A stretch of DNA of 64,000 nucleotides. Source: Octopus vulgaris. Taxonomy: Eukaryota. A program made the translations under genes and the position numbers. Positions within the stretch are counted from its first letter, which is position 1. Each line of letters starts with the position of its first letter. The stretch is from NCBI GenBank assembly GCA_951406725.2, contig OX597826.1, positions 12,090,001 through 12,154,000 on the forward strand. The letters are read 5' to 3'. The notes under the pieces were generated by a model, which saw only the letters and a list, made by a program, of their open reading frames with translations, made no database searches and had not been told where the DNA came from. Shown here piece after piece: positions 1 through 64,000 of this stretch.

Positions 1-1
1 A

Positions 2-268
2 TTCACTAAAACTCGCCAATTATTACAAGATGCTTATATGTTGGCACGGAATAACTTCAAAAATATTTATCAACGAATGAAGGAAAACACTTCAAATCTG
101 TCAAGAGACAGCTATCAGAAATATTACAATTATTACAACAGCTATAGCAGAAAAATTAACAAAGTATCGGGATATTTTTCGAATATGTATAAAAATTATA
201 CAAATAATTTGCAGAAATATTGGGAGAAATTTAATAAATATGGCAACGTTAATAACAAACGCCGTTGA
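2..268 (+). CDS. possible terminal coding exon of a gene entering from the left edge (Tyr/Asn/Lys-rich, possibly amphipathic helical)
   Basis: Frame open from base 2 (FTKTRQLLQDAYMLARNNF...NNKRR*) through non-repetitive sequence despite high AT; no family recognised. Confidence 0.35.
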   Translation, partial: FTKTRQLLQDAYMLARNNFKNIYQRMKENTSNLSRDSYQKYYNYYNSYSRKINKVSGYFSNMYKNYTNNLQKYWEKFNKYGNVNNKRR

Positions 269-338
269 TGACAATGTTTCTCTCTCACCATCACTTCAAC
301 ATTCTTTCTTGGTTTCTGTCTGTCTTTCTGTGTCTATA

Positions 339-422
<84 letters not shown>

Positions 423-1004
423 TGTGTGTGTGTATGTATAAAACAAGAAGACAAAAACATAAATGCTCTAAGAATCCTATTCTGAATAAAAAGAGAATGT
501 GTACACCTTCATGATAATATGCTATCGGTTTCAATTGTCAAAGAAAATCTAGTCATGAAATAAGAAAAAGGAAAAATAATTTGAAGTAAATTAAATTAAT
601 CTGTGATGAATGCAATTTTCAAAGTCCATTTGTTTATCATAGAAAAAGCACATGGCTATAGTTGTTTGTTTCCCACCGGTGGTTGCTTCCTCAACATATT
701 AATAGTAACAGTTTAGCAGTCACATATTATTACTCTTTGTAGCAGAACTGGTCACTGTTCCTTATTGACAATGCTGATATTAAAGAGCGGTTCGTAATGC
801 TATGGTGGTAATTTCAGAAGTAGCAGCAACAACGGAACAGGTGGTGGTAGTTGTGGCAGTAAGTGCTTCAATAATATAAATATTTTTAACAGCATACACA
901 CGCACACACACACACACACATACACACACACGCGCACACACATACACACACACACACACACGTATATGGAGATAAGAAGTTTATTCTAAATCAGGAACGT
1001 ATAC

Positions 1005-1367
1005 AGGGGAAATTGTTTTGGGGTTTGAAAATGCTCCTGTATCTCAAAACCTATAGTATTGTCCAAATTTTATAATAGATTTATATGAATTTTCAGCGAG
1101 CATATGACCATATATTACTGTCTATCTCCGTGAAACTCATAGGAATTTCTATGAATATTTGATCGTTGAAACATTTTTTCCGAATTTTCCCTTGAAACGT
1201 TAAACTCTCCTAAACCCTTTTCTCATTTAATTTTTTTTTTATATTTACCATTGATAAACAAAAGAATTGTCGAAACCGGTTTGATATTTGAATAAATTCT
1301 ATTACAAAATTAAAAAACGACTACACGTTTTGATATTCAGGTGCATTTTCAAACGCCAGAAGGAAAT

Positions 1368-1372
<5 letters not shown>
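1005..1372. mobile_element. old fold-back PLE-like element with HHR-like motif
   Basis: Diverged inverted arms ~1005-1095/~1280-1372 (GTTTGAAAATGCTCCTGTATCTCAAAAC vs rc GTTTGAAAATGCACCTGAATATCAAAAC); abuts (TA)n. Confidence 0.55.
1246..1286 (+). ncRNA. minimal hammerhead-like motif, U3-A8 variant
   Basis: TACCA-TTGATAA-ACA/AAAGAAT/TGT-C-GAAA-CCGG-TT-TGATA. Confidence 0.5.
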
Positions 1373-1400
<28 letters not shown>

Positions 1401-1402
<2 letters not shown>

Positions 1403-1517
1403 CAATAATAAAAGGGTAAAATTAATTAATTAATAATTAATTTTACAAGGTAGTGTTCAGTATGTAAAAATACCATTTACGGTATATTTAAAACATTACG
1501 TTATATAATTATATAAC

Positions 1518-1520
<3 letters not shown>
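1401..1520. repeat. short dispersed repeat inside (TA)n; second copy at ~23992-24138
   Basis: Shared TAAAATTAATTAATT...ACCATTTACGGTATATTTAAAACATTA in both TA-flanked copies. Confidence 0.7.
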
Positions 1521-1569
<49 letters not shown>

Positions 1570-2448
1570 GATAATCATTATTAGGTAATACATCGACTCA
1601 TCAGAGAGAAAGAGGGGGAATTTCCGTGTAGTCAATCGAATGCTATTTATAAATATGTGAAAAAGATGTTGTTTAAAAGTTACTGGCGTAGATATGCGTC
1701 GGTACAATCTTGTGCCAAAAATTTTGAAGAAAGATATACGTCTGTGGTAAAATTCTCAGCGGTAATCCATTATGGCTGTGCGTAATATAAATCCCATAAT
1801 TCAGTTCTCTTCAATGTCTAATTCATAAATGCAGAAAATAAAGGAATTTAAATTTTAGCCTTTTATATTTGTATATATAAAACTGGAAGATGTCGTTATA
1901 TTTTATACAAACGTAAAAATAGCCGTTTACTACCCCAATATAGAGCAAATTAATACATCCACTCTATGCAGGTCTCTGAGGATTTTTGGGAGGATATTAA
2001 AGATTTGTGAGCCCTTGAAATCCGGTTGTTGTTGTAACTAGTCTTGTATCTTGATGGCAATGTTGGGAATTTTGGCACTATGCAGTGTCGCTCCGTTCTG
2101 CACTTTCTGTAACTTTCTTTGTTAATACTTATTACAAGTCCTCCTAGCATTCTCCAGATGTGCACATATTTCCCACCATCGTTCTAGAGAGTTGTGTCTT
2201 AACTGTTTTTCCACCTTTTCCAGTAGCTGACACGTCACAATGAGACGATCTACTTTGTGTAACTTCGCTGGATTATTTCAATATGTTTAAGCCTGCTAAA
2301 TATTCTACCGCTTGCATTTGCCGAACCGCTAGGTCACGGGGATTCAAAGACACTGACACCGTTTGTCAAGCAGTAGTGATGGGTAAACACAGCAGAAAGA
2401 TACACACACAAATACATAGCTATACACTCACACAAATAGCTAGCTCCC

Positions 2449-2498
<50 letters not shown>

Positions 2499-2500
<2 letters not shown>

Positions 2501-2767
2501 CAACAATCAAGGAACGGCCATAATAGGCCATTCACCCACTAGAAATAACAGCCAATGTTTTTTAAATTTTCTCCTGGTTTACAGAATTAACTTTTATTTG
2601 CGGTTGAAGCTTTGGCTGTTATTTCTAGTGGGTGAATGGCCTATTATGGCCGTTCCTTGATTGTTGTTGTTGAACTTAAAAATGGTCTATGACTATTTAA
2701 TTTTTTCCTACTAGGCCGCTGGTGGCAAAAGAATTCTACAAAATTTTTTTTTGCCACCCTATATTGA

Positions 2768-2775
<8 letters not shown>
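2499..2775. mobile_element. fold-back element in (TA)n, no HHR seen
   Basis: Arms ~2499-2556/~2612-2669 are reverse complements; ~100 bp one-sided tail; TA tracts on both sides. Confidence 0.75.
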
Positions 2776-2821
<46 letters not shown>

Positions 2822-2846
2822 GCATATATATATATATATATATATA

Positions 2847-2882
<36 letters not shown>

Positions 2883-3016
2883 ATAAAAGGGCTTAGTAAA
2901 ATAAATTACTTTGCCACATACTGAACTCATTAGAAATAGCAGCCAAAAAAAGATTTTTTAGCCATTTCTAATACTTAAAGAAAATTTCTCTCAGATAGTG
3001 TTTACTCAAAATGCTC

Positions 3017-3071
<55 letters not shown>

Positions 3072-3074
<3 letters not shown>

Positions 3075-3331
3075 ATAAGTAAGGAAAAATTTTTTTAAAA
3101 ATGCAGAATGCTCAAATGAAAGAAAATTTTAATAAAATGAGAAAATGATAAAATATATAAATATATATATTTATTCAACCGGTTTTCGTCAATGTATGAC
3201 TTGTCAAGAATATTTATGTTTTAAGAAGTTTTTTTAAAAATTAGAAAGGAGCATTCTGCATTTTTAAAAAAAATTTTCCTTACTTATCATTTCTCCACGT
3301 GCGGTCAACACAACCCCACCATTTATTGACC
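3072..3331. mobile_element. fold-back PLE-like element in (TA)n
   Basis: Arms 3072-3113/3249-3290, tail 3291-3331, HHR-like motif in spacer. Confidence 0.75.
3172..3212 (-). ncRNA. minimal hammerhead-like motif, U3-A8 variant
   Basis: Minus strand TATTC-TTGACAA-GTCA/TACAT/TGAC-GAAAA-CCGG-TT-GAATA (one extra A). Confidence 0.6.
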
Positions 3332-3367
3332 TATATATATACATATATATATATGTATATATATATA

Positions 3368-3434
<67 letters not shown>

Positions 3435-3443
<9 letters not shown>

Positions 3444-3722
3444 AGAGATAGCAGTCTCCATCATCACACCATATAAAAGAATTTTATTTTAATACTTACT
3501 ACTCATTTCTAAATTTCTCTGCTACACGTGTTTATCGAGGTTCTTTTACCGTTCCTTAAGCACGCAGTGTTTTACAGTAAGTATTAAAATACAATTCTTT
3601 TGTATGGTGTGATGATGGGGACTGCTATCTCTAAATAACATATATTTCCTCATTGTGAATAATTCCTTTTATTTGAATTCCTGTGATGCCGGAATTTTTA
3701 TTCCCTAATAAATAAAATAAAA
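3435..3722. mobile_element. fold-back PLE-like element between (TG)n and (TA)n
   Basis: Arms ~3435-3500/3576-3640, tail to ~3722; very degenerate HHR trace on minus at 3520-3562 (palindromic ACACGTGT). Confidence 0.7.
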
Positions 3723-3735
3723 TTATATATTATAC

Positions 3736-3825
<90 letters not shown>

Positions 3826-3826
<1 letters not shown>

Positions 3827-4103
3827 GGAGATGTACTTGCATAGCAAGTGATTTGATCTGAGATCGTGTGCTGGAACGAAAATAATTGCAGCGTGGAAGG
3901 TGTTTGTAAGCCATTTAAGAAACACACAAAAGCCGTTCGATTCACTTCAACATTTAAGTTTAATTTGTCGATTTTTGTCAGTGAACAGGTCGCGGATTTT
4001 AGCGACGAAAATATTTTAACAAATTAAACTTAAATGTTGAAGTGAATCGAACGTCTTTTGTGTGTTTCTTAAATGGCTTACAAACACATTCCACGCTACA
4101 ATT

Positions 4104-4106
<3 letters not shown>
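3826..4106. mobile_element. fold-back PLE-like element in (TA)n
   Basis: Tail 3826-3880, arms 3881-3969/4018-4106, HHR in spacer. Confidence 0.8.
3974..4023 (+). ncRNA. minimal hammerhead motif, G3-C8 variant
   Basis: TTTGTCA-GTGAACA-G-GTCGC/GGATTTTA/GCGAC-GAAA-ATAT-TT-TAACAAA. Confidence 0.65.
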
Positions 4107-4160
<54 letters not shown>

Positions 4161-4162
<2 letters not shown>

Positions 4163-4300
4163 CCTCTTTCAGCTTCCGTCTACAAACTTCACTCACAAGC
4201 CCGAGAAAACACTTGGCCAAGGTGCTGCCACGCAATGAGACTCAAGCCGAAACTATGTGGTTGAGAAGGAAGCTCCTTGCCTTCCAGTCACGCCTGCGTC
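4161..4300 (-). mobile_element. SINE family A, diverged 5' fragment
   Basis: Similar to the head of full copies such as 19855-20263. Confidence 0.6.
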
Positions 4301-4312
4301 AATATATGTACG

Positions 4313-4344
<32 letters not shown>

Positions 4345-4898
4345 TCCATATAAAATATGTGCTTGTGTGTGTTAGAGGTGATACTTAGAAATTAAAACGA
4401 GCATTTAGTGATGTAAAGAATCGTAAATAGTTGTAAGATTGATATAAATTTCAATATGGAGATTTACTGCGAGTTGAAATTTCTCTTCAGGGGACTTATT
4501 GAAACAGACTAATTATACAGGAAAATGTTCAATATATAGTATTGCGTACGCAAGGTGGGGGAAAATTATTTATGTGCGAAGAGTGTTCTAAGTTTGGCCT
4601 GCTGTCAAATTGTAGTCGTAAATTTAATTCTTAGTTCTGGAGTTGAAAAAGGTCTTTAAATAAATGTGGCAAAGCAAATAAAATCTTTCTATAAATAGTG
4701 GATAATTAGTAAGTAATTCGGATTGTAATGAAAAGCCTAAAAGTTCTTTAAAGTCTAAACATTATGGTCATCCAGAGTTGAAAGTTCGTAATGGTTAGCT
4801 ATGGAAAAAGTGCTTCCAAAGAGTGCATCTGTTTCTGCATGTACTTCATATACATTCATATGTATGCATGTATGTATATATGTAAATATGTATGTATG

Positions 4899-4982
<84 letters not shown>

Positions 4983-4990
4983 TACATATA

Positions 4991-6220
4991 CAAGTGTTGG
5001 ACACAATAAAGGAAACACCTTAACATTTCAAGCAAATTTATTTTAATTTTGGACAGGACCACCTTTGGTAGTAATTACAGCTTGAATTCTATGGACTCGT
5101 ACAAAGTTTGAATTGTTTCAAAAGCAACTTTTGTCCATTCTTCAACTAAAACAGTCTCCTGTTCTTGTAGTGATGATGGTGGGGGATATCGACTCCTTAC
5201 TTGTTTTTCTAAAATGCACCATAAATGTCCAATAATGTTCAGATCTGTGGACTGTGGTGGCCAGATAAGATGTTCAACTTCCCTAGAATGTCCCCCGTGC
5301 CATTCACTAACAACTTTAGCTGTGTGAACTGGTGCATTATCATCCTGAAAGATTGTGTTTACCTCCTTTAACAGTCACGCAACTATTGGATGAATTTGTT
5401 CAGATAAAATGCTTAAATAGTCATGACTATTAATTCTCCTATGAAGGGAACCCATTGGACCGGCAGATTTCCAAGATATAATCCCCCAGATAATCACGGA
5501 TCCTCCTCCTTGTTTAACAGTTGGAAGAAAGCAGTGTGGGTCAAATGCTTCTTTTGGCTGTCTCCATATGTATACTCGGCTGGTGATCGGAAATAGGGTA
5601 AAGGATGACTTGTCTGAGAAAATAACATTCTTCCACTGATCTAGGGATCAATTGTGTAGGTTTTTACTCCACTCTAAAGCTTTGTAACGTTTGTTTTTGA
5701 AAGTGGTGGTTTTCTGATTGCAGCCCTCTCGTGAAATCCGGCTTTGTGCAGCTCCCGGCGAACAGTTTTAGTGGAAACTGGGTTCTCAACGTTGTCATTA
5801 AGCCCTGCAGTTATTTTGGGAGCTGTACTTTTGTGATCCCTTCTAACAATTCGCGTAAGAGTCCGACGGTCCCTATCTAAAAGGTTTTTCCCTCTTTCTC
5901 AAAGGCTGTCATTACTTTCGAGACATTACTTCTTGATACACCAAACATTTCGACTGTTTTGGTTACGCTAGCATCTACCATATGATCACCAACAATTTGA
6001 CGACTTTGAAAGTCCGATAGATCTGTCATTTTAATGAATTTTAAGTAACTTTTTCTGACAATATCTGAAATGAAAAACAGCAAATTTTGTAAAACATATT
6101 AAGCAACACTAATAATTAATCAAAGACTATAAAGATAAACAAGGTTTTGACGGTTTTATAGATATTTCAAAATTATGATGCTATGATGCTAGGTGTTTCC
6201 ATTATTTTGTCCAGCCCCTG
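4991..6220 (-). mobile_element. Tc1-family DNA transposon, decayed
   Basis: ~30 bp TIRs CAAGTGTTGGACACAATAAAGGAAACACCT / rc CAGGGGCTGGACAAAATAATGGAAACACCT; TA on left. Confidence 0.9.
5050..6029 (-). pseudogene. Tc1 transposase pseudogene
   Basis: MTDLSDFQ...GVSRSNVSKV HTH; WKNVIFSD; TVKQGGGSVIIWG; IFQDDNAPVH; WPPQSTDLNII; stops and frameshifts. Confidence 0.9.
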
Positions 6221-6259
6221 GACAAATTAGATACATACATAGATAGATACATACATACA

Positions 6260-6337
<78 letters not shown>

Positions 6338-6338
<1 letters not shown>

Positions 6339-6912
6339 GGGGGTGTGATTGTGTATAGAAGAATATATTAATAAAATGAATTCCAACCTTGTCTGATTTT
6401 CACGTTTTATTACAATCTTATAATGATATAAGATAATATAATATAATAAAATAAAATAAAATAATAGAATGTTAAATGTTCATTCTGATTGAATTAGTAT
6501 TTTCATGCATTAAATTCTGCAATCTTCAGGTTGATGTAGTTGTGGCGACAGTCATGATGATTGGTCTAGGCAATCAGCTCAACCAACCAATCAGCTTAAG
6601 TAATTGAGTGATACTACACACTGATTGATCAGAATACAGTTTGCAAACCCTAGCAATCTGGAGCCTTCACAGCTGTATTTAAGGCACAGATTCAATCATC
6701 TCGCTACAGTCAAAAATTGTGAAGCATGACTGTCACCACTACTACATGAACCTGAAGATTGCAGAATTTAATGCAGGAAAGTACTTGTTCAATCAGAATG
6801 AACATTTAACATTCTGTTATTTTATTTTATTATATTATATTATCTTATATCATTATAATATTGTAAATAAAACGTGAAAATCAGACAAGGTTGGAATTCC
6901 TTTTATTAATAT
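6338..6912. mobile_element. fold-back PLE-like element in (TA)n, HHR in each arm
   Basis: Tail 6338-6365, arms ~6366-6556/6726-6912. Confidence 0.85.
6747..6791 (+). ncRNA. minimal type-I hammerhead ribozyme, canonical core
   Basis: TGAAC-CTGAAGA-TTGCA/GAATTTAA/TGCAG-GAAA-GTAC-TT-GTTCA; mutated mirror copy on minus at ~6490-6535. Confidence 0.8.
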
Positions 6913-6925
6913 ATATATATATATA

Positions 6926-7336
6926 CAGGATTGGCTGTGTGGTAAGTAGCTTGCTAACCAACCACATGGGTCTGGGTTCAGTCCCACTGCGTGGCATCTT
7001 GGGAAAGTGTCTTCTGCTATAGCCCCGGGCCGACCAATGCCTTGTGAGTGGATTTGGTAGACGGAAACTGAAAGAAGCCTGTCGTATATATGTATATATA
7101 TATATGTATGTGTGTGTGTGTTTATGTGTCTGTGTTTGTTCCCCTAGCATTGCTTGACAACCGATGTTGGTGTGTTTACGTCCCCGTCACTTAGCGGTTC
7201 GGCAAAAGAGACCGATAGAATAAGTACTGGGCTTACAAAGAATAAGTTCCGGGGTCGATTTGCTCGACTAAAGGTGGTGCTCCAGCATGGCCGCAGTCAA
7301 ATGACTGAAACAAGTAAAAAAGTAAAGAGTAAAGAG
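6926..7336 (+). mobile_element. SINE family A
   Basis: tRNA-like head (TGGCTGTGTGGTAAG...GGGTTCAGTCCC), internal TA/TG tract, GAGTAAAA-type tail. Confidence 0.9.
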
Positions 7337-7546
7337 TATACATATATATATATATATGTATATATATACATATATATGTATGTATATATATATATGTATG
7401 TTATATATATATACATATATATATATATCTATATATGCATACATATATAAATATATACACACACACAAACATATATATATATATACATATGTGTGTGAGT
7501 GCATATATATATATATAATGTATAATATACAATACAATACAATATA

Positions 7547-7602
<56 letters not shown>

Positions 7603-8242
7603 TATATATGTATACGATAAATATATTGGCATTTCGAACGCATGTAGTTTCAAGTGGCGATATAACGCATAAGTGCGCAGTAACCTACTTTCCTCGGAGA
7701 TCTTAAAGGAAAAACATTGTTTCAAATTTATGCCTGTATATATACTCGTACGCTTAAGTAAAACCACAGAAGAAGAACAGAAAAGAGAAAGAAAAAGAGA
7801 TAATAATTCGCTAAGAGATAAGAAAAGAATATATACATTATATTAGTACAAGCGCCCGAGGAGATTGAGAAGTAAATGACATGATAATAATATTGAAAAT
7901 ATACACACCAAGCTTCAAATATTTTAAGGGAAAAGAATGAGTAATGATAATGCTAAAGGCAAGACAATTAATTTTTCAGGTATGTTCTGTGGTCTCGTCT
8001 CTCTTAAGACAAAGATCTTTAAAAATTTTGGTGTTATTGTCTCGATAGTTACTTCTTAAAATATACGATTATACTTATGCTTTATTAAGCTAAATTACTT
8101 ATGACACGAATTTTCCTCATCGTGTACATTCTTAATGACGAACCGATTCTCCGCTTAAAACTTTCAGGTAAAACTTGGAACGCCTAATTACTAGCAAATA
8201 AATGCTGTTATTTACTTGAACGGTAATATTCTCCCTTCTCTT

Positions 8243-8477
8243 AAGGCGGCGAGCTGGCAGAAACGTTAGCACACCGGGCGAAATGCGAAGCGGTTTTTCG
8301 TCTGCCGTTACGTTCTGAGTTCAAATTCCGCCGAGGTCGACTTTGCCTTTCATCCTTTCGGAGTCGATTAAATAAGTAACAGTTACGCACTGGGGGTCGA
8401 TATAATCGACTCAATCCGTGTGTCTGTCCTTGTTTGTCCCCTCTGTGTTTAGCCCTTTGTGGGTAGTAAAGAAATAG
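8243..8477 (+). mobile_element. SINE family B with ~21 bp TSD
   Basis: AAGGCGGCGAGCTGGCAGAA head; TSD GGTAATATTCTYCCTTCTCTT at 8222/8477. Confidence 0.9.
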
Positions 8478-8607
8478 GTAATATTCTTCCTTCTCTTCGT
8501 GGACGCAACTGCTATAAATGTTGTTTTGAATACTGCCGAATACTCTGTCTTGCGAATGAGATTACCACTTGTGTGTTACAGAACATACGCATTATTTCTA
8601 TTTACAA

Positions 8608-9124
8608 CTAGCAGTATCGCCCGGCGTTGCTCGGGTTTGTAAGGGAAATAACTATATAAGCATTTTTAGAGAGTTACTTCCCTTATAGATGCCAATTCGG
8701 GCTTTCTTAGCCATTTCTGTTTTGGTGTCTTCAAGCCTTGAAGTCGTTGTTCTAAAAGAACGCTGGTCTCCTTGACAACGCTTTACGACGTTGATTTCCT
8801 TACACTGCCTTCCCCACAGCTTCACGAGGGAGGGAAGAAGGGGGAGAAGCAAACACAGGTGCAGGTGTTTGAGCGTGGACGCCAACTCCGCCGCCATCGA
8901 CACACGAAAAATTTTGCATTAAAATGGAATAAAAAATGATGTTAAATTATTTTTAAAATCGTAGACTCATCGTACACGCGCGCTAATAGCCAGACGGGCT
9001 CGAAATGAATCACGACTATAAGATACCCAAATTTGGTTAAACTGCACCGCAAAATGTGGGAGTAGTTAGGAATCTAAATCGAAGGGGACAGACACTCACA
9101 CAACTACAGTTTTATATATATAGA
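8608..9124 (-). mobile_element. non-autonomous Helitron
   Basis: Minus strand starts TC(TATATATAT), ends CTAG, GC hairpin CCCGGCGTTGCTCGGG at 8620-8635, inserted between A and T. Confidence 0.8.
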
Positions 9125-9369
9125 TAACTGCTGTATGTATAAGACATAAGTTCATTTTCGCTTAAACAAACCCTCTTCAACTGTACAGAGCTATTTTCCA
9201 CAACCATTGTCTGAATTGTGTTCGAGGAACAATTAATACTGTTGAAATATATTGACCAAACCTAAATCTATTTCTTTTTTATTATTGAAGACGTCGCACA
9301 GCATTCAATATTGTGATTTTATAAATTGAAGACATTGTGTGCTCCGGGTGTTTGTACTGTCTGTCAAGT

Positions 9370-9680
9370 CATAACAAGGACCTGAGACAGACGGTACTTT
9401 ACGCAGTGTGCATGCAATTCCAAGCAAAGCCGATTTTTGCAATATTCCGAGATTGTAGGGGTATTGCAAAGATTCCAGATGTTTCTTCAGGATTGGGTGG
9501 TATTGAACCCGATGCACCGATGACAACAGGGATAACTGTTATGCTTGACTATCACAGCTGCCACATCTTGGCGATCTCATTTCTCAGGTCTCCATAAATT
9601 ATCAGCCTCCTCTCTTCCTTTCATGATACGTCGATCGCCTGCAACTGCTATGTCAATTATTTGGCACTCTTGTTTGTCCC

Positions 9681-9682
<2 letters not shown>
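9370..9682 (-). mobile_element. 3' fragment of RLE-type (R4/Dong-like) non-LTR retrotransposon
   Basis: Minus translation DKQECQIIDIAVAGD...VIPVVIGASG...ILQKSALLGIACTLRKV. Confidence 0.75.
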
Positions 9683-9728
<46 letters not shown>

Positions 9729-9736
9729 CACTATCA

Positions 9737-9771
<35 letters not shown>

Positions 9772-9919
9772 TATCATTATTATTATAATCATTATTATCA
9801 TTATTATCACTATCATCATTATTATTATTATTATTAGTATTATTACTATTATTACTATTATTATTGTTGTTGTTGTTGTTGTTATTATTATTATTATTAT
9901 TATAACCATTATTATCATT

Positions 9920-9954
<35 letters not shown>

Positions 9955-10125
9955 TGTTGTTGTTGTTATTATTACTATTATTATTATTATCATCATTATT
10001 ATCATTATTATTATTATTATAACCATTATTATCATTATTATCATTATCATCCTCATTATTATTATTATTATCATCATCATCATCATCATTATTATTAATG
10101 TTGTTGCTGTTGTTATTGTTATTGT
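9683..10125. repeat. long (ATT/ATC/GTT)n array
   Basis: Direct reading. Confidence 0.95.
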
Positions 10126-10556
10126 ATTTATATATGCTTTTATTTACAGATATATGCAGTTGTTTATACATTTAGTCATTTTTTTTCAGTAATAACGGTC
10201 ATCCATTTTAAGCCATGCATTATGGATGTATCTCCCTCTTGTGTACACTTATTATTCAACCGTATATGTGTATTATTTATATATCTATTTTTATTGGTTA
10301 ATTCTATTTCTACTTCATTGAATCAGTTATAGATTATCTCTCTCACATAATCTCACTCATAACATTACCCCTTGGGTATCCACTTCGCTTATTAGATTTT
10401 AATCTGTAAATCAGCCTACACATAGAAAGATAGGCTTGTAAGCAACCTTGTCGAATTTTTAGCGCACACTTAGTGCAATTATAGTTGCATTATCTTTCGC
10501 TAATAATATTATTAACATTTCAGTTCCATTATCATCATCGGCATCAGCAGCAGCAA

Positions 10557-10937
10557 GTGGAGGCGCAATGGCCCAGTGGTTATGGCAGCGGACTCGCGGT
10601 CGGAGGATTGCGGTTTCGATTCCCAGATCGGGCGTTGTGTGTGTTTACTGAGCGAAAACACCTGAAGCTCCACGAGGCTCCGGCACGGAGTGGTGGCGAC
10701 CCCTGTTGTACTCTTTCGCTCCAACTTTCTCTCACTCTTTCTTCCTGTTTCTTGTCCCCGACTTCCTACGCAACCGCTGAGCCTGGATACGCATTCATCC
10801 ATCCGTCGATGCTCTCGGTGTCGGAGGTTGACCTGCCTTCTCTTCTGCGGGTCTTACAAATAGCAAAGGAACACGTTTCAGACTTCTCCCAAGGGACGAA
10901 GACCGCTTTGCTCAGCAAACAAACAAACAAACAAACA
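10557..10937 (+). mobile_element. SINE family C, (AAAC)n tail type
   Basis: GTGGAGGCGCAATGGCCCAGTGGTT...GGTTTCGATTCCC head. Confidence 0.85.
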
Positions 10938-10968
10938 AGCAGCAGCAGCAACAGCAACAGCAGGTTTA

Positions 10969-11458
10969 GTGGAGGTGCAATGGCCCAGTGGTTAGGGCAA
11001 CGGACACGCGTCGTAAGAACGCGGTTTCGATTCTCAGACCGGGCATTGTGAGTGTTTATTGAGCAAAAATACCTAAGCTCCCCGAGACTTTGGCGGTGGG
11101 GGGATCCCCGCTGTACTCTTTCACCACAACTTTCTCTCACTCTTTCTTCATTCTGCCACAAAGCAAAGGAACCATGGTGTAACCCACTATGGTGTGGTAA
11201 ACTTTCAGACCCTAGTCTAGATTGCGAATCCTCTGAACCCCAGGATGGTTCAGCTCTCCACCCGTTAAAAGCCACCGTTTACGGAATGAGGATAACAACA
11301 TACCTTTCGCACCCGTGCAACCGCCAGTCTATCGCGTATGGTGGGTGGATCTTCAAGTTGCCATATGTATTCTTAGTAGCTTAGAGTAGACTCGTATTAG
11401 AGATTATTCTTTGTGGCTAATGGCGGGAGTCCTGATTGAAAGAAGAAGAAGAAGAAGA
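10969..11458 (+). mobile_element. SINE family C, (GAA)n tail type
   Basis: Same head; different 3' half ending in GAAGAAGAA. Confidence 0.7.
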
Positions 11459-11579
11459 CAGCAGCTGTAGCAGCAACACCGTCATTATTATCGTTGTTAT
11501 ATATTTTATATTCTAGCTTGATTTCGCGGCATTTTTGTAACTAACCGAGTCTCCACCTGAGTACTAAAGCAGGCAACTA

Positions 11580-11710
11580 TGTTATAACGATAGAAATTTT
11601 CTCAAGGTGTGGGCTGTTGGGGTGAGTGCATTCTTTTGGACATCATGTATATTTAATTTTCTAGGTATTTTATCAATGAAGATTGAAGATTCTTCGTTAT
11701 CCATGCCTAA
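11580..11710 (-). mobile_element. RLE non-LTR 3' fragment
   Basis: IHDVQKNALTPTAHTLRKFL resembles the R4-type C-terminus; near (ATT)n. Confidence 0.55.
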
Positions 11711-11739
11711 TCTCCTCTTCCTCCTCCTCCTCCTCCTCA

Positions 11740-11788
<49 letters not shown>

Positions 11789-11790
<2 letters not shown>

Positions 11791-11985
11791 GGCGGCCAGC
11801 TGGCAGAATCGTTAGCACGCCGGGCGAAATACTTAGTGGTATTTCGTCTGTCTCTACGTTCTGAGCTCAAATCTCGCCGAGGTCAACTTTGCCTTTTATC
11901 CTTTCGGTGTCGACTAAATAAGTACCAGTTCCGCATTGGGGTCGATAAAACAGACTAGCCGCCTCCTCCAAAATTTCAGGCACTC
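11789..11985 (+). mobile_element. SINE family B variant
   Basis: B head and core, different 3' end. Confidence 0.8.
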
Positions 11986-12529
11986 TGAAGTCATCATCAG
12001 TAACACGGCCACAGACACAAACAACAGAAACATAAAACATTAAAAAATACAAATATATTACTCTAAACGAATACATCAAATCCCCGCATAACACCCCTAT
12101 TCACAATTAAAGAATAATAAATGAAGCAAAAAAAAAATAGAAAAGGATACATAAAAACAATGAAAGCGAAATATCTCAAAGGATGTTTTGCTTTCAGTTA
12201 TCCAATTTCTTTCGTTGCTCTGGAAGTCTCTATTCTGCCGGTTCGGATCTGTTTATGTTTTTATCCAACACTGCTTTGATCTTTTTGTTTTAGATCTTGC
12301 AGTACTTTCTGTCTCATGTCATGATTCCCTTGCAGTTCTTTCTTGTGTCTTTCCTTCACCCTTTCTCTTCTATGCTGTTGCTTGGTTCACTTTAGTGATC
12401 TCAAGCAACAGCAGGTCACACTTTTTACTGTGCATGTTATGCTTAGCAACAATATATTATAGAAGGAGGCCAGAATCTGGGAACAAAGATAGTGTAAAAT
12501 TTATAAAATTACAGTTTTGTAAGCGTTTT

Positions 12530-12810
12530 AAAAAAATCAGATGTTTTCATGGTGACAATCTTTCGTAGTTCTGATGTCCTGGGCTTTCCGGGAATTTGGC
12601 CTTAAATTGTGGTATTCTCCCCATAGCAGCGATAATGACAGGTACAGCTGTTCTTATGTACCCCATTCTTGAGTCTTCTATGTCGAAGTCCTTGTATTTA
12701 CTTAACTTTTGAAGTGCTTTTTACAGAAGTGCTGTAGACTGCTGAGCCTGAGATATCAATCAGCAAACACGATTTTATCAACTTAATTTTTTACCACAGT
12801 ATCCTAAGTT
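12530..12810 (-). mobile_element. RLE non-LTR 3' fragment, decayed
   Basis: LIDIS...KYKDFDIE...AVPVIIAAMG on the minus strand. Confidence 0.55.
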
Positions 12811-12984
12811 CATCATGGTGATTAATATACTCATTTTAGGCTAACAGAGCATCCGGAAACTAGACGGATCATTATAGTATTATTATTGTTGTTGTTGTTG
12901 TTGTTGCTATTGTTCATCATCATCATTGTTCGACCGTGGTCGAGACAATGGAATTTACCATGCTACGCCAGACTTCACGGTCCA

Positions 12985-13016
12985 TCATAGCATTACGGAG
13001 GTCCTGTTGCTATTAT

Positions 13017-13082
<66 letters not shown>

Positions 13083-13147
13083 CGACACCACTACTACTAC
13101 CACTACCACTACCACCACCACAACCACCACCACCACCACCACCACCA
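12985..13147. repeat. (CTA)n/(CCA)n array
   Basis: Direct reading. Confidence 0.9.
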
Positions 13148-13579
13148 ATTATTTTTTAGCTATGTCGATTTCAATCTCTTGAAACGGAGGCGTACAAAAG
13201 AATATTTTAGTCCAATTATTTAGCCAATGGTTCATGTACGTACATCACACTTTCTGTAAATTTATTGCAGATAGTTTGCCTTATAGCATAAATGTGTCGA
13301 GAAGTGAAGAACCGGATACGTAAAGTACGAATTAGTACGATGGAATCATATTTTATGAGATGATACAAATGTGAATTCTATGCAAGGTATACACGGTTTA
13401 CAGCTGTGTAGGCAGGAAGTTTCATTTTAATGAAATTACGATTTAATTTTCTTCCATAAACTAACAGCAGGCTAAAATTACCATCTCATGTTAAAATATT
13501 TTTGTTTTAGGCATAATTACAAATCCTCTCTGTTCTTTCTCAGCATATTTATACATATATATGCGTACGTTGATACATT

Positions 13580-13610
<31 letters not shown>

Positions 13611-13757
13611 ACATGAGCATATACACTCACACATACAATGCACGTATAACTGTATATATCATACATAGATATACATAGATATATATATATATACATTTAT
13701 TTATAAGCATATATGTATATATATATATATCCTTATATCTGCCTACCTACACACGCT

Positions 13758-13828
<71 letters not shown>

Positions 13829-15354
13829 CTATCTATCAATCAATCTATCAGTCTATCTATTGATGGTAGATAAATAATGAATTCTTTCTTTTTTCTTTTT
13901 TTCTTTATTTGTTACTTTCTTTCTTTCTTTCTGTATATATATATAAGGAGAGAGAGGAATTGTTAGAGATAGACACGCACATATACATATGTACATATAT
14001 ATATGTAATATATGTATATTGACTCACATATATATACATATATGCATGTTTTCATTGAGTGTGTATGTGTGTGTGTCCCAGTGTGTTTAAGTTTACGCAT
14101 GACTAGCTTTGCATGTTTAAAATTTTTTGAAAGTATTTATGATTCTGCTTTGTTTTTCGTTCCCCGAGTTTTCGGAGAGTCGCCTTAAGGAATCGGATCT
14201 CAAGTTCACGCAGAGTTCCGTTGGATAATCCCCAGCCTTACATACGCACACACGCATAGACAAATGCAGACATACACTCGCACACATGAATACACACACA
14301 CAATATTCATGTCCATATAATAGCGGATATCTCTCCAAGAGTTTGTATCTTTCATCTTCTACTTTCTTAATCATTAGACAGTGGCCAAGCTGGGGCACCA
14401 ACTCGGGTATAAAAATTATGTATATACACTTATATTCATATTCGCACACACCTTCAGCCTAACTCCAAGAATTCATCTCGGTGATTAAAAGACCTGCATA
14501 GATCAGCCAGTTACCTTTAAATCTTACTTAGTCATCTAACGTTACATTTGATAAAAGTATTATTAGATTCACGATTCCTGAAAACAAAGGACAGGATGCT
14601 TCTCATTGGAATGCTTTTAATGATGTATCAACTCAATCAACAGCGACTTGGGGCTAAACGGCAAACATAACCTACATGCGAAAACTTATATAATTACATC
14701 AAGTACATTATTTGAATTTTTACTTTCTTATAACACAGTTAATATACATTTCGTTGGTTGAGAAAACGCAATTTAGAACCGTGTCAATTTACTGCTTCTG
14801 AAGACATCAAAGAAGATACATTTGGCAGAGATCTGTTGCTCTATGCCTATGAATGTCTTCAAAGAATGTAAATGCTATCGAAACGCTGATGTAATGTTGG
14901 ACAATTTAATAGTCTTTTTGTTTTTCTTGGCAATAATTGCAATTAGTAACATTCTGACTGAAATTGTAAAATACTAAAACAATACGCATTATATCATAGA
15001 TTTCTACTTTGGTTATAATCTTGAATAAGAGTCAAAGCTTTTAGTTTTGGAGAAATTGTTAGAAGTTCTATCTGTTTCGTTTCGTTTTAATCGCCGGCAA
15101 TTTGTAATATGGACTACAATCGGTTCCACACTTGTGATCAGTTAAGTGAAGAAACCAACAACTACGAGTTTATATTTATCTAATTAAAAATATCTTCTTT
15201 TCTTTCCTGGTCATTAATTTCTTCTGATCATTAACATCTTCAAGAGTTTGTGAATTAAATGAGCAAAATGAAAGAATGTTTCAGTGTCATGGAAACACAG
15301 TGGAAGAGAGAGTATAGAGTTACCAATTTAAAATCAACATATATTGGTCTAGAA

Positions 15355-15540
15355 TACTGGCACAAGACCAGCAATTTTCGAGGGGGGGCGGCAGTCGATG
15401 ACACAGACTCCATTGCCCAACTCGAATGTATTTTATAGACTCCGAAAGGTTGAAAGGCTAAATAAGTGGAGGTAAAGACGGACGAAGTGCTCCTAAGTAT
15501 TTTGTCCGGCGTGCTAACAGCTGTGCCAGATCTCTCACTT
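15355..15540 (-). mobile_element. SINE family B, diverged
   Basis: CCGAAAGG..GAAAGGC, GTCCGGCGTGCTAAC. Confidence 0.6.
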
Positions 15541-15974
15541 AAGATCGACATACATTAAATCCTGTTTGGGCTAGCACATCGCTATAGTTCCTGAAGATAC
15601 ATGAAGAAGATTGAATAACAAATCTATCTACGACGTAGCAATTCAAATCCTCATTCACGTTAATTGGTACTCAGATTTCCCTTTGGTTACTGAGCATTTA
15701 GAAGTGAATATTAAAAATGCTAATTGTAAAGAGATTTAAATATCCGAGACACTCTTCAGTCAATCAATAATGTCGCACCTCCAAAATAGAAGTAATGGGC
15801 TGCGTAATAACCCCACCCCACGCATACACAAGCCCACACTCATACACAAACACGCACAAACACAAACACACCAGACGAAAAGAAGACAAAAGAAATTTCC
15901 TTAACACATCTGTTATGATTCGTCACAATTGTTTCTGTACGAACTCAATTTGCAACGGCAGCACTCCTTTGATT

Positions 15975-16059
15975 CATGCCTGATGAAGTGCCCCTCTCAA
16001 GTCTAAAACTGCAAACATTACGTAAATTTTCACTTCGAATGTTTGCGTAAACTAGCATG
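15975..16059 (+). ncRNA. degenerate hammerhead-like motif with long stem II
   Basis: CATGC-CTGATGA...GCAAACATT/AATGTTTGC...TAAA-C-TA-GCATG; G12 missing. Confidence 0.35.
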
Positions 16060-16344
16060 CAGGTAGAATTGATTCAGACACAATTCTAATGAAACATTAA
16101 AGATATGTTAAAATATTTTCTTTGTCATCTACATATCATTTGGATTATTTACTTTTCGCCATAATCACTCGGATTTTCAACACTTGAGGAATTCCGGCTT
16201 TGGCCTGGAAGCCGACAGTATTTATAGCCCATAATTCGGGTCGTGTGCTTTTCCGGAAATACCATAACTTTATACCGGATCAGGATCTTACACACACACA
16301 CACACACATACGCACACATACATTATTATATCTCTATATCTCCC

Positions 16345-16513
<169 letters not shown>

Positions 16514-16540
16514 TCCAGTCAGTCTGTTCGTATACACACA

Positions 16541-16705
16541 TAGGCATTGGAATAACTCTGTGGTAAGTAGCTTGCTTACCAACCACATCGTTCCTGGTTC
16601 AGTCCCACTACGTGACACCTTGGGCAAAGTGTCTTCTACTATACTCTCGGGCAGACCAAAGCCTCGTGAATGGATTTGATAGACGGAAACTGAAAGAAAC
16701 CCGTC

Positions 16706-16745
<40 letters not shown>

Positions 16746-16918
16746 GTATGTGTGTGTATATTTTTGTATGTCTGAGTTTGTCCCCCCAATATCTCTTGTG
16801 TATTTACGTCCCCGTTAGAATAAGTACTAGGCTTACGAAGAATAAGTTCTAGGGTCGATTTGCTCTACCAAAGGCGGTGCTCCAGCATGGCCGCAGTCAA
16901 ATGACTGAAACAAGAAAA
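16541..16918 (+). mobile_element. SINE family A (internal deletion); diverged copy follows at ~16995-17230
   Basis: Similarity to other copies. Confidence 0.85.
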
Positions 16919-16923
16919 TATAC

Positions 16924-16995
<72 letters not shown>

Positions 16996-17247
16996 GCGCA
17001 GGCGAGGAAAGTGGTTTTGCTTCCCAACTATATGGATCCTCATTTTTCCTCTGTATGGCACCTTGGGTCATCTACTATAGCCCCGCATCGACCAAAGCCT
17101 TCTGAGTGGATTTTTTGAGGGAAACTGAAAGACGTCAGTCACATACAATGTTGATATGGTTATGTCCACCGTAATTGAGTGGTTCGGAGAAAAACTCCCG
17201 ATAGAATAAATAACAGATTTACAAAATGTAAGAATGTATGTATGTAT

Positions 17248-17455
17248 AAAAGGGGGTGTCCTGAAAATTTCATGGCTTAGGCTAAAAGAAAATGCAGAAG
17301 ATTCAGTTAATTATGATTTTATTCAACGAATTAGCGTTTCAGATTTACACACTTATTACACACTTCCTTCGGTTTTTCTGTAAAAGAACTCGGAAGATCG
17401 GGCCTCCAATCATGCCTTTCACGACACCCTCAATGTCAAGAACTTTTCAGTATAT
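17248..17455. mobile_element. mariner-derived MITE remnant
   Basis: GGGGGTGTCCTGAAAATTTCATGGC ... GTCAAGAACTTTTCAG; related to 31116-31320. Confidence 0.55.
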
Positions 17456-17485
17456 TTACACACACACACGCATACGAACACACAC

Positions 17486-17533
<48 letters not shown>

Positions 17534-17794
17534 GCGCGCGCACATGCACACACACATATAAATATACGTGTCGTGTGTGCAATTTCTGTTAAACTATCCA
17601 TTGCTCAATACGCCATTTCATGACCGCCAGTTCGGAACGAAACAAGAAGCAACGAAACAAACTCAGATACACGCGTATATCGACACACGTATGCGAAAAC
17701 GCGTACACAATTGTACGTATATGCGTACGTATAAAGCGTGTATATATTGATAAATGTTTTCATGTACTTAATGTGTGTGTGTCTCTGTGTGGAT

Positions 17795-18652
<858 letters not shown>

Positions 18653-19203
18653 AGTGTGTGCGCGTGCATAAATAATTTATGATAACCTGTAGGAATTGAA
18701 TCACCTGGCTTTTTTCTAAATATGTTTTTATCTCGTTCGTTTTAACCTCTCAATTTAACAAACACCGCTCGTATATCTTTTTATAATGTTTTCCCTTCAA
18801 CCCACGCACATGTTGAATGACTTTAAAGGAGAAGAGCGTAATGAAAAAGCCACAACTGAAACTCACAATTAGATTAAGCGGTTCTTTATCAACATTAAAA
18901 CAGCAACCCTTTTGGCAATATTTTATCTATGAACATCGCTTTGCACTTTTGTTGACTGCTTAACATGATATTGTCAAAGTCGATATGCTTCATAGATATT
19001 TCTTTTACAGGTATTATGTGACACACACGATGTAATTACATTTATAACTGCCACCACTATCACCGTCATGACGACGACGACGACCACCACCACCACAACC
19101 CCCATCACCTCCGCCATTACTACTACCACCACCAGCAATAACAGCAACGACAACACCACCATCACTGCCATATACGCCATGTTGGTACTACTGATAATGA
19201 ATT

Positions 19204-19237
<34 letters not shown>

Positions 19238-19854
19238 CCGCCATTATCATTTCCATCACTTTGACCACGGCCGCCACCATCAACACCACCACCAACACCA
19301 CCACGACCACGACCACCACCACCAAGAACCTCCACCACAACCATCACCACTACTACTTTTAACTGTACCTATCTATCTACTAGTTAAAGAATACACTTAT
19401 ATCTTTCCTCTTGGCACAAAAGTAGAGATCTAGAATTTAAAGTTTGTATTCCATGAATCGAAATATATTCAGTCGATAGTTTACGGTTTCGGATTTTTCA
19501 CAAACATACAGACCGATTCTACTTTTAAGGGATGGTTTCATGCCATATATATATATTGAAGATCGCCGTGATCAAAGACGATACCTCCGTAGTATTAAGC
19601 TCCTGTGACCAATTACTTTAATGTGGAATATATAATTTGGAACTAAATCTGACTTAAAAAATAACGAAGGTGACACAGATCTTAGATTGAATGCAGGCCG
19701 ACCATATTGTACAAATTCCCAGAATGCATATATATCAGAGCAGTAGAGATTGAAATGTTCTGCATAGGAAAAAGAAAAAAACGAACAAACACAAAAATCA
19801 AGAAAAAACCCAGATAATGAACTGACAGAACAATAATGAGTTTTTATATATATA

Positions 19855-20263
19855 GGCGCAGGAGTGGCTGTGTGGTAAGTAGCTTCTTTACCAACCACAT
19901 GGTTCCGGGTTCAGTCCCACTGCGTGGCACCTTGGGCATGTGTGTTCTACTATAGCCTCGGGCCAACCAAAGCCTTGTTAGTGGATTTGGTAGACGGAAA
20001 CTGAAAAGAAGCCCGTCGTATATATGTATATATATATGTATGTGTGTGTGTGTTTGTCTGTATGTGTTTGTCCCCCTAGCATTGCTTGACAACCGATGCT
20101 GGTGTGTTTATGTCCCTGTTACTTAACGGTTCGGCAAAAGAGACCGATAGAATAAGTACTGGGCTTACAAAAGAATATGTCCCGGGGTCGAGTTGCTCGA
20201 TTACAGGCGGTGCTCCAGCATGGTCGCAGTCAAATGACTGAAACAAGTAAAAGAGTAAAAGAG
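19855..20263 (+). mobile_element. SINE family A, full length
   Basis: GGCGCAGGAGTGGCTGTGTGG...AAGTAAAAGAGTAAAAGAG. Confidence 0.9.
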
Positions 20264-20274
20264 TATATATATAT

Positions 20275-20545
20275 ATATTAATAAATGGAGTTTAACGCAA
20301 GTGTAATTCAAATACTTTTACTTCCGACACATGTTTCGAAACATCTGTCGGAAGTAAAAGTATTTGAATTATACCTGCGTTAAACTCCATTTATTAATAT
20401 ATTTATTATACAAAAACTTTCACGTAAACGCAAGGTTTCTACCTTTAAAAACAAGGAGTTTTTAACCTCTTTACTTGTGTGATTTTTGCAACCCTGGTAA
20501 CTATTTATCTATTTTTTCCGTGTGAATTGTTAGCAAGGGAAAAAT
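20275..20545. mobile_element. spacer-less fold-back PLE-like element
   Basis: Palindrome 20275-20400 centred at 20337/8 (TTTC|GAAA); arms start GAAA-CATSTG-TC-GGAAG (3' half of an HHR); tail on right. Confidence 0.75.
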
Positions 20546-20567
20546 ACACACATCTCTCTCTCTCACT

Positions 20568-20648
<81 letters not shown>

Positions 20649-21684
20649 TGTATATATATGTATATATATATATGTTTATATGTATACACACATACGCACA
20701 CGCGCACACACATATATATTAAAATAGAATATGAATATGCCAAACATTTGGCATCCCTCGAAAAAATAACATTTAAATAAACATATCTTCGATCGTCATG
20801 CAACTACCAAATACATTGTGTTCTTTCTCGTCTTTCCTTCGGTTCTCGTCGAACTGGTAACTACTATATTCTTGATTGGGTATATTCTTCATTTCTATAT
20901 TTTCATATTAATCTCTTACTAATGGCAGAATACTTAGCTTTTGCTGAATCCTTACTTAATATCATCATCCATTTTCTTGGCTATTCTAGAAACAGCTGTA
21001 AAGACTTTACCTATTTATCATATCTACTCTGTACTATGTTTATATTATTTATTTAAGCCACATGCTTTTCGAGTGTTTTTCTTATTCCTTTATAAAATTC
21101 TATTCTAATCTATATCTACCCTCTCAAGGAGAAATTATTTTAAGATTTAATCCTAAATCTACTCCCATAATATAACGTTAATGGAAATATCTTAAATAAC
21201 CTATTTTTACATACTGCTGTAACAAGGATGACGTTGCTATTGAAAATTAAAATTATCTAAAGTATTATTGGATGGTTTCATATAATATGATTATAAATGC
21301 TGAAAAATAAAGCATTTTTCTAACGAGAGATGTAAGTGAAACACGAAAAGTATGGCTTAATATATATAATGTTTTTGGATTATCTTCTGTCTTTGTTGTT
21401 TTACTCTACGCATTCCTCATGCTGTTATCAACATTTTATCGCCGTAAGTTATATCTGAACTCTTCACTCTAAAAATCATTGCTATCAATTTCATTGTGAA
21501 GATAATTCGCTGTGGGCTAGAAATAACAATATCTTAGGAGTCAAGTGTAATTGGGTTTGTTACGTACAGTTATCTTTCCTTGAGTTCAATATTAATGTTT
21601 TTTTTTTAGAGATGGTAGTAATGGTAATGTTGTATGTTATAAGATATGGAAAATCCAAGCATTGTTATCTTCCAATATATATAC

Positions 21685-21717
<33 letters not shown>

Positions 21718-21855
21718 CCGCACGTATATGTAAACACATTGTATGTATGTATGTATGTGAATATATATATATATATACATATATATACATACATATATAT
21801 ATTTACATACATACATACGTACATACATACGTACATACATACATGCATGCATACA

Positions 21856-21886
<31 letters not shown>

Positions 21887-24133
21887 TCGGATCGATAATA
21901 TCGAATAAACTGGTACATCAGAGGTGTGATGTTCTTAGTCAAAATATGAATGATGACGTTTGAAATGAAAATAAAAAGCTATTATAAGAAACATGATGTA
22001 GAATTATGTATAGATACCAATCACTATTGGATTTCGATTATTCTTTATCATGTTTCTACTTTCTTTCTATAACTTTTTATAGTCATTTTTGCGACGGTCT
22101 TGTGTATTTGATTAACCTAACACACTTTCTACTACGTTATCTTGTATAATCATATTCTGTGTTGTTTGAGCACCACAGTAAGGTATTCTAATTTGTCAGG
22201 ATTCTTACGGCTTTAATTCCAGATTTTCGAGCTTGAAAATGAATCACTCAAACACAAAAGTAGACTAAAATTAGAGACTATCAGACAGTTACCTAGTGGG
22301 TAATATTTTATATTTACGGACGATGAACTCACACAAAATTAAGTCTTTTAACAACTTTCATGATGCGAGCTAGATCTTCTGTAAATTATTCAAAGACACT
22401 TATTTTCTTCATTTTAATCTTTTCCATTGAGTTACATTATTTTGGCTACCTTCTATAGCCAGACAGGCGACTAAAATATATGAGATAATTACTTTAGTTG
22501 AATGCCAACGCTCGGACAATGACCTACGAGTCTGGATATTTTATTTTCGTCAAGTACTTTCTAAATACTATTTTTATTTTAAAGATGTTTGGTAAGGAAT
22601 CCATTTATTTTAAAATACAGAATTTTTTTTTTGCTCCCTCTCTGTTATATGACACACAAATAGTGACGAACAGTTAACTCGATAAAAAATGTACTCACTA
22701 GAGAATCCGTGACTATAGAAAGCAGAGAAGGCATTAATGTAGAATTGAACATGTTATGCTGAGAACTATTATACATATACAAAATGTTTTTCTAATTATT
22801 GATAACTCGAATATCTTCATCGCAAAAAAGTTATCATTTATCTATATTTTACTGTCCCTCATATATTCAAGATAAACATAATTCTATTTAGGTTCAACAA
22901 AGCTACATCTATAGACAGTCATATTGCAAGTGCAAGCAGTTATGATTAAATTATCCAGAACAACCTCTGCTTTCAATAGTTTTATTATCTTCCCGTTGTC
23001 ATCTAAAAGTACACAAATCTATTTTGTACGTATGCTTCTTCACCATTACTACTACGCTTGGCTTCCATGATTCGAAATAATTACAGATGGTTAACTGATG
23101 ATTGCACAAATAAAAAGATAAATAGCAAGAAGAAATAGAAACTCTACTGAACTTTATTCAGTCTTGTTGACTCCTTATATATATTTATGAAATTACAATG
23201 GCACTCCCCTAAAATATTTTTCATAGATGACGGATCCGGTAAAAAAATTAATGATCATAAACCTTACACATGATCACTTTTGTGCGTCTATATCGCAAAA
23301 GAAGCACTGTTAGGCAAAACGTTTGAAAACATATATAATCCACAGATAAAGAGCCCTTATAATATTGTTAAATGAGGTGCTCGGTTTATATATATATAAT
23401 ATATAATATATAATGCATACGAACACCAAATTGTGTACTTTTCTCTCCGAAACAGGAACTTAATGCCCAGCATGTTGTAGGTCATACTGGAAACTGTTAT
23501 ACTATATCAGAAACTGATATACTATATCAGAAACTATTATACTATATCACTTAATTGCTTTTGCTTCCAAATTTTTCCGACACTTCAGCATTGTTTCCTT
23601 TATCTTGTTGGTGACTTAAATGTCCATCTTCCATATAACGTGGAATTCTAAGCGAATGACCGGGATGAAAGCTTATTGTCTTTGCATTAGTGATTTAGAT
23701 ACCAAAGTTTCTAGAAGAGATAAGGGGATAAAATTGACTCTTCAAAATACGGACATACAGAATTTGCCACGTTTATTAATATCAGTCATTTGCTGCAAGG
23801 TGTGATTCTTACATATAACATCAGCTGAAAAACAGCACTTTGTCTATTCTGGAAAGCAGTGATGATTAAATTTTACATTTATCAAGTAGTGATCTAAAAT
23901 AATTTTAGTCATATAAATTAATATAATTCTTGCTTCAATGAAATTTATGTCAAGTTTGTTAGGCTTTGTGGTTTATATATATATATATATAGTCAATAAT
24001 AATAAGAGTAAAATTAATTAATTATTAATTAATAATTTACCAAGTAGTGTTGAGTATATAAAAAGACCATTTACGGTATATTTAAAACATTATGTTATAT
24101 AATTAGGGTAATTTTTTTTGCTGAACTCTAATT

Positions 24134-24177
<44 letters not shown>

Positions 24178-24922
24178 CTATGTACGTATGTATATATACA
24201 TACCTATATGTATATATAAACCATAAAGAGTAACAAACTACACATAAATTTCATTGAAGCAAGAATTATATTTATTCATAAAACTATTTTGCAAAAGTAT
24301 ATATATATATATCTATATGTGTGTGTGTGGGGTGTATGTATGTATATTTGTGTATGTATGCGTATATGTATATATGTTAGTTTATACCCCACTCCACACG
24401 AATATATATATACATATGTACATCCACAAACTTACGCATGCGCTTACATCATATACACATTGCCATAGACGCATATATACCACATCATGCTGTATCATGT
24501 AAATCAAAGGTAACTGTGAAATATCTTTAGCTTCCCATTAACACACATCAAATTTAATTGAAGGTTGCTTCTTTAAATAGAATTTGAAATTCCACCAATA
24601 CTAAGAGTTGAAGCATTTTTTAAGACTTTCTGATTGTCTTTGTCTTTTCGGGTGTCAAAATGTTCCCTTTTTGGTTTGTTATTGGAAATGTTACAACACA
24701 TTTTCATGATTCTTTCATTATTTGAACTACATTTCAAGCGTTGTCTCTATTCAAGGATTACTTTTACAAATATATGGAAACATCTGTATTCTCATTTTAT
24801 TATTTGAATAATTTATAAGTTTGAATTCCTGCATGATATATATATATCGCATTGAAACTACATTTTCCAAAATGCATGACGTTGTTGCATTTACAAAAAT
24901 ATTTTCCAGCAATTTAGAAAAT

Positions 24923-25029
24923 TCCCATCGTCTCTCCTTCCTTTATCTCTTCAGTTGCACATTCGTATTCTTTTAGTTCTGCTTAGTGTGGAAACACAAA
25001 CTCACACGGATACAGCTACCTATGTATGC

Positions 25030-25118
<89 letters not shown>

Positions 25119-25594
25119 CGCAGGAGTGGCTGTGTGGTAAGTAGCTTGCTAACCAACCACATGGTTCCGGGTTCAGTCCACTGCGTGGCATCTTGGGCAA
25201 GTGTCTTCTGCTATAGCCCCGGGCCGACCAATGCCTTGTGAGTGGATTTGGTAGACGGAAACTGAAAGAAGCCTGTCGTATATATGTATATATATGTATG
25301 TGTGTGTGTCTGTGTTTGTCCCCCTAGCATTGCTTGACAACCGATGCTGGTGTGTTTACGTCCCCGTCACTTAGCGGTTCGGCAAAAGAGACCGATAGAA
25401 TAAGTACTGGGCTTACAAAGAATAAGTCCCGGGGTCGATTTGCTCGACTAAAGGTGGTGCTCCAGCATGGCCGCAGTCAAATGACTGAAACAAGTAAAAA
25501 AGAAAAAAAAAAAAAAAGAATATATATATATATATATATCATATATATATCATATATATGTGTGTATGCATAGGTAACTATCGTTTGTCTTTTA

Positions 25595-25653
<59 letters not shown>

Positions 25654-25730
25654 ATTCAGCTGAATTAGGCACTTAAATTGAGGCACGTTGTCAGGTCGGA
25701 GTAATATGCACATCCAGACAATATCAAAAA
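24923..25730 (+). repeat. local duplication, copy 1 (copy 2 at ~27483-27886)
   Basis: Shared CCCATCGTCTCTCC...GGATACAGCTACCTATG and AAGATTCAGCTGAATTAGG...CAATATCAA blocks. Confidence 0.85.
25117..25500 (+). mobile_element. SINE family A, full length
   Basis: Consensus head and tail. Confidence 0.9.
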
Positions 25731-26454
25731 GAATCTTGCAAACCAAATCCCAAAACGAAATTTATGACAGGAGTTATTTCAAAAAACAGATCGAATATGT
25801 TTGACAGCCTTTTATAACTCACGCACATTTGGAATCCTGCTCAATAATTGCTGTAGCAGAAACCTTTGACGTTGTCTGTAAAAACACATTTTTAATCGTT
25901 TAACGCAAGAAGGAAGTACAGGGTCCGTGAAAGTCAGTAATTTCAATGAAGAAATGCAAGCAAGATATAGAAAGTAATGTGTTTCTTATCCATCATTACC
26001 ATGTAGTACCCAGTTCAATAAATTTGCAACATACTCCGGAATTTTCGATAAATAACAAGAGAATAATTTATATTTCGAATAACGAAGTATAAGAAGCATT
26101 AAAATGAACCATTAAAATAACAGCAATTCTAATGTAAGTAATACTGACAAACATCGTAGTTTCCATACGTAAAGTAGAGAAACTAATGAGTATTTAAATA
26201 CTAAACGTATTTAAAAACATTTTCAAAGAATAAATATTTAATAAGAAATGTAAAATATATATTTATCACTAGAATTAGAAAAAAAAGTCAGAAAGGGAAA
26301 GTAAAAGAATATCAAGAACGGTTTTATTTTCTTTCTTCTTCCTTTTGTCTTTGGTTACTTCTCCCACACTAGCTTTTTCTCTCAGTTCACCATACTTCCT
26401 CATTTTTGGGTCATATATGCTTGCTTACTCTATGATACTTTTACTTACTTACTT

Positions 26455-26671
26455 TTTTACTTTTTACTTGTTTCAGTCATGTGACTGTGGCCATGCTGGA
26501 ACACCGCCTTTAGTCGAGCAAATCGACCCCAGGACTTATTCTTTGTAAGCCTGGTACTTATTCTATCTGTCTCTTTTGCCGAACCACTAAGTTACGGGGA
26601 CGTAAACACACCAGCATCGGTTGTCAAGCGATGTTGGAGGGACAAACGCAGACACACAAACATATACACGC

Positions 26672-26723
<52 letters not shown>

Positions 26724-26860
26724 GACGGGCTTCTTTCAGTTTCCATCTACCAAATCCACTCACAAGGCTTTGGTCGGCCCGAGGCTATAGTAGAAGACAC
26801 TTGCCCAAGGTGCCACGCAGTGGGACTGAACCCGGAACCATGTGGTTGGTAGACAAGCTA
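26455..26860 (-). mobile_element. SINE family A
   Basis: Reverse complement of consensus, head truncated. Confidence 0.9.
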
Positions 26861-27616
26861 CATATAAAGGAGGGAGTAAGATCTAAAAAAATGTTACCTC
26901 GGGTTTCATTAGTAACCCAAAAATTCATTAAGGCCACGCGGAACTCATTTGAGTCAGTGTATGAGTATGCATGCGTTTGCGAGTGGCCTGTAGTTATTGA
27001 TATGTTTGTTGGTCTGTAATTTGAATCCTCTGTTAAGTTGTCATGAAGAAGATCAATAATCCGATGCATTCCAGCCGTAACCATTCCCTATGTTCCCCAG
27101 TCCCAGGTTCACATATCTGAATGTGTAATTTTCTGACTGTATGGTGTGATTAGAGGGAGATATGGCAGCTATTTATGCAAATGGAAAAATATTTTACAAA
27201 CTCCCATTTAGCTTGGACTCCTTATTCAGCTTGTTATCTATCTCTAAGTGTAAAGAGTAAACAGTTGAGTGATATAAATAGTTATGCATTGCGTTGTGTA
27301 TACATATGCACATGTGTGTGCTTGAACACACGTCTCGGAGGTGTGATGCACTGAACTTGCAATTTTCCTTTTCTCCCATTTCTTCATCGATTCTCTTTAT
27401 CAACCGCTAAATTCTCTCACCTGAAAGGCATAATGCACATAATTTATCTATTTTTTTCCCCTCATAACCATTTATTTTCTTTCCCCATCGTCTCTCCTTC
27501 CTTTATCTCTTCAGTTGCACATTTGTGTTCTTTTCGATCCGCTTACTGTGGAAACACAAACTCACACGGATACAGCTACCTATGTATGCATGTATATATA
27601 TATATAGATATATATA

Positions 27617-27705
<89 letters not shown>

Positions 27706-27765
27706 ATGTATGTGTGTGTATGAGTGTGTGCATAGGAAACTATCGGTTGCCTTTTACTTATTTCA

Positions 27766-27811
<46 letters not shown>

Positions 27812-28093
27812 GATTCAGCTGAATTAGGCTCTTAAATTGAGGCACCTTGTTACGTCGGAATAATATGCACATCCAAACAATATCAATTGAATATCAACCT
27901 CTGTGCGGATGTGTTTGCACTTGATATTATTGCAGTGTATGCTGATAAGACGACCCAAATTATTGAAGAGACCCGAGAGACCCGCTCATGGTTTTGCAGA
28001 CATGCATTGTTATTTAAAAATACTTTCTCTAATATTTTCGAAGTGCAGATTCAAGGGTAGGTGAATAAAATATAAATGATGTACAAAGATGTA

Positions 28094-28478
28094 CAGGTGT
28101 CAATTCATTACGGCCGTTTCAAGCGACTCCTTTAATTGGTTAATGAAAGCATTACATCATTGCAAAGAAACCATTTTCGTCATAAAATTGCAAAAACTTC
28201 TAACACAAAGGACCAAGCAACTGCTTTCGCATATTCATATCATCAACTGGAGCCTATAGGCTATTTTCTAAGCTCACTTTGCCAAAGAAACAGCAGCAGA
28301 ACCAATATAAATATTTGAACCCAAATTAGTGATATGAATATGGGAAAACAGTTGGTGGGTCCTTTGTGTTTGAACTCTATGCAATCATCTGACAAAAGTG
28401 GCTTCTTTGTAATGGTGTAATGTTTTCATTAATCACTTAAAGGAGTCACTAGAAACGGCCTTAATGAATTGAGACCGG
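28094..28478. mobile_element. Tc1/mariner-type MITE with ~90 bp TIRs
   Basis: TA|CAGGTGTCAATTCATTACGGCCGTTTC ... GAAACGGCCTTAATGAATTGAGACCGG|TA. Confidence 0.8.
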
Positions 28479-28509
28479 TACAATTTTGTTATTCATTGTT
28501 ACTCTTTGT

Positions 28510-28565
<56 letters not shown>

Positions 28566-28568
<3 letters not shown>

Positions 28569-28700
28569 ACTTGCAGCGTGGAAGGTGTCTATAAGCCATT
28601 AAATTCACTTCAAAATTTGAGTCAAAATATTTTCGTCGCTTTGAATCCGCGTCCTGTTCACTGACAAAACTTCGTGCTGCATCTGAGAAAGTAACAATTA
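28566..28700 (-). mobile_element. single-arm relative of 3826-4106 with G3-C8 HHR at 28621-28665
   Basis: Minus GTCA-GTGAACA-G-GACGC/GGATTCAAA/GCGAC-GAAA-ATAT-TT-TGAC; abuts (TA)n. Confidence 0.75.
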
Positions 28701-28967
28701 GTTCATGGTATTATGTATGTATGTATGTATGTAGACGTGTCTGCGTGTGTGTATGTGTAAGTGCATGTAAGCGTATGTTTACGTACTAATAGGTGTGTCT
28801 GTTCAAGTTCGTCTGAAGGGAAACAGTTTTTGTATTTGGATGATATAACGCTTTCGTTTATCAATAAAGAACACGTCTGAAATAGCTGTAGTGAACTTTA
28901 CCCCATCTGTGTTCTTGTTTTAACACATGCATACGCACAGGCACGCACACACACACACACACACACA

Positions 28968-29002
<35 letters not shown>

Positions 29003-29046
29003 CAATTTATTACTTTCAACAAATCATGCTCTCTACCAGCTATACC

Positions 29047-29280
29047 TATTTCTTTACTACCCACAAGGGGCTAAACACAGAGAGGACAAACAAAGACAGA
29101 CACACGGATTAAGTCTATTATATCGACCCCAGTGCGTAACTGGTGCTTAATTTATCGACCCCGAAAGGATGAAAGGCAAAGTCGACCTCGGCGGAATTTG
29201 AACTCAGAACGTAACGGCAGACGAAATACCGCTACGCATTTCGCCCGGTGTGCTAACATTTCTGCCAGCTCGCCGCCTGA
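29047..29280 (-). mobile_element. SINE family B
   Basis: Full copy; TSD GCTATACC at 29039/29283. Confidence 0.9.
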
Positions 29281-31115
29281 ACGCTATACCACCATGAACT
29301 TGCCGCAAGTGTACGACTCTAAGTCCACCTTTCATAAACATAGACTTATACGTACTAATATAACGAACATTTACCTGTTCGTTCCTCTTTCTAGAAAAAC
29401 ACTTCAAATCTCCCTTTATTTTCTTAACAAAAGAAATATGGGACGGTGTTCTTTTAGTTACGCTGTATTTGCAAAAAATAAGAAAAAAAAGAGAAACCCA
29501 ACAAAAGACGTGAAAACATGTTGGTCATGGCTGGCATACTTTTGAGCATGAGTTACTGGACCAACTTTTGTCTTATAATGAAGAGTGATAAACTGCTACG
29601 AGTAACATTAACGACGGCAGCCTCCTATTGCTTCTAACGAATCATTCGCATCATCTTGTCGTGATTATGATCATAATTGTCAGCGCAACCAATATTGCCT
29701 ACGTCTACCGCTGACACCACCAGCGGTGATAATATCATCTACTCATCGCCATGGACAACATGTTCATCATTTTCATCACCATAACATCTATCAACAACAA
29801 CAATAACAAAAAAAGAAAAAGCAGATACAAAGCTCTGTTACTACTTCAGTGCTAACGACTACTACATCACTACTTTCAACAATATCTCAGTCACCACTAC
29901 TTTAACATACACGACCTGCACCAACACAGCCAGCACTACTACAACCACAACCGATACCACCCACACCAACATTACCACCACCACCACCATTTCTGCTTCT
30001 AATAAAGATTTGATTACCATCGCTAATGCCATAACTACTAACAACACCAACAAAAACAAGACCGACAGCATCATTGTCACCGCCACCACCACTACCACTA
30101 CCAACATCACGATGATTGCAATATCGACCGCCATTTTCTAAAACTAATATGAAAGCCACCAACATCGCAACCGTATCCCTCACCATCCCCTCCACTAAAA
30201 CCAAGAAGAGCAGCAACAACAATAACAAAACTATCATTTCTCATCACCGCCAGAGAAATAACTTTAGCTTCACTGTTTGAATTTTCAGATATTTTTAGCT
30301 ATCAATAAACGTTCTAACCGCCAGGCAATTAGATACATTATTTAGGGTTGTTTTCTATATAATAGGGGACATTTGCTCTGAATATTGATTTTTTCCCACA
30401 CCTTTAGCAAACTTTCAATAAAATCCTTGATTGCCATCAAGTGGCAAATTTTTGATTTTTCAGTAAACAAACGGAAGGCAATATTCCATACCATACTTCA
30501 GTTGGAATTTTCTATCGTTTAATTTTTTTTCTTTTCAACATAGTGCCTCCCTCCATTCCTTTTATCTCCCTTTCTTTCAATTTTTGGTTTCTCCAGTTTG
30601 GCATTCATTTTATTCTTTCTTTATTTTATTATGTAACAGCAACAAGAACAACAGCATCAGTAACAGCGATAATAATAACAGTATTAATAGTAACAATAAT
30701 AATTAGTAGTGGTAGAGGTGGTGATGGTTGTTGCTGTGGTGGAGGTTGAGATTATGGTGGTGGTAGTGGAGGTCGTTGTGGTGGTTGTTGTTGTGAGAGT
30801 AATAGTGGTGGGAGTAGTTATATGAATAGTGATAATAGTACTGTTTAGAAGGAAGAGTTGTGAAGAGGTTAACTTATTATCAAAGGTTTTTTTTTGTTCA
30901 AACTTGAAATACATTAGATTTAATCTGTACATCGTCTATGTAAATGTTTTAGAATATTTTCTTCACACTGTTTGGTTACGGAAATACATAATGGAATCAA
31001 TGGCCCTCATCCAGTAATCAGTATTTGATAACACCCCGTTGACAAATAGTGATTTCAGAAGATACGGCGGTAACAAGTTTAGAATACCAGAGGTGGTGGT
31101 AGAAGAGACAATATA

Positions 31116-31320
31116 TCAGGGAGTGCTGAAAAGTTTCTGACTTTATGGGTTTGGCGAAAGGCCTGGGTGGAGGCCCAACATTACAGGGCTTAGAAAAGTT
31201 GAAGGGCCGCTGCAATAAGTGTGTAAATATGAGAGGGGAGTATGTTGAATAAAGCCACAATTGACTGACCCACCTGTATTTACTTTTACACAAGGCCAGG
31301 AACTTTTCAGCAACCCTTCG
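31116..31320 (+). mobile_element. mariner deletion derivative
   Basis: TIRs GGAGTGCTGAAAAGTTTCTGAC / GCCAGGAACTTTTCAGCAACCCTTCG-TA; internal LEKLKGRCNKCVNMRGEYVE* matches the mariner C-terminus. Confidence 0.8.
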
Positions 31321-32174
31321 TAAAAACTGAATTAGACCTTTGAGGGTGTGGTGTGTGTAGCTTCACGAATCTATGACATTATTTGAGATGCAATTTCGGA
31401 ACTGTGCTTTTGTAGCGTAAACATTGTTATTGTTTCTTATAGAGAGCCATCATTTGGATACAAAATGTCTGACGCTCTTCCGGATGAAGAGCCATATGCA
31501 TTGCGACGGTGTTTTGGCACTACTATATACGCATGAGCATTCAAAGAAGGATCGCCAGACATTGTGACGCTTAACATTCGTTCATAATTACAATAGATGA
31601 GATATACGTCCGTTTAGATTATAACGGCTGTGATAAAATCTTTGTGTTGTTAAAAGTACCAGATTATCCTGTTTTAGTAAATGCGGTTCTTTCCACTGTG
31701 AAGCAAACATTTAGAAGCATCTGATACAAAACAGTATTCTTACGAAAATGATATGCTATACATAAATCATGAATTAGGTTGCCAGATACACAGACAAAGA
31801 CACATACACACACACATACACACACACACATATGCATAAGAAGCACTGACGTATATTTCTGGCTGTGGTTGATGTAGTGAATAACGAACAGCTTTTTTTT
31901 CTAAATAGATAAATCTCAGTAGAAAGTAAAATGTAACCTTGTGACATCTTGAGCTTCTTTCAAAAAGAAAACTTTCGATAATTTCATGGTATTTTAAAAA
32001 TTAATTTCACAGAAAATGATATTTTCAATGTTGGGAAAAAATTTATCATTGTTAATAGGACAAGTAACGGTAGGAACATGTTTCTGTCTTATTTGATCCC
32101 ATTAGTGTACGTTAGCCTAATAATGTATGATGCATACATACATACATACATATATATATATACATATATATATG

Positions 32175-32239
<65 letters not shown>

Positions 32240-32551
32240 AGTCTCAGTCTAAGAGCGAACTCACAATCTTGAATACTGCTTATATCATTTATGTCACTGT
32301 AACCACGACATAGAATAATAGAAACTTAATATAGAAGCATATAAAAAGTGGCTAATAGTGTAATGGAAACATAGAAGATGCATGATATTTTACTGGTTTG
32401 ACATGTGTCTCAATGTACGGTCAGAAATTTAACTGTTTCAATGAGAACATATCGCGTGCAAGCAATTTATTTTCGAAATACAAAAATCTGGTACAATCAA
32501 GGTTGTACGTAGACTTCTCTGATACACGCATACACACACAACACACAATTG

Positions 32552-32592
<41 letters not shown>

Positions 32593-32754
32593 CACACATG
32601 CACACACAAAGAATACACACACACAGAGAGAGAATACTCTCTTCTCTCCCGCTGTTTCTGCAACATTAACCCAAACGCTTATTCCATATGTAACTCTCCC
32701 GAATCTCATCAAACAGTAATACTCTCATATAGTATGTTTTATCTTCAACTATAT

Positions 32755-32938
32755 TTCTGTTTCTTTATTACCCACAAGGGGCTAAACAAAGAGGGAACAA
32801 ACAAGGACAGACGAACGGATTAAGTCGATTATATCGATCCCAGTGCGTAACTGGTAATTATTTAATCTACCCGAAAAGATGAAGAGCAAAGTCGACTTCG
32901 GCGGAATTTGCATTTAGAACGTAGCGACAGACGAAATC
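32755..32938 (-). mobile_element. SINE family B, 5' truncated
   Basis: Similarity to other copies. Confidence 0.85.
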
Positions 32939-33689
32939 CTCTTCTATATTTCCATCAAACCTTCAGATTATAAATACGAGTGGACAAACAAAAGAAGCAG
33001 GCACTCAACACAATTGGTGAGAGTTATCTCGCTTGAAAAGCTAGGTTCTTGTGACGAGCTTACGAAACCTTAAGTTTCACGAGGCCGAATCTCAGATCAA
33101 TAATTTCTAAGTATATCTTCCTCTTCGGAGAAACTAAAAATATAATAAGAAACACAGAAACATTTCTGAGTCAAATTTTATTCACTTGACGATAGTGTTA
33201 ATGTTAGTACTTGGTTCTTCATCTCTCACATTTTTCATCTAAAAAAAAAAATAAAAAATTAAAATAAATGGCTGCAAGCGATTAGTTCAATAGTTTGGAC
33301 ATTTATGTGCTCTCTCCGTATTTCTCTGTGAATCTTATCAGCTTGTCGTTGTCTGTCTTTCGTGCTTTCTCTCTAGCTTTCTCCTCGTTTAGTCTCAGAT
33401 TTTAAGACGAGATACCAAACAAGAAGCTTATATTTGAATTTGTTTATTTCTTTTAATACATTTCTAGTTTATTGTTGATGCTAGTATAAATAATTTCAGC
33501 AGCAGAGCGATTGTAGGGGATGGGGGTTGTTCCAGAAAGCGGTTTTAATTTGTTTAAATCCGACAATAATCGGTGAATAATAGCAACATTATACTTCCAT
33601 TGTTGTCTCTGGCGGATTGTTTAGCTATCTTGAACTGTGACAAGTTTTCTCGATGGGAACAGATATATAGTAAATAGTAATATATATTA

Positions 33690-34103
33690 GTCGTAGGAGT
33701 GGCTGTGTGGTGAGTAGCTTGCTTACCAACCACATGGTTCCGGGTTAAGTCCCACTGCGTGGCACCTTGGGCAGGTGTATTCTACTACAGCCTCGGGCTG
33801 ACCAAAGCCTTGTGAGGGCATTTGGTAGACGGAAACTGAAAGAAGCCCGTCGTATATATGTATATATATATGTATGTGTGTGTGTATATGTTTGTGTGGC
33901 TGTGTCCCCCCACTCAACATTGCTTGACAACTGATGCTGGTGTGTTTACGTCCTCGTAACTTAGCGGTTCGGCAAAAGAAACCGATAGAATAAGTACTAG
34001 GCTTACAAAGAATAAGTCCTGGGGTCGATTTGCTCGACTAAAGGCGGTGCTCCAACATGGCCACTGTCAAATGACTGAAACAAGTAAAAGAGTAAAAGAG
34101 TAA
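33690..34103 (+). mobile_element. SINE family A
   Basis: Full copy. Confidence 0.9.
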
Positions 34104-34180
34104 ACTGAAATTTAAATCCGTATATAATGGTAATGGTGGCAGCTGCTCTTCCAATTGAACCAAAGAACCTATGCTCCCAT

Positions 34181-34392
34181 TACTCTTTTACTCTTTTACT
34201 TGTTTCAGTCATTTGACTGCGGCCATGTTGGAGCACCGCCTTTAGTCGAGCAAATCGACCCCGGGACTTATTCTTTGTAAGCCCAGTACTTATTCTATCG
34301 GTCTCTTTTGCCGAACCGCTAAGTTACGGGGACGTAAACACACCAGCATCGGTTGTCAAGCAATGCTAAGGGACAAACACAGACACACACAG

Positions 34393-34425
<33 letters not shown>

Positions 34426-34594
34426 CATATACGACAAGCTTCTTTCAGTTTCCGTCTACCAAATCCACCCAGAAAGCTTTGGTCGGCCCGAGGCTATAGT
34501 AGAATACACTTGCCCAAGATGCCACGCAGTGGGACTGAACCCGGAACCATGTGGCTGGTTAGCAAGCTACTTACCACACAGCCACTCCTGCGCC
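34181..34594 (-). mobile_element. SINE family A
   Basis: Full copy, inverted relative to its neighbour. Confidence 0.9.
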
Positions 34595-35424
34595 TGTTTA
34601 TTTTTTTTCTTCTTGCGTTGCTAGTAATACCTATGTGCCGTAATTCCTACCAGAAGTATCACCGTTTCTTCGGTGACGGGGCGGGATAAGAACTCAGAAT
34701 GAGCAGAGCCAGAACAGATACGACAATGAATCCCTTACAACATTCTACTAATTCTGGCAATCCTCTGCCCTAGATAGGTACTTTTTATCGACTTCAAAAA
34801 ATAAAGTTGACCTACATGGAATTCGAACTCAAATCCCAAAGTGTCGGAACAATTACTGCGTGACATCATTTTTTCTAACACACTAAAGACTCCAGCAATT
34901 CGCTACACATATAATATATGTCGGATTTAGGTTAAATGACAACTACTTTAAGGGGAGAGGACTTGTCGATATCATCAAACCCAGTACTAAGCAGGTGGTA
35001 TATTTCATCGACTTCGAGGGATCAAAGGTAAGGTTAACCATGGCGCGATTTGATCTCAGCATATAAGGAGCTGACAGAGGTACCATCAAGAAATTTTCCG
35101 TTCTTCTAACTATTCTACTGCCTATAGAATGATCTGAGCTATATTTTCAATTGTTTTGTCTTCTTATATGTTATTACAAACACTTGGCTAATTAGATTGA
35201 GATTGGTGAAGCAATTACAGGCTATTGAAGGAGGTTAAGAGTTTAAAAAATTCCAATCTTCCTCTCCGCACCGATGTGGTTAATATTTCCTTTGAAACGT
35301 TGTAATATTTCCTTTGAAACGCTGCAAAGAAATTGTTAGATGAGAGAAAAATCTGGAAAGCTGACTTTCTGTGGAGGTTTGGTTAGAACTTGTTAGTGGA
35401 GAAGGTAAAACAATATTAGTAGTT

Positions 35425-35595
35425 TCAAATTTTGGCACAAGACCAGCAAGTTTTGGAGGAAGAAATAAGTCGATTACATCGATCCCAGTGCTCCACTGGT
35501 CACATATTTTATCGATAGCGAAAGGATGAAAGTCAAAGGAATTTGAGCTGAGAACGTAAGCACGGAAGAAATGCTGCTAAGCATTTCGTCCGGCA
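35425..35595 (-). mobile_element. SINE family B, diverged
   Basis: AAGTCGATTACATCGATCCCAGT...GAAAGGATGAAAG. Confidence 0.65.
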
Positions 35596-35642
35596 AGAAA
35601 TGAATATATCAGTGTGTGTGTGTATATATAACGAACGAAGCG

Positions 35643-35678
<36 letters not shown>

Positions 35679-35915
35679 CGAACGAAGCGCTAATAAAGGA
35701 TTATCCAAAATACTGACTGCCTTCTTTTTCTCAATATACAATATCTGTTTGGTAAGAAGCTTGCTTCCCAGCGATACGGTTCCGGGTTCAGTCCCAGTGC
35801 GTGTCACCTTAAGCAAGTGCCTTCTACTATAGCCACGAGCTGACCAAATATTTCTTTCCAATCTATAATTAAAATCACGTAATCATGCACACAAGCGTAT
35901 ACACACACAGATATG

Positions 35916-35971
<56 letters not shown>

Positions 35972-37801
35972 CTTCGGTGCGTGATTGTGTGACTTTAAAT
36001 TATAGATTGGAAAGGAATGTATTTTGCATATAGACAGACAGATAGCCAGTTTGTTAGATAGATAGAAAGACAGATATAAATCATAATGGACTCTAGACAT
36101 TATATCATTCACCAAAGAAAACCCCAATTTTGGATATAGAAAAATTGTAAACAGTAAGAAATTAGATTAGCAGTTTCCTGAGATTTCGTCCTATATCTCC
36201 CTGCGATAATATTGATTTCTCACTTGGTATAATACAAAAACTCATAGAGACAGTAAAATCAATTAAATCACCTTTGGTCAAGCGTAGTTATTTTATCAAT
36301 ACTTCTTGAACGAAAGAGTAAATCTACCCTGGTGGAATGTGATGTAGAAGCGGAAGACGTATGAAATTAACACCAGTCAGATGTATGGACGTCTGATGTT
36401 AAATAATTTTTTTCCATATAAATCTAAATATCACTGACTTGCGTCACGTGTACCCTGTTGTTAATTATCAATGCCATGTTGGAAACTATGCATTTCTTGA
36501 GGAACTTTTGCATTCTTGAAATCAGGTCACTTGTGAAAAACATCCCAGCAATTATCATTTTCAAATTAGTTGTTTTATAAAAAATATTTTTAGCATCTAC
36601 TCTTGTCGAATGTCCGTACGTTTAGTTAAATTTTCTAAACTTAGAAGTTATCTGTTGTCACTAAATATTATCTGAAATATGCCCATTTGTGCAATTTGAA
36701 TTAATTCCAATTTTTTTCTTTGATATTACAAACCGAAATCTAAAATAGAGTTCCATAAATCGCTCTTCCCATTCGAATTCACAAATGACTGTTCCATATA
36801 ATGTGTTCAACTATTTGTGTTCAATTAATCTTTAGTAGTTGGCTAAACTGGGACAAACCCGACCTCACAGTGGCAAATATTTGGGATATATTCCACATGC
36901 CAGCATAAAATCCATTCATTTATGACACCTCACGATTTACTGCAATTTATCATAATTGTTGCATGTCAATGTGACGATAACTCAACTCAATAATTCCTTT
37001 TAATACTTATTTCCAAATGCAATTTTCTGAGCTAATATGATTACCGGTTATTGATCTATTAAAGAAGTAAATGTGTATCGGAAGCGAATCAAACAATCAT
37101 CGATATCTTGTTCTAATTAATAATAATGTAATTATCAAATATAGATGAAAAAAAAAAAAAGCTAATTTCTTCAGTGAAAATAATTCACAATTAAGAGGAG
37201 TGGCTTATTTTGATGAAGTAATATCGACACTTTATTGGTGAGGAATTTCGTTTTTATTAAGACTTGAGGCAATTCTTCGGAAATTGGATAAATAAAATAA
37301 GACAAATAATTGCTGAATTTTATGAGGTTTGGCAGATAATTATTGATAGCACTGGAGTTTTTGCATATCCATTATCATGCATACTTCAACATTTGATAAT
37401 ATAGCATCATATCATTGTATGATATGAATTTTATAGCTTTAATTTATTTGGCTTCTTTCTGAATTTCCATTTCTCATTCTCTCTACATAAAACAAACGAA
37501 TGATTAATAAAAGCGCATTGACATACATAAGACCACACATATACACACATTCAACACAACCGTATAAAGGCAAATACGTAAATAAATGCTTATGTATGCT
37601 TGTGTGTGTATGTATATGTGTGTGTGTGGAATCGTGTAAACATAATTGTGAGTAGCATGTAAGCCTGTGCATATGCAATCTGTTACACACAAACGCATGC
37701 ACCCACGCACAGGCACACACTCACACATGCAAGTACGCATACACAGTCACATATATTTTTATATAGATGAATGGGGAATATATATATATATATACATACA
37801 T

Positions 37802-37964
37802 AGGCGCAGGCGTGGATGTGTGGTAAGAAGCTTGCTTCCGAACCACATGGTTACGGGTTCGGTCCCACTGCGTGGCAGCTTGGGCAAGTGTCTTCTAATA
37901 TAGCTTCGAACTGACCAAAGCCTTGTTAGTGGATTTGGTAGACGGAAGCTGAAAGGAACCCTTC

Positions 37965-38008
<44 letters not shown>

Positions 38009-38222
38009 ATATATGTATGTGTGTGTGTATTATGTGTGTGTGTCTTTCTGTCTATATTTGTCCTCCCATCACCGCTTGACAATGTAGCAGTTCAGCAATA
38101 CAAATCGATAGAATAAGTACTTGGCTGAAAGTAAGTCGTAGGGTCGATTTGTTCGACTAAAACCCCTCAAGGCGGTGATGTAGTATGTCTGAAGTAAAAT
38201 AACTAAAACAAGTAAAAGAATA
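37802..38222 (+). mobile_element. SINE family A, diverged
   Basis: Head, core and tail recognisable. Confidence 0.8.
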
Positions 38223-38224
38223 AA

Positions 38225-38264
<40 letters not shown>

Positions 38265-38270
<6 letters not shown>

Positions 38271-38885
38271 ATGGAAGAAATGGAGTTGAACGAAGATTGT
38301 ACAGAATTCCTTTTATTACATGTTCTACACATGTTTCAAAGGCCACAAATTTCCAAATTCTTATTAAATAAGGGTACCATATTGTGGCTTTCTCTTCAGG
38401 AAAAAAACAGAATTCCGTTGACAGAACAAAACAAAACAGAGGCGCAGCAACGCAATTCGAACGAGGACGCTCCTTAAGAGCCCATGGCTGAACCCATGAG
38501 TTCAGCCATGGGCTCTTAAGGAGCGTCCTCGTTCGAATTGCGTTGCTGCGCCTCTGTTTTGTTTTGTTCTGTCAACGGAATTCCTGTTTTTTCCTGAAGA
38601 GAAAGCCACAATATGGTACCCTTATTTAATAAGAATTTGGAAATTTGTGGCCTTTGAAACATGTGTAGAATGTAATAAAAGGAATTCTGTACAATCTTCG
38701 TTCAACTCCATTTCTTCCATTCACTAATAATATTAAACTTCAATTATCCGCACCAACGCGCGGTTGCAACACCAAATGGTCTTATCTCCAACCGTGCTTT
38801 TTTCTGCTGTGATTTTTGCTACCCAGGTATCGGTTAAACTTTTGAATAATCTGTAACAAGAAAATTCATCTTTCTATTTCAACAA
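38265..38885. mobile_element. young spacer-less fold-back PLE-like element in (TA)n
   Basis: ~460 bp near-perfect palindrome 38265-38726 centred at 38496/7; tail to 38885. Confidence 0.9.
38591..38670 (+). ncRNA. hammerhead motif with extended stem II
   Basis: TTC-CTGAAGA-GAAAGCCACAA...TTGTGGCCTTT-GAAA-CATGTG-TA-GAA; mirror copy on minus at ~38323-38402. Confidence 0.65.
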
Positions 38886-38902
38886 ATATATATATATATA
38901 TA

Positions 38903-39395
38903 TAAAAACATGATGCGAAGGATTCAGCGGTACATATGTTTCGGGCCTTTATTAGACAGATTTATAACAATGCATAATGTATGTCTGTGGCCTTCTTCAG
39001 CCGCGCACAACAGCTTCCACAAGGACATGTGTTACATCAAAAATTCTTGGTTGGGGATGCAAATCCTCTCATTCGCGTACGACATAATGCGGCAGCGGCA
39101 TAGAATTGAAGCGTCCATCTCTTTCTCTCATTCGCGTACGACATAATGCGGCAGCGGCATAGAATTGAAGCGTCCATCTCTTTTCTTATAAGAAAGAGAT
39201 GGACGCTTCAATATATATAAGAATGAAAATTGTTGTGCGCGGCTGAAGAAGGCCACAGACATACATTATGCATTGTTATAAATCTGTCTAATAAAGGCCC
39301 GAAACATATGTACCGCTGAATCCTTCGCATCATGTTTTTATTTTATTTTGATCAATTTACTCCACCACCTACACCACCAAACGGTATACACAGGT
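38903..39395. mobile_element. fold-back PLE-like element in (TA)n
   Basis: Arms ~38903-39012/39231-39341, rearranged spacer, tail to ~39395. Confidence 0.9.
39239..39316 (+). ncRNA. type-I hammerhead ribozyme, canonical core, extended stem II
   Basis: GCGG-CTGAAGA-AGGCCACAGA...TCTGTCTAATAAAGGCCC-GAAA-CATATG-TA-CCGC; mirror copy on minus at 38927-39004. Confidence 0.8.
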
Positions 39396-40150
39396 ATATA
39401 TATATATATATATATATATTTTTATATATATATATATATATTTATATATTAGGGTGGGGTTGAAATTATATATTCTGATTCCACATTTTGCTTTGTGTTC
39501 ATTTTGGTGTAAGAAATAAATTAGCAAGTTTTAAAAAAGTATTCGACCTGCCCCACGCATAGCCACCCCACTAATTCTACGTTTTGAATACTGTAAAGGC
39601 AAGGAGACTGTAAACTTATTTTGTTTTTGGTTAAATATTACCTATATAACATTTTATAAATTATATGCAACCCCTCACCACCACCTGAAATAAATTAGTT
39701 TTTGTAATTTATATTTATTTATATAGTTTGCAGAAATTTTGTTTTATAAAAAGTAGCCTATATCCAGAAAAAATGTCAATTCTTAATGTCTTATGACATG
39801 CAATAAAAAAAAAACTATGCACGAACCTCAAACGAAATACATGAATAGTGAACACCATAAAATATGCATTAATAGTATATACTATTTAATTAAATGACCA
39901 TTGGCTTTTCCAGTCAAAGTGGAGTAAAATTTGTCTTGATTTCTGCACATTTAATATGAATCTTTGTCTATTTTCGTAGCCTATTCTAGCTTCAGTTGTT
40001 TTGTCACTAACTTGATAGTATGGCAGTCAGAGCTTTTTATTTGTTTGTCATAACAAGTACAGGTATATATATATGAAGCATTTCATTGAACTCCTCTAAT
40101 TTCTTATCAAAGCTATCTCCTCTGAGCTTGATAGGTATTTTGTTTAATTT

Positions 40151-40383
40151 AAGGCGGCGAGCTGGTAGAAACGTTAGCACGTCGGGCGAAATGCGTAGCC
40201 GTATTTCGTCTGCCGCTACGTTCTGGGTTCAAATTCCGTCGAGGTCGACTTTGCCTTTCATCCTTTCGTGGTCGATTAAATAAGTACCAGTTACGCACTG
40301 GGGTTGATATAATCGACTTAATCCGTTTATCTGTCCTTGTTCGTCCGCTCTGTCTTTAGCCCCTTGTGGGTAGTAAAGAAATA
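40151..40383 (+). mobile_element. SINE family B with 21 bp TSD
   Basis: TSD ATAGGTATTTTGTTTAATTTA at 40131/40381. Confidence 0.9.
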
Positions 40384-40935
40384 GGTATTTTGTTTAATTT
40401 ATAAGCAAACTCAATGAATCTCTCAATTTTTAGAGCTATTCCTTCAAACCCAATATAAGGAAAAGCAAATTTGCCCCATGTTGTTTGCACATCTGTAGCA
40501 ACAATCTGGTTGCATTGCTTCGCTGTGGGAGAAGTTTTCGATATCTATTCTTCACGTTTTCTTAGGTATACTTAATGGTGGAATACATCAGACTTTGATG
40601 AAGTCATTGCTGTAGGAAATTCCGCAGGAAATCCATATGCTGAATTACGGCTTTTACTTCTAGTTGGCATTATATAATTTTAAATATATAAATTATTACA
40701 GCTTAAACTTATGTAGGTATTTTTGTAAAACTATAATAAAATTCAGCTCTGAAATAATCTAAAAAACAGAAAATCATTTAACAAATGTATTCATTTTCTA
40801 AAAACATAATTCATTGAACGCATATTGAAAAGTTGTAATTTTACCATTTTGGAGGGGTAACTACCTACCAATTGGTTTATATCTCAGTGTCTTTGCTATT
40901 TTTTGTCATCAGATATTTTAAACAAGGTTTCTACA

Positions 40936-41251
40936 TTCAAATATGATCGAATGTTTAAATACCCATAAGCAATTTAGTATACACGTATTAGAGATTATAT
41001 GATTATAATATTAGAGTATTTATTTTTTTGCGGGGTACGCGATGGGTACGAGGGGCGGTCACTCTAATTTTCAGTTATCTTATTTCAAATATGATCGAAT
41101 GTTTCATACCCATAAGCAATTTAGTATACATGTATTAGAGATTATATGATTATATGATTAGAAAATTAGAGTATTTATTTTGGGGTGGGGGGAGAGTACG
41201 CGATGGGTACGAGGGGCGGTCACTCTAATTTTCAGTTATCTTATTTCAAAT
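40936..41251 (+). repeat. ~150-165 bp tandem duplication
   Basis: TTCAAATATGATCGAATGTTT...GCGATGGGTACGAGGGGCGGTCACTCTAATTTTCAG twice. Confidence 0.9.
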
Positions 41252-41305
41252 ACTATTGTGTGCATACCGTAGAGTTACGGTTCCTTAAAAATGGTTGTTT
41301 GGACC

Positions 41306-41355
<50 letters not shown>

Positions 41356-42369
41356 GTGTGTGTGTGTGTGTGTGTATTTATGTATGTATATATATATTGT
41401 ATAAAAGATCGTGGGTAAGGTCAAAACGATATGAAGTAAATGCAAAGAAAATCACACGAAAACAAATATTTGAATTATCGGGGTTATGATCCCATTTTCA
41501 AGAAATTGACGAATGTTGCCGATGTGCGTGTGTGTGAGCGTGTGTGGAGTAGACATGCGCGGAAGGGTGTTGCTATAGCAACAAACTAGCTTCCTGTAAC
41601 TCCCTTCCATTGTTGATCTTGGGTTTCTTTTGCTATAGGAGGATGGCCTGTATGTATATATGTGTGTTTCTTTGTATCTGTGTTAGTCTCCCAACCATCA
41701 CTTGACAACCAATGCTGGTGTGTTTATGTCCCCGTAAGTCTACGTTTTGTCTACGTGCGAGCTTGTGTGCGTTCGAGTGTGTATGTGTATGTGTGTGTGT
41801 GTGTGAGTGGGTGTGAGTGGGTATTTGTGCATATATTTTGCGTTTTTCAAAGAGATATTTGTGTAACGCCGTGGTAGGATGGTGAGAGGAGGTGTTATGA
41901 TAAGAGGAGGAATGAACAGGTAGAAGGAAGTGATACTGGAAAAGTTAGCAATCAATGATGAGGAAGCCAAAAGCTAAGAATGAAAGATGGCAGAATTGCA
42001 CAATGAAGAATTTACGATGGAAAGAATAGAAAATGACAAAACGAAACATTTTTTAAATTAAAAAATACCTCATAGAGAAAATCTAAATCTTATTTATTTA
42101 TTCTATTGCTCTAGCTTAACCAAAAGTACCTTTTTATGTTGAATGCTACGCTTCTTTTCCATTTCTCTGTCTCATTTCTGAACAGTCAGCTTATCATCAT
42201 AATTTATATCCAGTTAATGTTGAATATATTCTCTTCTGTATTCTTTTATTATACTTAAATCTCCTTTTTCGTTTCGTCGTTGTTTGATTTCGATTTTTGA
42301 ACTCAACCTTTTCCCTCTGCAATTTTCAGGTATCCTTTCCTTTTACACGTGTTGTTTAGTGATGCAAAT

Positions 42370-42632
42370 GTTGTTGTTTGTTCCTTCTCGAGCCATGCCT
42401 GGCTCATTAGGGCCGGTTTCCCGGTTTCTTGGCGTATAGGTTCCCCACCAGAACGGTACGCCGATCCATCGCAGGTGAGAGCCAGCAGAAGTTCGCCATT
42501 ACCTTCTGTCGAAGCCGCGTGGAGCTTAGGTGTTTCGCTCATAAACACACACATCACCCGGTCTGAGATTCGAACCCGCGATCCTTCGACCGCGAGTCCG
42601 CTGCGCTAACCACTAGGCCATGTGCCTCCACC
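42370..42632 (-). mobile_element. SINE family C-related, (CAA)n tail
   Basis: TSD GATGCAAAT at 42361/42633. Confidence 0.9.
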
Positions 42633-42900
42633 GATGCAAATCTGAACAAACACAAATGTTCACAAAATAAGAGACCCCTCAATACAATACATGACACTAT
42701 TACGAAATCCTGTCGTATCACAGTTTCACCATGTCACAATACTTACAGTATGTCATATTCACTACAATATGAAATAAACGTCAATCATGAAATACTTATT
42801 TCTCTCCTATTCTCTGCTTTCTTCCACGTGATGCCTATCTATTGATACATTTGACAAAGTGAACATTCTGAGAATTGAATATATTGGCTACTTACATAAT

Positions 42901-43330
42901 GAAATACCTATTTCTTTACTACCCACAAGGGGCTAAACACAGAGGGGAGCAAACAAAAGGACAGACAAACGGATTAAGTCGATTACATCGACCCCAGTGC
43001 GTAACTGGTTCTTAATTTATTGACCCCCGAAAGGATGAAAGGCAAAGTCGACCTCGGCGGAATTTGAACTCAGAACGTAACGGCCGACGAAATACCTATT
43101 TCTTTACTACCCACAAGGGGCTAAACACAGAGGGGCGAAAACAAGGACAGACAAACAGATTAAGTCGATTACATCGACCTCAATGTGTAACTGGTACTTA
43201 ATTTATCGACCCCGAAAGGATGAAAGGCAAAGTCGACCTCGGCGGAATTTGAACTCAGAACGTAACAGCAGATGAAATACGGCTACGTATTTAGCCCGGC
43301 GTGCTAACGATTCTGCCAGCTCGCCGCCCT
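42901..43330 (-). mobile_element. SINE family B head-to-tail dimer
   Basis: Two units, junction ~43090-43100, one flanking TSD CTACTTACATAAT. Confidence 0.9.
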
Positions 43331-43741
43331 CTACTTACATAATACAATACCGTTGCTGAATACTATTCAGAGAATCTCCATTAAGAAGGACAAACATTCT
43401 TTAAAGTCTTGCTTTGAATGATTTATTCTTGAGATGAAAATAATTCGCCTTTTGATATATTGCATGATAACGAAGTTCGAAATGAGGTTGCGGAATACAA
43501 AACAATGACAATTAATTAAAAATGATTTAGTATGTAATTAGCTTAGTTCTGTCCAATATAGCAACACTATAGCCTCGCTAAATAAGAACATTATCAAGCC
43601 TCAGTGATAACGTGATACTTTATTAATAGTATGATAATAGTGTAAGATATCAGAATATTATCAATTTTTCATAGATAAGTAGAAAAGAGGAGTGTTTTTG
43701 TGGGGATGAGTAAATTGTATGAATCTGACAATCTATTAGCT

Positions 43742-46295
43742 CAATGGTTCTCAAACTTTTCAGGAAGATTTACAAGCAGGTCCCCTTACAGTTTTTTTCC
43801 GTGATTTGCGGTCCCCTATAAAATGCAGAATAGTTAACATGGTAAACATTTCATTCGCGTATCGCAATTTCCGGTCTATGAACCGCACTGCCATAGACCC
43901 GCAACCCCGAAAACCACAACTTAATCGACGCAATGCCCCATTGAGGTCCAATAAATATATATGAAGTTATGGGAAATCAGTTCATCAATTGGTTACAAAA
44001 TAAATGAGAAACGAAAACAGTCCGAAAATATCCGGAGCATCCGGTATTAACAACCGCGTTAGACCCACTTACGTTCATTTGGCAGAAAGAAACCACGTTT
44101 CATACACCGAAAACTACGTTACACATACATCACAGTGGTTCTTGAACTTTTGATATCACCTTCCTCTTTTTTCCAGGTTTGCGATACTATTCCTCCCCAT
44201 CGTTAGGTCATTCTTTATGTTGATTATCCAAGGGGTGCATTTCAACTAATTAAGCTATTTTAAGCAGAGGAATTGTGATGGCATCCCAGAATGTACAGAA
44301 GTTTCTGCTAATTGGACCACTAGTATGCACGGAAGACCACTATTTTCTCCTCCTCTGGAGGTTTTCCATCCTCTTTTATGAATACCTGGTACATAACATG
44401 ACAACAAAACAAAATTATGTAAGAAATTATTTATTCACAAAAGCAGACCATTTTACTTAAAGCAAAGTAACCAGCTCTTCGATGTTCGGCTCCGTTTCGG
44501 AGACGGAAACCCTTATTTCTGGTGTGACATTCAGTTTATCCTGTAACTTCTTTTTGATGGTAAGGAAAGTGGGAAACGCTGTCTCACACAATGCAATACA
44601 TGAATGCAATACATTGGAAATGGCAGCAGTGTTTTAAGAGACATCTTTGCAATATCAGGGTATGACCGTACCATTTCAATCCAAAAATCAAAACAACACA
44701 TTACTGACAGCTAACAGACGGTAGTTGAGTGTGTTTGCTTTGATAAAGTTCATCGCTGGAATCTCGTAATTCAGAACATCTTTTCACTATTAGTGCTTAT
44801 CGATAAACTGTGCAGTGTGTATCAACAGTACCTGAAGATTTTTCTTTCACCAAAGTCTCTGAAAACCGGAATGGCAACCAAACATTACCGGAGCGCCGTC
44901 GGTGCACACGCCAATGGTATGCTCCCAGTTGATATGTGCCTCAAAAAGTTTTCCACCTTCTTAAATATTTCCCTTGCGGTTATTATGGTACTGAGGGTTT
45001 TAGAAAACAAGAATTTGTCCGCTAGGTGATTGTTATGTACATAGCGTATATAGACGCAAAGATGGGCTAAGTATGAAACATCCGCTGTTACATTAAGTTG
45101 GATCGCAGAAAAGTTCAAAACTGAATTTTGAAACTTAGAGACCAACTGCGACAGAAAGTTATCAACAGCTCAGTTATTCTGTTGCTAACAGTATCGTTTG
45201 AGAGAGGAAGACATGCTTCAGCTTCTGAAGTTCAGAACCTCCTAGCACATGACATGATAGCTTTGCAGCAAGGAAATATAAACTCTTAGCCGATATTTTG
45301 GGGGCATTTTGGCAACGGCTATTTTCCTTGAAACGTGGTAGGACGCTTTTAAACCAGCCGTAATGTCGTAACATTCCCGTATCATCAAGTCTGGATTTCT
45401 TCAATCTGTCGGCTTCGTGTCTGAAGAAGTCGACATCTCTATTGAACTGGGATAGTTCGTTTTAAAGTTCCTCTTTAACATGCTGGGCTTTAGTGAAATA
45501 GATACCAAAACCTCGGAGTACAAAACACACTGGTTTCCTTCTCCGCCAGACTTTACCACAGTATAACCGGATTTCAAATAAGATTCGTCATATCTCATTT
45601 ACTCTTTTGGAGGCATTATAAAAAAAGATAAAATTCAGTAGACCAATTTAATATATTACATTATATTTATTTCGAAATTATCATGTACTACAGGTGTGCA
45701 TATATTCCTTAGTGTAGCTAGCTTTTAGGTGCACAATAAACAATAAAGCTTACCTCTCGCTATTAATAAAAGTGCAGGTGAGCGTTGTTTTGTCCGTAGG
45801 TAAATCCCCAGGAATTCATAACCGTTTAGAAGACAGTCCTGTTCGAACACGTTGCCATGGAAAACAACCTTGTCTTATACAGCCCAGCCACCATACGAAG
45901 TAAGAATTATCTCGTAAAGGGCAAGGTCACGCGGGAACATGCACGAGTGAGGATAACAGCAAGAGACAGACACACGTGTGGATTGCAATAGTGGAGTGAT
46001 GAATCATGTGAGCGTAGAATACCGACAGCACATGCACGATCAACAGTTATACTCGCATATTTTCCATCGACCAATCACACTTGTTGTACAACAAGTTTCA
46101 TTAGTAAATGAATGTGGGTTTTTGAGGTCAACGACAAAAAAGGACGATACCATGCAGAAAATTGAAAGTATTGACATTTAAAACATAATTGTCTCAAGCC
46201 ACCCGCTTTCACGATACTTCAGTGTCCTTTCACGGTCCCCTAAAATTGCATCGCAGTACCCTAGGGGGCCTCAGACCCCAGTTTGAGAACCTCTG
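43742..46295 (-). mobile_element. Buster/Charlie-type hAT transposon, decayed
   Basis: TIRs CAATGGTTCTCAAAC / GTTTGAGAACCTCTG; flanks TATTAGCT/CACTAGTT fit an NNNTANNN TSD. Confidence 0.8.
44460..45616 (-). pseudogene. hAT (Buster/ZBED5-like) transposase pseudogene, internally deleted
   Basis: RYDESYLKSGY...QCVL.SEVL..SLKPSMLKR BED-like region; FWIEM..YPDIAK...LLPFP; CETAF...K.KL hATC region. Confidence 0.85.
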
Positions 46296-47191
46296 CACTA
46301 GTTGTTTACCCGTATGTGAAGTGTGGATGAGTAGACTTGTGGACAAGAACAAAGACAACCGTTATAAACTGTTCTTGTTTAAAATACGATGCGCTTTGAA
46401 CCACACTTACAATGGGTCCTTCCTTTTAAATTCGATAGGATGCTATAATGGAAGATAAATAGCTGCTATTTCTAACATTCTGAACAACCACAATCAGTTT
46501 GGTTTTATTTTTTATTTATTTTTTAAAACAATGAATCGGCTCTGATGGAGCAAACCGATGATCAAAGGCTTTCCAGCCTTGACCATCCTGTAATATCATC
46601 AGAATGTATCTATGACAACATTATCCAATGTATCCTTTTCTAAGATGAAAGAATGCAATTTTGGGGGAGACTTTTCTGCTATTTTTATCAGTTATTACAA
46701 GCAGATGGATGTCTCCATCATTGGACCTTGTTATAATTTAGTTGTTCAAAAAGTTACATGAAGATTTCGACTTTCTAATAGAAATTAAATTGATTTCCCT
46801 CAAACTTGTAAACTAATGAAATACAAAATAATTAAAAATTACTCGGACTACTTATATGTATTCGAGCGTGTATAATTAAAGTTGTGCAACCTGCACGATA
46901 TGAAAATTTGTAATTTGTAAATAGACATAGTTCCCATAAGCAGATTCGGAATACCAACTCCATGATCGGGAGAGGGCAATACCCTATTCGATTCAACCAG
47001 ATATGGCTGTCAGGGAATAAGAGAATAAGTAAAAGAAAGTCTATAATTCCAGTGATCTATGGAATAAATAATAACACTGACTTTTTCTCTGACAGTTATT
47101 GTAGCATGAAGACTGACATAAAGCCGATTTATAAACGGCTTTGAAAACTTCCATTGTGGGTTTTGATGTTTATCCGACTGCCGTTAGCGTA

Positions 47192-47290
47192 ACTACTGTT
47201 GTTGCTGATACTACTACTTTGCTTTCACTACTGTCGTTGCTGATACTACTACTTTGCTTTCACTACTGTTGTTGCTGATGCTACAGCTTT
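47192..47290. repeat. 35 bp minisatellite, ~2.8 copies
   Basis: ACTACTGTTGTTGCTGATACTACTACTTTGCTTTC. Confidence 0.85.
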
Positions 47291-47522
47291 TGGTGTATTG
47301 TTTATTTCTAGAATAAATGTCTGAACTGAAATTTCTCTGAACAATCTTCGTGTAAGAATTCCAGCACCAAAAATCTACTCATTACTGCATAATGTTTTCT
47401 ACATGTAAAAATATGAAAATCTGACCACTTAAGACAGAAACAAAATACATATTGTATCCCACATCATATGTATAATATCTAAGTGTATCTTTCTCTCCCT
47501 CTCTCTGCCTCTCTGTCTGTCT

Positions 47523-47560
<38 letters not shown>

Positions 47561-47846
47561 AGAGAGACGAGAGCTTCGCCAAGTAAATTATTTTATTTAC
47601 TGAAGATAGCTTGAAACGACGGTATAGGAAATAGAGGGTAAATGTTTTTATTTTTCATTCTCTTTCAAAATTACCCCTAATAGTGGTTTGGAATTTAACT
47701 ACTCCTTCTAGCGGGTCAGATGTCCTGTTATAGCCATCTCTTATGTGTTTAAATGTACTCTGTATTTATACACACACACACACATACACATATATATATA
47801 TTTTTTTTCCCCTGTCTTCCCTTCTCGGGATCTTTCCTTCTCCTAT

Positions 47847-47881
47847 GTTTCCGACGAAGAGCTCCGCTCGAAACGTCAAAC
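47847..47881 (+). ncRNA. minimal hammerhead-like motif (U4C)
   Basis: GTTT-CCGACGA-A-GAGC/TCC/GCTC-GAAA-CG-TC-AAAC. Confidence 0.6.
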
Positions 47882-48584
47882 CCTCCTTCTTCCCTTCTTT
47901 CCTTTTTTCTTTCCTCATGAACGAATAGTAGGCAGGCAATCTCTTTTAACCTGGAGTCATTGTTTATCATTCTGTGAGCTTATCTCGCGACAGAAAGGTG
48001 TTGTGGCTTGCTACTCGCAGTCCCGAATATTTCATCAGATTAGTGCTTTTGTGTGGTCGTTCGAGTTCAATTTTGGCTCTAATTTCTAGCAAATATAGGT
48101 GTTACTTTGCACGCTCATTTATTAATTTTCCCTTTTTGGCTTTACTTGACTTAGCCACCTATATTATAAATTATCTAATATATTTTAATATCCTAATATA
48201 CTATTATAATATCTTATCGTTTTACTATATATATATACATATTTAAAGGTACCTTTAAAAGTTGTTTATATATACATTCATATATATATGCACCACCCCT
48301 CAATTACTACCCACCCCACTCCTACTCCTCTCCCAACTCTCCACCTCTTCCACTGCCTCCTTAATACTCTTTTTATGAACCCCACCTCTTCCTAAACGGA
48401 CTCTCTTATCCCTTCTTGCTTTTCCCTGCGCAACCCCCACACCATCACAAGACAACCGATGTTGGTGTGTCTACGTCCCTATGACTTAGCGGTTCGGCAA
48501 AACAAACAGATATTATAAGTACTAGACTTACAATGATTAAGTCCTGGGGTCGATTTGTTCGACTAAAGGTGGTACTCCAGCATG

Positions 48585-48817
48585 TATTTCTTTACTACCC
48601 ACAAGGGGCTAAACACAGAGGGGACAAACAAGGACAGACAAACGGATTAAGTCGATTACATCGACCCCAGTGCGTAACTGGTACTTAATTTATCGACCCC
48701 GAAAGGATGAAAGGCAAAGTCAACCTCGGCGGAATTTGAACTCAGAACGTAACGGCAGACGAAATACCGCTAAGCATTTCGCCCGGCATGCTAACGTTTC
48801 TGCCAGCTCGCCGCCTG
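48585..48817 (-). mobile_element. SINE family B nested in a family A 3' fragment (48450-48850)
   Basis: Family A sequence CTCCAGCATG|GTCGCAG is split by the B copy. Confidence 0.85.
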
Positions 48818-49140
48818 GTCGCAGCCCAATGACTGAACCAAATAAAAGAATAATAGAATTGAACCTAGATAGATTCCCATCTACCTGTGTTCAAGTGATA
48901 CCGTTCAGGTTTTCTAACCAACATTTTATGTTGCTTTGTTCCAAATCGTTTCCACTCCAGTAGACAGGTGATGAAGACTGTTCTAGCTTTTACTGACCTG
49001 TCTTTATTTTAGATACGATTTATCTGGGATCGCATTGTCAAGAATACCTTTTTAAAACTGTAAGGTGTGATGTGGGGAAGATGTTACAATAATACTGTAC
49101 GTCAAATTTCGAGCAACAGATTCAAGATTCCCTAAACAGG

Positions 49141-49609
49141 TACTCTCTTTTACTCTTTTACCTGTTTCAGTCATTTGACTGCGGCCATACTGGAGCACCG
49201 CCTTTTTTTAGTCAAGCAAATCGACCCCAGGATTTATTCTTTGTAAGCCTAGTACTTATTCTATCCGTATGTTTTGCCGAACTGCTAAGTTACGGGGACG
49301 TAAACACATCAGCATCGATTGTCAAGCGTAGTTGGGGGGACAAATACAGACACACAAACACACACACACAAACCAACACACACACACACACAAACGCACA
49401 CAGACACTCACACACACTCACACACACATATATATATATACATGTACATATATACGACAGACTTCTTTCAGTTTCCATCTATCAAATCCACTCACAAGGC
49501 TTTGGTCGGCCCGAGGCTATAGTAGAAAACACTTTCCCAAAGTTCCACGCAGTGGGAGTGAACCCGGAACCATGTGGTTGGTAAGCAAGCTACTTACCAC
49601 ACAGCCACG
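49141..49609 (-). mobile_element. SINE family A
   Basis: Similarity to consensus. Confidence 0.9.
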
Positions 49610-49859
49610 TTGATAATTGAGCAGTAGAGATTAGAGTTGAATCAATTGCTGGTGTTAATCGTAGTACATTTAATGCTCGTCGGGTTTCTTCACGTAATTT
49701 TTGCTTAATACTTGCAATTAGTGTCTTCGATGGAGTTTAGTAGTATGAGTTCAGATGCAAATTAAAAAATAGAATGTTTATTTAATGATATCAAGGTTAT
49801 ATTTATTCATCTCGATATTATTTTGAAAGGGGAATCTATTCCATATATGTCAGCATCAT

Positions 49860-50346
49860 GATCGTAAGATTGTGGTTTCCATTCCTGGACCGGGCGATGC
49901 GTTGTGTTCTTGAGCAAAACACTTCATTTCACGTTGCTCCAGTCCACAACGCTGCGATTGACTGGCGGCCCGTCCAACTGGGAAACAGATACGCCATTGA
50001 AGCCGGGAAACGGATCCCATAAACCTGGCTAGGCTTTAAAAGGGCGCATTTAAAATGGCCCAGTGGTTAGAGTAGCGGACTTGCGGTCGGAGGATCGTGG
50101 TTTGACTCTCAGACCTGGGGTTGTGTGTGTTTATTGAGTGAAAACACCTAAAAGCTTCACGACGCTCCGGCAGGGGGTGGTGGCGACCCCTGTTTTACTC
50201 CTTCGCCCCAACTGTTTCTCAATCTTTCTTCCTGTTTCTTGAGTAACGCTGCAATGGACTGGCATCCCGTCCAGCTGGGGGGAACACATACGTCACAGAG
50301 ACCGGGAAACTGGGTCCATGAGCCTGGCTAGTCTTGAAAAGGGCGA
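49860..50346 (+). mobile_element. two tandem family C-related SINEs with CTGCRATKGACTGGC core
   Basis: Partial 49860-50047 and fuller 50054-50346 share a tail ending AAAAGGGCG. Confidence 0.75.
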
Positions 50347-50494
50347 AAAGAAAAAAAAGAATCCATTACAGAGATCAATGCCATGATGCCTCAGTCGCTT
50401 TTCTTTTAAAGTTTTTAATATTTACATTTTCCTTAAATATTTTCGATGTTTGATTAAGAGAAGTAGTGAAAGCTGTAGATAAGGAAAGGATATA

Positions 50495-50900
50495 TTCTTT
50501 TACTTGTTTCAGTCATTTGACTGTGGCCATGCTGGAGCACCGCCTTTAGTCGAGCAAATCGCCCCCGGGACTTATTCCTTTGTAAGCCAAGTACTTATTC
50601 TATCGGTCTCTTTTGCCGAACCGCTAAGTTACGGGGACATAAACACGCCAGCATCGGTTGTCAAACAATGCTAGGGGGACAAACACAGACACACAAACAT
50701 ATACACACACACTTATATATATATATATACATATATACGACAGGCTTCTTTCAGTTTCCATCTACCAAATCCACTCACAAGGCTTTGGTCGGCCCGAGGC
50801 TATAGTAGAAGGCACTTGCCTAAGATTCCATGCAGTGGGACTGAACCCGGAACCATGTGGTTAGTAAAGAAGCTACTTACCACACAGCCACTCCTACGCC
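50495..50900 (-). mobile_element. SINE family A
   Basis: Full copy. Confidence 0.9.
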
Positions 50901-51602
50901 ACATATGTCACATTTCATTATAGATTTTGGAAAATTGCTTGAAAAGAGAGAGAAAAACATCAACTTGTAAATAACACTAAACTAAGTTCATCAATTGATT
51001 ACAAATTCTAGGTTTGGTCGTCTCTGAGGATCTTTTATGGTGACATATTTACCATCACAAAGGCTGCGTCTGAAACGGTAAAGCTCAATTTTCACGCCAG
51101 AAATTACTTCCTCACTACCTTACTTAAAATGTCTACTCTTGATCGAGTCGTGTAGACGTGTTTGGTATATCTTCAACCTGGCCGTTTATTACAGTCGATT
51201 TCTCCTAGCGAGAAAGAGAGGGAGAGAGAAGGAAAGAGAGGGAAATAGTTGGAGAGAGAAAGAGAGAGTGAGAGAGAAAGAGTGCAGAAGAGAAAGAGAG
51301 GAAGAAAGGAAATAGGGTGTGAGAGAATGAAGGAGAGACAGAGAGGAGATAGAGTGGGGAGAGAGATAAACAGGTACAATGATAGTAAGGGTAAAATGAA
51401 TCAATTTCAGTACTGAAACTAGTACATTATTTATCAACTTCGAAACGATGGCCGGTAAAATTTAATTTGGCGGAATTTGAACCCAGAGTGCAGTAAACCG
51501 GAACTCCTCACTGACAAAAAGAGAGAATAAAAGAACGAAAAAGGGATGATTGCTCGCATATTAGACCCTACAGCGTTTGTTAAGGGATTTTATACAACTT
51601 TG

Positions 51603-51992
51603 GTGGAGGCGCAATGGCCCAGTGGTTAGGGCAGCGGACTCGCGATCGCAGGATCGCGGTTTCGATTCCCAGACCGGGCGTTGTGTGTGTTTATTGAGCG
51701 AAAACACCTAAAAGCCCCACGAGGCTCGGTCAGGGGATGGTGGTGATCCCTGCTGTACTCTTTCACCAGAACTTTCTCTCACTCTTACTTCCTGTTTCTG
51801 TTGTACCTGTATTTCAAGGGGCCGGCCTTGTCACACTCTGTGTCACGCTGAATATCCCCGAGAACTACGTTAAGGGTGCACGTGTCTGTGGAGTGCCCAG
51901 CCACTTACTCGTTAATTTCACGAGCAGGCTGTTCCGTTGATTCGGATCAACTGGAACCCTCGTCGTCGTAACCGACGGAGTGCTTCCATACC
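51603..51992 (+). mobile_element. SINE family C, distinct tail type
   Basis: TSD ATACAACTTTG at 51592/51993. Confidence 0.9.
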
Positions 51993-52931
51993 ATACAACT
52001 TTGACACGTTATAGAGGCTATTGAGTGCAACGTAGTTTACTGTATAATAATAAATTACATTGCTGTGTAGTGTTGTAATGCAGAGAACGGAGTTGTATCA
52101 AAGTGAGGTTTGCAATATAACCAGGCCTCTACGGAATACACCACTGTGGGAATAGGAGCACGACTAACTACACTGCTTCTGTTATTGTTTGCGTTCTGCG
52201 ATTATTTGGATTGCTATCGTTGTTGCAGCACTCGCAACCGTTATTGCAGCTGTTGCTATTGCTGATGATATTACAGTAGTTGTTTAACCTTAACCCCTGG
52301 TTGGCTCGGATTCAGGCAACACGAGAATAAAGGCCCTCCAAACTATGATCAACGTAAATAATTTCTAGTCATTCGCAAATAGTGTGCCCCGTTCAATATT
52401 TCCGAACGTCTTCTCATTCAAGAGGGCAAGTAGTGGCTTGAGGGAGATTTGGCTGTTATTTCTGGTACGGCATTTTAACTGCTCACACTGCTATATATAA
52501 AGGTGATTTTGATGTTGTGCCTAGCGTTACTATGCGACTAAGGTTACTGCATTTCTGATAGCATCCAATGTTGCTATCGTGCAGAAAATCTTATAACTTT
52601 AATTGCCAATGCAAGCAATGCTTCTTTATTGCTGTTGTTATTGTTATGATAATTAATGCAACTACAGTTGTAACATGATGCATTGTTGCTTTTCTTGTTG
52701 CTATTGCGATTATCACAGCTGGTGTAGTTATTCTTGCCAACGCTTTTAATAACCATAGCAACACTATCATCGTTGCTATCGTTGTTGCTCCAGTTGTTAC
52801 AATTGATGTTATTAAAGCTGTCACTGCATAACGTGATTCTGTCATTGTTGCCATGGAGATTACAATGGATGCAGCTAGAGTTTTCAGAACATGCACAGTT
52901 GCTATCGCTGTTACTATTATTAGAATCAAGG

Positions 52932-53345
52932 TAAAGCGACGAGCTGACAGAGAACTCTGTATGCCGGGTGAAATGCTTAGCGGCATTTCGTCCGTTCTAA
53001 CGTTCTTGCCCCAAATTCCGCTCTGGTCGTCTTTGCATTTCATCCTTTCAGGGCCGATGAAATAAGTACCAGTTACGCACTGGGTCAATGGGATCGACTA
53101 ACCCCCTACCGCGAAATTTCAGGTCTTGTGCTAATAGTAGAAATGATTACTAGAATTAAGGTAAGGGTGCTGGATTGGCGGAATCGTAAGAGCGACGGTA
53201 CTTGTTCTGGCAGGTTTACATCCCGAGTTCAAATTCAGACATGGTCAGCTTTACTTTTCATTTGTTTGGCTCAATTAAATAAAGTACCAGTGTTGTATTA
53301 AGGTCGATATAATCGGCTAAACTCTCCCTCTGCCCATCGTCTTCT
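52932..53345 (+). mobile_element. two diverged family B SINEs
   Basis: B head and core at ~52932 and ~53162. Confidence 0.65.
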
Positions 53346-53414
53346 GCCTGTTAGAAACAATTAGAGTTTATCTAACTATTGCTGTCCCTGCAAGCAATGT
53401 TGCTATACTCTCTT

Positions 53415-53858
53415 CTACTCTTTTCACTCTTTTACTTTTTTCAGTTATTTGACTGTGGCCTTGCTGGAGCACCACCTTTAGTCGAGCAAATCGACCCCAG
53501 GACTTATTCTTTGTAAGCCTAATACTTATTCTATCGTTCTCTTTTGCCGAAGCGCTAAGTTACGGGAACGTAAACACACCAGCATCGGTTGCCAAGCGAT
53601 GTTGGTGTGGGACAAACACAGACACACAAACATACATACACACCATGCACACACACACACATACATACACACACATACACACACACACACATATACGAAG
53701 GACTTCTTTCAGTTTCCATCTACCAAATCCACTCACAAGGCTTTGGTCGACCCGATCTATAGTAGAATACACTTGCCCTAGGTACCACGCAGTGGGACTG
53801 AACCCGGAACCATGTGGTTGGTAAACAAGCTACTTACCACTCAGCCACTCCTGCGCCT
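53415..53858 (-). mobile_element. SINE family A
   Basis: Full copy. Confidence 0.9.
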
Positions 53859-54007
53859 ATCGTTGTGGATATTATTAGAGGAGACGTAAATATTATCGTC
53901 AGAGTTTACAGTGTTGTTATCGTCGCTGTTACCTTAATTAGAGGTGAGGTAGTTGTCAGTGTTAGCACTGCTGCAAATGTTATTAACGTTTTTATTACAC
54001 TTGATGT

Positions 54008-54215
54008 AAAGGTGGCGAGCTGACAGAATCGTTAACACGCCGGACAAAATGCTGAACAGTAATTCATCCGTCTGTACGTTCGGAGATCAAAATGCGTCGA
54101 GGTCGACTTTGCATTTCATCGCTCCCGATGAAATAAGTACCAGGTCAGCATTGGGGTCGTTGTAATCGACCAGCCCCTTAAACCAAAATTTCACACCTTG
54201 TGCTTATTGTAGAAA
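54008..54215 (+). mobile_element. SINE family B, diverged
   Basis: AAGGTGGCGAGCTGACAGAATCG head. Confidence 0.75.
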
Positions 54216-54419
54216 GAGCTATTAAACTTGACGTAACTATAATTGTGATTACCTGCAGTGTTGCTCTCGTTGTTGCTGTTAAATTTGCAGTTGTTGTTCT
54301 TTAGTTCCAAATATGCTCTGAGTGTGCCTTCTTTTCTCAATCACAAGATGTATTTGTGACGATACGAACCTGTAAAACTTTTGAAAGGACACGGTAATAT
54401 TAATGTAATACGGACGATT

Positions 54420-54650
54420 AAGGCGGTGAGCTGGCAGAGACGTTAGCACGCCGGGCGAAATGCTCAGCAGTATTTCGTCGGTCGCTACGTTCTGAGTTCA
54501 AATTCCGCCAAGGTCGACTTTGCTTTCATCCTTTTGGGGTCGATTAAATAAGTACCAGTTACGCACCGGGGTCGATATAGTCGACTTAATCCGTTTGTCT
54601 GTCCTTGTTTGCCCTCTGTGTTTAGCTCCTTGTGGGTAGTAAAGAAATAG
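54420..54650 (+). mobile_element. SINE family B
   Basis: TSD GTAATACGGAC at 54405/54650. Confidence 0.9.
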
Positions 54651-55424
54651 TAATACGGACAATTGGCTACTATTGTTTTGTACAATAAGGGACTACGTAG
54701 AAGCTTACTTGAAGATATCTTGATTATTGTTGCCGTGGTTACCACTATTATTTTTATTACTGCTGCTGCTGCTTCTACTATTGCAGCTGTTGCGATAAAT
54801 ATTTCCCTCGTAGCTTTTGTTAGAGCTGAAATTTATTGCTGTTATTCATGTTAGTTTTACTGATTTTTTTCCCTTGTCATCCTTGATTCAAAGGGCCTGG
54901 CTTCAAAATCATTCCAGCCGGTGCAAGACGACTTCTTCCTTTTACGGTTATGTGATGATTAAATTAACCACTGTGTCCTCTCACAATATATGTTGGTAGA
55001 ATGCGATATTATGGAGATTTAGCTGCTACTCCCAGAAATTCTGGCAACCACGTAGAGATTTCCTTGATACTTCAGTAGGTTATTCAAGTCTAGGTCAGCT
55101 ATGATAATGCACAAAGGATTTCCAGTTAGGATTAAACCATATTTGCGTATACCAGGGACTACCATATCTAATATATTCTTCCTTATATTTGGACGCCGGA
55201 CATAATCCGCAGGTTATCTTGTAGCAGGCCGAGGAAGGACGTGGAGGTACTTACGTTTTTCCGTTCTTGTAACAGTTAGTGTGTCGAACAAAGCCCCTTG
55301 CGATATTTAAATACGATTCTTTACTTTCTTAGTCTATTCATATATCACCGATGTTGATTTTGCGTTTCATCAATAAAATAAGTAGCAGTTTAATACTAAA
55401 TACTAGTTTCAAATTTTGGCACAA

Positions 55425-55892
55425 GAACTCAGAACGCAGCAGACGAAATACCGCGAAGCCCGGCCTGCTAACGTTTCTTATTTCTTTATAGCCCACAAGG
55501 GGCTAAACATAGAGGGAACAAACAAGGACAGAGAAACGGATTAAGTCGATATCGACCCCAGTGCGTAACTGGTACTTATTTAATTGACCCCGAAAGGATG
55601 AAAGGCAAAGTCGACCTTTGCGGAATTTGAACTCAGAACGCAACGGCGGACGAAATACCTATTTCTTTATCACCCACAAGGGGCTAAACATAGAGGGGAC
55701 AAACAAGGACAGAAATTGGTATTAAGTCGATTACATCGACCCCAGTGCGTAACTGGTATTTAATTTATCGACCCCGAAAGGATGAAAGGCAAAGTCGACC
55801 TCGGCGGAATTTGAACTCAGAACGTAACGGCAGACGTTATACCGCTTCGCATTTCGCCCGGCGCGCTAACGTTTCTGCCAGCTCACCACCTT
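55425..55892 (-). mobile_element. SINE family B multimer (two units plus partial third)
   Basis: Junctions at ~55660 and ~55478. Confidence 0.85.
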
Positions 55893-56257
55893 CTCTACTA
55901 GTAGCAGTAGTAATACTGTAGACGTTGAAGACGGACAAATGGTTCCCTTGCCGCCGCCGCTTCTACTCTCCTTCTCTTTGTTGTTGCTCTCAGTATTGTT
56001 ACTGTTACGAGTTGCTATCTCTGCTGTCACACTCAGATCGCTTCTCATTACTATAACCCCGATCTTAGATCTTTTCTCACTGTTGTCGTGGTTGTAAATT
56101 TTTATAGTATTTTTTTTCTATCGAATTTCCATGGTTCGTTTCCTTCAAGAATAACAGGAAATCTCATGTAATTTCCACTTCATTTCTTTCAAAGAGAATT
56201 CATGTAAAAATGTATTTTAGCACTTTGGGGTATATATTCTCGATTTTCTTTTTGCTT

Positions 56258-56268
56258 CTTACTTTCTC

Positions 56269-56344
<76 letters not shown>

Positions 56345-56450
56345 TCGTTCTCGCTTTCTTTCTTTCTTTCTTTCTTCCTTCCTTCCTTTCTTTATTTCTC
56401 TCTTTCTTCCTTCCTTTCTTTCTTTCTCTCTTTCTTTCTCTTTCTTCGTT

Positions 56451-56490
<40 letters not shown>

Positions 56491-56492
56491 TG
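56258..56492. repeat. (CTTT)n array
   Basis: Direct reading. Confidence 0.95.
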
Positions 56493-57111
56493 CATACTTG
56501 CTTCTTTCTCTGTTTTTTTTAAAAGAATTTTCCTTCTATATCAACACTTACCATATTTTAAAACTATTTTTTTATACTTTGTATCTGTATTCTTGTATAA
56601 CTAAGCAAGTTCGTTTCAGTAAAAAAAAGAAAAAAACAGAACAAAATAAAAAAAAAAACATTACTTCCAGATATATCACAACCACCACCATCATTACGAC
56701 TCGTATTCTTGCTGCTTTAAATTATAATAATATCGATATCTCACATATGCACTTGGCCAAGCATTTTATGTGAAGGGCATACTCCATTTAATCAATACCA
56801 CTACATGAATTCCGGTACACCACACAAACTTTCGGCAAAAGGTGGAAATGAAACACAAGATGAAGGGAAGTAATACCACAAAGCTGCTTGCTCTTAAAAG
56901 TGGTTATCGTTTTCTCGGCCGTAAGGGTGACGAATGATATTTATTTACGCTAAATCAATTATGAAAACTACTGGCATGGAGACACCAGTATATAAGATGA
57001 ATTTAGCTGAGTCGTCGCAGTAGAGAAGAGCCGCTCTAGGAACAGTATAAAAAGGAAGATGCTTGCTCATCCAGCTGTGTGTTTTGAGTTACAGATATAT
57101 GCTACAACTAA

Positions 57112-57556
57112 AGCTGGCAGTAACGTTAGCACACCGGGCGAAGTGCTTAGCGGTATTTCGTCTGTCGCTACGTTCTGAGTTCAAATTCCTCCGAGGTCGA
57201 CTTTGACATTCATCCTTTCGGGGTCGATTAAATAAGTACCAGTTATGCACTGGGGTCGATATAATCGACTTAATCCCTTTGTCTGTCCTTGTTTGTCCTC
57301 TCTGTGTTTAGCCCCTTGTGAGTAGTAAAGAGATAAGAAACGTTAGCAGGCCGGGCGAAATGCCTAGCGGTATTTTGTCTGCCGCTACGTTCTGAGTTCA
57401 AATTCCGCCGAGGTCGACTTTGCCTTTCATCCTTTCGGGGTCGATTAAATAAGTACCAGTTTCGCACTGGCATCGATGTAATCGACTTAATCCGTTTGTC
57501 TGTCCTTGTTTGTCCCCTCTATGTTTAGCCCCTTGTGGGTAATAAAAAAATAAGAT
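57112..57556 (+). mobile_element. SINE family B dimer
   Basis: Junction GAGATAA|GAAACGTTAGC at ~57336. Confidence 0.9.
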
Positions 57557-57818
57557 ATATGCTGATAGTAAGTCCACTTGAGAAGAGTAAACTGCCTGCT
57601 TTTCCCGTAATGAGAAAGGCGGCAGAGGTTGATCCTTACTTAGACTTGGTTAAGAAATGGATCCCTCTAGCATGTGCAAGCAAATGCTCAGAATATTACC
57701 ATAAGGCAGCAGTGCACCAATAATAAATGAGAGGAACGATTTGGCGGTTATGGAAGTAGAACCTTAGAAATGTAAAAGTGCTACCATCGAATTTATGCAA
57801 TTAACGACACACACACAC

Positions 57819-57856
<38 letters not shown>

Positions 57857-57895
57857 CTCTCTCTATCTATCTATCTCTCTCTCTCTCTCTCTCTA

Positions 57896-57937
<42 letters not shown>

Positions 57938-60544
57938 CATAAATATGAGAGAGCGACCACTATGTGGTCTACTCTAGTGCTAAAAATAGATCCACTATGG
58001 TATAGCCACTAAAAAATTGTTTCCAAGGAGAAGTAACACAATATTTAGCGTGGGGTAAGTGAAAAATAACGAAAAAATAGATTAACCCTGAACAATTGTT
58101 TCATTATTAATGTAAATGCAATTTTACTTAAACAACATCCATAAATCATCAGCAGGAATTTGTCTTAAATACAATTTATTAAATCCTGTAATTCAAATGA
58201 GGAAAATTGGAAATGAGCAATGTCCAGACACTTCGCATAGACAATAGCTGTGTATGCAAACAACGTGGCTTCAACCATATTAGGAACAGCGACGTAATCT
58301 AGGTTTTATGGATAACTGACAAAAACTTTTTCTCACTTAAAATAATGGGAAAACAATTAATATGAGAGAGGAATGAGGTAAAGAAATGTTAAAAACACTG
58401 ATAACGATCGGCAAAGAAAGAAAGAAACAGTAAAAGAGAAATGAAAATGTGTCAAAGTGTCTCTCAGTCAAAGACTTCTAATTTATTTCAAAATTAAAAT
58501 GATCGTAGAATGATCTCTACTTAACAGAGATCTTTAAATAGACCGAAGGTTTTCTTAAATATTATTGCTTAAAAGGCTTTGATTTATTCAGAAAACAAAA
58601 TGAAATTACTCATTAATTAGAAAGAAAAGTAATTAAAAAAAAATGAATGGTGATAATAGGATCGAATAAATTCTCTTAAACATCTTCACTAAATTTACTG
58701 TTACATTATTGACTAGGTATCCATTAAATTTGCATTATAAATCACATTCTCTAAGCGATATAGAATTCCTAATTAATTCATTAATTAATTAGTTGTATCA
58801 TGTTCGAAGCTCTTTATTTGTCATTGCATTTTATTTGGCCATATACGTATACATATAAGAAATCATTCCTTACCTTACTATTTCTTCCGTTAGACATTTT
58901 CAGGAAATATTCACCAAAGCATTCTCAATGTTTATAGAATTTAGAAAAATTAAGCGAACTGATGATATTCCATTAAAAGCTAATACTTTCCAAAAAGTGA
59001 CATATTTAGTGAATTAATACTGTTACACATTATAGGTATAATTATAGGAAATGGACCTACAAATATTCACTGTTTTGGGAATCACTGGTATGTTTTCGTT
59101 TTCGTAGTAGGTTTCAAATGAAAGACACGTATCTATTTATACAGGGTGTACGTAATTTCCCCAGAAAAAAGATCTATACCTGTCCTTTTGTTTCAGTCAA
59201 CAAAAAACATGCAGAATTAATTACCGTATCCATAAACATAAGGAAATATCCAGGTGGAATTCGAACTCACCTTTCACGTGTCAACAGTTAAACAATTTAT
59301 ATATTTGGCTACTGTATCAATTACATTCTATAAAAACACGTCCAACTACATTTCTCGTGTTCCATGCCATTCTTGAAATGCCGAAAGTCTTGTTCAGAAA
59401 ATTAATTTCCTCCAGTGAGTGGTTAAAGATGAGCAACGTCGAATCGTGGCTGCGCATCTTCTCTTTATACTAATGTCACTCCATCTAGACTAATTTCCAA
59501 CTGAATGTTCGGTTAAAACAGTGGTGATAATAGTCAGTTACTTTCAAATCACCTGGATAGAATTCGTCCAAGGTTGCCTAAATGCTTCGGAGGAAGAGAT
59601 ATCACAGTATTTATGAATCCTGTCACAATATTTATTCTTCGACAGACAATAATGTTCACTGAGGTAATAGCTTCCAGATAAATGGTTTCTGTGCAAATGA
59701 ATAGAATTTCTTATTTTGCTGTTAATTGTTTCATTTTAAAACGAATTGCTGAGAAGTTTAAGAAAACTGAAAATGAAATAGGAATAAGGTTTCTCTTTTC
59801 GAATCAGATTTAATCAAAAGATAGAAAAGTGAAATCTAATGTTGGTAACGTTGCAAATCTATTTTAACGCAATTCAATGTATGAATAATTTAATTTGTCT
59901 CTGATGTCTCTAAACAGCGAATCTATTGTTCAAACTAACATTATTAACGAGACTGTATCAATGAAATATGCCGAAAGAGAAACTCTATGGAGTGCGTTTG
60001 TGCTCGTAGCTGTGGAGAATTTATCACGTGGCAATCAGCTATTCATGCGGCTCACTAATCTGGGAAGAGAAAAAAGAGAAGGAATAAAGAAAACCATTGG
60101 CAACCAGTTATCATTTAGTCTTCTTCCTTTTCTTCATTCTTTCTCTGTTTCTTTGTTCATTCATTCTTAGGACAACAACAATGATCAATGGTATTTCTGA
60201 TTCAAGTATTCCAAACATATTCCGAGATCGAGAAAGAAAGTCGAGAATGGCTAGAAAGCAATAAGATGAAAATACCTAGCGACTGAATAAATTCTGCCGG
60301 GGTAAAATAAGACTTCTGAATAATTAAGGTCTAAAAGATCGGAACAGGTCAAGCGAATAGAATGTTAAAATCAGAATTTGATGGGTTTGATGCAGAAAAT
60401 AACCACAGGTGAAGGGAAATGGAAAGAGAGAAGTAGGAAATAATTTCTAAAAGCCATAGATCGGAAATTGAGAAGGGATATAGGTAATGGGTGGGTGTGC
60501 TCTCCATGCTGATGTTTACGAAGACGTTAAAGAACGATGGCGAC

Positions 60545-61175
60545 AGGAAGAGAGTGATAGAGAGAGACTGAGAAATAGAGAGAGAAGGAGAGACGGAAGG
60601 TAGGGGAGCAAGAGAGGGACAGAATGGGAGAGATAGAGGAACAGAGAGAGAATGGGAGTGAGGAATGAGAGAGCGATTGAGTAAGAGAGAGGAAAGAGCG
60701 ATAGAGTGAGTGAGTGAGAGAATGGGTGGAAAGAATGAGAGATCGGGGGAGAGAGCAAGAGAGGGATTGAGAGGTAGAGAGAGGTAGAGAGGTAGAGAGG
60801 TAGAGAGAGGTAGAGAGAGGGAGTGAGTGAGCGACAAAGAGACAGAGTTAGAGGGACAGAGAGAGAATGGTGAAAAAATGAGAGCTCGAGCAGTTAAGAG
60901 AGAGAGTGCGAGCGAAATAGAGAGTGTGGGAGAAATAAAGAGGGAGAAAGAGAGAGAGAAAGAGAGGGGAGAGAAATAAAGAGAGAGAGAGGGAGAGAGA
61001 GTGGTAGAGAGACAGAGAGAGAATGGGCGACAATAATGAGAGATCGGCCGATTATGGGAGTGAGAGAGAGCGAGGGGAGAGAGAGAGGGAGAGAGAGAGA
61101 GACAGGAAGACAGAACGAGAGTAGAAGAGTAAGAATGAGAAAACGTGAAGGACAAGAAGCGAGAAAGAGAAAGAA
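60545..61175. repeat. degenerate GA-rich polypurine tract
   Basis: Direct reading. Confidence 0.9.
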
Positions 61176-62288
61176 GTTAAATAGTTAATGTGAGCAATGA
61201 ATAAAAGGAAAATTGAATCGTTGTTTACGCAATCGTTGTTTACACTCCCCCACCACCACTACCACCACTACCAGCCCCACCAGCCCCACCACAGTCACCA
61301 TCCTCTCCTCAACAACCCCCAATCTTCACTATGCGTGGTAGCCTAATCCAACGCAACAACCACCATAAACAGGCTCATGAAAAGCAGGTTACGTTTACAT
61401 ATAACAAAGCATATATTGATTTGTTGCACGACAAAGTGAAGGCCGAGGTTTCACATAAGATCATCCCCGAGGAGAAATCTTACAAAGTACAAAATACGAT
61501 TGCTTTTTTTTTAGTCTTTATTCGTTTATGCTCTTCGTTCGACGGTGATACAGCGTTTCACTAAAACATGCCTGTCCTCATTATTCATGCAGCGCAATCA
61601 TAGGCGCAGATTTTACTTAGATTGACAAAACCCTTTATGTCTTCAAAACACTGTGTGCTGGGTTACTGATATGGTACATCGAGCAGGTTTCATGCATTCT
61701 ACCACAGGCGTGGCTTGGACTCACACACACACACACACACACACAATGGGCGTTTTAGAGGCATGCAACAAATACCATATTTTGTTTTTTGCAGTAATAC
61801 CGAGCTAGGGTCCCTGTTGGTTTCAGGAAAACTGGCGTACGCTGTATAAAGCTTAAAGATACAAGTAACATTTTCTGTTACGTTTATTATTAATACATGT
61901 ATGTATAAGTGTGTTTGAGTATTTCTCTGTTTATGTGTTCGTGTATGTGTGCCTGGTATAGAAATATTCAGGTATGGACACATAAAATCATTTGTGGAAA
62001 GAAAACCTCCCCAAAAGACCACTCATTCACTTGTGAGCATTCAAATCTTTGAAAATCCAGGAGAAGGCTTTGTAAATAGCTTTCGGTCATTTAGGCTGTG
62101 TCTCTCTGCGGATCTTTAACTTTAAAGACTGATGTGTGTGTGTGTGTGTGTGTGTGACGAAACTGAGTAAGCTTTTACAATTCAATTGTACTGTGTTTTA
62201 TACTAAGAAATGAGATGCATTAAAGGAATTATTATACGAGATATGTATGATAACAACAGTTAAAGATAACTACCACATATACGCGCAT

Positions 62289-62593
62289 TGTTGATTGTTC
62301 CTTCTCGAACCTCACCTGGCTCATAAGGGCCGGTTTCCCGGTTTCCTTGGCGTATAGGTTCCCCACCTGGACGGGACGCCGGTCTGTCGCACGTGAGCTG
62401 TAAGATGTAGGAGGAAAAAGAGAGAAATTTGTGGCGAAAGAGACAGCAGAAGTTCGCCTTTACCTTCTGAGGGAGCCGCGTGGAGTTTAAGTGTTTCGCT
62501 CATAAACACACACATCGCCCGGTCTGAGATTCGAACCAGCGATCCCTCGACCGCGAGTCCGCTGCTCTAACCACTAGGCCATGTGCCTCCACT
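62289..62593 (-). mobile_element. SINE family C-related, same tail type as 42370
   Basis: TSD TACGCGCAT at 62280/62595. Confidence 0.9.
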
Positions 62594-63254
62594 CTACGCG
62601 CATAGAAGACGATATTTTCAATATTTCCTTATAAATCTCGAATATCTGTCGTGCATCGTATTGCAGGAATGTTACATTGGTCATTTGCCAATTTTTCCTC
62701 GCAGACGAGGGTTGTCTCTATTATACTTCTGTCTCTGTACTGCAAAAGAACAAAAAGGAAGTCAAGCAATCAACATTATGTCGCGAAACCATTATAAAAC
62801 CTGGATATAGGTTTATGAAATGCTAAAACCTTGCGTTTTTGATTGTCATTTTATATTTTCAAAATGTTCAAGTCAAAACTGGGATTCTGCCCCCGGTACC
62901 AGAGCGTTCTCTATGCCAAGAATTACGATACTTAATTTTAGAAAAAAATTAAAATCTATAAGTGTAGTACGGATTCTATCCTTGAATTAGTTAATCGCAA
63001 TTAACCCGATAGGCAACGGAATATTCCATCTATGCAAACTCACACATATGACTTATGCGTATGAACATACAGTCGTCTGCATACAAATTTGTACATATAA
63101 ATACACAAGCGACGCTTGCTGAAAACACATAAACAGAGACAAACGCAAACTTAAAGAAATATTTACATAAACTGACTTACACAAAACGAGAAACAACCAC
63201 GCGTAAACGCCCACAAAAACTTCAGATGCGATAGTAGTGTATATCTTCTAACAT

Positions 63255-63612
63255 GAACACACACCAAAACACACACACACACGCATACACACACACACAC
63301 TCGCACACACACGAACGCGCGCACACACACACACACTCTCACTCACATGCACACACACACACTAACATACACATACACACATTCATAAACACACTCGCAT
63401 ACTCATACACACACTCAAAACTCACACACACACACACACGCACACACACACACTCAATCGCACACACATGCTCTCTCTCACACACACTCACACGCACACT
63501 CACAAATACACACTCACACACTCATACTTACACACTCACTGACTCACACACGCTCACACACTCACGCACACACACACACGCGAACACAACGCGCCTACAC
63601 GCAACACACTCC
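63255..63612. repeat. degenerate (CA)n
   Basis: Direct reading. Confidence 0.9.
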
Positions 63613-63892
63613 TACATTGGTGCGTGAGTACGAATACATTTGCATAAGTTGATTACCGAGGTAGAATGCCATAACATTTAGGGAAGATTGCAAGATTAGT
63701 GTTGTTCAAATCAATCACTTGACTTCACTTTATCATCAGATAAGTATGTTTCGTTGTTTAGGAAGCATAAAGGCAAGAGAGAGACAAAAAAAGATGATGG
63801 AACGTGAAATGTTTCAGAAAGAAAAGGGGGAGAAGAATGGAAGTGGTAAGTTGGATACGACGTAAGAGGAAACAACGACAAGAACAGAAATG

Positions 63893-63897
63893 ATAAC

Positions 63898-63946
<49 letters not shown>

Positions 63947-64000
63947 GTAATAATAGTAATAATAATAATAATAATGATAATCAGGATAATAATAATGATA
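63893..64000. repeat. (AAT)n array
   Basis: Direct reading. Confidence 0.95.

What the first reader, a model, noticed from the sequence alone, without database searches (positions are those of the whole stretch)
3974..4023. Hammerhead with inverted catalytic pair G3-C8 (GUGAACA), repeated at 28621-28665
Seen: stems I, II and III and GAAA are placed as in an HHR, but the CUGANGA box reads GUGAACA in two separate copies. Established: positions 3 and 8 form a Watson-Crick pair in the active fold, and compensatory swaps can retain activity. Inference: the double change is a family-level covariation maintained by function, and CUGANGA-based searches would miss it.
Basis: partly seen in the sequence, partly recalled or inferred. 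Interest (0 to 1): 0.8.

Follow-up and report, generated by a model that had tools for sequence, protein, structure and literature searches.

The report
Retroelement hammerhead with flipped core pair
Thousands of copies of a Penelope-type jumping gene in this animal genome carry a hammerhead-shaped RNA motif in which two paired core letters are swapped (G3-C8 instead of C3-G8), while its closest sister families keep the usual pair; it likely still cuts itself, which is untested, and would be a natural variant that standard searches miss.

Summary
Confirmed and extended. Both window copies are decayed, 5'-truncated insertions of one Penelope-like element (PLE) family: reverse transcriptase plus C-terminal GIY-YIG, Nematis-like. 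The motif lies about 1 kb behind the ORF in 29 of 30 ORF loci, and 56 nt before the start codon in tandem copies. G3-C8 is fixed: 1,935 genome matches with a free core (control 0), and among the first 100 listed, G3 in 99 and C8 in 98. An old subfamily with different N7, loops and stem I also has it (G3 21 of 27, C8 26 of 27). Two sister families in this genome carry C3-G8 in a homologous fold; relatives elsewhere carry C3-G8 or U3-A8. This is a real three-state covariation, with G3-C8 derived. All other features fit the published minimal, dimer-type PLE hammerhead. Cleavage is untested. Engineered G3-C8 doubles are only partly active, and 5' ends of copies do not pile up at the cut site. I found no natural G3-C8 in print, but key papers were unavailable. 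This scan noted G3-C8 before on other DNA (phage arrays, protist PLE tails; unchecked). Verdict: new variant of a known kind.

The parts
3974..4023 (+). Minimal type I hammerhead, copy 1 (stem I second pair mismatched at 4018)
3981..3987 (+). Core box GTGAACA; G3=3981, C8=3986, A9=3987; followed by the extra nucleotide G3988
3989..4006 (+). Stem II (5 bp, G10.1-C11.1 closing pair) with 8-nt loop
4007..4016 (+). G12-A13-A14-A15.1, palindrome AATATT (4010-4015; intermolecular stem III predicted), U17=4016; predicted cut after 4016
   Evidence: consensus in PMC4209133 supplement
4073..4075 (+). ATG that opens the element's ORF when the repeat stands in tandem before the ORF (56 nt after the predicted cut)
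   Evidence: L339
3970..4106 (+). Direct, 5'-truncated PLE 3'-end copy (96% to a young copy), ending in (TA)n
3827..3969 (-). Inverted, more truncated copy carrying the extra 3' tail; pairs with 4018-4106 in a transcript
28621..28669 (-). Hammerhead copy 2 (middle-aged subfamily; stem II mismatch at 28652; 9-nt deletion in the 3' strand of stem I)
28565..28769 (-). 5'-truncated older copy of the same PLE family next to (TA)n

Best explanation
The motif is the pseudo-LTR hammerhead of a Nematis-like Penelope element with the core pair flipped to G3-C8, and it likely still self-cleaves slowly, as a two-copy fold that is probably helped by the element's protein. Shown: it sits behind the RT/GIY-YIG ORF and, in tandem copies, 56 nt before the start codon; G3-C8 is fixed in old and young subfamilies; sister families carry C3-G8. 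Inferred: two motifs in one tandem transcript pair through the AAUAUU palindrome to build stem III. G3-C8 then holds the ribose of position 8 in the active site as C3-G8 does (recalled mechanism), and the RNA is cut after U17, trimming the precursor just ahead of the ORF. U17, rather than C17, would limit an inhibitory G3-N17 pair that extends stem I. The two window copies are themselves decayed insertions and probably do not cut.
For: Position: the motif lies 0.9-1.1 kb downstream on the same strand in 29 of 30 ORF loci; the ORF has 1,025 codons and a Pfam GIY-YIG hit above cut-off; start-codon context. Fixation: G3 99 and C8 98 of the first 100 of 1,935 matches; 23 of 23 among copies anchored downstream that reach the core (7 of 30 do not reach it). 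Persistence: the old subfamily has G3 in 21 and C8 in 26 of 27, and none has C3-G8. From old consensus to young, N7, loop II and the palindrome (AATT to AATATT) changed, and stem I changed on both sides, while the 3' flank is 78% alike. Covariation: C-G 6, G-C 5, U-A 1 in 12 hand-picked rows, with 4 of 5 stem II pairs changed on both sides; 0 of 500 shuffles reach the score, and slid controls are far lower. Tree: the family groups with two C3-G8 families (support 99) among C3-G8 relatives (quick tree). Literature passages: in a lizard PLE hammerhead, C3G and G8C singles are dead and the double is partly active and protein-assisted (PMC11167929); G3-C8 works better without C17 (PMC3884650, data not shown). 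N17 is U in 107 of 107 young or middle copies counted; predicted G3-N17 pairing is 0.98 with C17 and 0.67 with U17.
Against: No cleavage data. The engineered double is only partly restored. 5' ends of genomic copies show no pile-up at the cut: 91 of the first 100 rows read through it, 3 end within 3 nt of it, and none ends exactly there. G3-U17 can still extend stem I, and the bare AAUAUU duplex is worth only -0.2 kcal/mol; the unconstrained dimer fold was not the double hammerhead. U17 is common in C3-G8 relatives too, so it is not a specific co-change. A very young sister family with an intact ORF has fixed A9C and a non-palindromic loop III, so core constraint may be loose in this clade. 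Cleavage was not needed for insertion in vitro in the lizard element. The 5 G-C rows are one lineage, so G3-C8 is one event here, not five.
Confidence: 0.62

Rival explanations
1. The fold, including the 3-8 pair, is kept for a job other than cutting, such as a binding site for the element's protein or a 5'-UTR or replication signal; cleavage is negligible.
For: No pile-up of 5' ends at the cut. Cleavage is dispensable in vitro and no RNA-seq ends were seen at the cut in the lizard element (PMC11167929 passage). A sister family thrives with A9C. Any route from C3-G8 to G3-C8 passes a mismatched state that is reported dead. Naiad PLEs lack canonical hammerheads altogether (PMC8557442 passage).
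Against: The 3-8 pair is described as a feature of the active conformation (PMC3884650 passage). U4, G5, A6, G10.1, G12, A13, A14 and A15.1 are invariant in 12 of 12 rows while stems and loops turn over.
Confidence: 0.23
2. Founder effect: a dead or weak ribozyme took two neutral changes in one master element and was copied thousands of times without selection.
For: Fixation within a young repeat family follows from common descent. Only one origin of G3-C8 is seen in this genome. The old set was picked by a pattern that fixes most of the core, so only positions 3, 7 and 8 were free.
Against: If two of 11 core positions change at random, the chance that they are 3 and 8 and restore a Watson-Crick pair is about 1 in 165 (my arithmetic: 1/55 x 1/3). 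The pair, the palindrome and both stems survived successive subfamilies with two-sided changes while the flank diverged about 22%.
Confidence: 0.12
3. A chance look-alike inside an inverted repeat, not a hammerhead homologue.
For: No Rfam hammerhead match; the window copies fold no better than shuffles.
Against: Same position and fold as canonical hammerheads in related PLEs. Rfam also misses the canonical sister.
Confidence: 0.02

Closest known systems
Minimal type I hammerheads of metazoan Penelope-like elements (Cervera and de la Pena 2014, PMC4209133; main text and supplement parts 1-2 of 3 read)
   Same: Located in the pLTR; extra nucleotide between 9 and 10.1; G10.1-C11.1; GAAA-N-palindrome-N-U-H; mostly solo truncated copies and opposite-strand pairs.
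   Different: The core pair is G3-C8; that paper reports only C3-G8 and U3-A8 (0 of 56 rows of its Fig. S3 have G3-C8). The extra nucleotide is G, where their consensus has H.
U3-A8 natural core variants (Perreault 2011, PMC3088659, section 8 read; S. mansoni Cercyon PLE)
   Same: Natural Watson-Crick covariation at 3-8.
   Different: U3-A8 keeps pyrimidine-purine order and is reachable through a U-G wobble; G3-C8 needs two transversions through a mismatch.
Engineered C3G/G8C double mutant of the Anolis PAc PLE hammerhead (PMC11167929, passages read)
   Same: Same pair, in a PLE ribozyme; partly active and protein-assisted.
   Different: A laboratory mutant of a Poseidon element; here the pair is natural, fixed and long-lived.
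Nematis clade of C-terminal EN+ PLEs (Craig 2021, PMC8557442, passages and supplement hits read)
   Same: RT followed by a short Cys linker and GIY-YIG; (TA)n targets; inverted 5'-truncated arm; tail on one arm.
   Different: Clade placement is by eye against printed Nematis EN rows, with no reference tree; the 3' UTR here is long (about 1 kb).

Membership tests
Hammerhead ribozyme | U4 G5 A6, A9, G12 A13 A14, A15.1-U16.1, H17 around three helices | tested here: met
Hammerhead ribozyme | Watson-Crick pair between positions 3 and 8 | tested here: met
   G3-C8 fixed; C-G and U-A in homologues. The literal CUGANGA consensus is not met.
Hammerhead ribozyme | Site-specific self-cleavage 3' of H17 | not testable with these tools
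   Only contigs were available; the genomic junction test showed no pile-up
Hammerhead ribozyme (Rfam models) | Match to an Rfam hammerhead model | tested here: inconclusive
   No match, but none for the canonical-core sister either
PLE minimal hammerhead | Extra nucleotide after A9 and G10.1-C11.1 | tested here: met
   Extra G, also common in relatives; G-C in 11 of 12 rows
PLE minimal hammerhead | Palindromic, unstable stem III (dimer type) | tested here: met
   AATATT in young copies, AATT in old consensus; dimer formation itself not shown
PLE minimal hammerhead | Located in the pLTR flanking an RT-EN ORF | tested here: met
   29 of 30 ORF loci; 5' tandem copy in L339
Penelope-like element, EN+ | Single ORF with RT and C-terminal GIY-YIG; 5' truncation, inverted arm, tail | tested here: met
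   RT motifs read by eye, no Pfam RT hit
Nematis clade | Phylogenetic placement with reference Nematis RTs; short CX2-5CxxC linker | tested here: inconclusive
   CX3CxxC linker and spacing resemble printed Nematis rows; no reference sequences in the tree
Non-LTR retrozyme | Tandem arrays of short hammerhead-bearing monomers without an ORF | tested here: not met
   No tandem array at either copy; copies are dispersed ends of an ORF-bearing element

The most novel reading that the evidence does not exclude
An active natural hammerhead with an inverted G3-C8 catalytic pair, so far known only as a laboratory rescue mutant, arose by crossing a dead intermediate in one Penelope lineage. It was kept through successive waves of amplification into thousands of copies of an animal genome. 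It marks a hidden class of ribozymes that CUGANGA and UUGANAA descriptors miss, and gives a natural series (C3-G8, U3-A8, G3-C8, A9C) for testing whether Penelope elements need cleavage.
Probability: 0.45. Interest if true: 0.72.

Novelty: new variant of a known kind. Interest (0 to 1): 0.6.

Why it matters
The 3-8 pair is central to the hammerhead active site. In the papers I could read, nature is reported to use C-G and U-A only. A fixed, long-lived G-C completes the covariation evidence from natural sequences. It also suggests that descriptor-based censuses undercount hammerheads, including perhaps in PLEs called hammerhead-free. Whether PLE hammerheads must cleave is an open question (PMC8557442, PMC11167929); sister families with C3-G8, G3-C8 and A9C in one genome make it directly testable.

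Tried and rejected
1) The PLE ORF upstream in L018/L031 first looked like the parent. It is a different family with its own U3-A8 motif, followed by (TA)n and then a truncated G3-C8 copy.
2) Rfam: no hammerhead in the 150 of 254 rows shown for the window or in local scans; uninformative.
3) Sequencing runs: no RNA holder listed; 20 of 21 rows, under five organism codes, hold half the words or more. The four runs laid were contigs only. No variant at G3 or C8 appears among the rows shown (5 rows hidden), and nothing can be said about RNA ends.
4) Fossil cleavage products: no pile-up of 5' ends at the cut.
5) Search for unrelated G3-C8 families with short stem II: 465 matches against 365 control. 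The recognisable rows among the first 100 were this lineage or chance; no independent family was seen.
6) No PLE protein remnant near the 27 old copies or in the window, so old copies are linked by 3'-end DNA similarity only.
7) A3-U8 and U3-A8 were not censused genome-wide.
8) The careful tree did not finish; the quick tree was used. Its labels for L100, L101, L102, L116, L120, L122 and L159 were read by eye.
9) Literature: searches found no natural G3-C8. Lunse 2017, Hammann 2012, Przybilski and Hammann 2007, Martick and Scott 2006 and PMC2151028 were not held. Arkhipova 2017 (Terminons) was not read. Supplements I could not see may contain such variants.

Full report
Observation. The motif is present as described at 3974-4023 (+) and 28621-28669 (-). 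It reads stem I, GTGAACA, an extra G, a 5-bp stem II closed by G-C, GAAA, the palindrome AATATT, U17 and stem I. A generic scan of the window returned three candidates: copy 1, a canonical-core motif at 6752 and a weak one at 42875. Both reported copies are damaged, and neither folds better than shuffles; an intact family copy does.

What it belongs to. The window lies in a 2.8-Gb genome. A protein that a source names from Octopus vulgaris matches this genome at 99-100%, so it appears to be an octopus. The motif is part of a dispersed repeat: 1,935 exact matches to a pattern with a free core, control 0, and 4,812 matches to a downstream anchor, control 38. [quoted passage not shown] In 29 of 30 loci found by the ORF end, the motif follows 0.9-1.1 kb downstream on the same strand. 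In one copy with a direct repeat ahead of the ORF, the start codon lies 56 nt after the predicted cut. Inverted 5'-truncated arms, a tail on one arm and (TA)n targets match the PLE architecture described in PMC8557442 (passages) and explain the hairpin around copy 1. The endonuclease linker resembles printed Nematis rows by eye.

Is G3-C8 fixed? In the first 100 rows, 95 read GTGAACA, G3 is in 99, C8 in 98, and none is CTGANGA. Among 114 copies aligned from 90 loci, 103 read GTGAACA, 3 GTGAAGA, 5 other single variants, and 3 were not parsed. Among 30 loci anchored downstream of the core, 23 reach it and all 23 have G3 and C8. Fixation in a young family could be mere descent, so I looked at older layers. 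A middle subfamily has a different loop II and the same core. An old subfamily gave 27 matches (control 0; one of them, L267, looks young): position 3 is G in 21, A in 3, T in 2, C in 1, and position 8 is C in 26. Its copies are 51-83% alike to their majority line in the 3' flank, and young copies about 78%. From old to young, N7 went from C to A, loop II changed, the palindrome grew from AATT to AATATT, and a stem I pair changed on both sides; G3-C8 stayed.

Is it a covariation? The canonical C3-G8 pattern gives 3,560 matches against 389 control. The first 100 rows are dominated by sister families whose stem II differs from ours by a G-C to A-U swap. A second sister family, 52% identical in protein, has C3-G8 at the same position, with C9 and a non-palindromic loop III. 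In 62 metagenome loci of related elements, most too short or unreadable, the scan found a motif just behind the ORF in 9 loci: 8 C3-G8 and 1 U3-A8. A quick tree joins our family with the two C3-G8 sisters (support 99) among C3-G8 relatives, so G3-C8 is most simply derived, once (root unsure). On 12 hand-picked rows the 3-8 pair is C-G 6, G-C 5, U-A 1, and 4 of 5 stem II pairs change on both sides; the rows are related, and the G-C rows are one lineage.

Mechanism. The anatomy fits the minimal PLE hammerhead of PMC4209133 (main text; supplement parts 1-2), which cleaves weakly and only as a dimer. In a lizard PLE the C3G and G8C singles are dead, the double is partly active, cleavage needs the element's protein, and it is not required for insertion in vitro (PMC11167929 passages); G8C costs 10^5-fold (PMC8495972 passage). 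I infer a slow, protein-assisted double hammerhead that trims tandem transcripts just ahead of the ORF. G3 can pair with N17 and extend stem I: predicted probability 0.98 with C, 0.67 with U, 0 with A. The family has U17 in 107 of 107 counted, and PMC3884650 notes that G3-C8 does worse with C17. U17 also occurs in C3-G8 relatives, so this is consistent with the model but not proof. In a 450-nt context the rest of the core stays unpaired and both stems form, which argues against the competing core pairing raised for a phage case in note e1-6047938.

Against. There are no cleavage data. Genomic 5' ends do not pile up at the cut. The palindrome duplex is weak and the free dimer fold was not the double hammerhead. 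A thriving sister family has A9C, and the path to G3-C8 needs a mismatched step, so constraint on cutting may be loose or intermittent.

Novelty. Natural U3-A8 is published. G3-C8 is absent from the 56 rows of Fig. S3 of PMC4209133 and was not found in nine full-text searches, but several key papers were not held. Unchecked scan notes report G3-C8 in two protist or other PLE tails and two phage arrays; I did not test them. This case is well supported because it has thousands of copies, a parent element, old subfamilies and canonical sisters. Verdict: new variant of a known kind, interest 0.6.

Noticed in passing
window 6367-6556 and 6725-6910: Another inverted pair of short repeats in (TA)n, each arm with a minimal hammerhead of canonical core (CTGAAGA at 6752, palindromic GTAC loop, U-G at the base of stem II); probably the end of a different PLE family.
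   Followed up: partly
L192-L221 (e.g. L197, motif near 4640): Very young sister PLE family with an intact 1,312-codon ORF whose hammerhead has fixed C9 in place of A9 and a non-palindromic loop III; other copies in the genome have A9 and C17.
   Followed up: partly
L031 about 7500-7540: A Neptune-like PLE (by eye) with its own U3-A8 minimal hammerhead, into whose (TA)n tail a G3-C8 copy inserted.
   Followed up: no
L100, just 3' of the ORF: Related PLE from a metagenome with a U3-A8 core and C9, read by eye; A9C may recur in this clade.
   Followed up: no
L095:5896-6122, run X4: Contigs of a run guessed to be RNA show many A>G differences (15 places against 1 in X17 and X1), as A-to-I editing of inverted-repeat RNA would give; no matched DNA run, so alleles are not excluded.
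   Followed up: no
L031 about 550-5450 (minus strand): A long non-LTR retrotransposon with ORF1, endonuclease and RT frames next to the PLE remnant.
   Followed up: no
window 42901-43280, 55479-55843, 57122-57555: Tandem dimers of a roughly 185-217-nt SINE-like repeat; resemblance to octopus SINEs is recalled, not tested.
   Followed up: no
G000 C16: Copies of the middle-aged subfamily look over-represented on contig C16 among best matches.
   Followed up: no

Follow-up and report, generated by a model that had tools for sequence, protein, structure and literature searches.

The inverted element at positions 3827-4107 of the window, that is, of the whole stretch of 64,000 nucleotides of Octopus vulgaris DNA analysed here, is a known kind of insertion, a head-to-head pLTR stub of a Penelope-like retroelement (PLE), with a variant ribozyme. 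Its structure, the one-sided tail, the distribution of start sites in the family, an extra G at the start of many copies, the concordance of the two arms and a peak of solo copies at the predicted ribozyme cut were observed directly. The explanation that seems best, and in which we place more confidence than doubt, is that the head-to-head pLTR stubs of this GIY-YIG PLE likely consist of two target-primed cDNAs of one source RNA joined together, that the junction in the window lies by the cleavage site likely by chance, and that a minority of templates were likely cut.

Positions within the family are numbered so that q1 corresponds to window position 3970 and q48 to 4017, negative values lying upstream, in longer copies; a real copy (L006) served as the alignment reference, and the genome searched comprised 2.8 Gb in 227 contigs. 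The element, which occupies both strands, is inserted in a (TA)n target, seen as runs at 3742-3826 on the left and 4108-4161 on the right, and a TSD is unreadable inside such a repeat. The minus-strand arm (3827-3969) corresponds to q49-q191 by alignment to L006 and ends in a tail of ~53 nt (3827-3879, q139-191), which is present on one arm only and was delimited from the two clusters of 3' ends and the one-tailed pairs found in the family. The plus-strand arm (3970-4107, q1-q138 by the same alignment) is tail-less. The two meet head to head at 3969/3970 with 0-1 nt of microhomology and differ at 5 of ~90 sites. The first-pass annotation was right that the minus-strand arm starts at 3969, 1 nt past the predicted start of the 3' cleavage product at 4017, and that the opposite arm retains the entire, uncut hammerhead. 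The term "fold-back" that it used is a misnomer, since each arm has sequence missing from the other, the tail in one case and the ribozyme in the other, and neither is therefore a copy of the other. A reading frame that begins with an ATG at q105 runs through the tail (window 3827-3913, minus strand, q105-191, read by eye); this is possibly the ORF start of an autonomous partner, and among 170 tail ends none was found to continue into an ORF.

The family is represented by 3919 exact core matches in the genome. In a position-unbiased sample, the first 100 of these matches by position led to 87 fetched loci, which were reduced to 79 after 8 overlaps had been dropped and which contain 121 arms; the core is covered by 107 of these. 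The head-to-head arrangement was found in 38 of the 79 loci, and head-to-tail full units, the tandem monomers typical of retrozymes, in none of them. The 3' ends of the arms form two clusters, at q133-140 (47/121) and at q190-191 (64/121); of the 98 pairs in which both ends could be mapped, 88 combine one tailed and one tail-less arm. Three long copies (L164, L166 and L174) contain the end of an ORF upstream on the same strand, separated from the pLTR by ~0.9 kb of non-coding sequence. The ORF stretch of L174, which is absent from the window copy itself, matches the GIY-YIG domain (PF01541) with 25.8 bits at a cut-off of 22.6. The long copies end before an RT region; of 16 homologs of 325-799 aa, three were scanned with Pfam, which matched no domain in any of them, and a PDB sequence search yielded nothing significant.

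As judged by sequence and pairing, the plus-strand arm contains a predicted minimal type I hammerhead at 3974-4023. It comprises stem I (3974-3980/4017-4023, with a C-A mismatch at 4018 in the window copy), the core GTGAACA with the G3-C8 pair (3981-3987), an extra G after A9 (3988), a stem II of 5 bp (3989-3993/4002-4006), GAAA (4007-4010) and a palindromic helix III (4010-4015). H17 is the U at 4016, within a UUU triplet. The register is fixed by stem I, which places the predicted cut between 4016 and 4017 on the plus strand, with the 3' product beginning at 4017 (q48). The G3-C8 pair is fixed in the family (G3 in 90 of 91 arms, C8 in 91 of 92), and the core is not more conserved than its flanks (13/1144 versus 73/6856 changes). 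The single-strand folding z-scores are weak (-1.7 and -1.3). Among the 150 of 174 Rfam matches listed there is no hammerhead; only miRNA families were matched, none at the gathering score, and these matches fall over microsatellites and palindromes. In some copies (L466, L502 and L448) (TA)n has expanded internally from the ATAT of helix III and disrupts the ribozyme. A natural G3-C8 hammerhead was not found in the openly accessible papers searched, and supplements may list natural variants; in connection with Penelope, the combination G3-C8 (C3G-G8C) was met only as an engineered variant of Poseidon_Ac, in the accessible text of PMC11167929.

The distribution of 5' starts points to an upstream origin for most copies. 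Of the 107 arms covering the core, 16 start at q-24 or earlier, 47 at q-15 to q-4, 27 at q-3 to q11, 12 at q12-45, 1 at q46-50 and 4 at q51-63. The whole core is thus kept in 90 arms (start at q11 or earlier), and only one arm starts within 2 nt of the site. The commonest single start in short copies is q-11 (14/121), ~58 nt upstream of the cut, in the context TCAG, which we take to be initiator-like. An extra G stands at the 5' end of 438 of 1013 arms genome-wide that read from q-11, at a place where the template has C or T; the first 30 of the 1013 matches have G in 8 cases, C or T in 22 and A in none. Among solo copies, the extra G is present in 6/6 of those starting at q-11 and in 13/17 of those starting at q-16 to q-10. 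At full-length 5' junctions of L1 an extra G has been read as a trace of the mRNA cap (PMC11702581, in the part available), and by analogy the G at q-11 fits a cap. It need not be one, given that the R2 RT adds non-templated G and T, according to the available portion of PMC13000458. That the G comes from an upstream exon joined by splicing is disfavoured, nothing being shared beyond the single G; a motif resembling a splice site remains, and in L006 the stretch q-30 to q-9, at the main start site, also resembles a branch point, a pyrimidine tract and an AG acceptor followed by an ATG. In D. virilis Penelope the intron is described as ending at helix I (PMC4209133, accessible text). The whole core in 90 of 107 unbiased arms and the upstream peak marked by the extra G suggest that the majority of templates probably carried a cap and had not been cut, and that such RNA is the likely source of most copies. 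The breakpoints, when mapped relative to the cut as the first-pass annotation had suggested, are indeed non-uniform, but the main peak is this upstream start and not the NUH site.

The same annotation had taken the position of the window junction as a sign that the RNA template was made by self-cleavage. The junction was compared with others of its class, defined as a truncated arm joined to a partner reaching q-7; of 116 such junctions the first 100 were used. Breakpoints over q40-62 carry a total junction weight of 84.8, of which 11.0 fall at q47-49 against 11.1 expected, so the distribution is flat, without an excess at the site. In the wider interval q46-50 the count is 22.9 versus 18.4 expected (p 0.15; p 0.036 under the furthest-match convention, which is one of eight window tests). 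The Poisson upper bound at q47-49, 18.2 versus 11.1 expected, allows that up to ~40% of the site-proximal junctions of the class could still have been made by cleavage. Strictly, the partner arm of the window copy starts at q1, and the copy belongs to a related list of 132 junctions; the first 30 of these include 7 at q48-49 and 6 at q60, and 3 of the 7 are joined through the 7-nt repeat of stem I, which coincides with the cut by construction. A further search, in which 100 of 364 rows were scored by eye and 61 kept, rows with internal indels or with ends from q63 onwards being left out, gave 14 at q47-49 versus 11.4 expected and no peak. A search with 944 matches was excluded from the counts, being dominated by one inherited junction within a larger repeat (14 of 14 loci inspected). 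That junction, q15 / q-5, is a passenger with identical flanks in the larger repeat (L179-L207, for example G000:C1:4383194-4383286) and makes up most of the first 100 of the 944 matches.

With a flat distribution in the class, the junction at 3969 says nothing about cleavage and probably falls beside the predicted cut by chance. It seems unlikely, though worth weighing, that the RNA from which the tail-bearing arm of the window was copied had nevertheless cut itself. That template could have been another RNA from the same source, or one RNA could have served both arms and been cleaved after the first round of reverse transcription and before the second. Such an origin would agree with an arm that starts 1 nt after the site, with the cleaved-like solo copies of the family described below and with some head-to-head copies in which both arms lack the ribozyme and start at q47-48 (L504, L505, L507 and L509-L511, selected for this property). 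It would also agree with the truncated arm being the tailed one in 68 of 100 junctions of the class, and with the Poseidon_Ac ribozyme, which needs protein in vitro and may act late in the cycle, as stated in the consulted part of PMC11167929. Against it stand the absence of an excess at the site in the class, the uncut partner arm, the usual derivation of both arms from one source, and the fact that U48 itself is missing from the arm. In one further copy (L512, G000:C3:32309757) one arm is without exactly q1-q48, the upstream leader being fused to the 3' product side; a skip of the RT across the base of stem I is possible there.

The second junction that had been cited in favour of cleavage belongs to a different family. 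The element at 20263-20411 is a head-to-head stub whose hammerhead has a C3-G8 core and a long stem II. Its centre was correctly seen to lie by the GAAA, being at 20337/20338, just before it, within a TTCGAA palindrome native to this second family; the position given for it, 20275, is near the left end of the element. The predicted cuts, after 20349 on the plus strand and after 20326 on the minus strand, are both retained uncut: 12 nt 5' of the scissile bond are kept on both arms, so both templates were uncut, and the example argues against the reading by self-cleavage. In a sample of 30 arms from 176 matches of this family, the alignment places no start within 2 nt of the cut; in four arms (L225, L226, L228 and L229) the start lies within helix III, 5-7 nt before the predicted cut, that of L229 being ambiguous and 1-2 nt upstream of the cut when read by eye. 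Neither cited junction, 3969 or 20337/20338, is evidence for cleavage, the first belonging to a flat class and having an uncut partner arm, the second being uncut on both arms and of the C3-G8 type; the window junction is an ordinary one. The window contains further PLE-type inverted elements with C3-G8 cores, at 6350-6927, 38265-38726 and 38902-39341, which have the hammerhead core on both arms, in agreement with the earlier remark that they invert upstream of the ribozyme. The element at 38265 is a near-perfect palindrome of 462 bp, and the arms at 38902 and 39231 are 100% identical over 111 nt. Inverted repeats without a clear hammerhead core are found at 2499-2668, 3436-3640, 23906-24286, 28075-28497, 33689-34595, 48451-49323 and 54420-55892.

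The two arms of a pair generally share their subfamily. Among 136 pairs, four subfamily sites are discordant between the arms in 3/99, 3/110, 5/91 and 10/109 cases (3-9%), compared with 35-50% in random pairs and a background of 2.9%; a fifth site, a CpG, is discordant in 17/114 versus 20%. Arms copied from independent RNAs of a mixed pool are thereby rejected as a rule. Gene conversion between the arms is disfavoured, with 10 rare mutations shared and 224 unshared. Time-structured subfamilies could also produce the concordance. Within one subfamily, q112 is discordant in 7/55 pairs (13%, versus 39% in random pairs and 3% background), and this excess over the background means that some pairs may use two RNAs. 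The sequences lead us to propose a common source for the two cDNAs, either a single capped RNA or transcripts of one locus. A true fold-back, by self-priming on an antisense template, as was proposed for Adineta PLEs (PMC3846280, in the text available), would also place alleles common to both arms and is in keeping with the palindromes at junctions (20337/20338; q39-48). It is very improbable here. Neither arm contains the other, either arm can extend further 5' (8 versus 7 of 38 pairs), and the extra G stands at the sense 5' end, in tail-less arms as well (20 of 28 arms starting at q-11), which speaks against antisense self-priming.

A different picture emerges from solo copies that abut (TA)n. 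In a partial sample, 100 of 377 rows gave 32 loci, of which 26 were kept as solos by eye; none starts at q40-46 and 25 start at q47-62, with 7 of the 25 at q47-49 (p 0.17 versus downstream). In one subfamily searched over the whole genome, 57 rows gave 23 loci, and 21 solos were left after two had been dropped, one inverted and one with an internal TA expansion; a second copy with an internal TA expansion was kept among the 21. The apparent starts are q48 in eight, q47 in four, q49 in one, q46 in one and q36-42 in seven. According to the TA phase, a copy that truly begins at q48 will appear to start at 48 or at 47, so 12 of the 21 are compatible with a start at the first base after the cut (14.3% expected under the null, p 6e-6). 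The same fit is seen in 10/16 solos outside the partial sample, or 10/17 with the internal expansion. The 12 copies have independent flanks and all lack the extra G, which all six solos starting at q-11 carry (p 5e-5). The excess over downstream positions is ~2.7-fold (p 0.02), measured against a rough baseline, and the class was chosen post hoc and is small, 12 copies versus ~3900 arms. Ends upstream of the site may be drawn into head-to-head joints by the 10-nt palindrome at q39-48, which would leave too few of them on the side used for comparison.

The solo class is open to structural explanations. The ends at q47-49, the solo peak included, would in that case reflect arrest of the RT at the boundary between stem I and the core, microhomology of stem I, or a nuclease acting in the AT-only palindrome q39-48. 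Stem I by definition ends at the cut; of the first 100 short-gap junctions, 9 are joined through the 7-nt stem I repeat and ~8 through a repeat within the uncut core, as counted by eye; and solo ends also accumulate at q52 and q54. There is no step in the overall truncation rates, which for all classes are roughly ~64 per position at q36-46 upstream of the site and 58 at q47-62 (30 of 362 and 30 of 364 loci). We nevertheless consider processing of this kind improbable as the source of the peak. The solos joined to (TA)n are without stem I microhomology; the 4-nt TA microhomology at q42-45 should be favoured by such joining, yet it accounts for 4/21 starts versus 12/21 at the site; and the T-runs that remain (one T in eight, two in four, three in one) fit a fixed end at q48 in either TA phase. 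Ribozyme cleavage is the simplest explanation of the class, and it suggests that the ribozyme with the swapped G3-C8 core sometimes cuts in the cell and that a minority of the family templates was likely self-cleaved. The claim that the G3-C8 ribozyme was active in vivo thus gains indirect support from copies other than those cited for it, and the original inference is partly supported, in its general conclusion and not through its junctions.

The preferred explanation, two joined cDNAs of one source RNA, implies the following course of events. The endonuclease would nick both strands of (TA)n. The usual template would be made by Pol II in sense orientation, with a start near q-11 and a cap that gives rise to the extra G; one RT start would lie at q136-138, the other at q191. 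The two cDNA 3' ends would then be trimmed and joined, often via microhomology. A small share of templates would be self-cleaved after U17 and would yield uncapped copies starting at q48. For Poseidon_Ac, work in vitro has shown that reverse transcription starts at two sites and that its main substrate is uncut RNA (PMC11167929, accessible portion). A more specific form of this model, to which we give slightly less than even credence, is that templates with two kinds of 5' end are preserved in the family, some capped, of sense orientation and starting near q-11, others uncapped and beginning exactly at the cut of a natural G3-C8 hammerhead, and that each head-to-head copy arose when a single capped sense RNA was reverse transcribed two times, from two internal sites, and not through an antisense fold-back.

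The insertions resemble those of EN+ PLEs of the Pen2a_Av type, as far as the available text of PMC3846280 and PMC8557442 describes them, in the head-to-head 5'-truncated pLTRs, the one-sided tail, the AT-rich target, the Inr-like site in the pLTR and the C-terminal GIY-YIG. They differ from Pen2a_Av (PMC3846280, same text) in the tail, ~53 nt here and 30-40 there, and in that the copies here are mostly pLTR-only stubs. With Poseidon_Ac of the green anole they share a tail probably set by two RT starts, probable cutting in AT-rich DNA and, as the likely main substrate, uncut RNA; there the natural core is C3-G8, G3-C8 is an engineered partial rescue and, in the part of PMC11167929 consulted, no reads end at the cut, whereas here G3-C8 is natural and a minority of genomic copies start at the cut. 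The minimal type I hammerheads of metazoan PLEs (PMC4209133, in its accessible text) are alike in the short palindromic helix III, the extra base after A9, the G10.1-C11.1 pair and the location in the pLTR, but have C3-G8, with a U3-A8 variant described, in place of G3-C8 with a UUU triplet. Metazoan non-LTR retrozymes (PMC7229834; 10.64898/2026.07.22.740005; both as partly available) are likewise short non-coding units with a type I hammerhead and are kin to PLE pLTRs; the units here are inverted and start upstream of the ribozyme, and do not form cut-bounded tandem monomers.

Judging from listings of the openly accessible literature alone, no work was found that maps PLE truncations to the ribozyme cut. 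The family bears on two questions, the activity of PLE hammerheads in vivo and the choice of strand that is copied into inverted insertions. Thousands of short, young copies in this genome make template ends countable at exact positions, q-11 for the presumed capped end and q48 for the predicted 5'-OH end. If the interpretation given here is true, the solo copies beginning at q48 would record, in the genome, cleavage by a PLE ribozyme in vivo.
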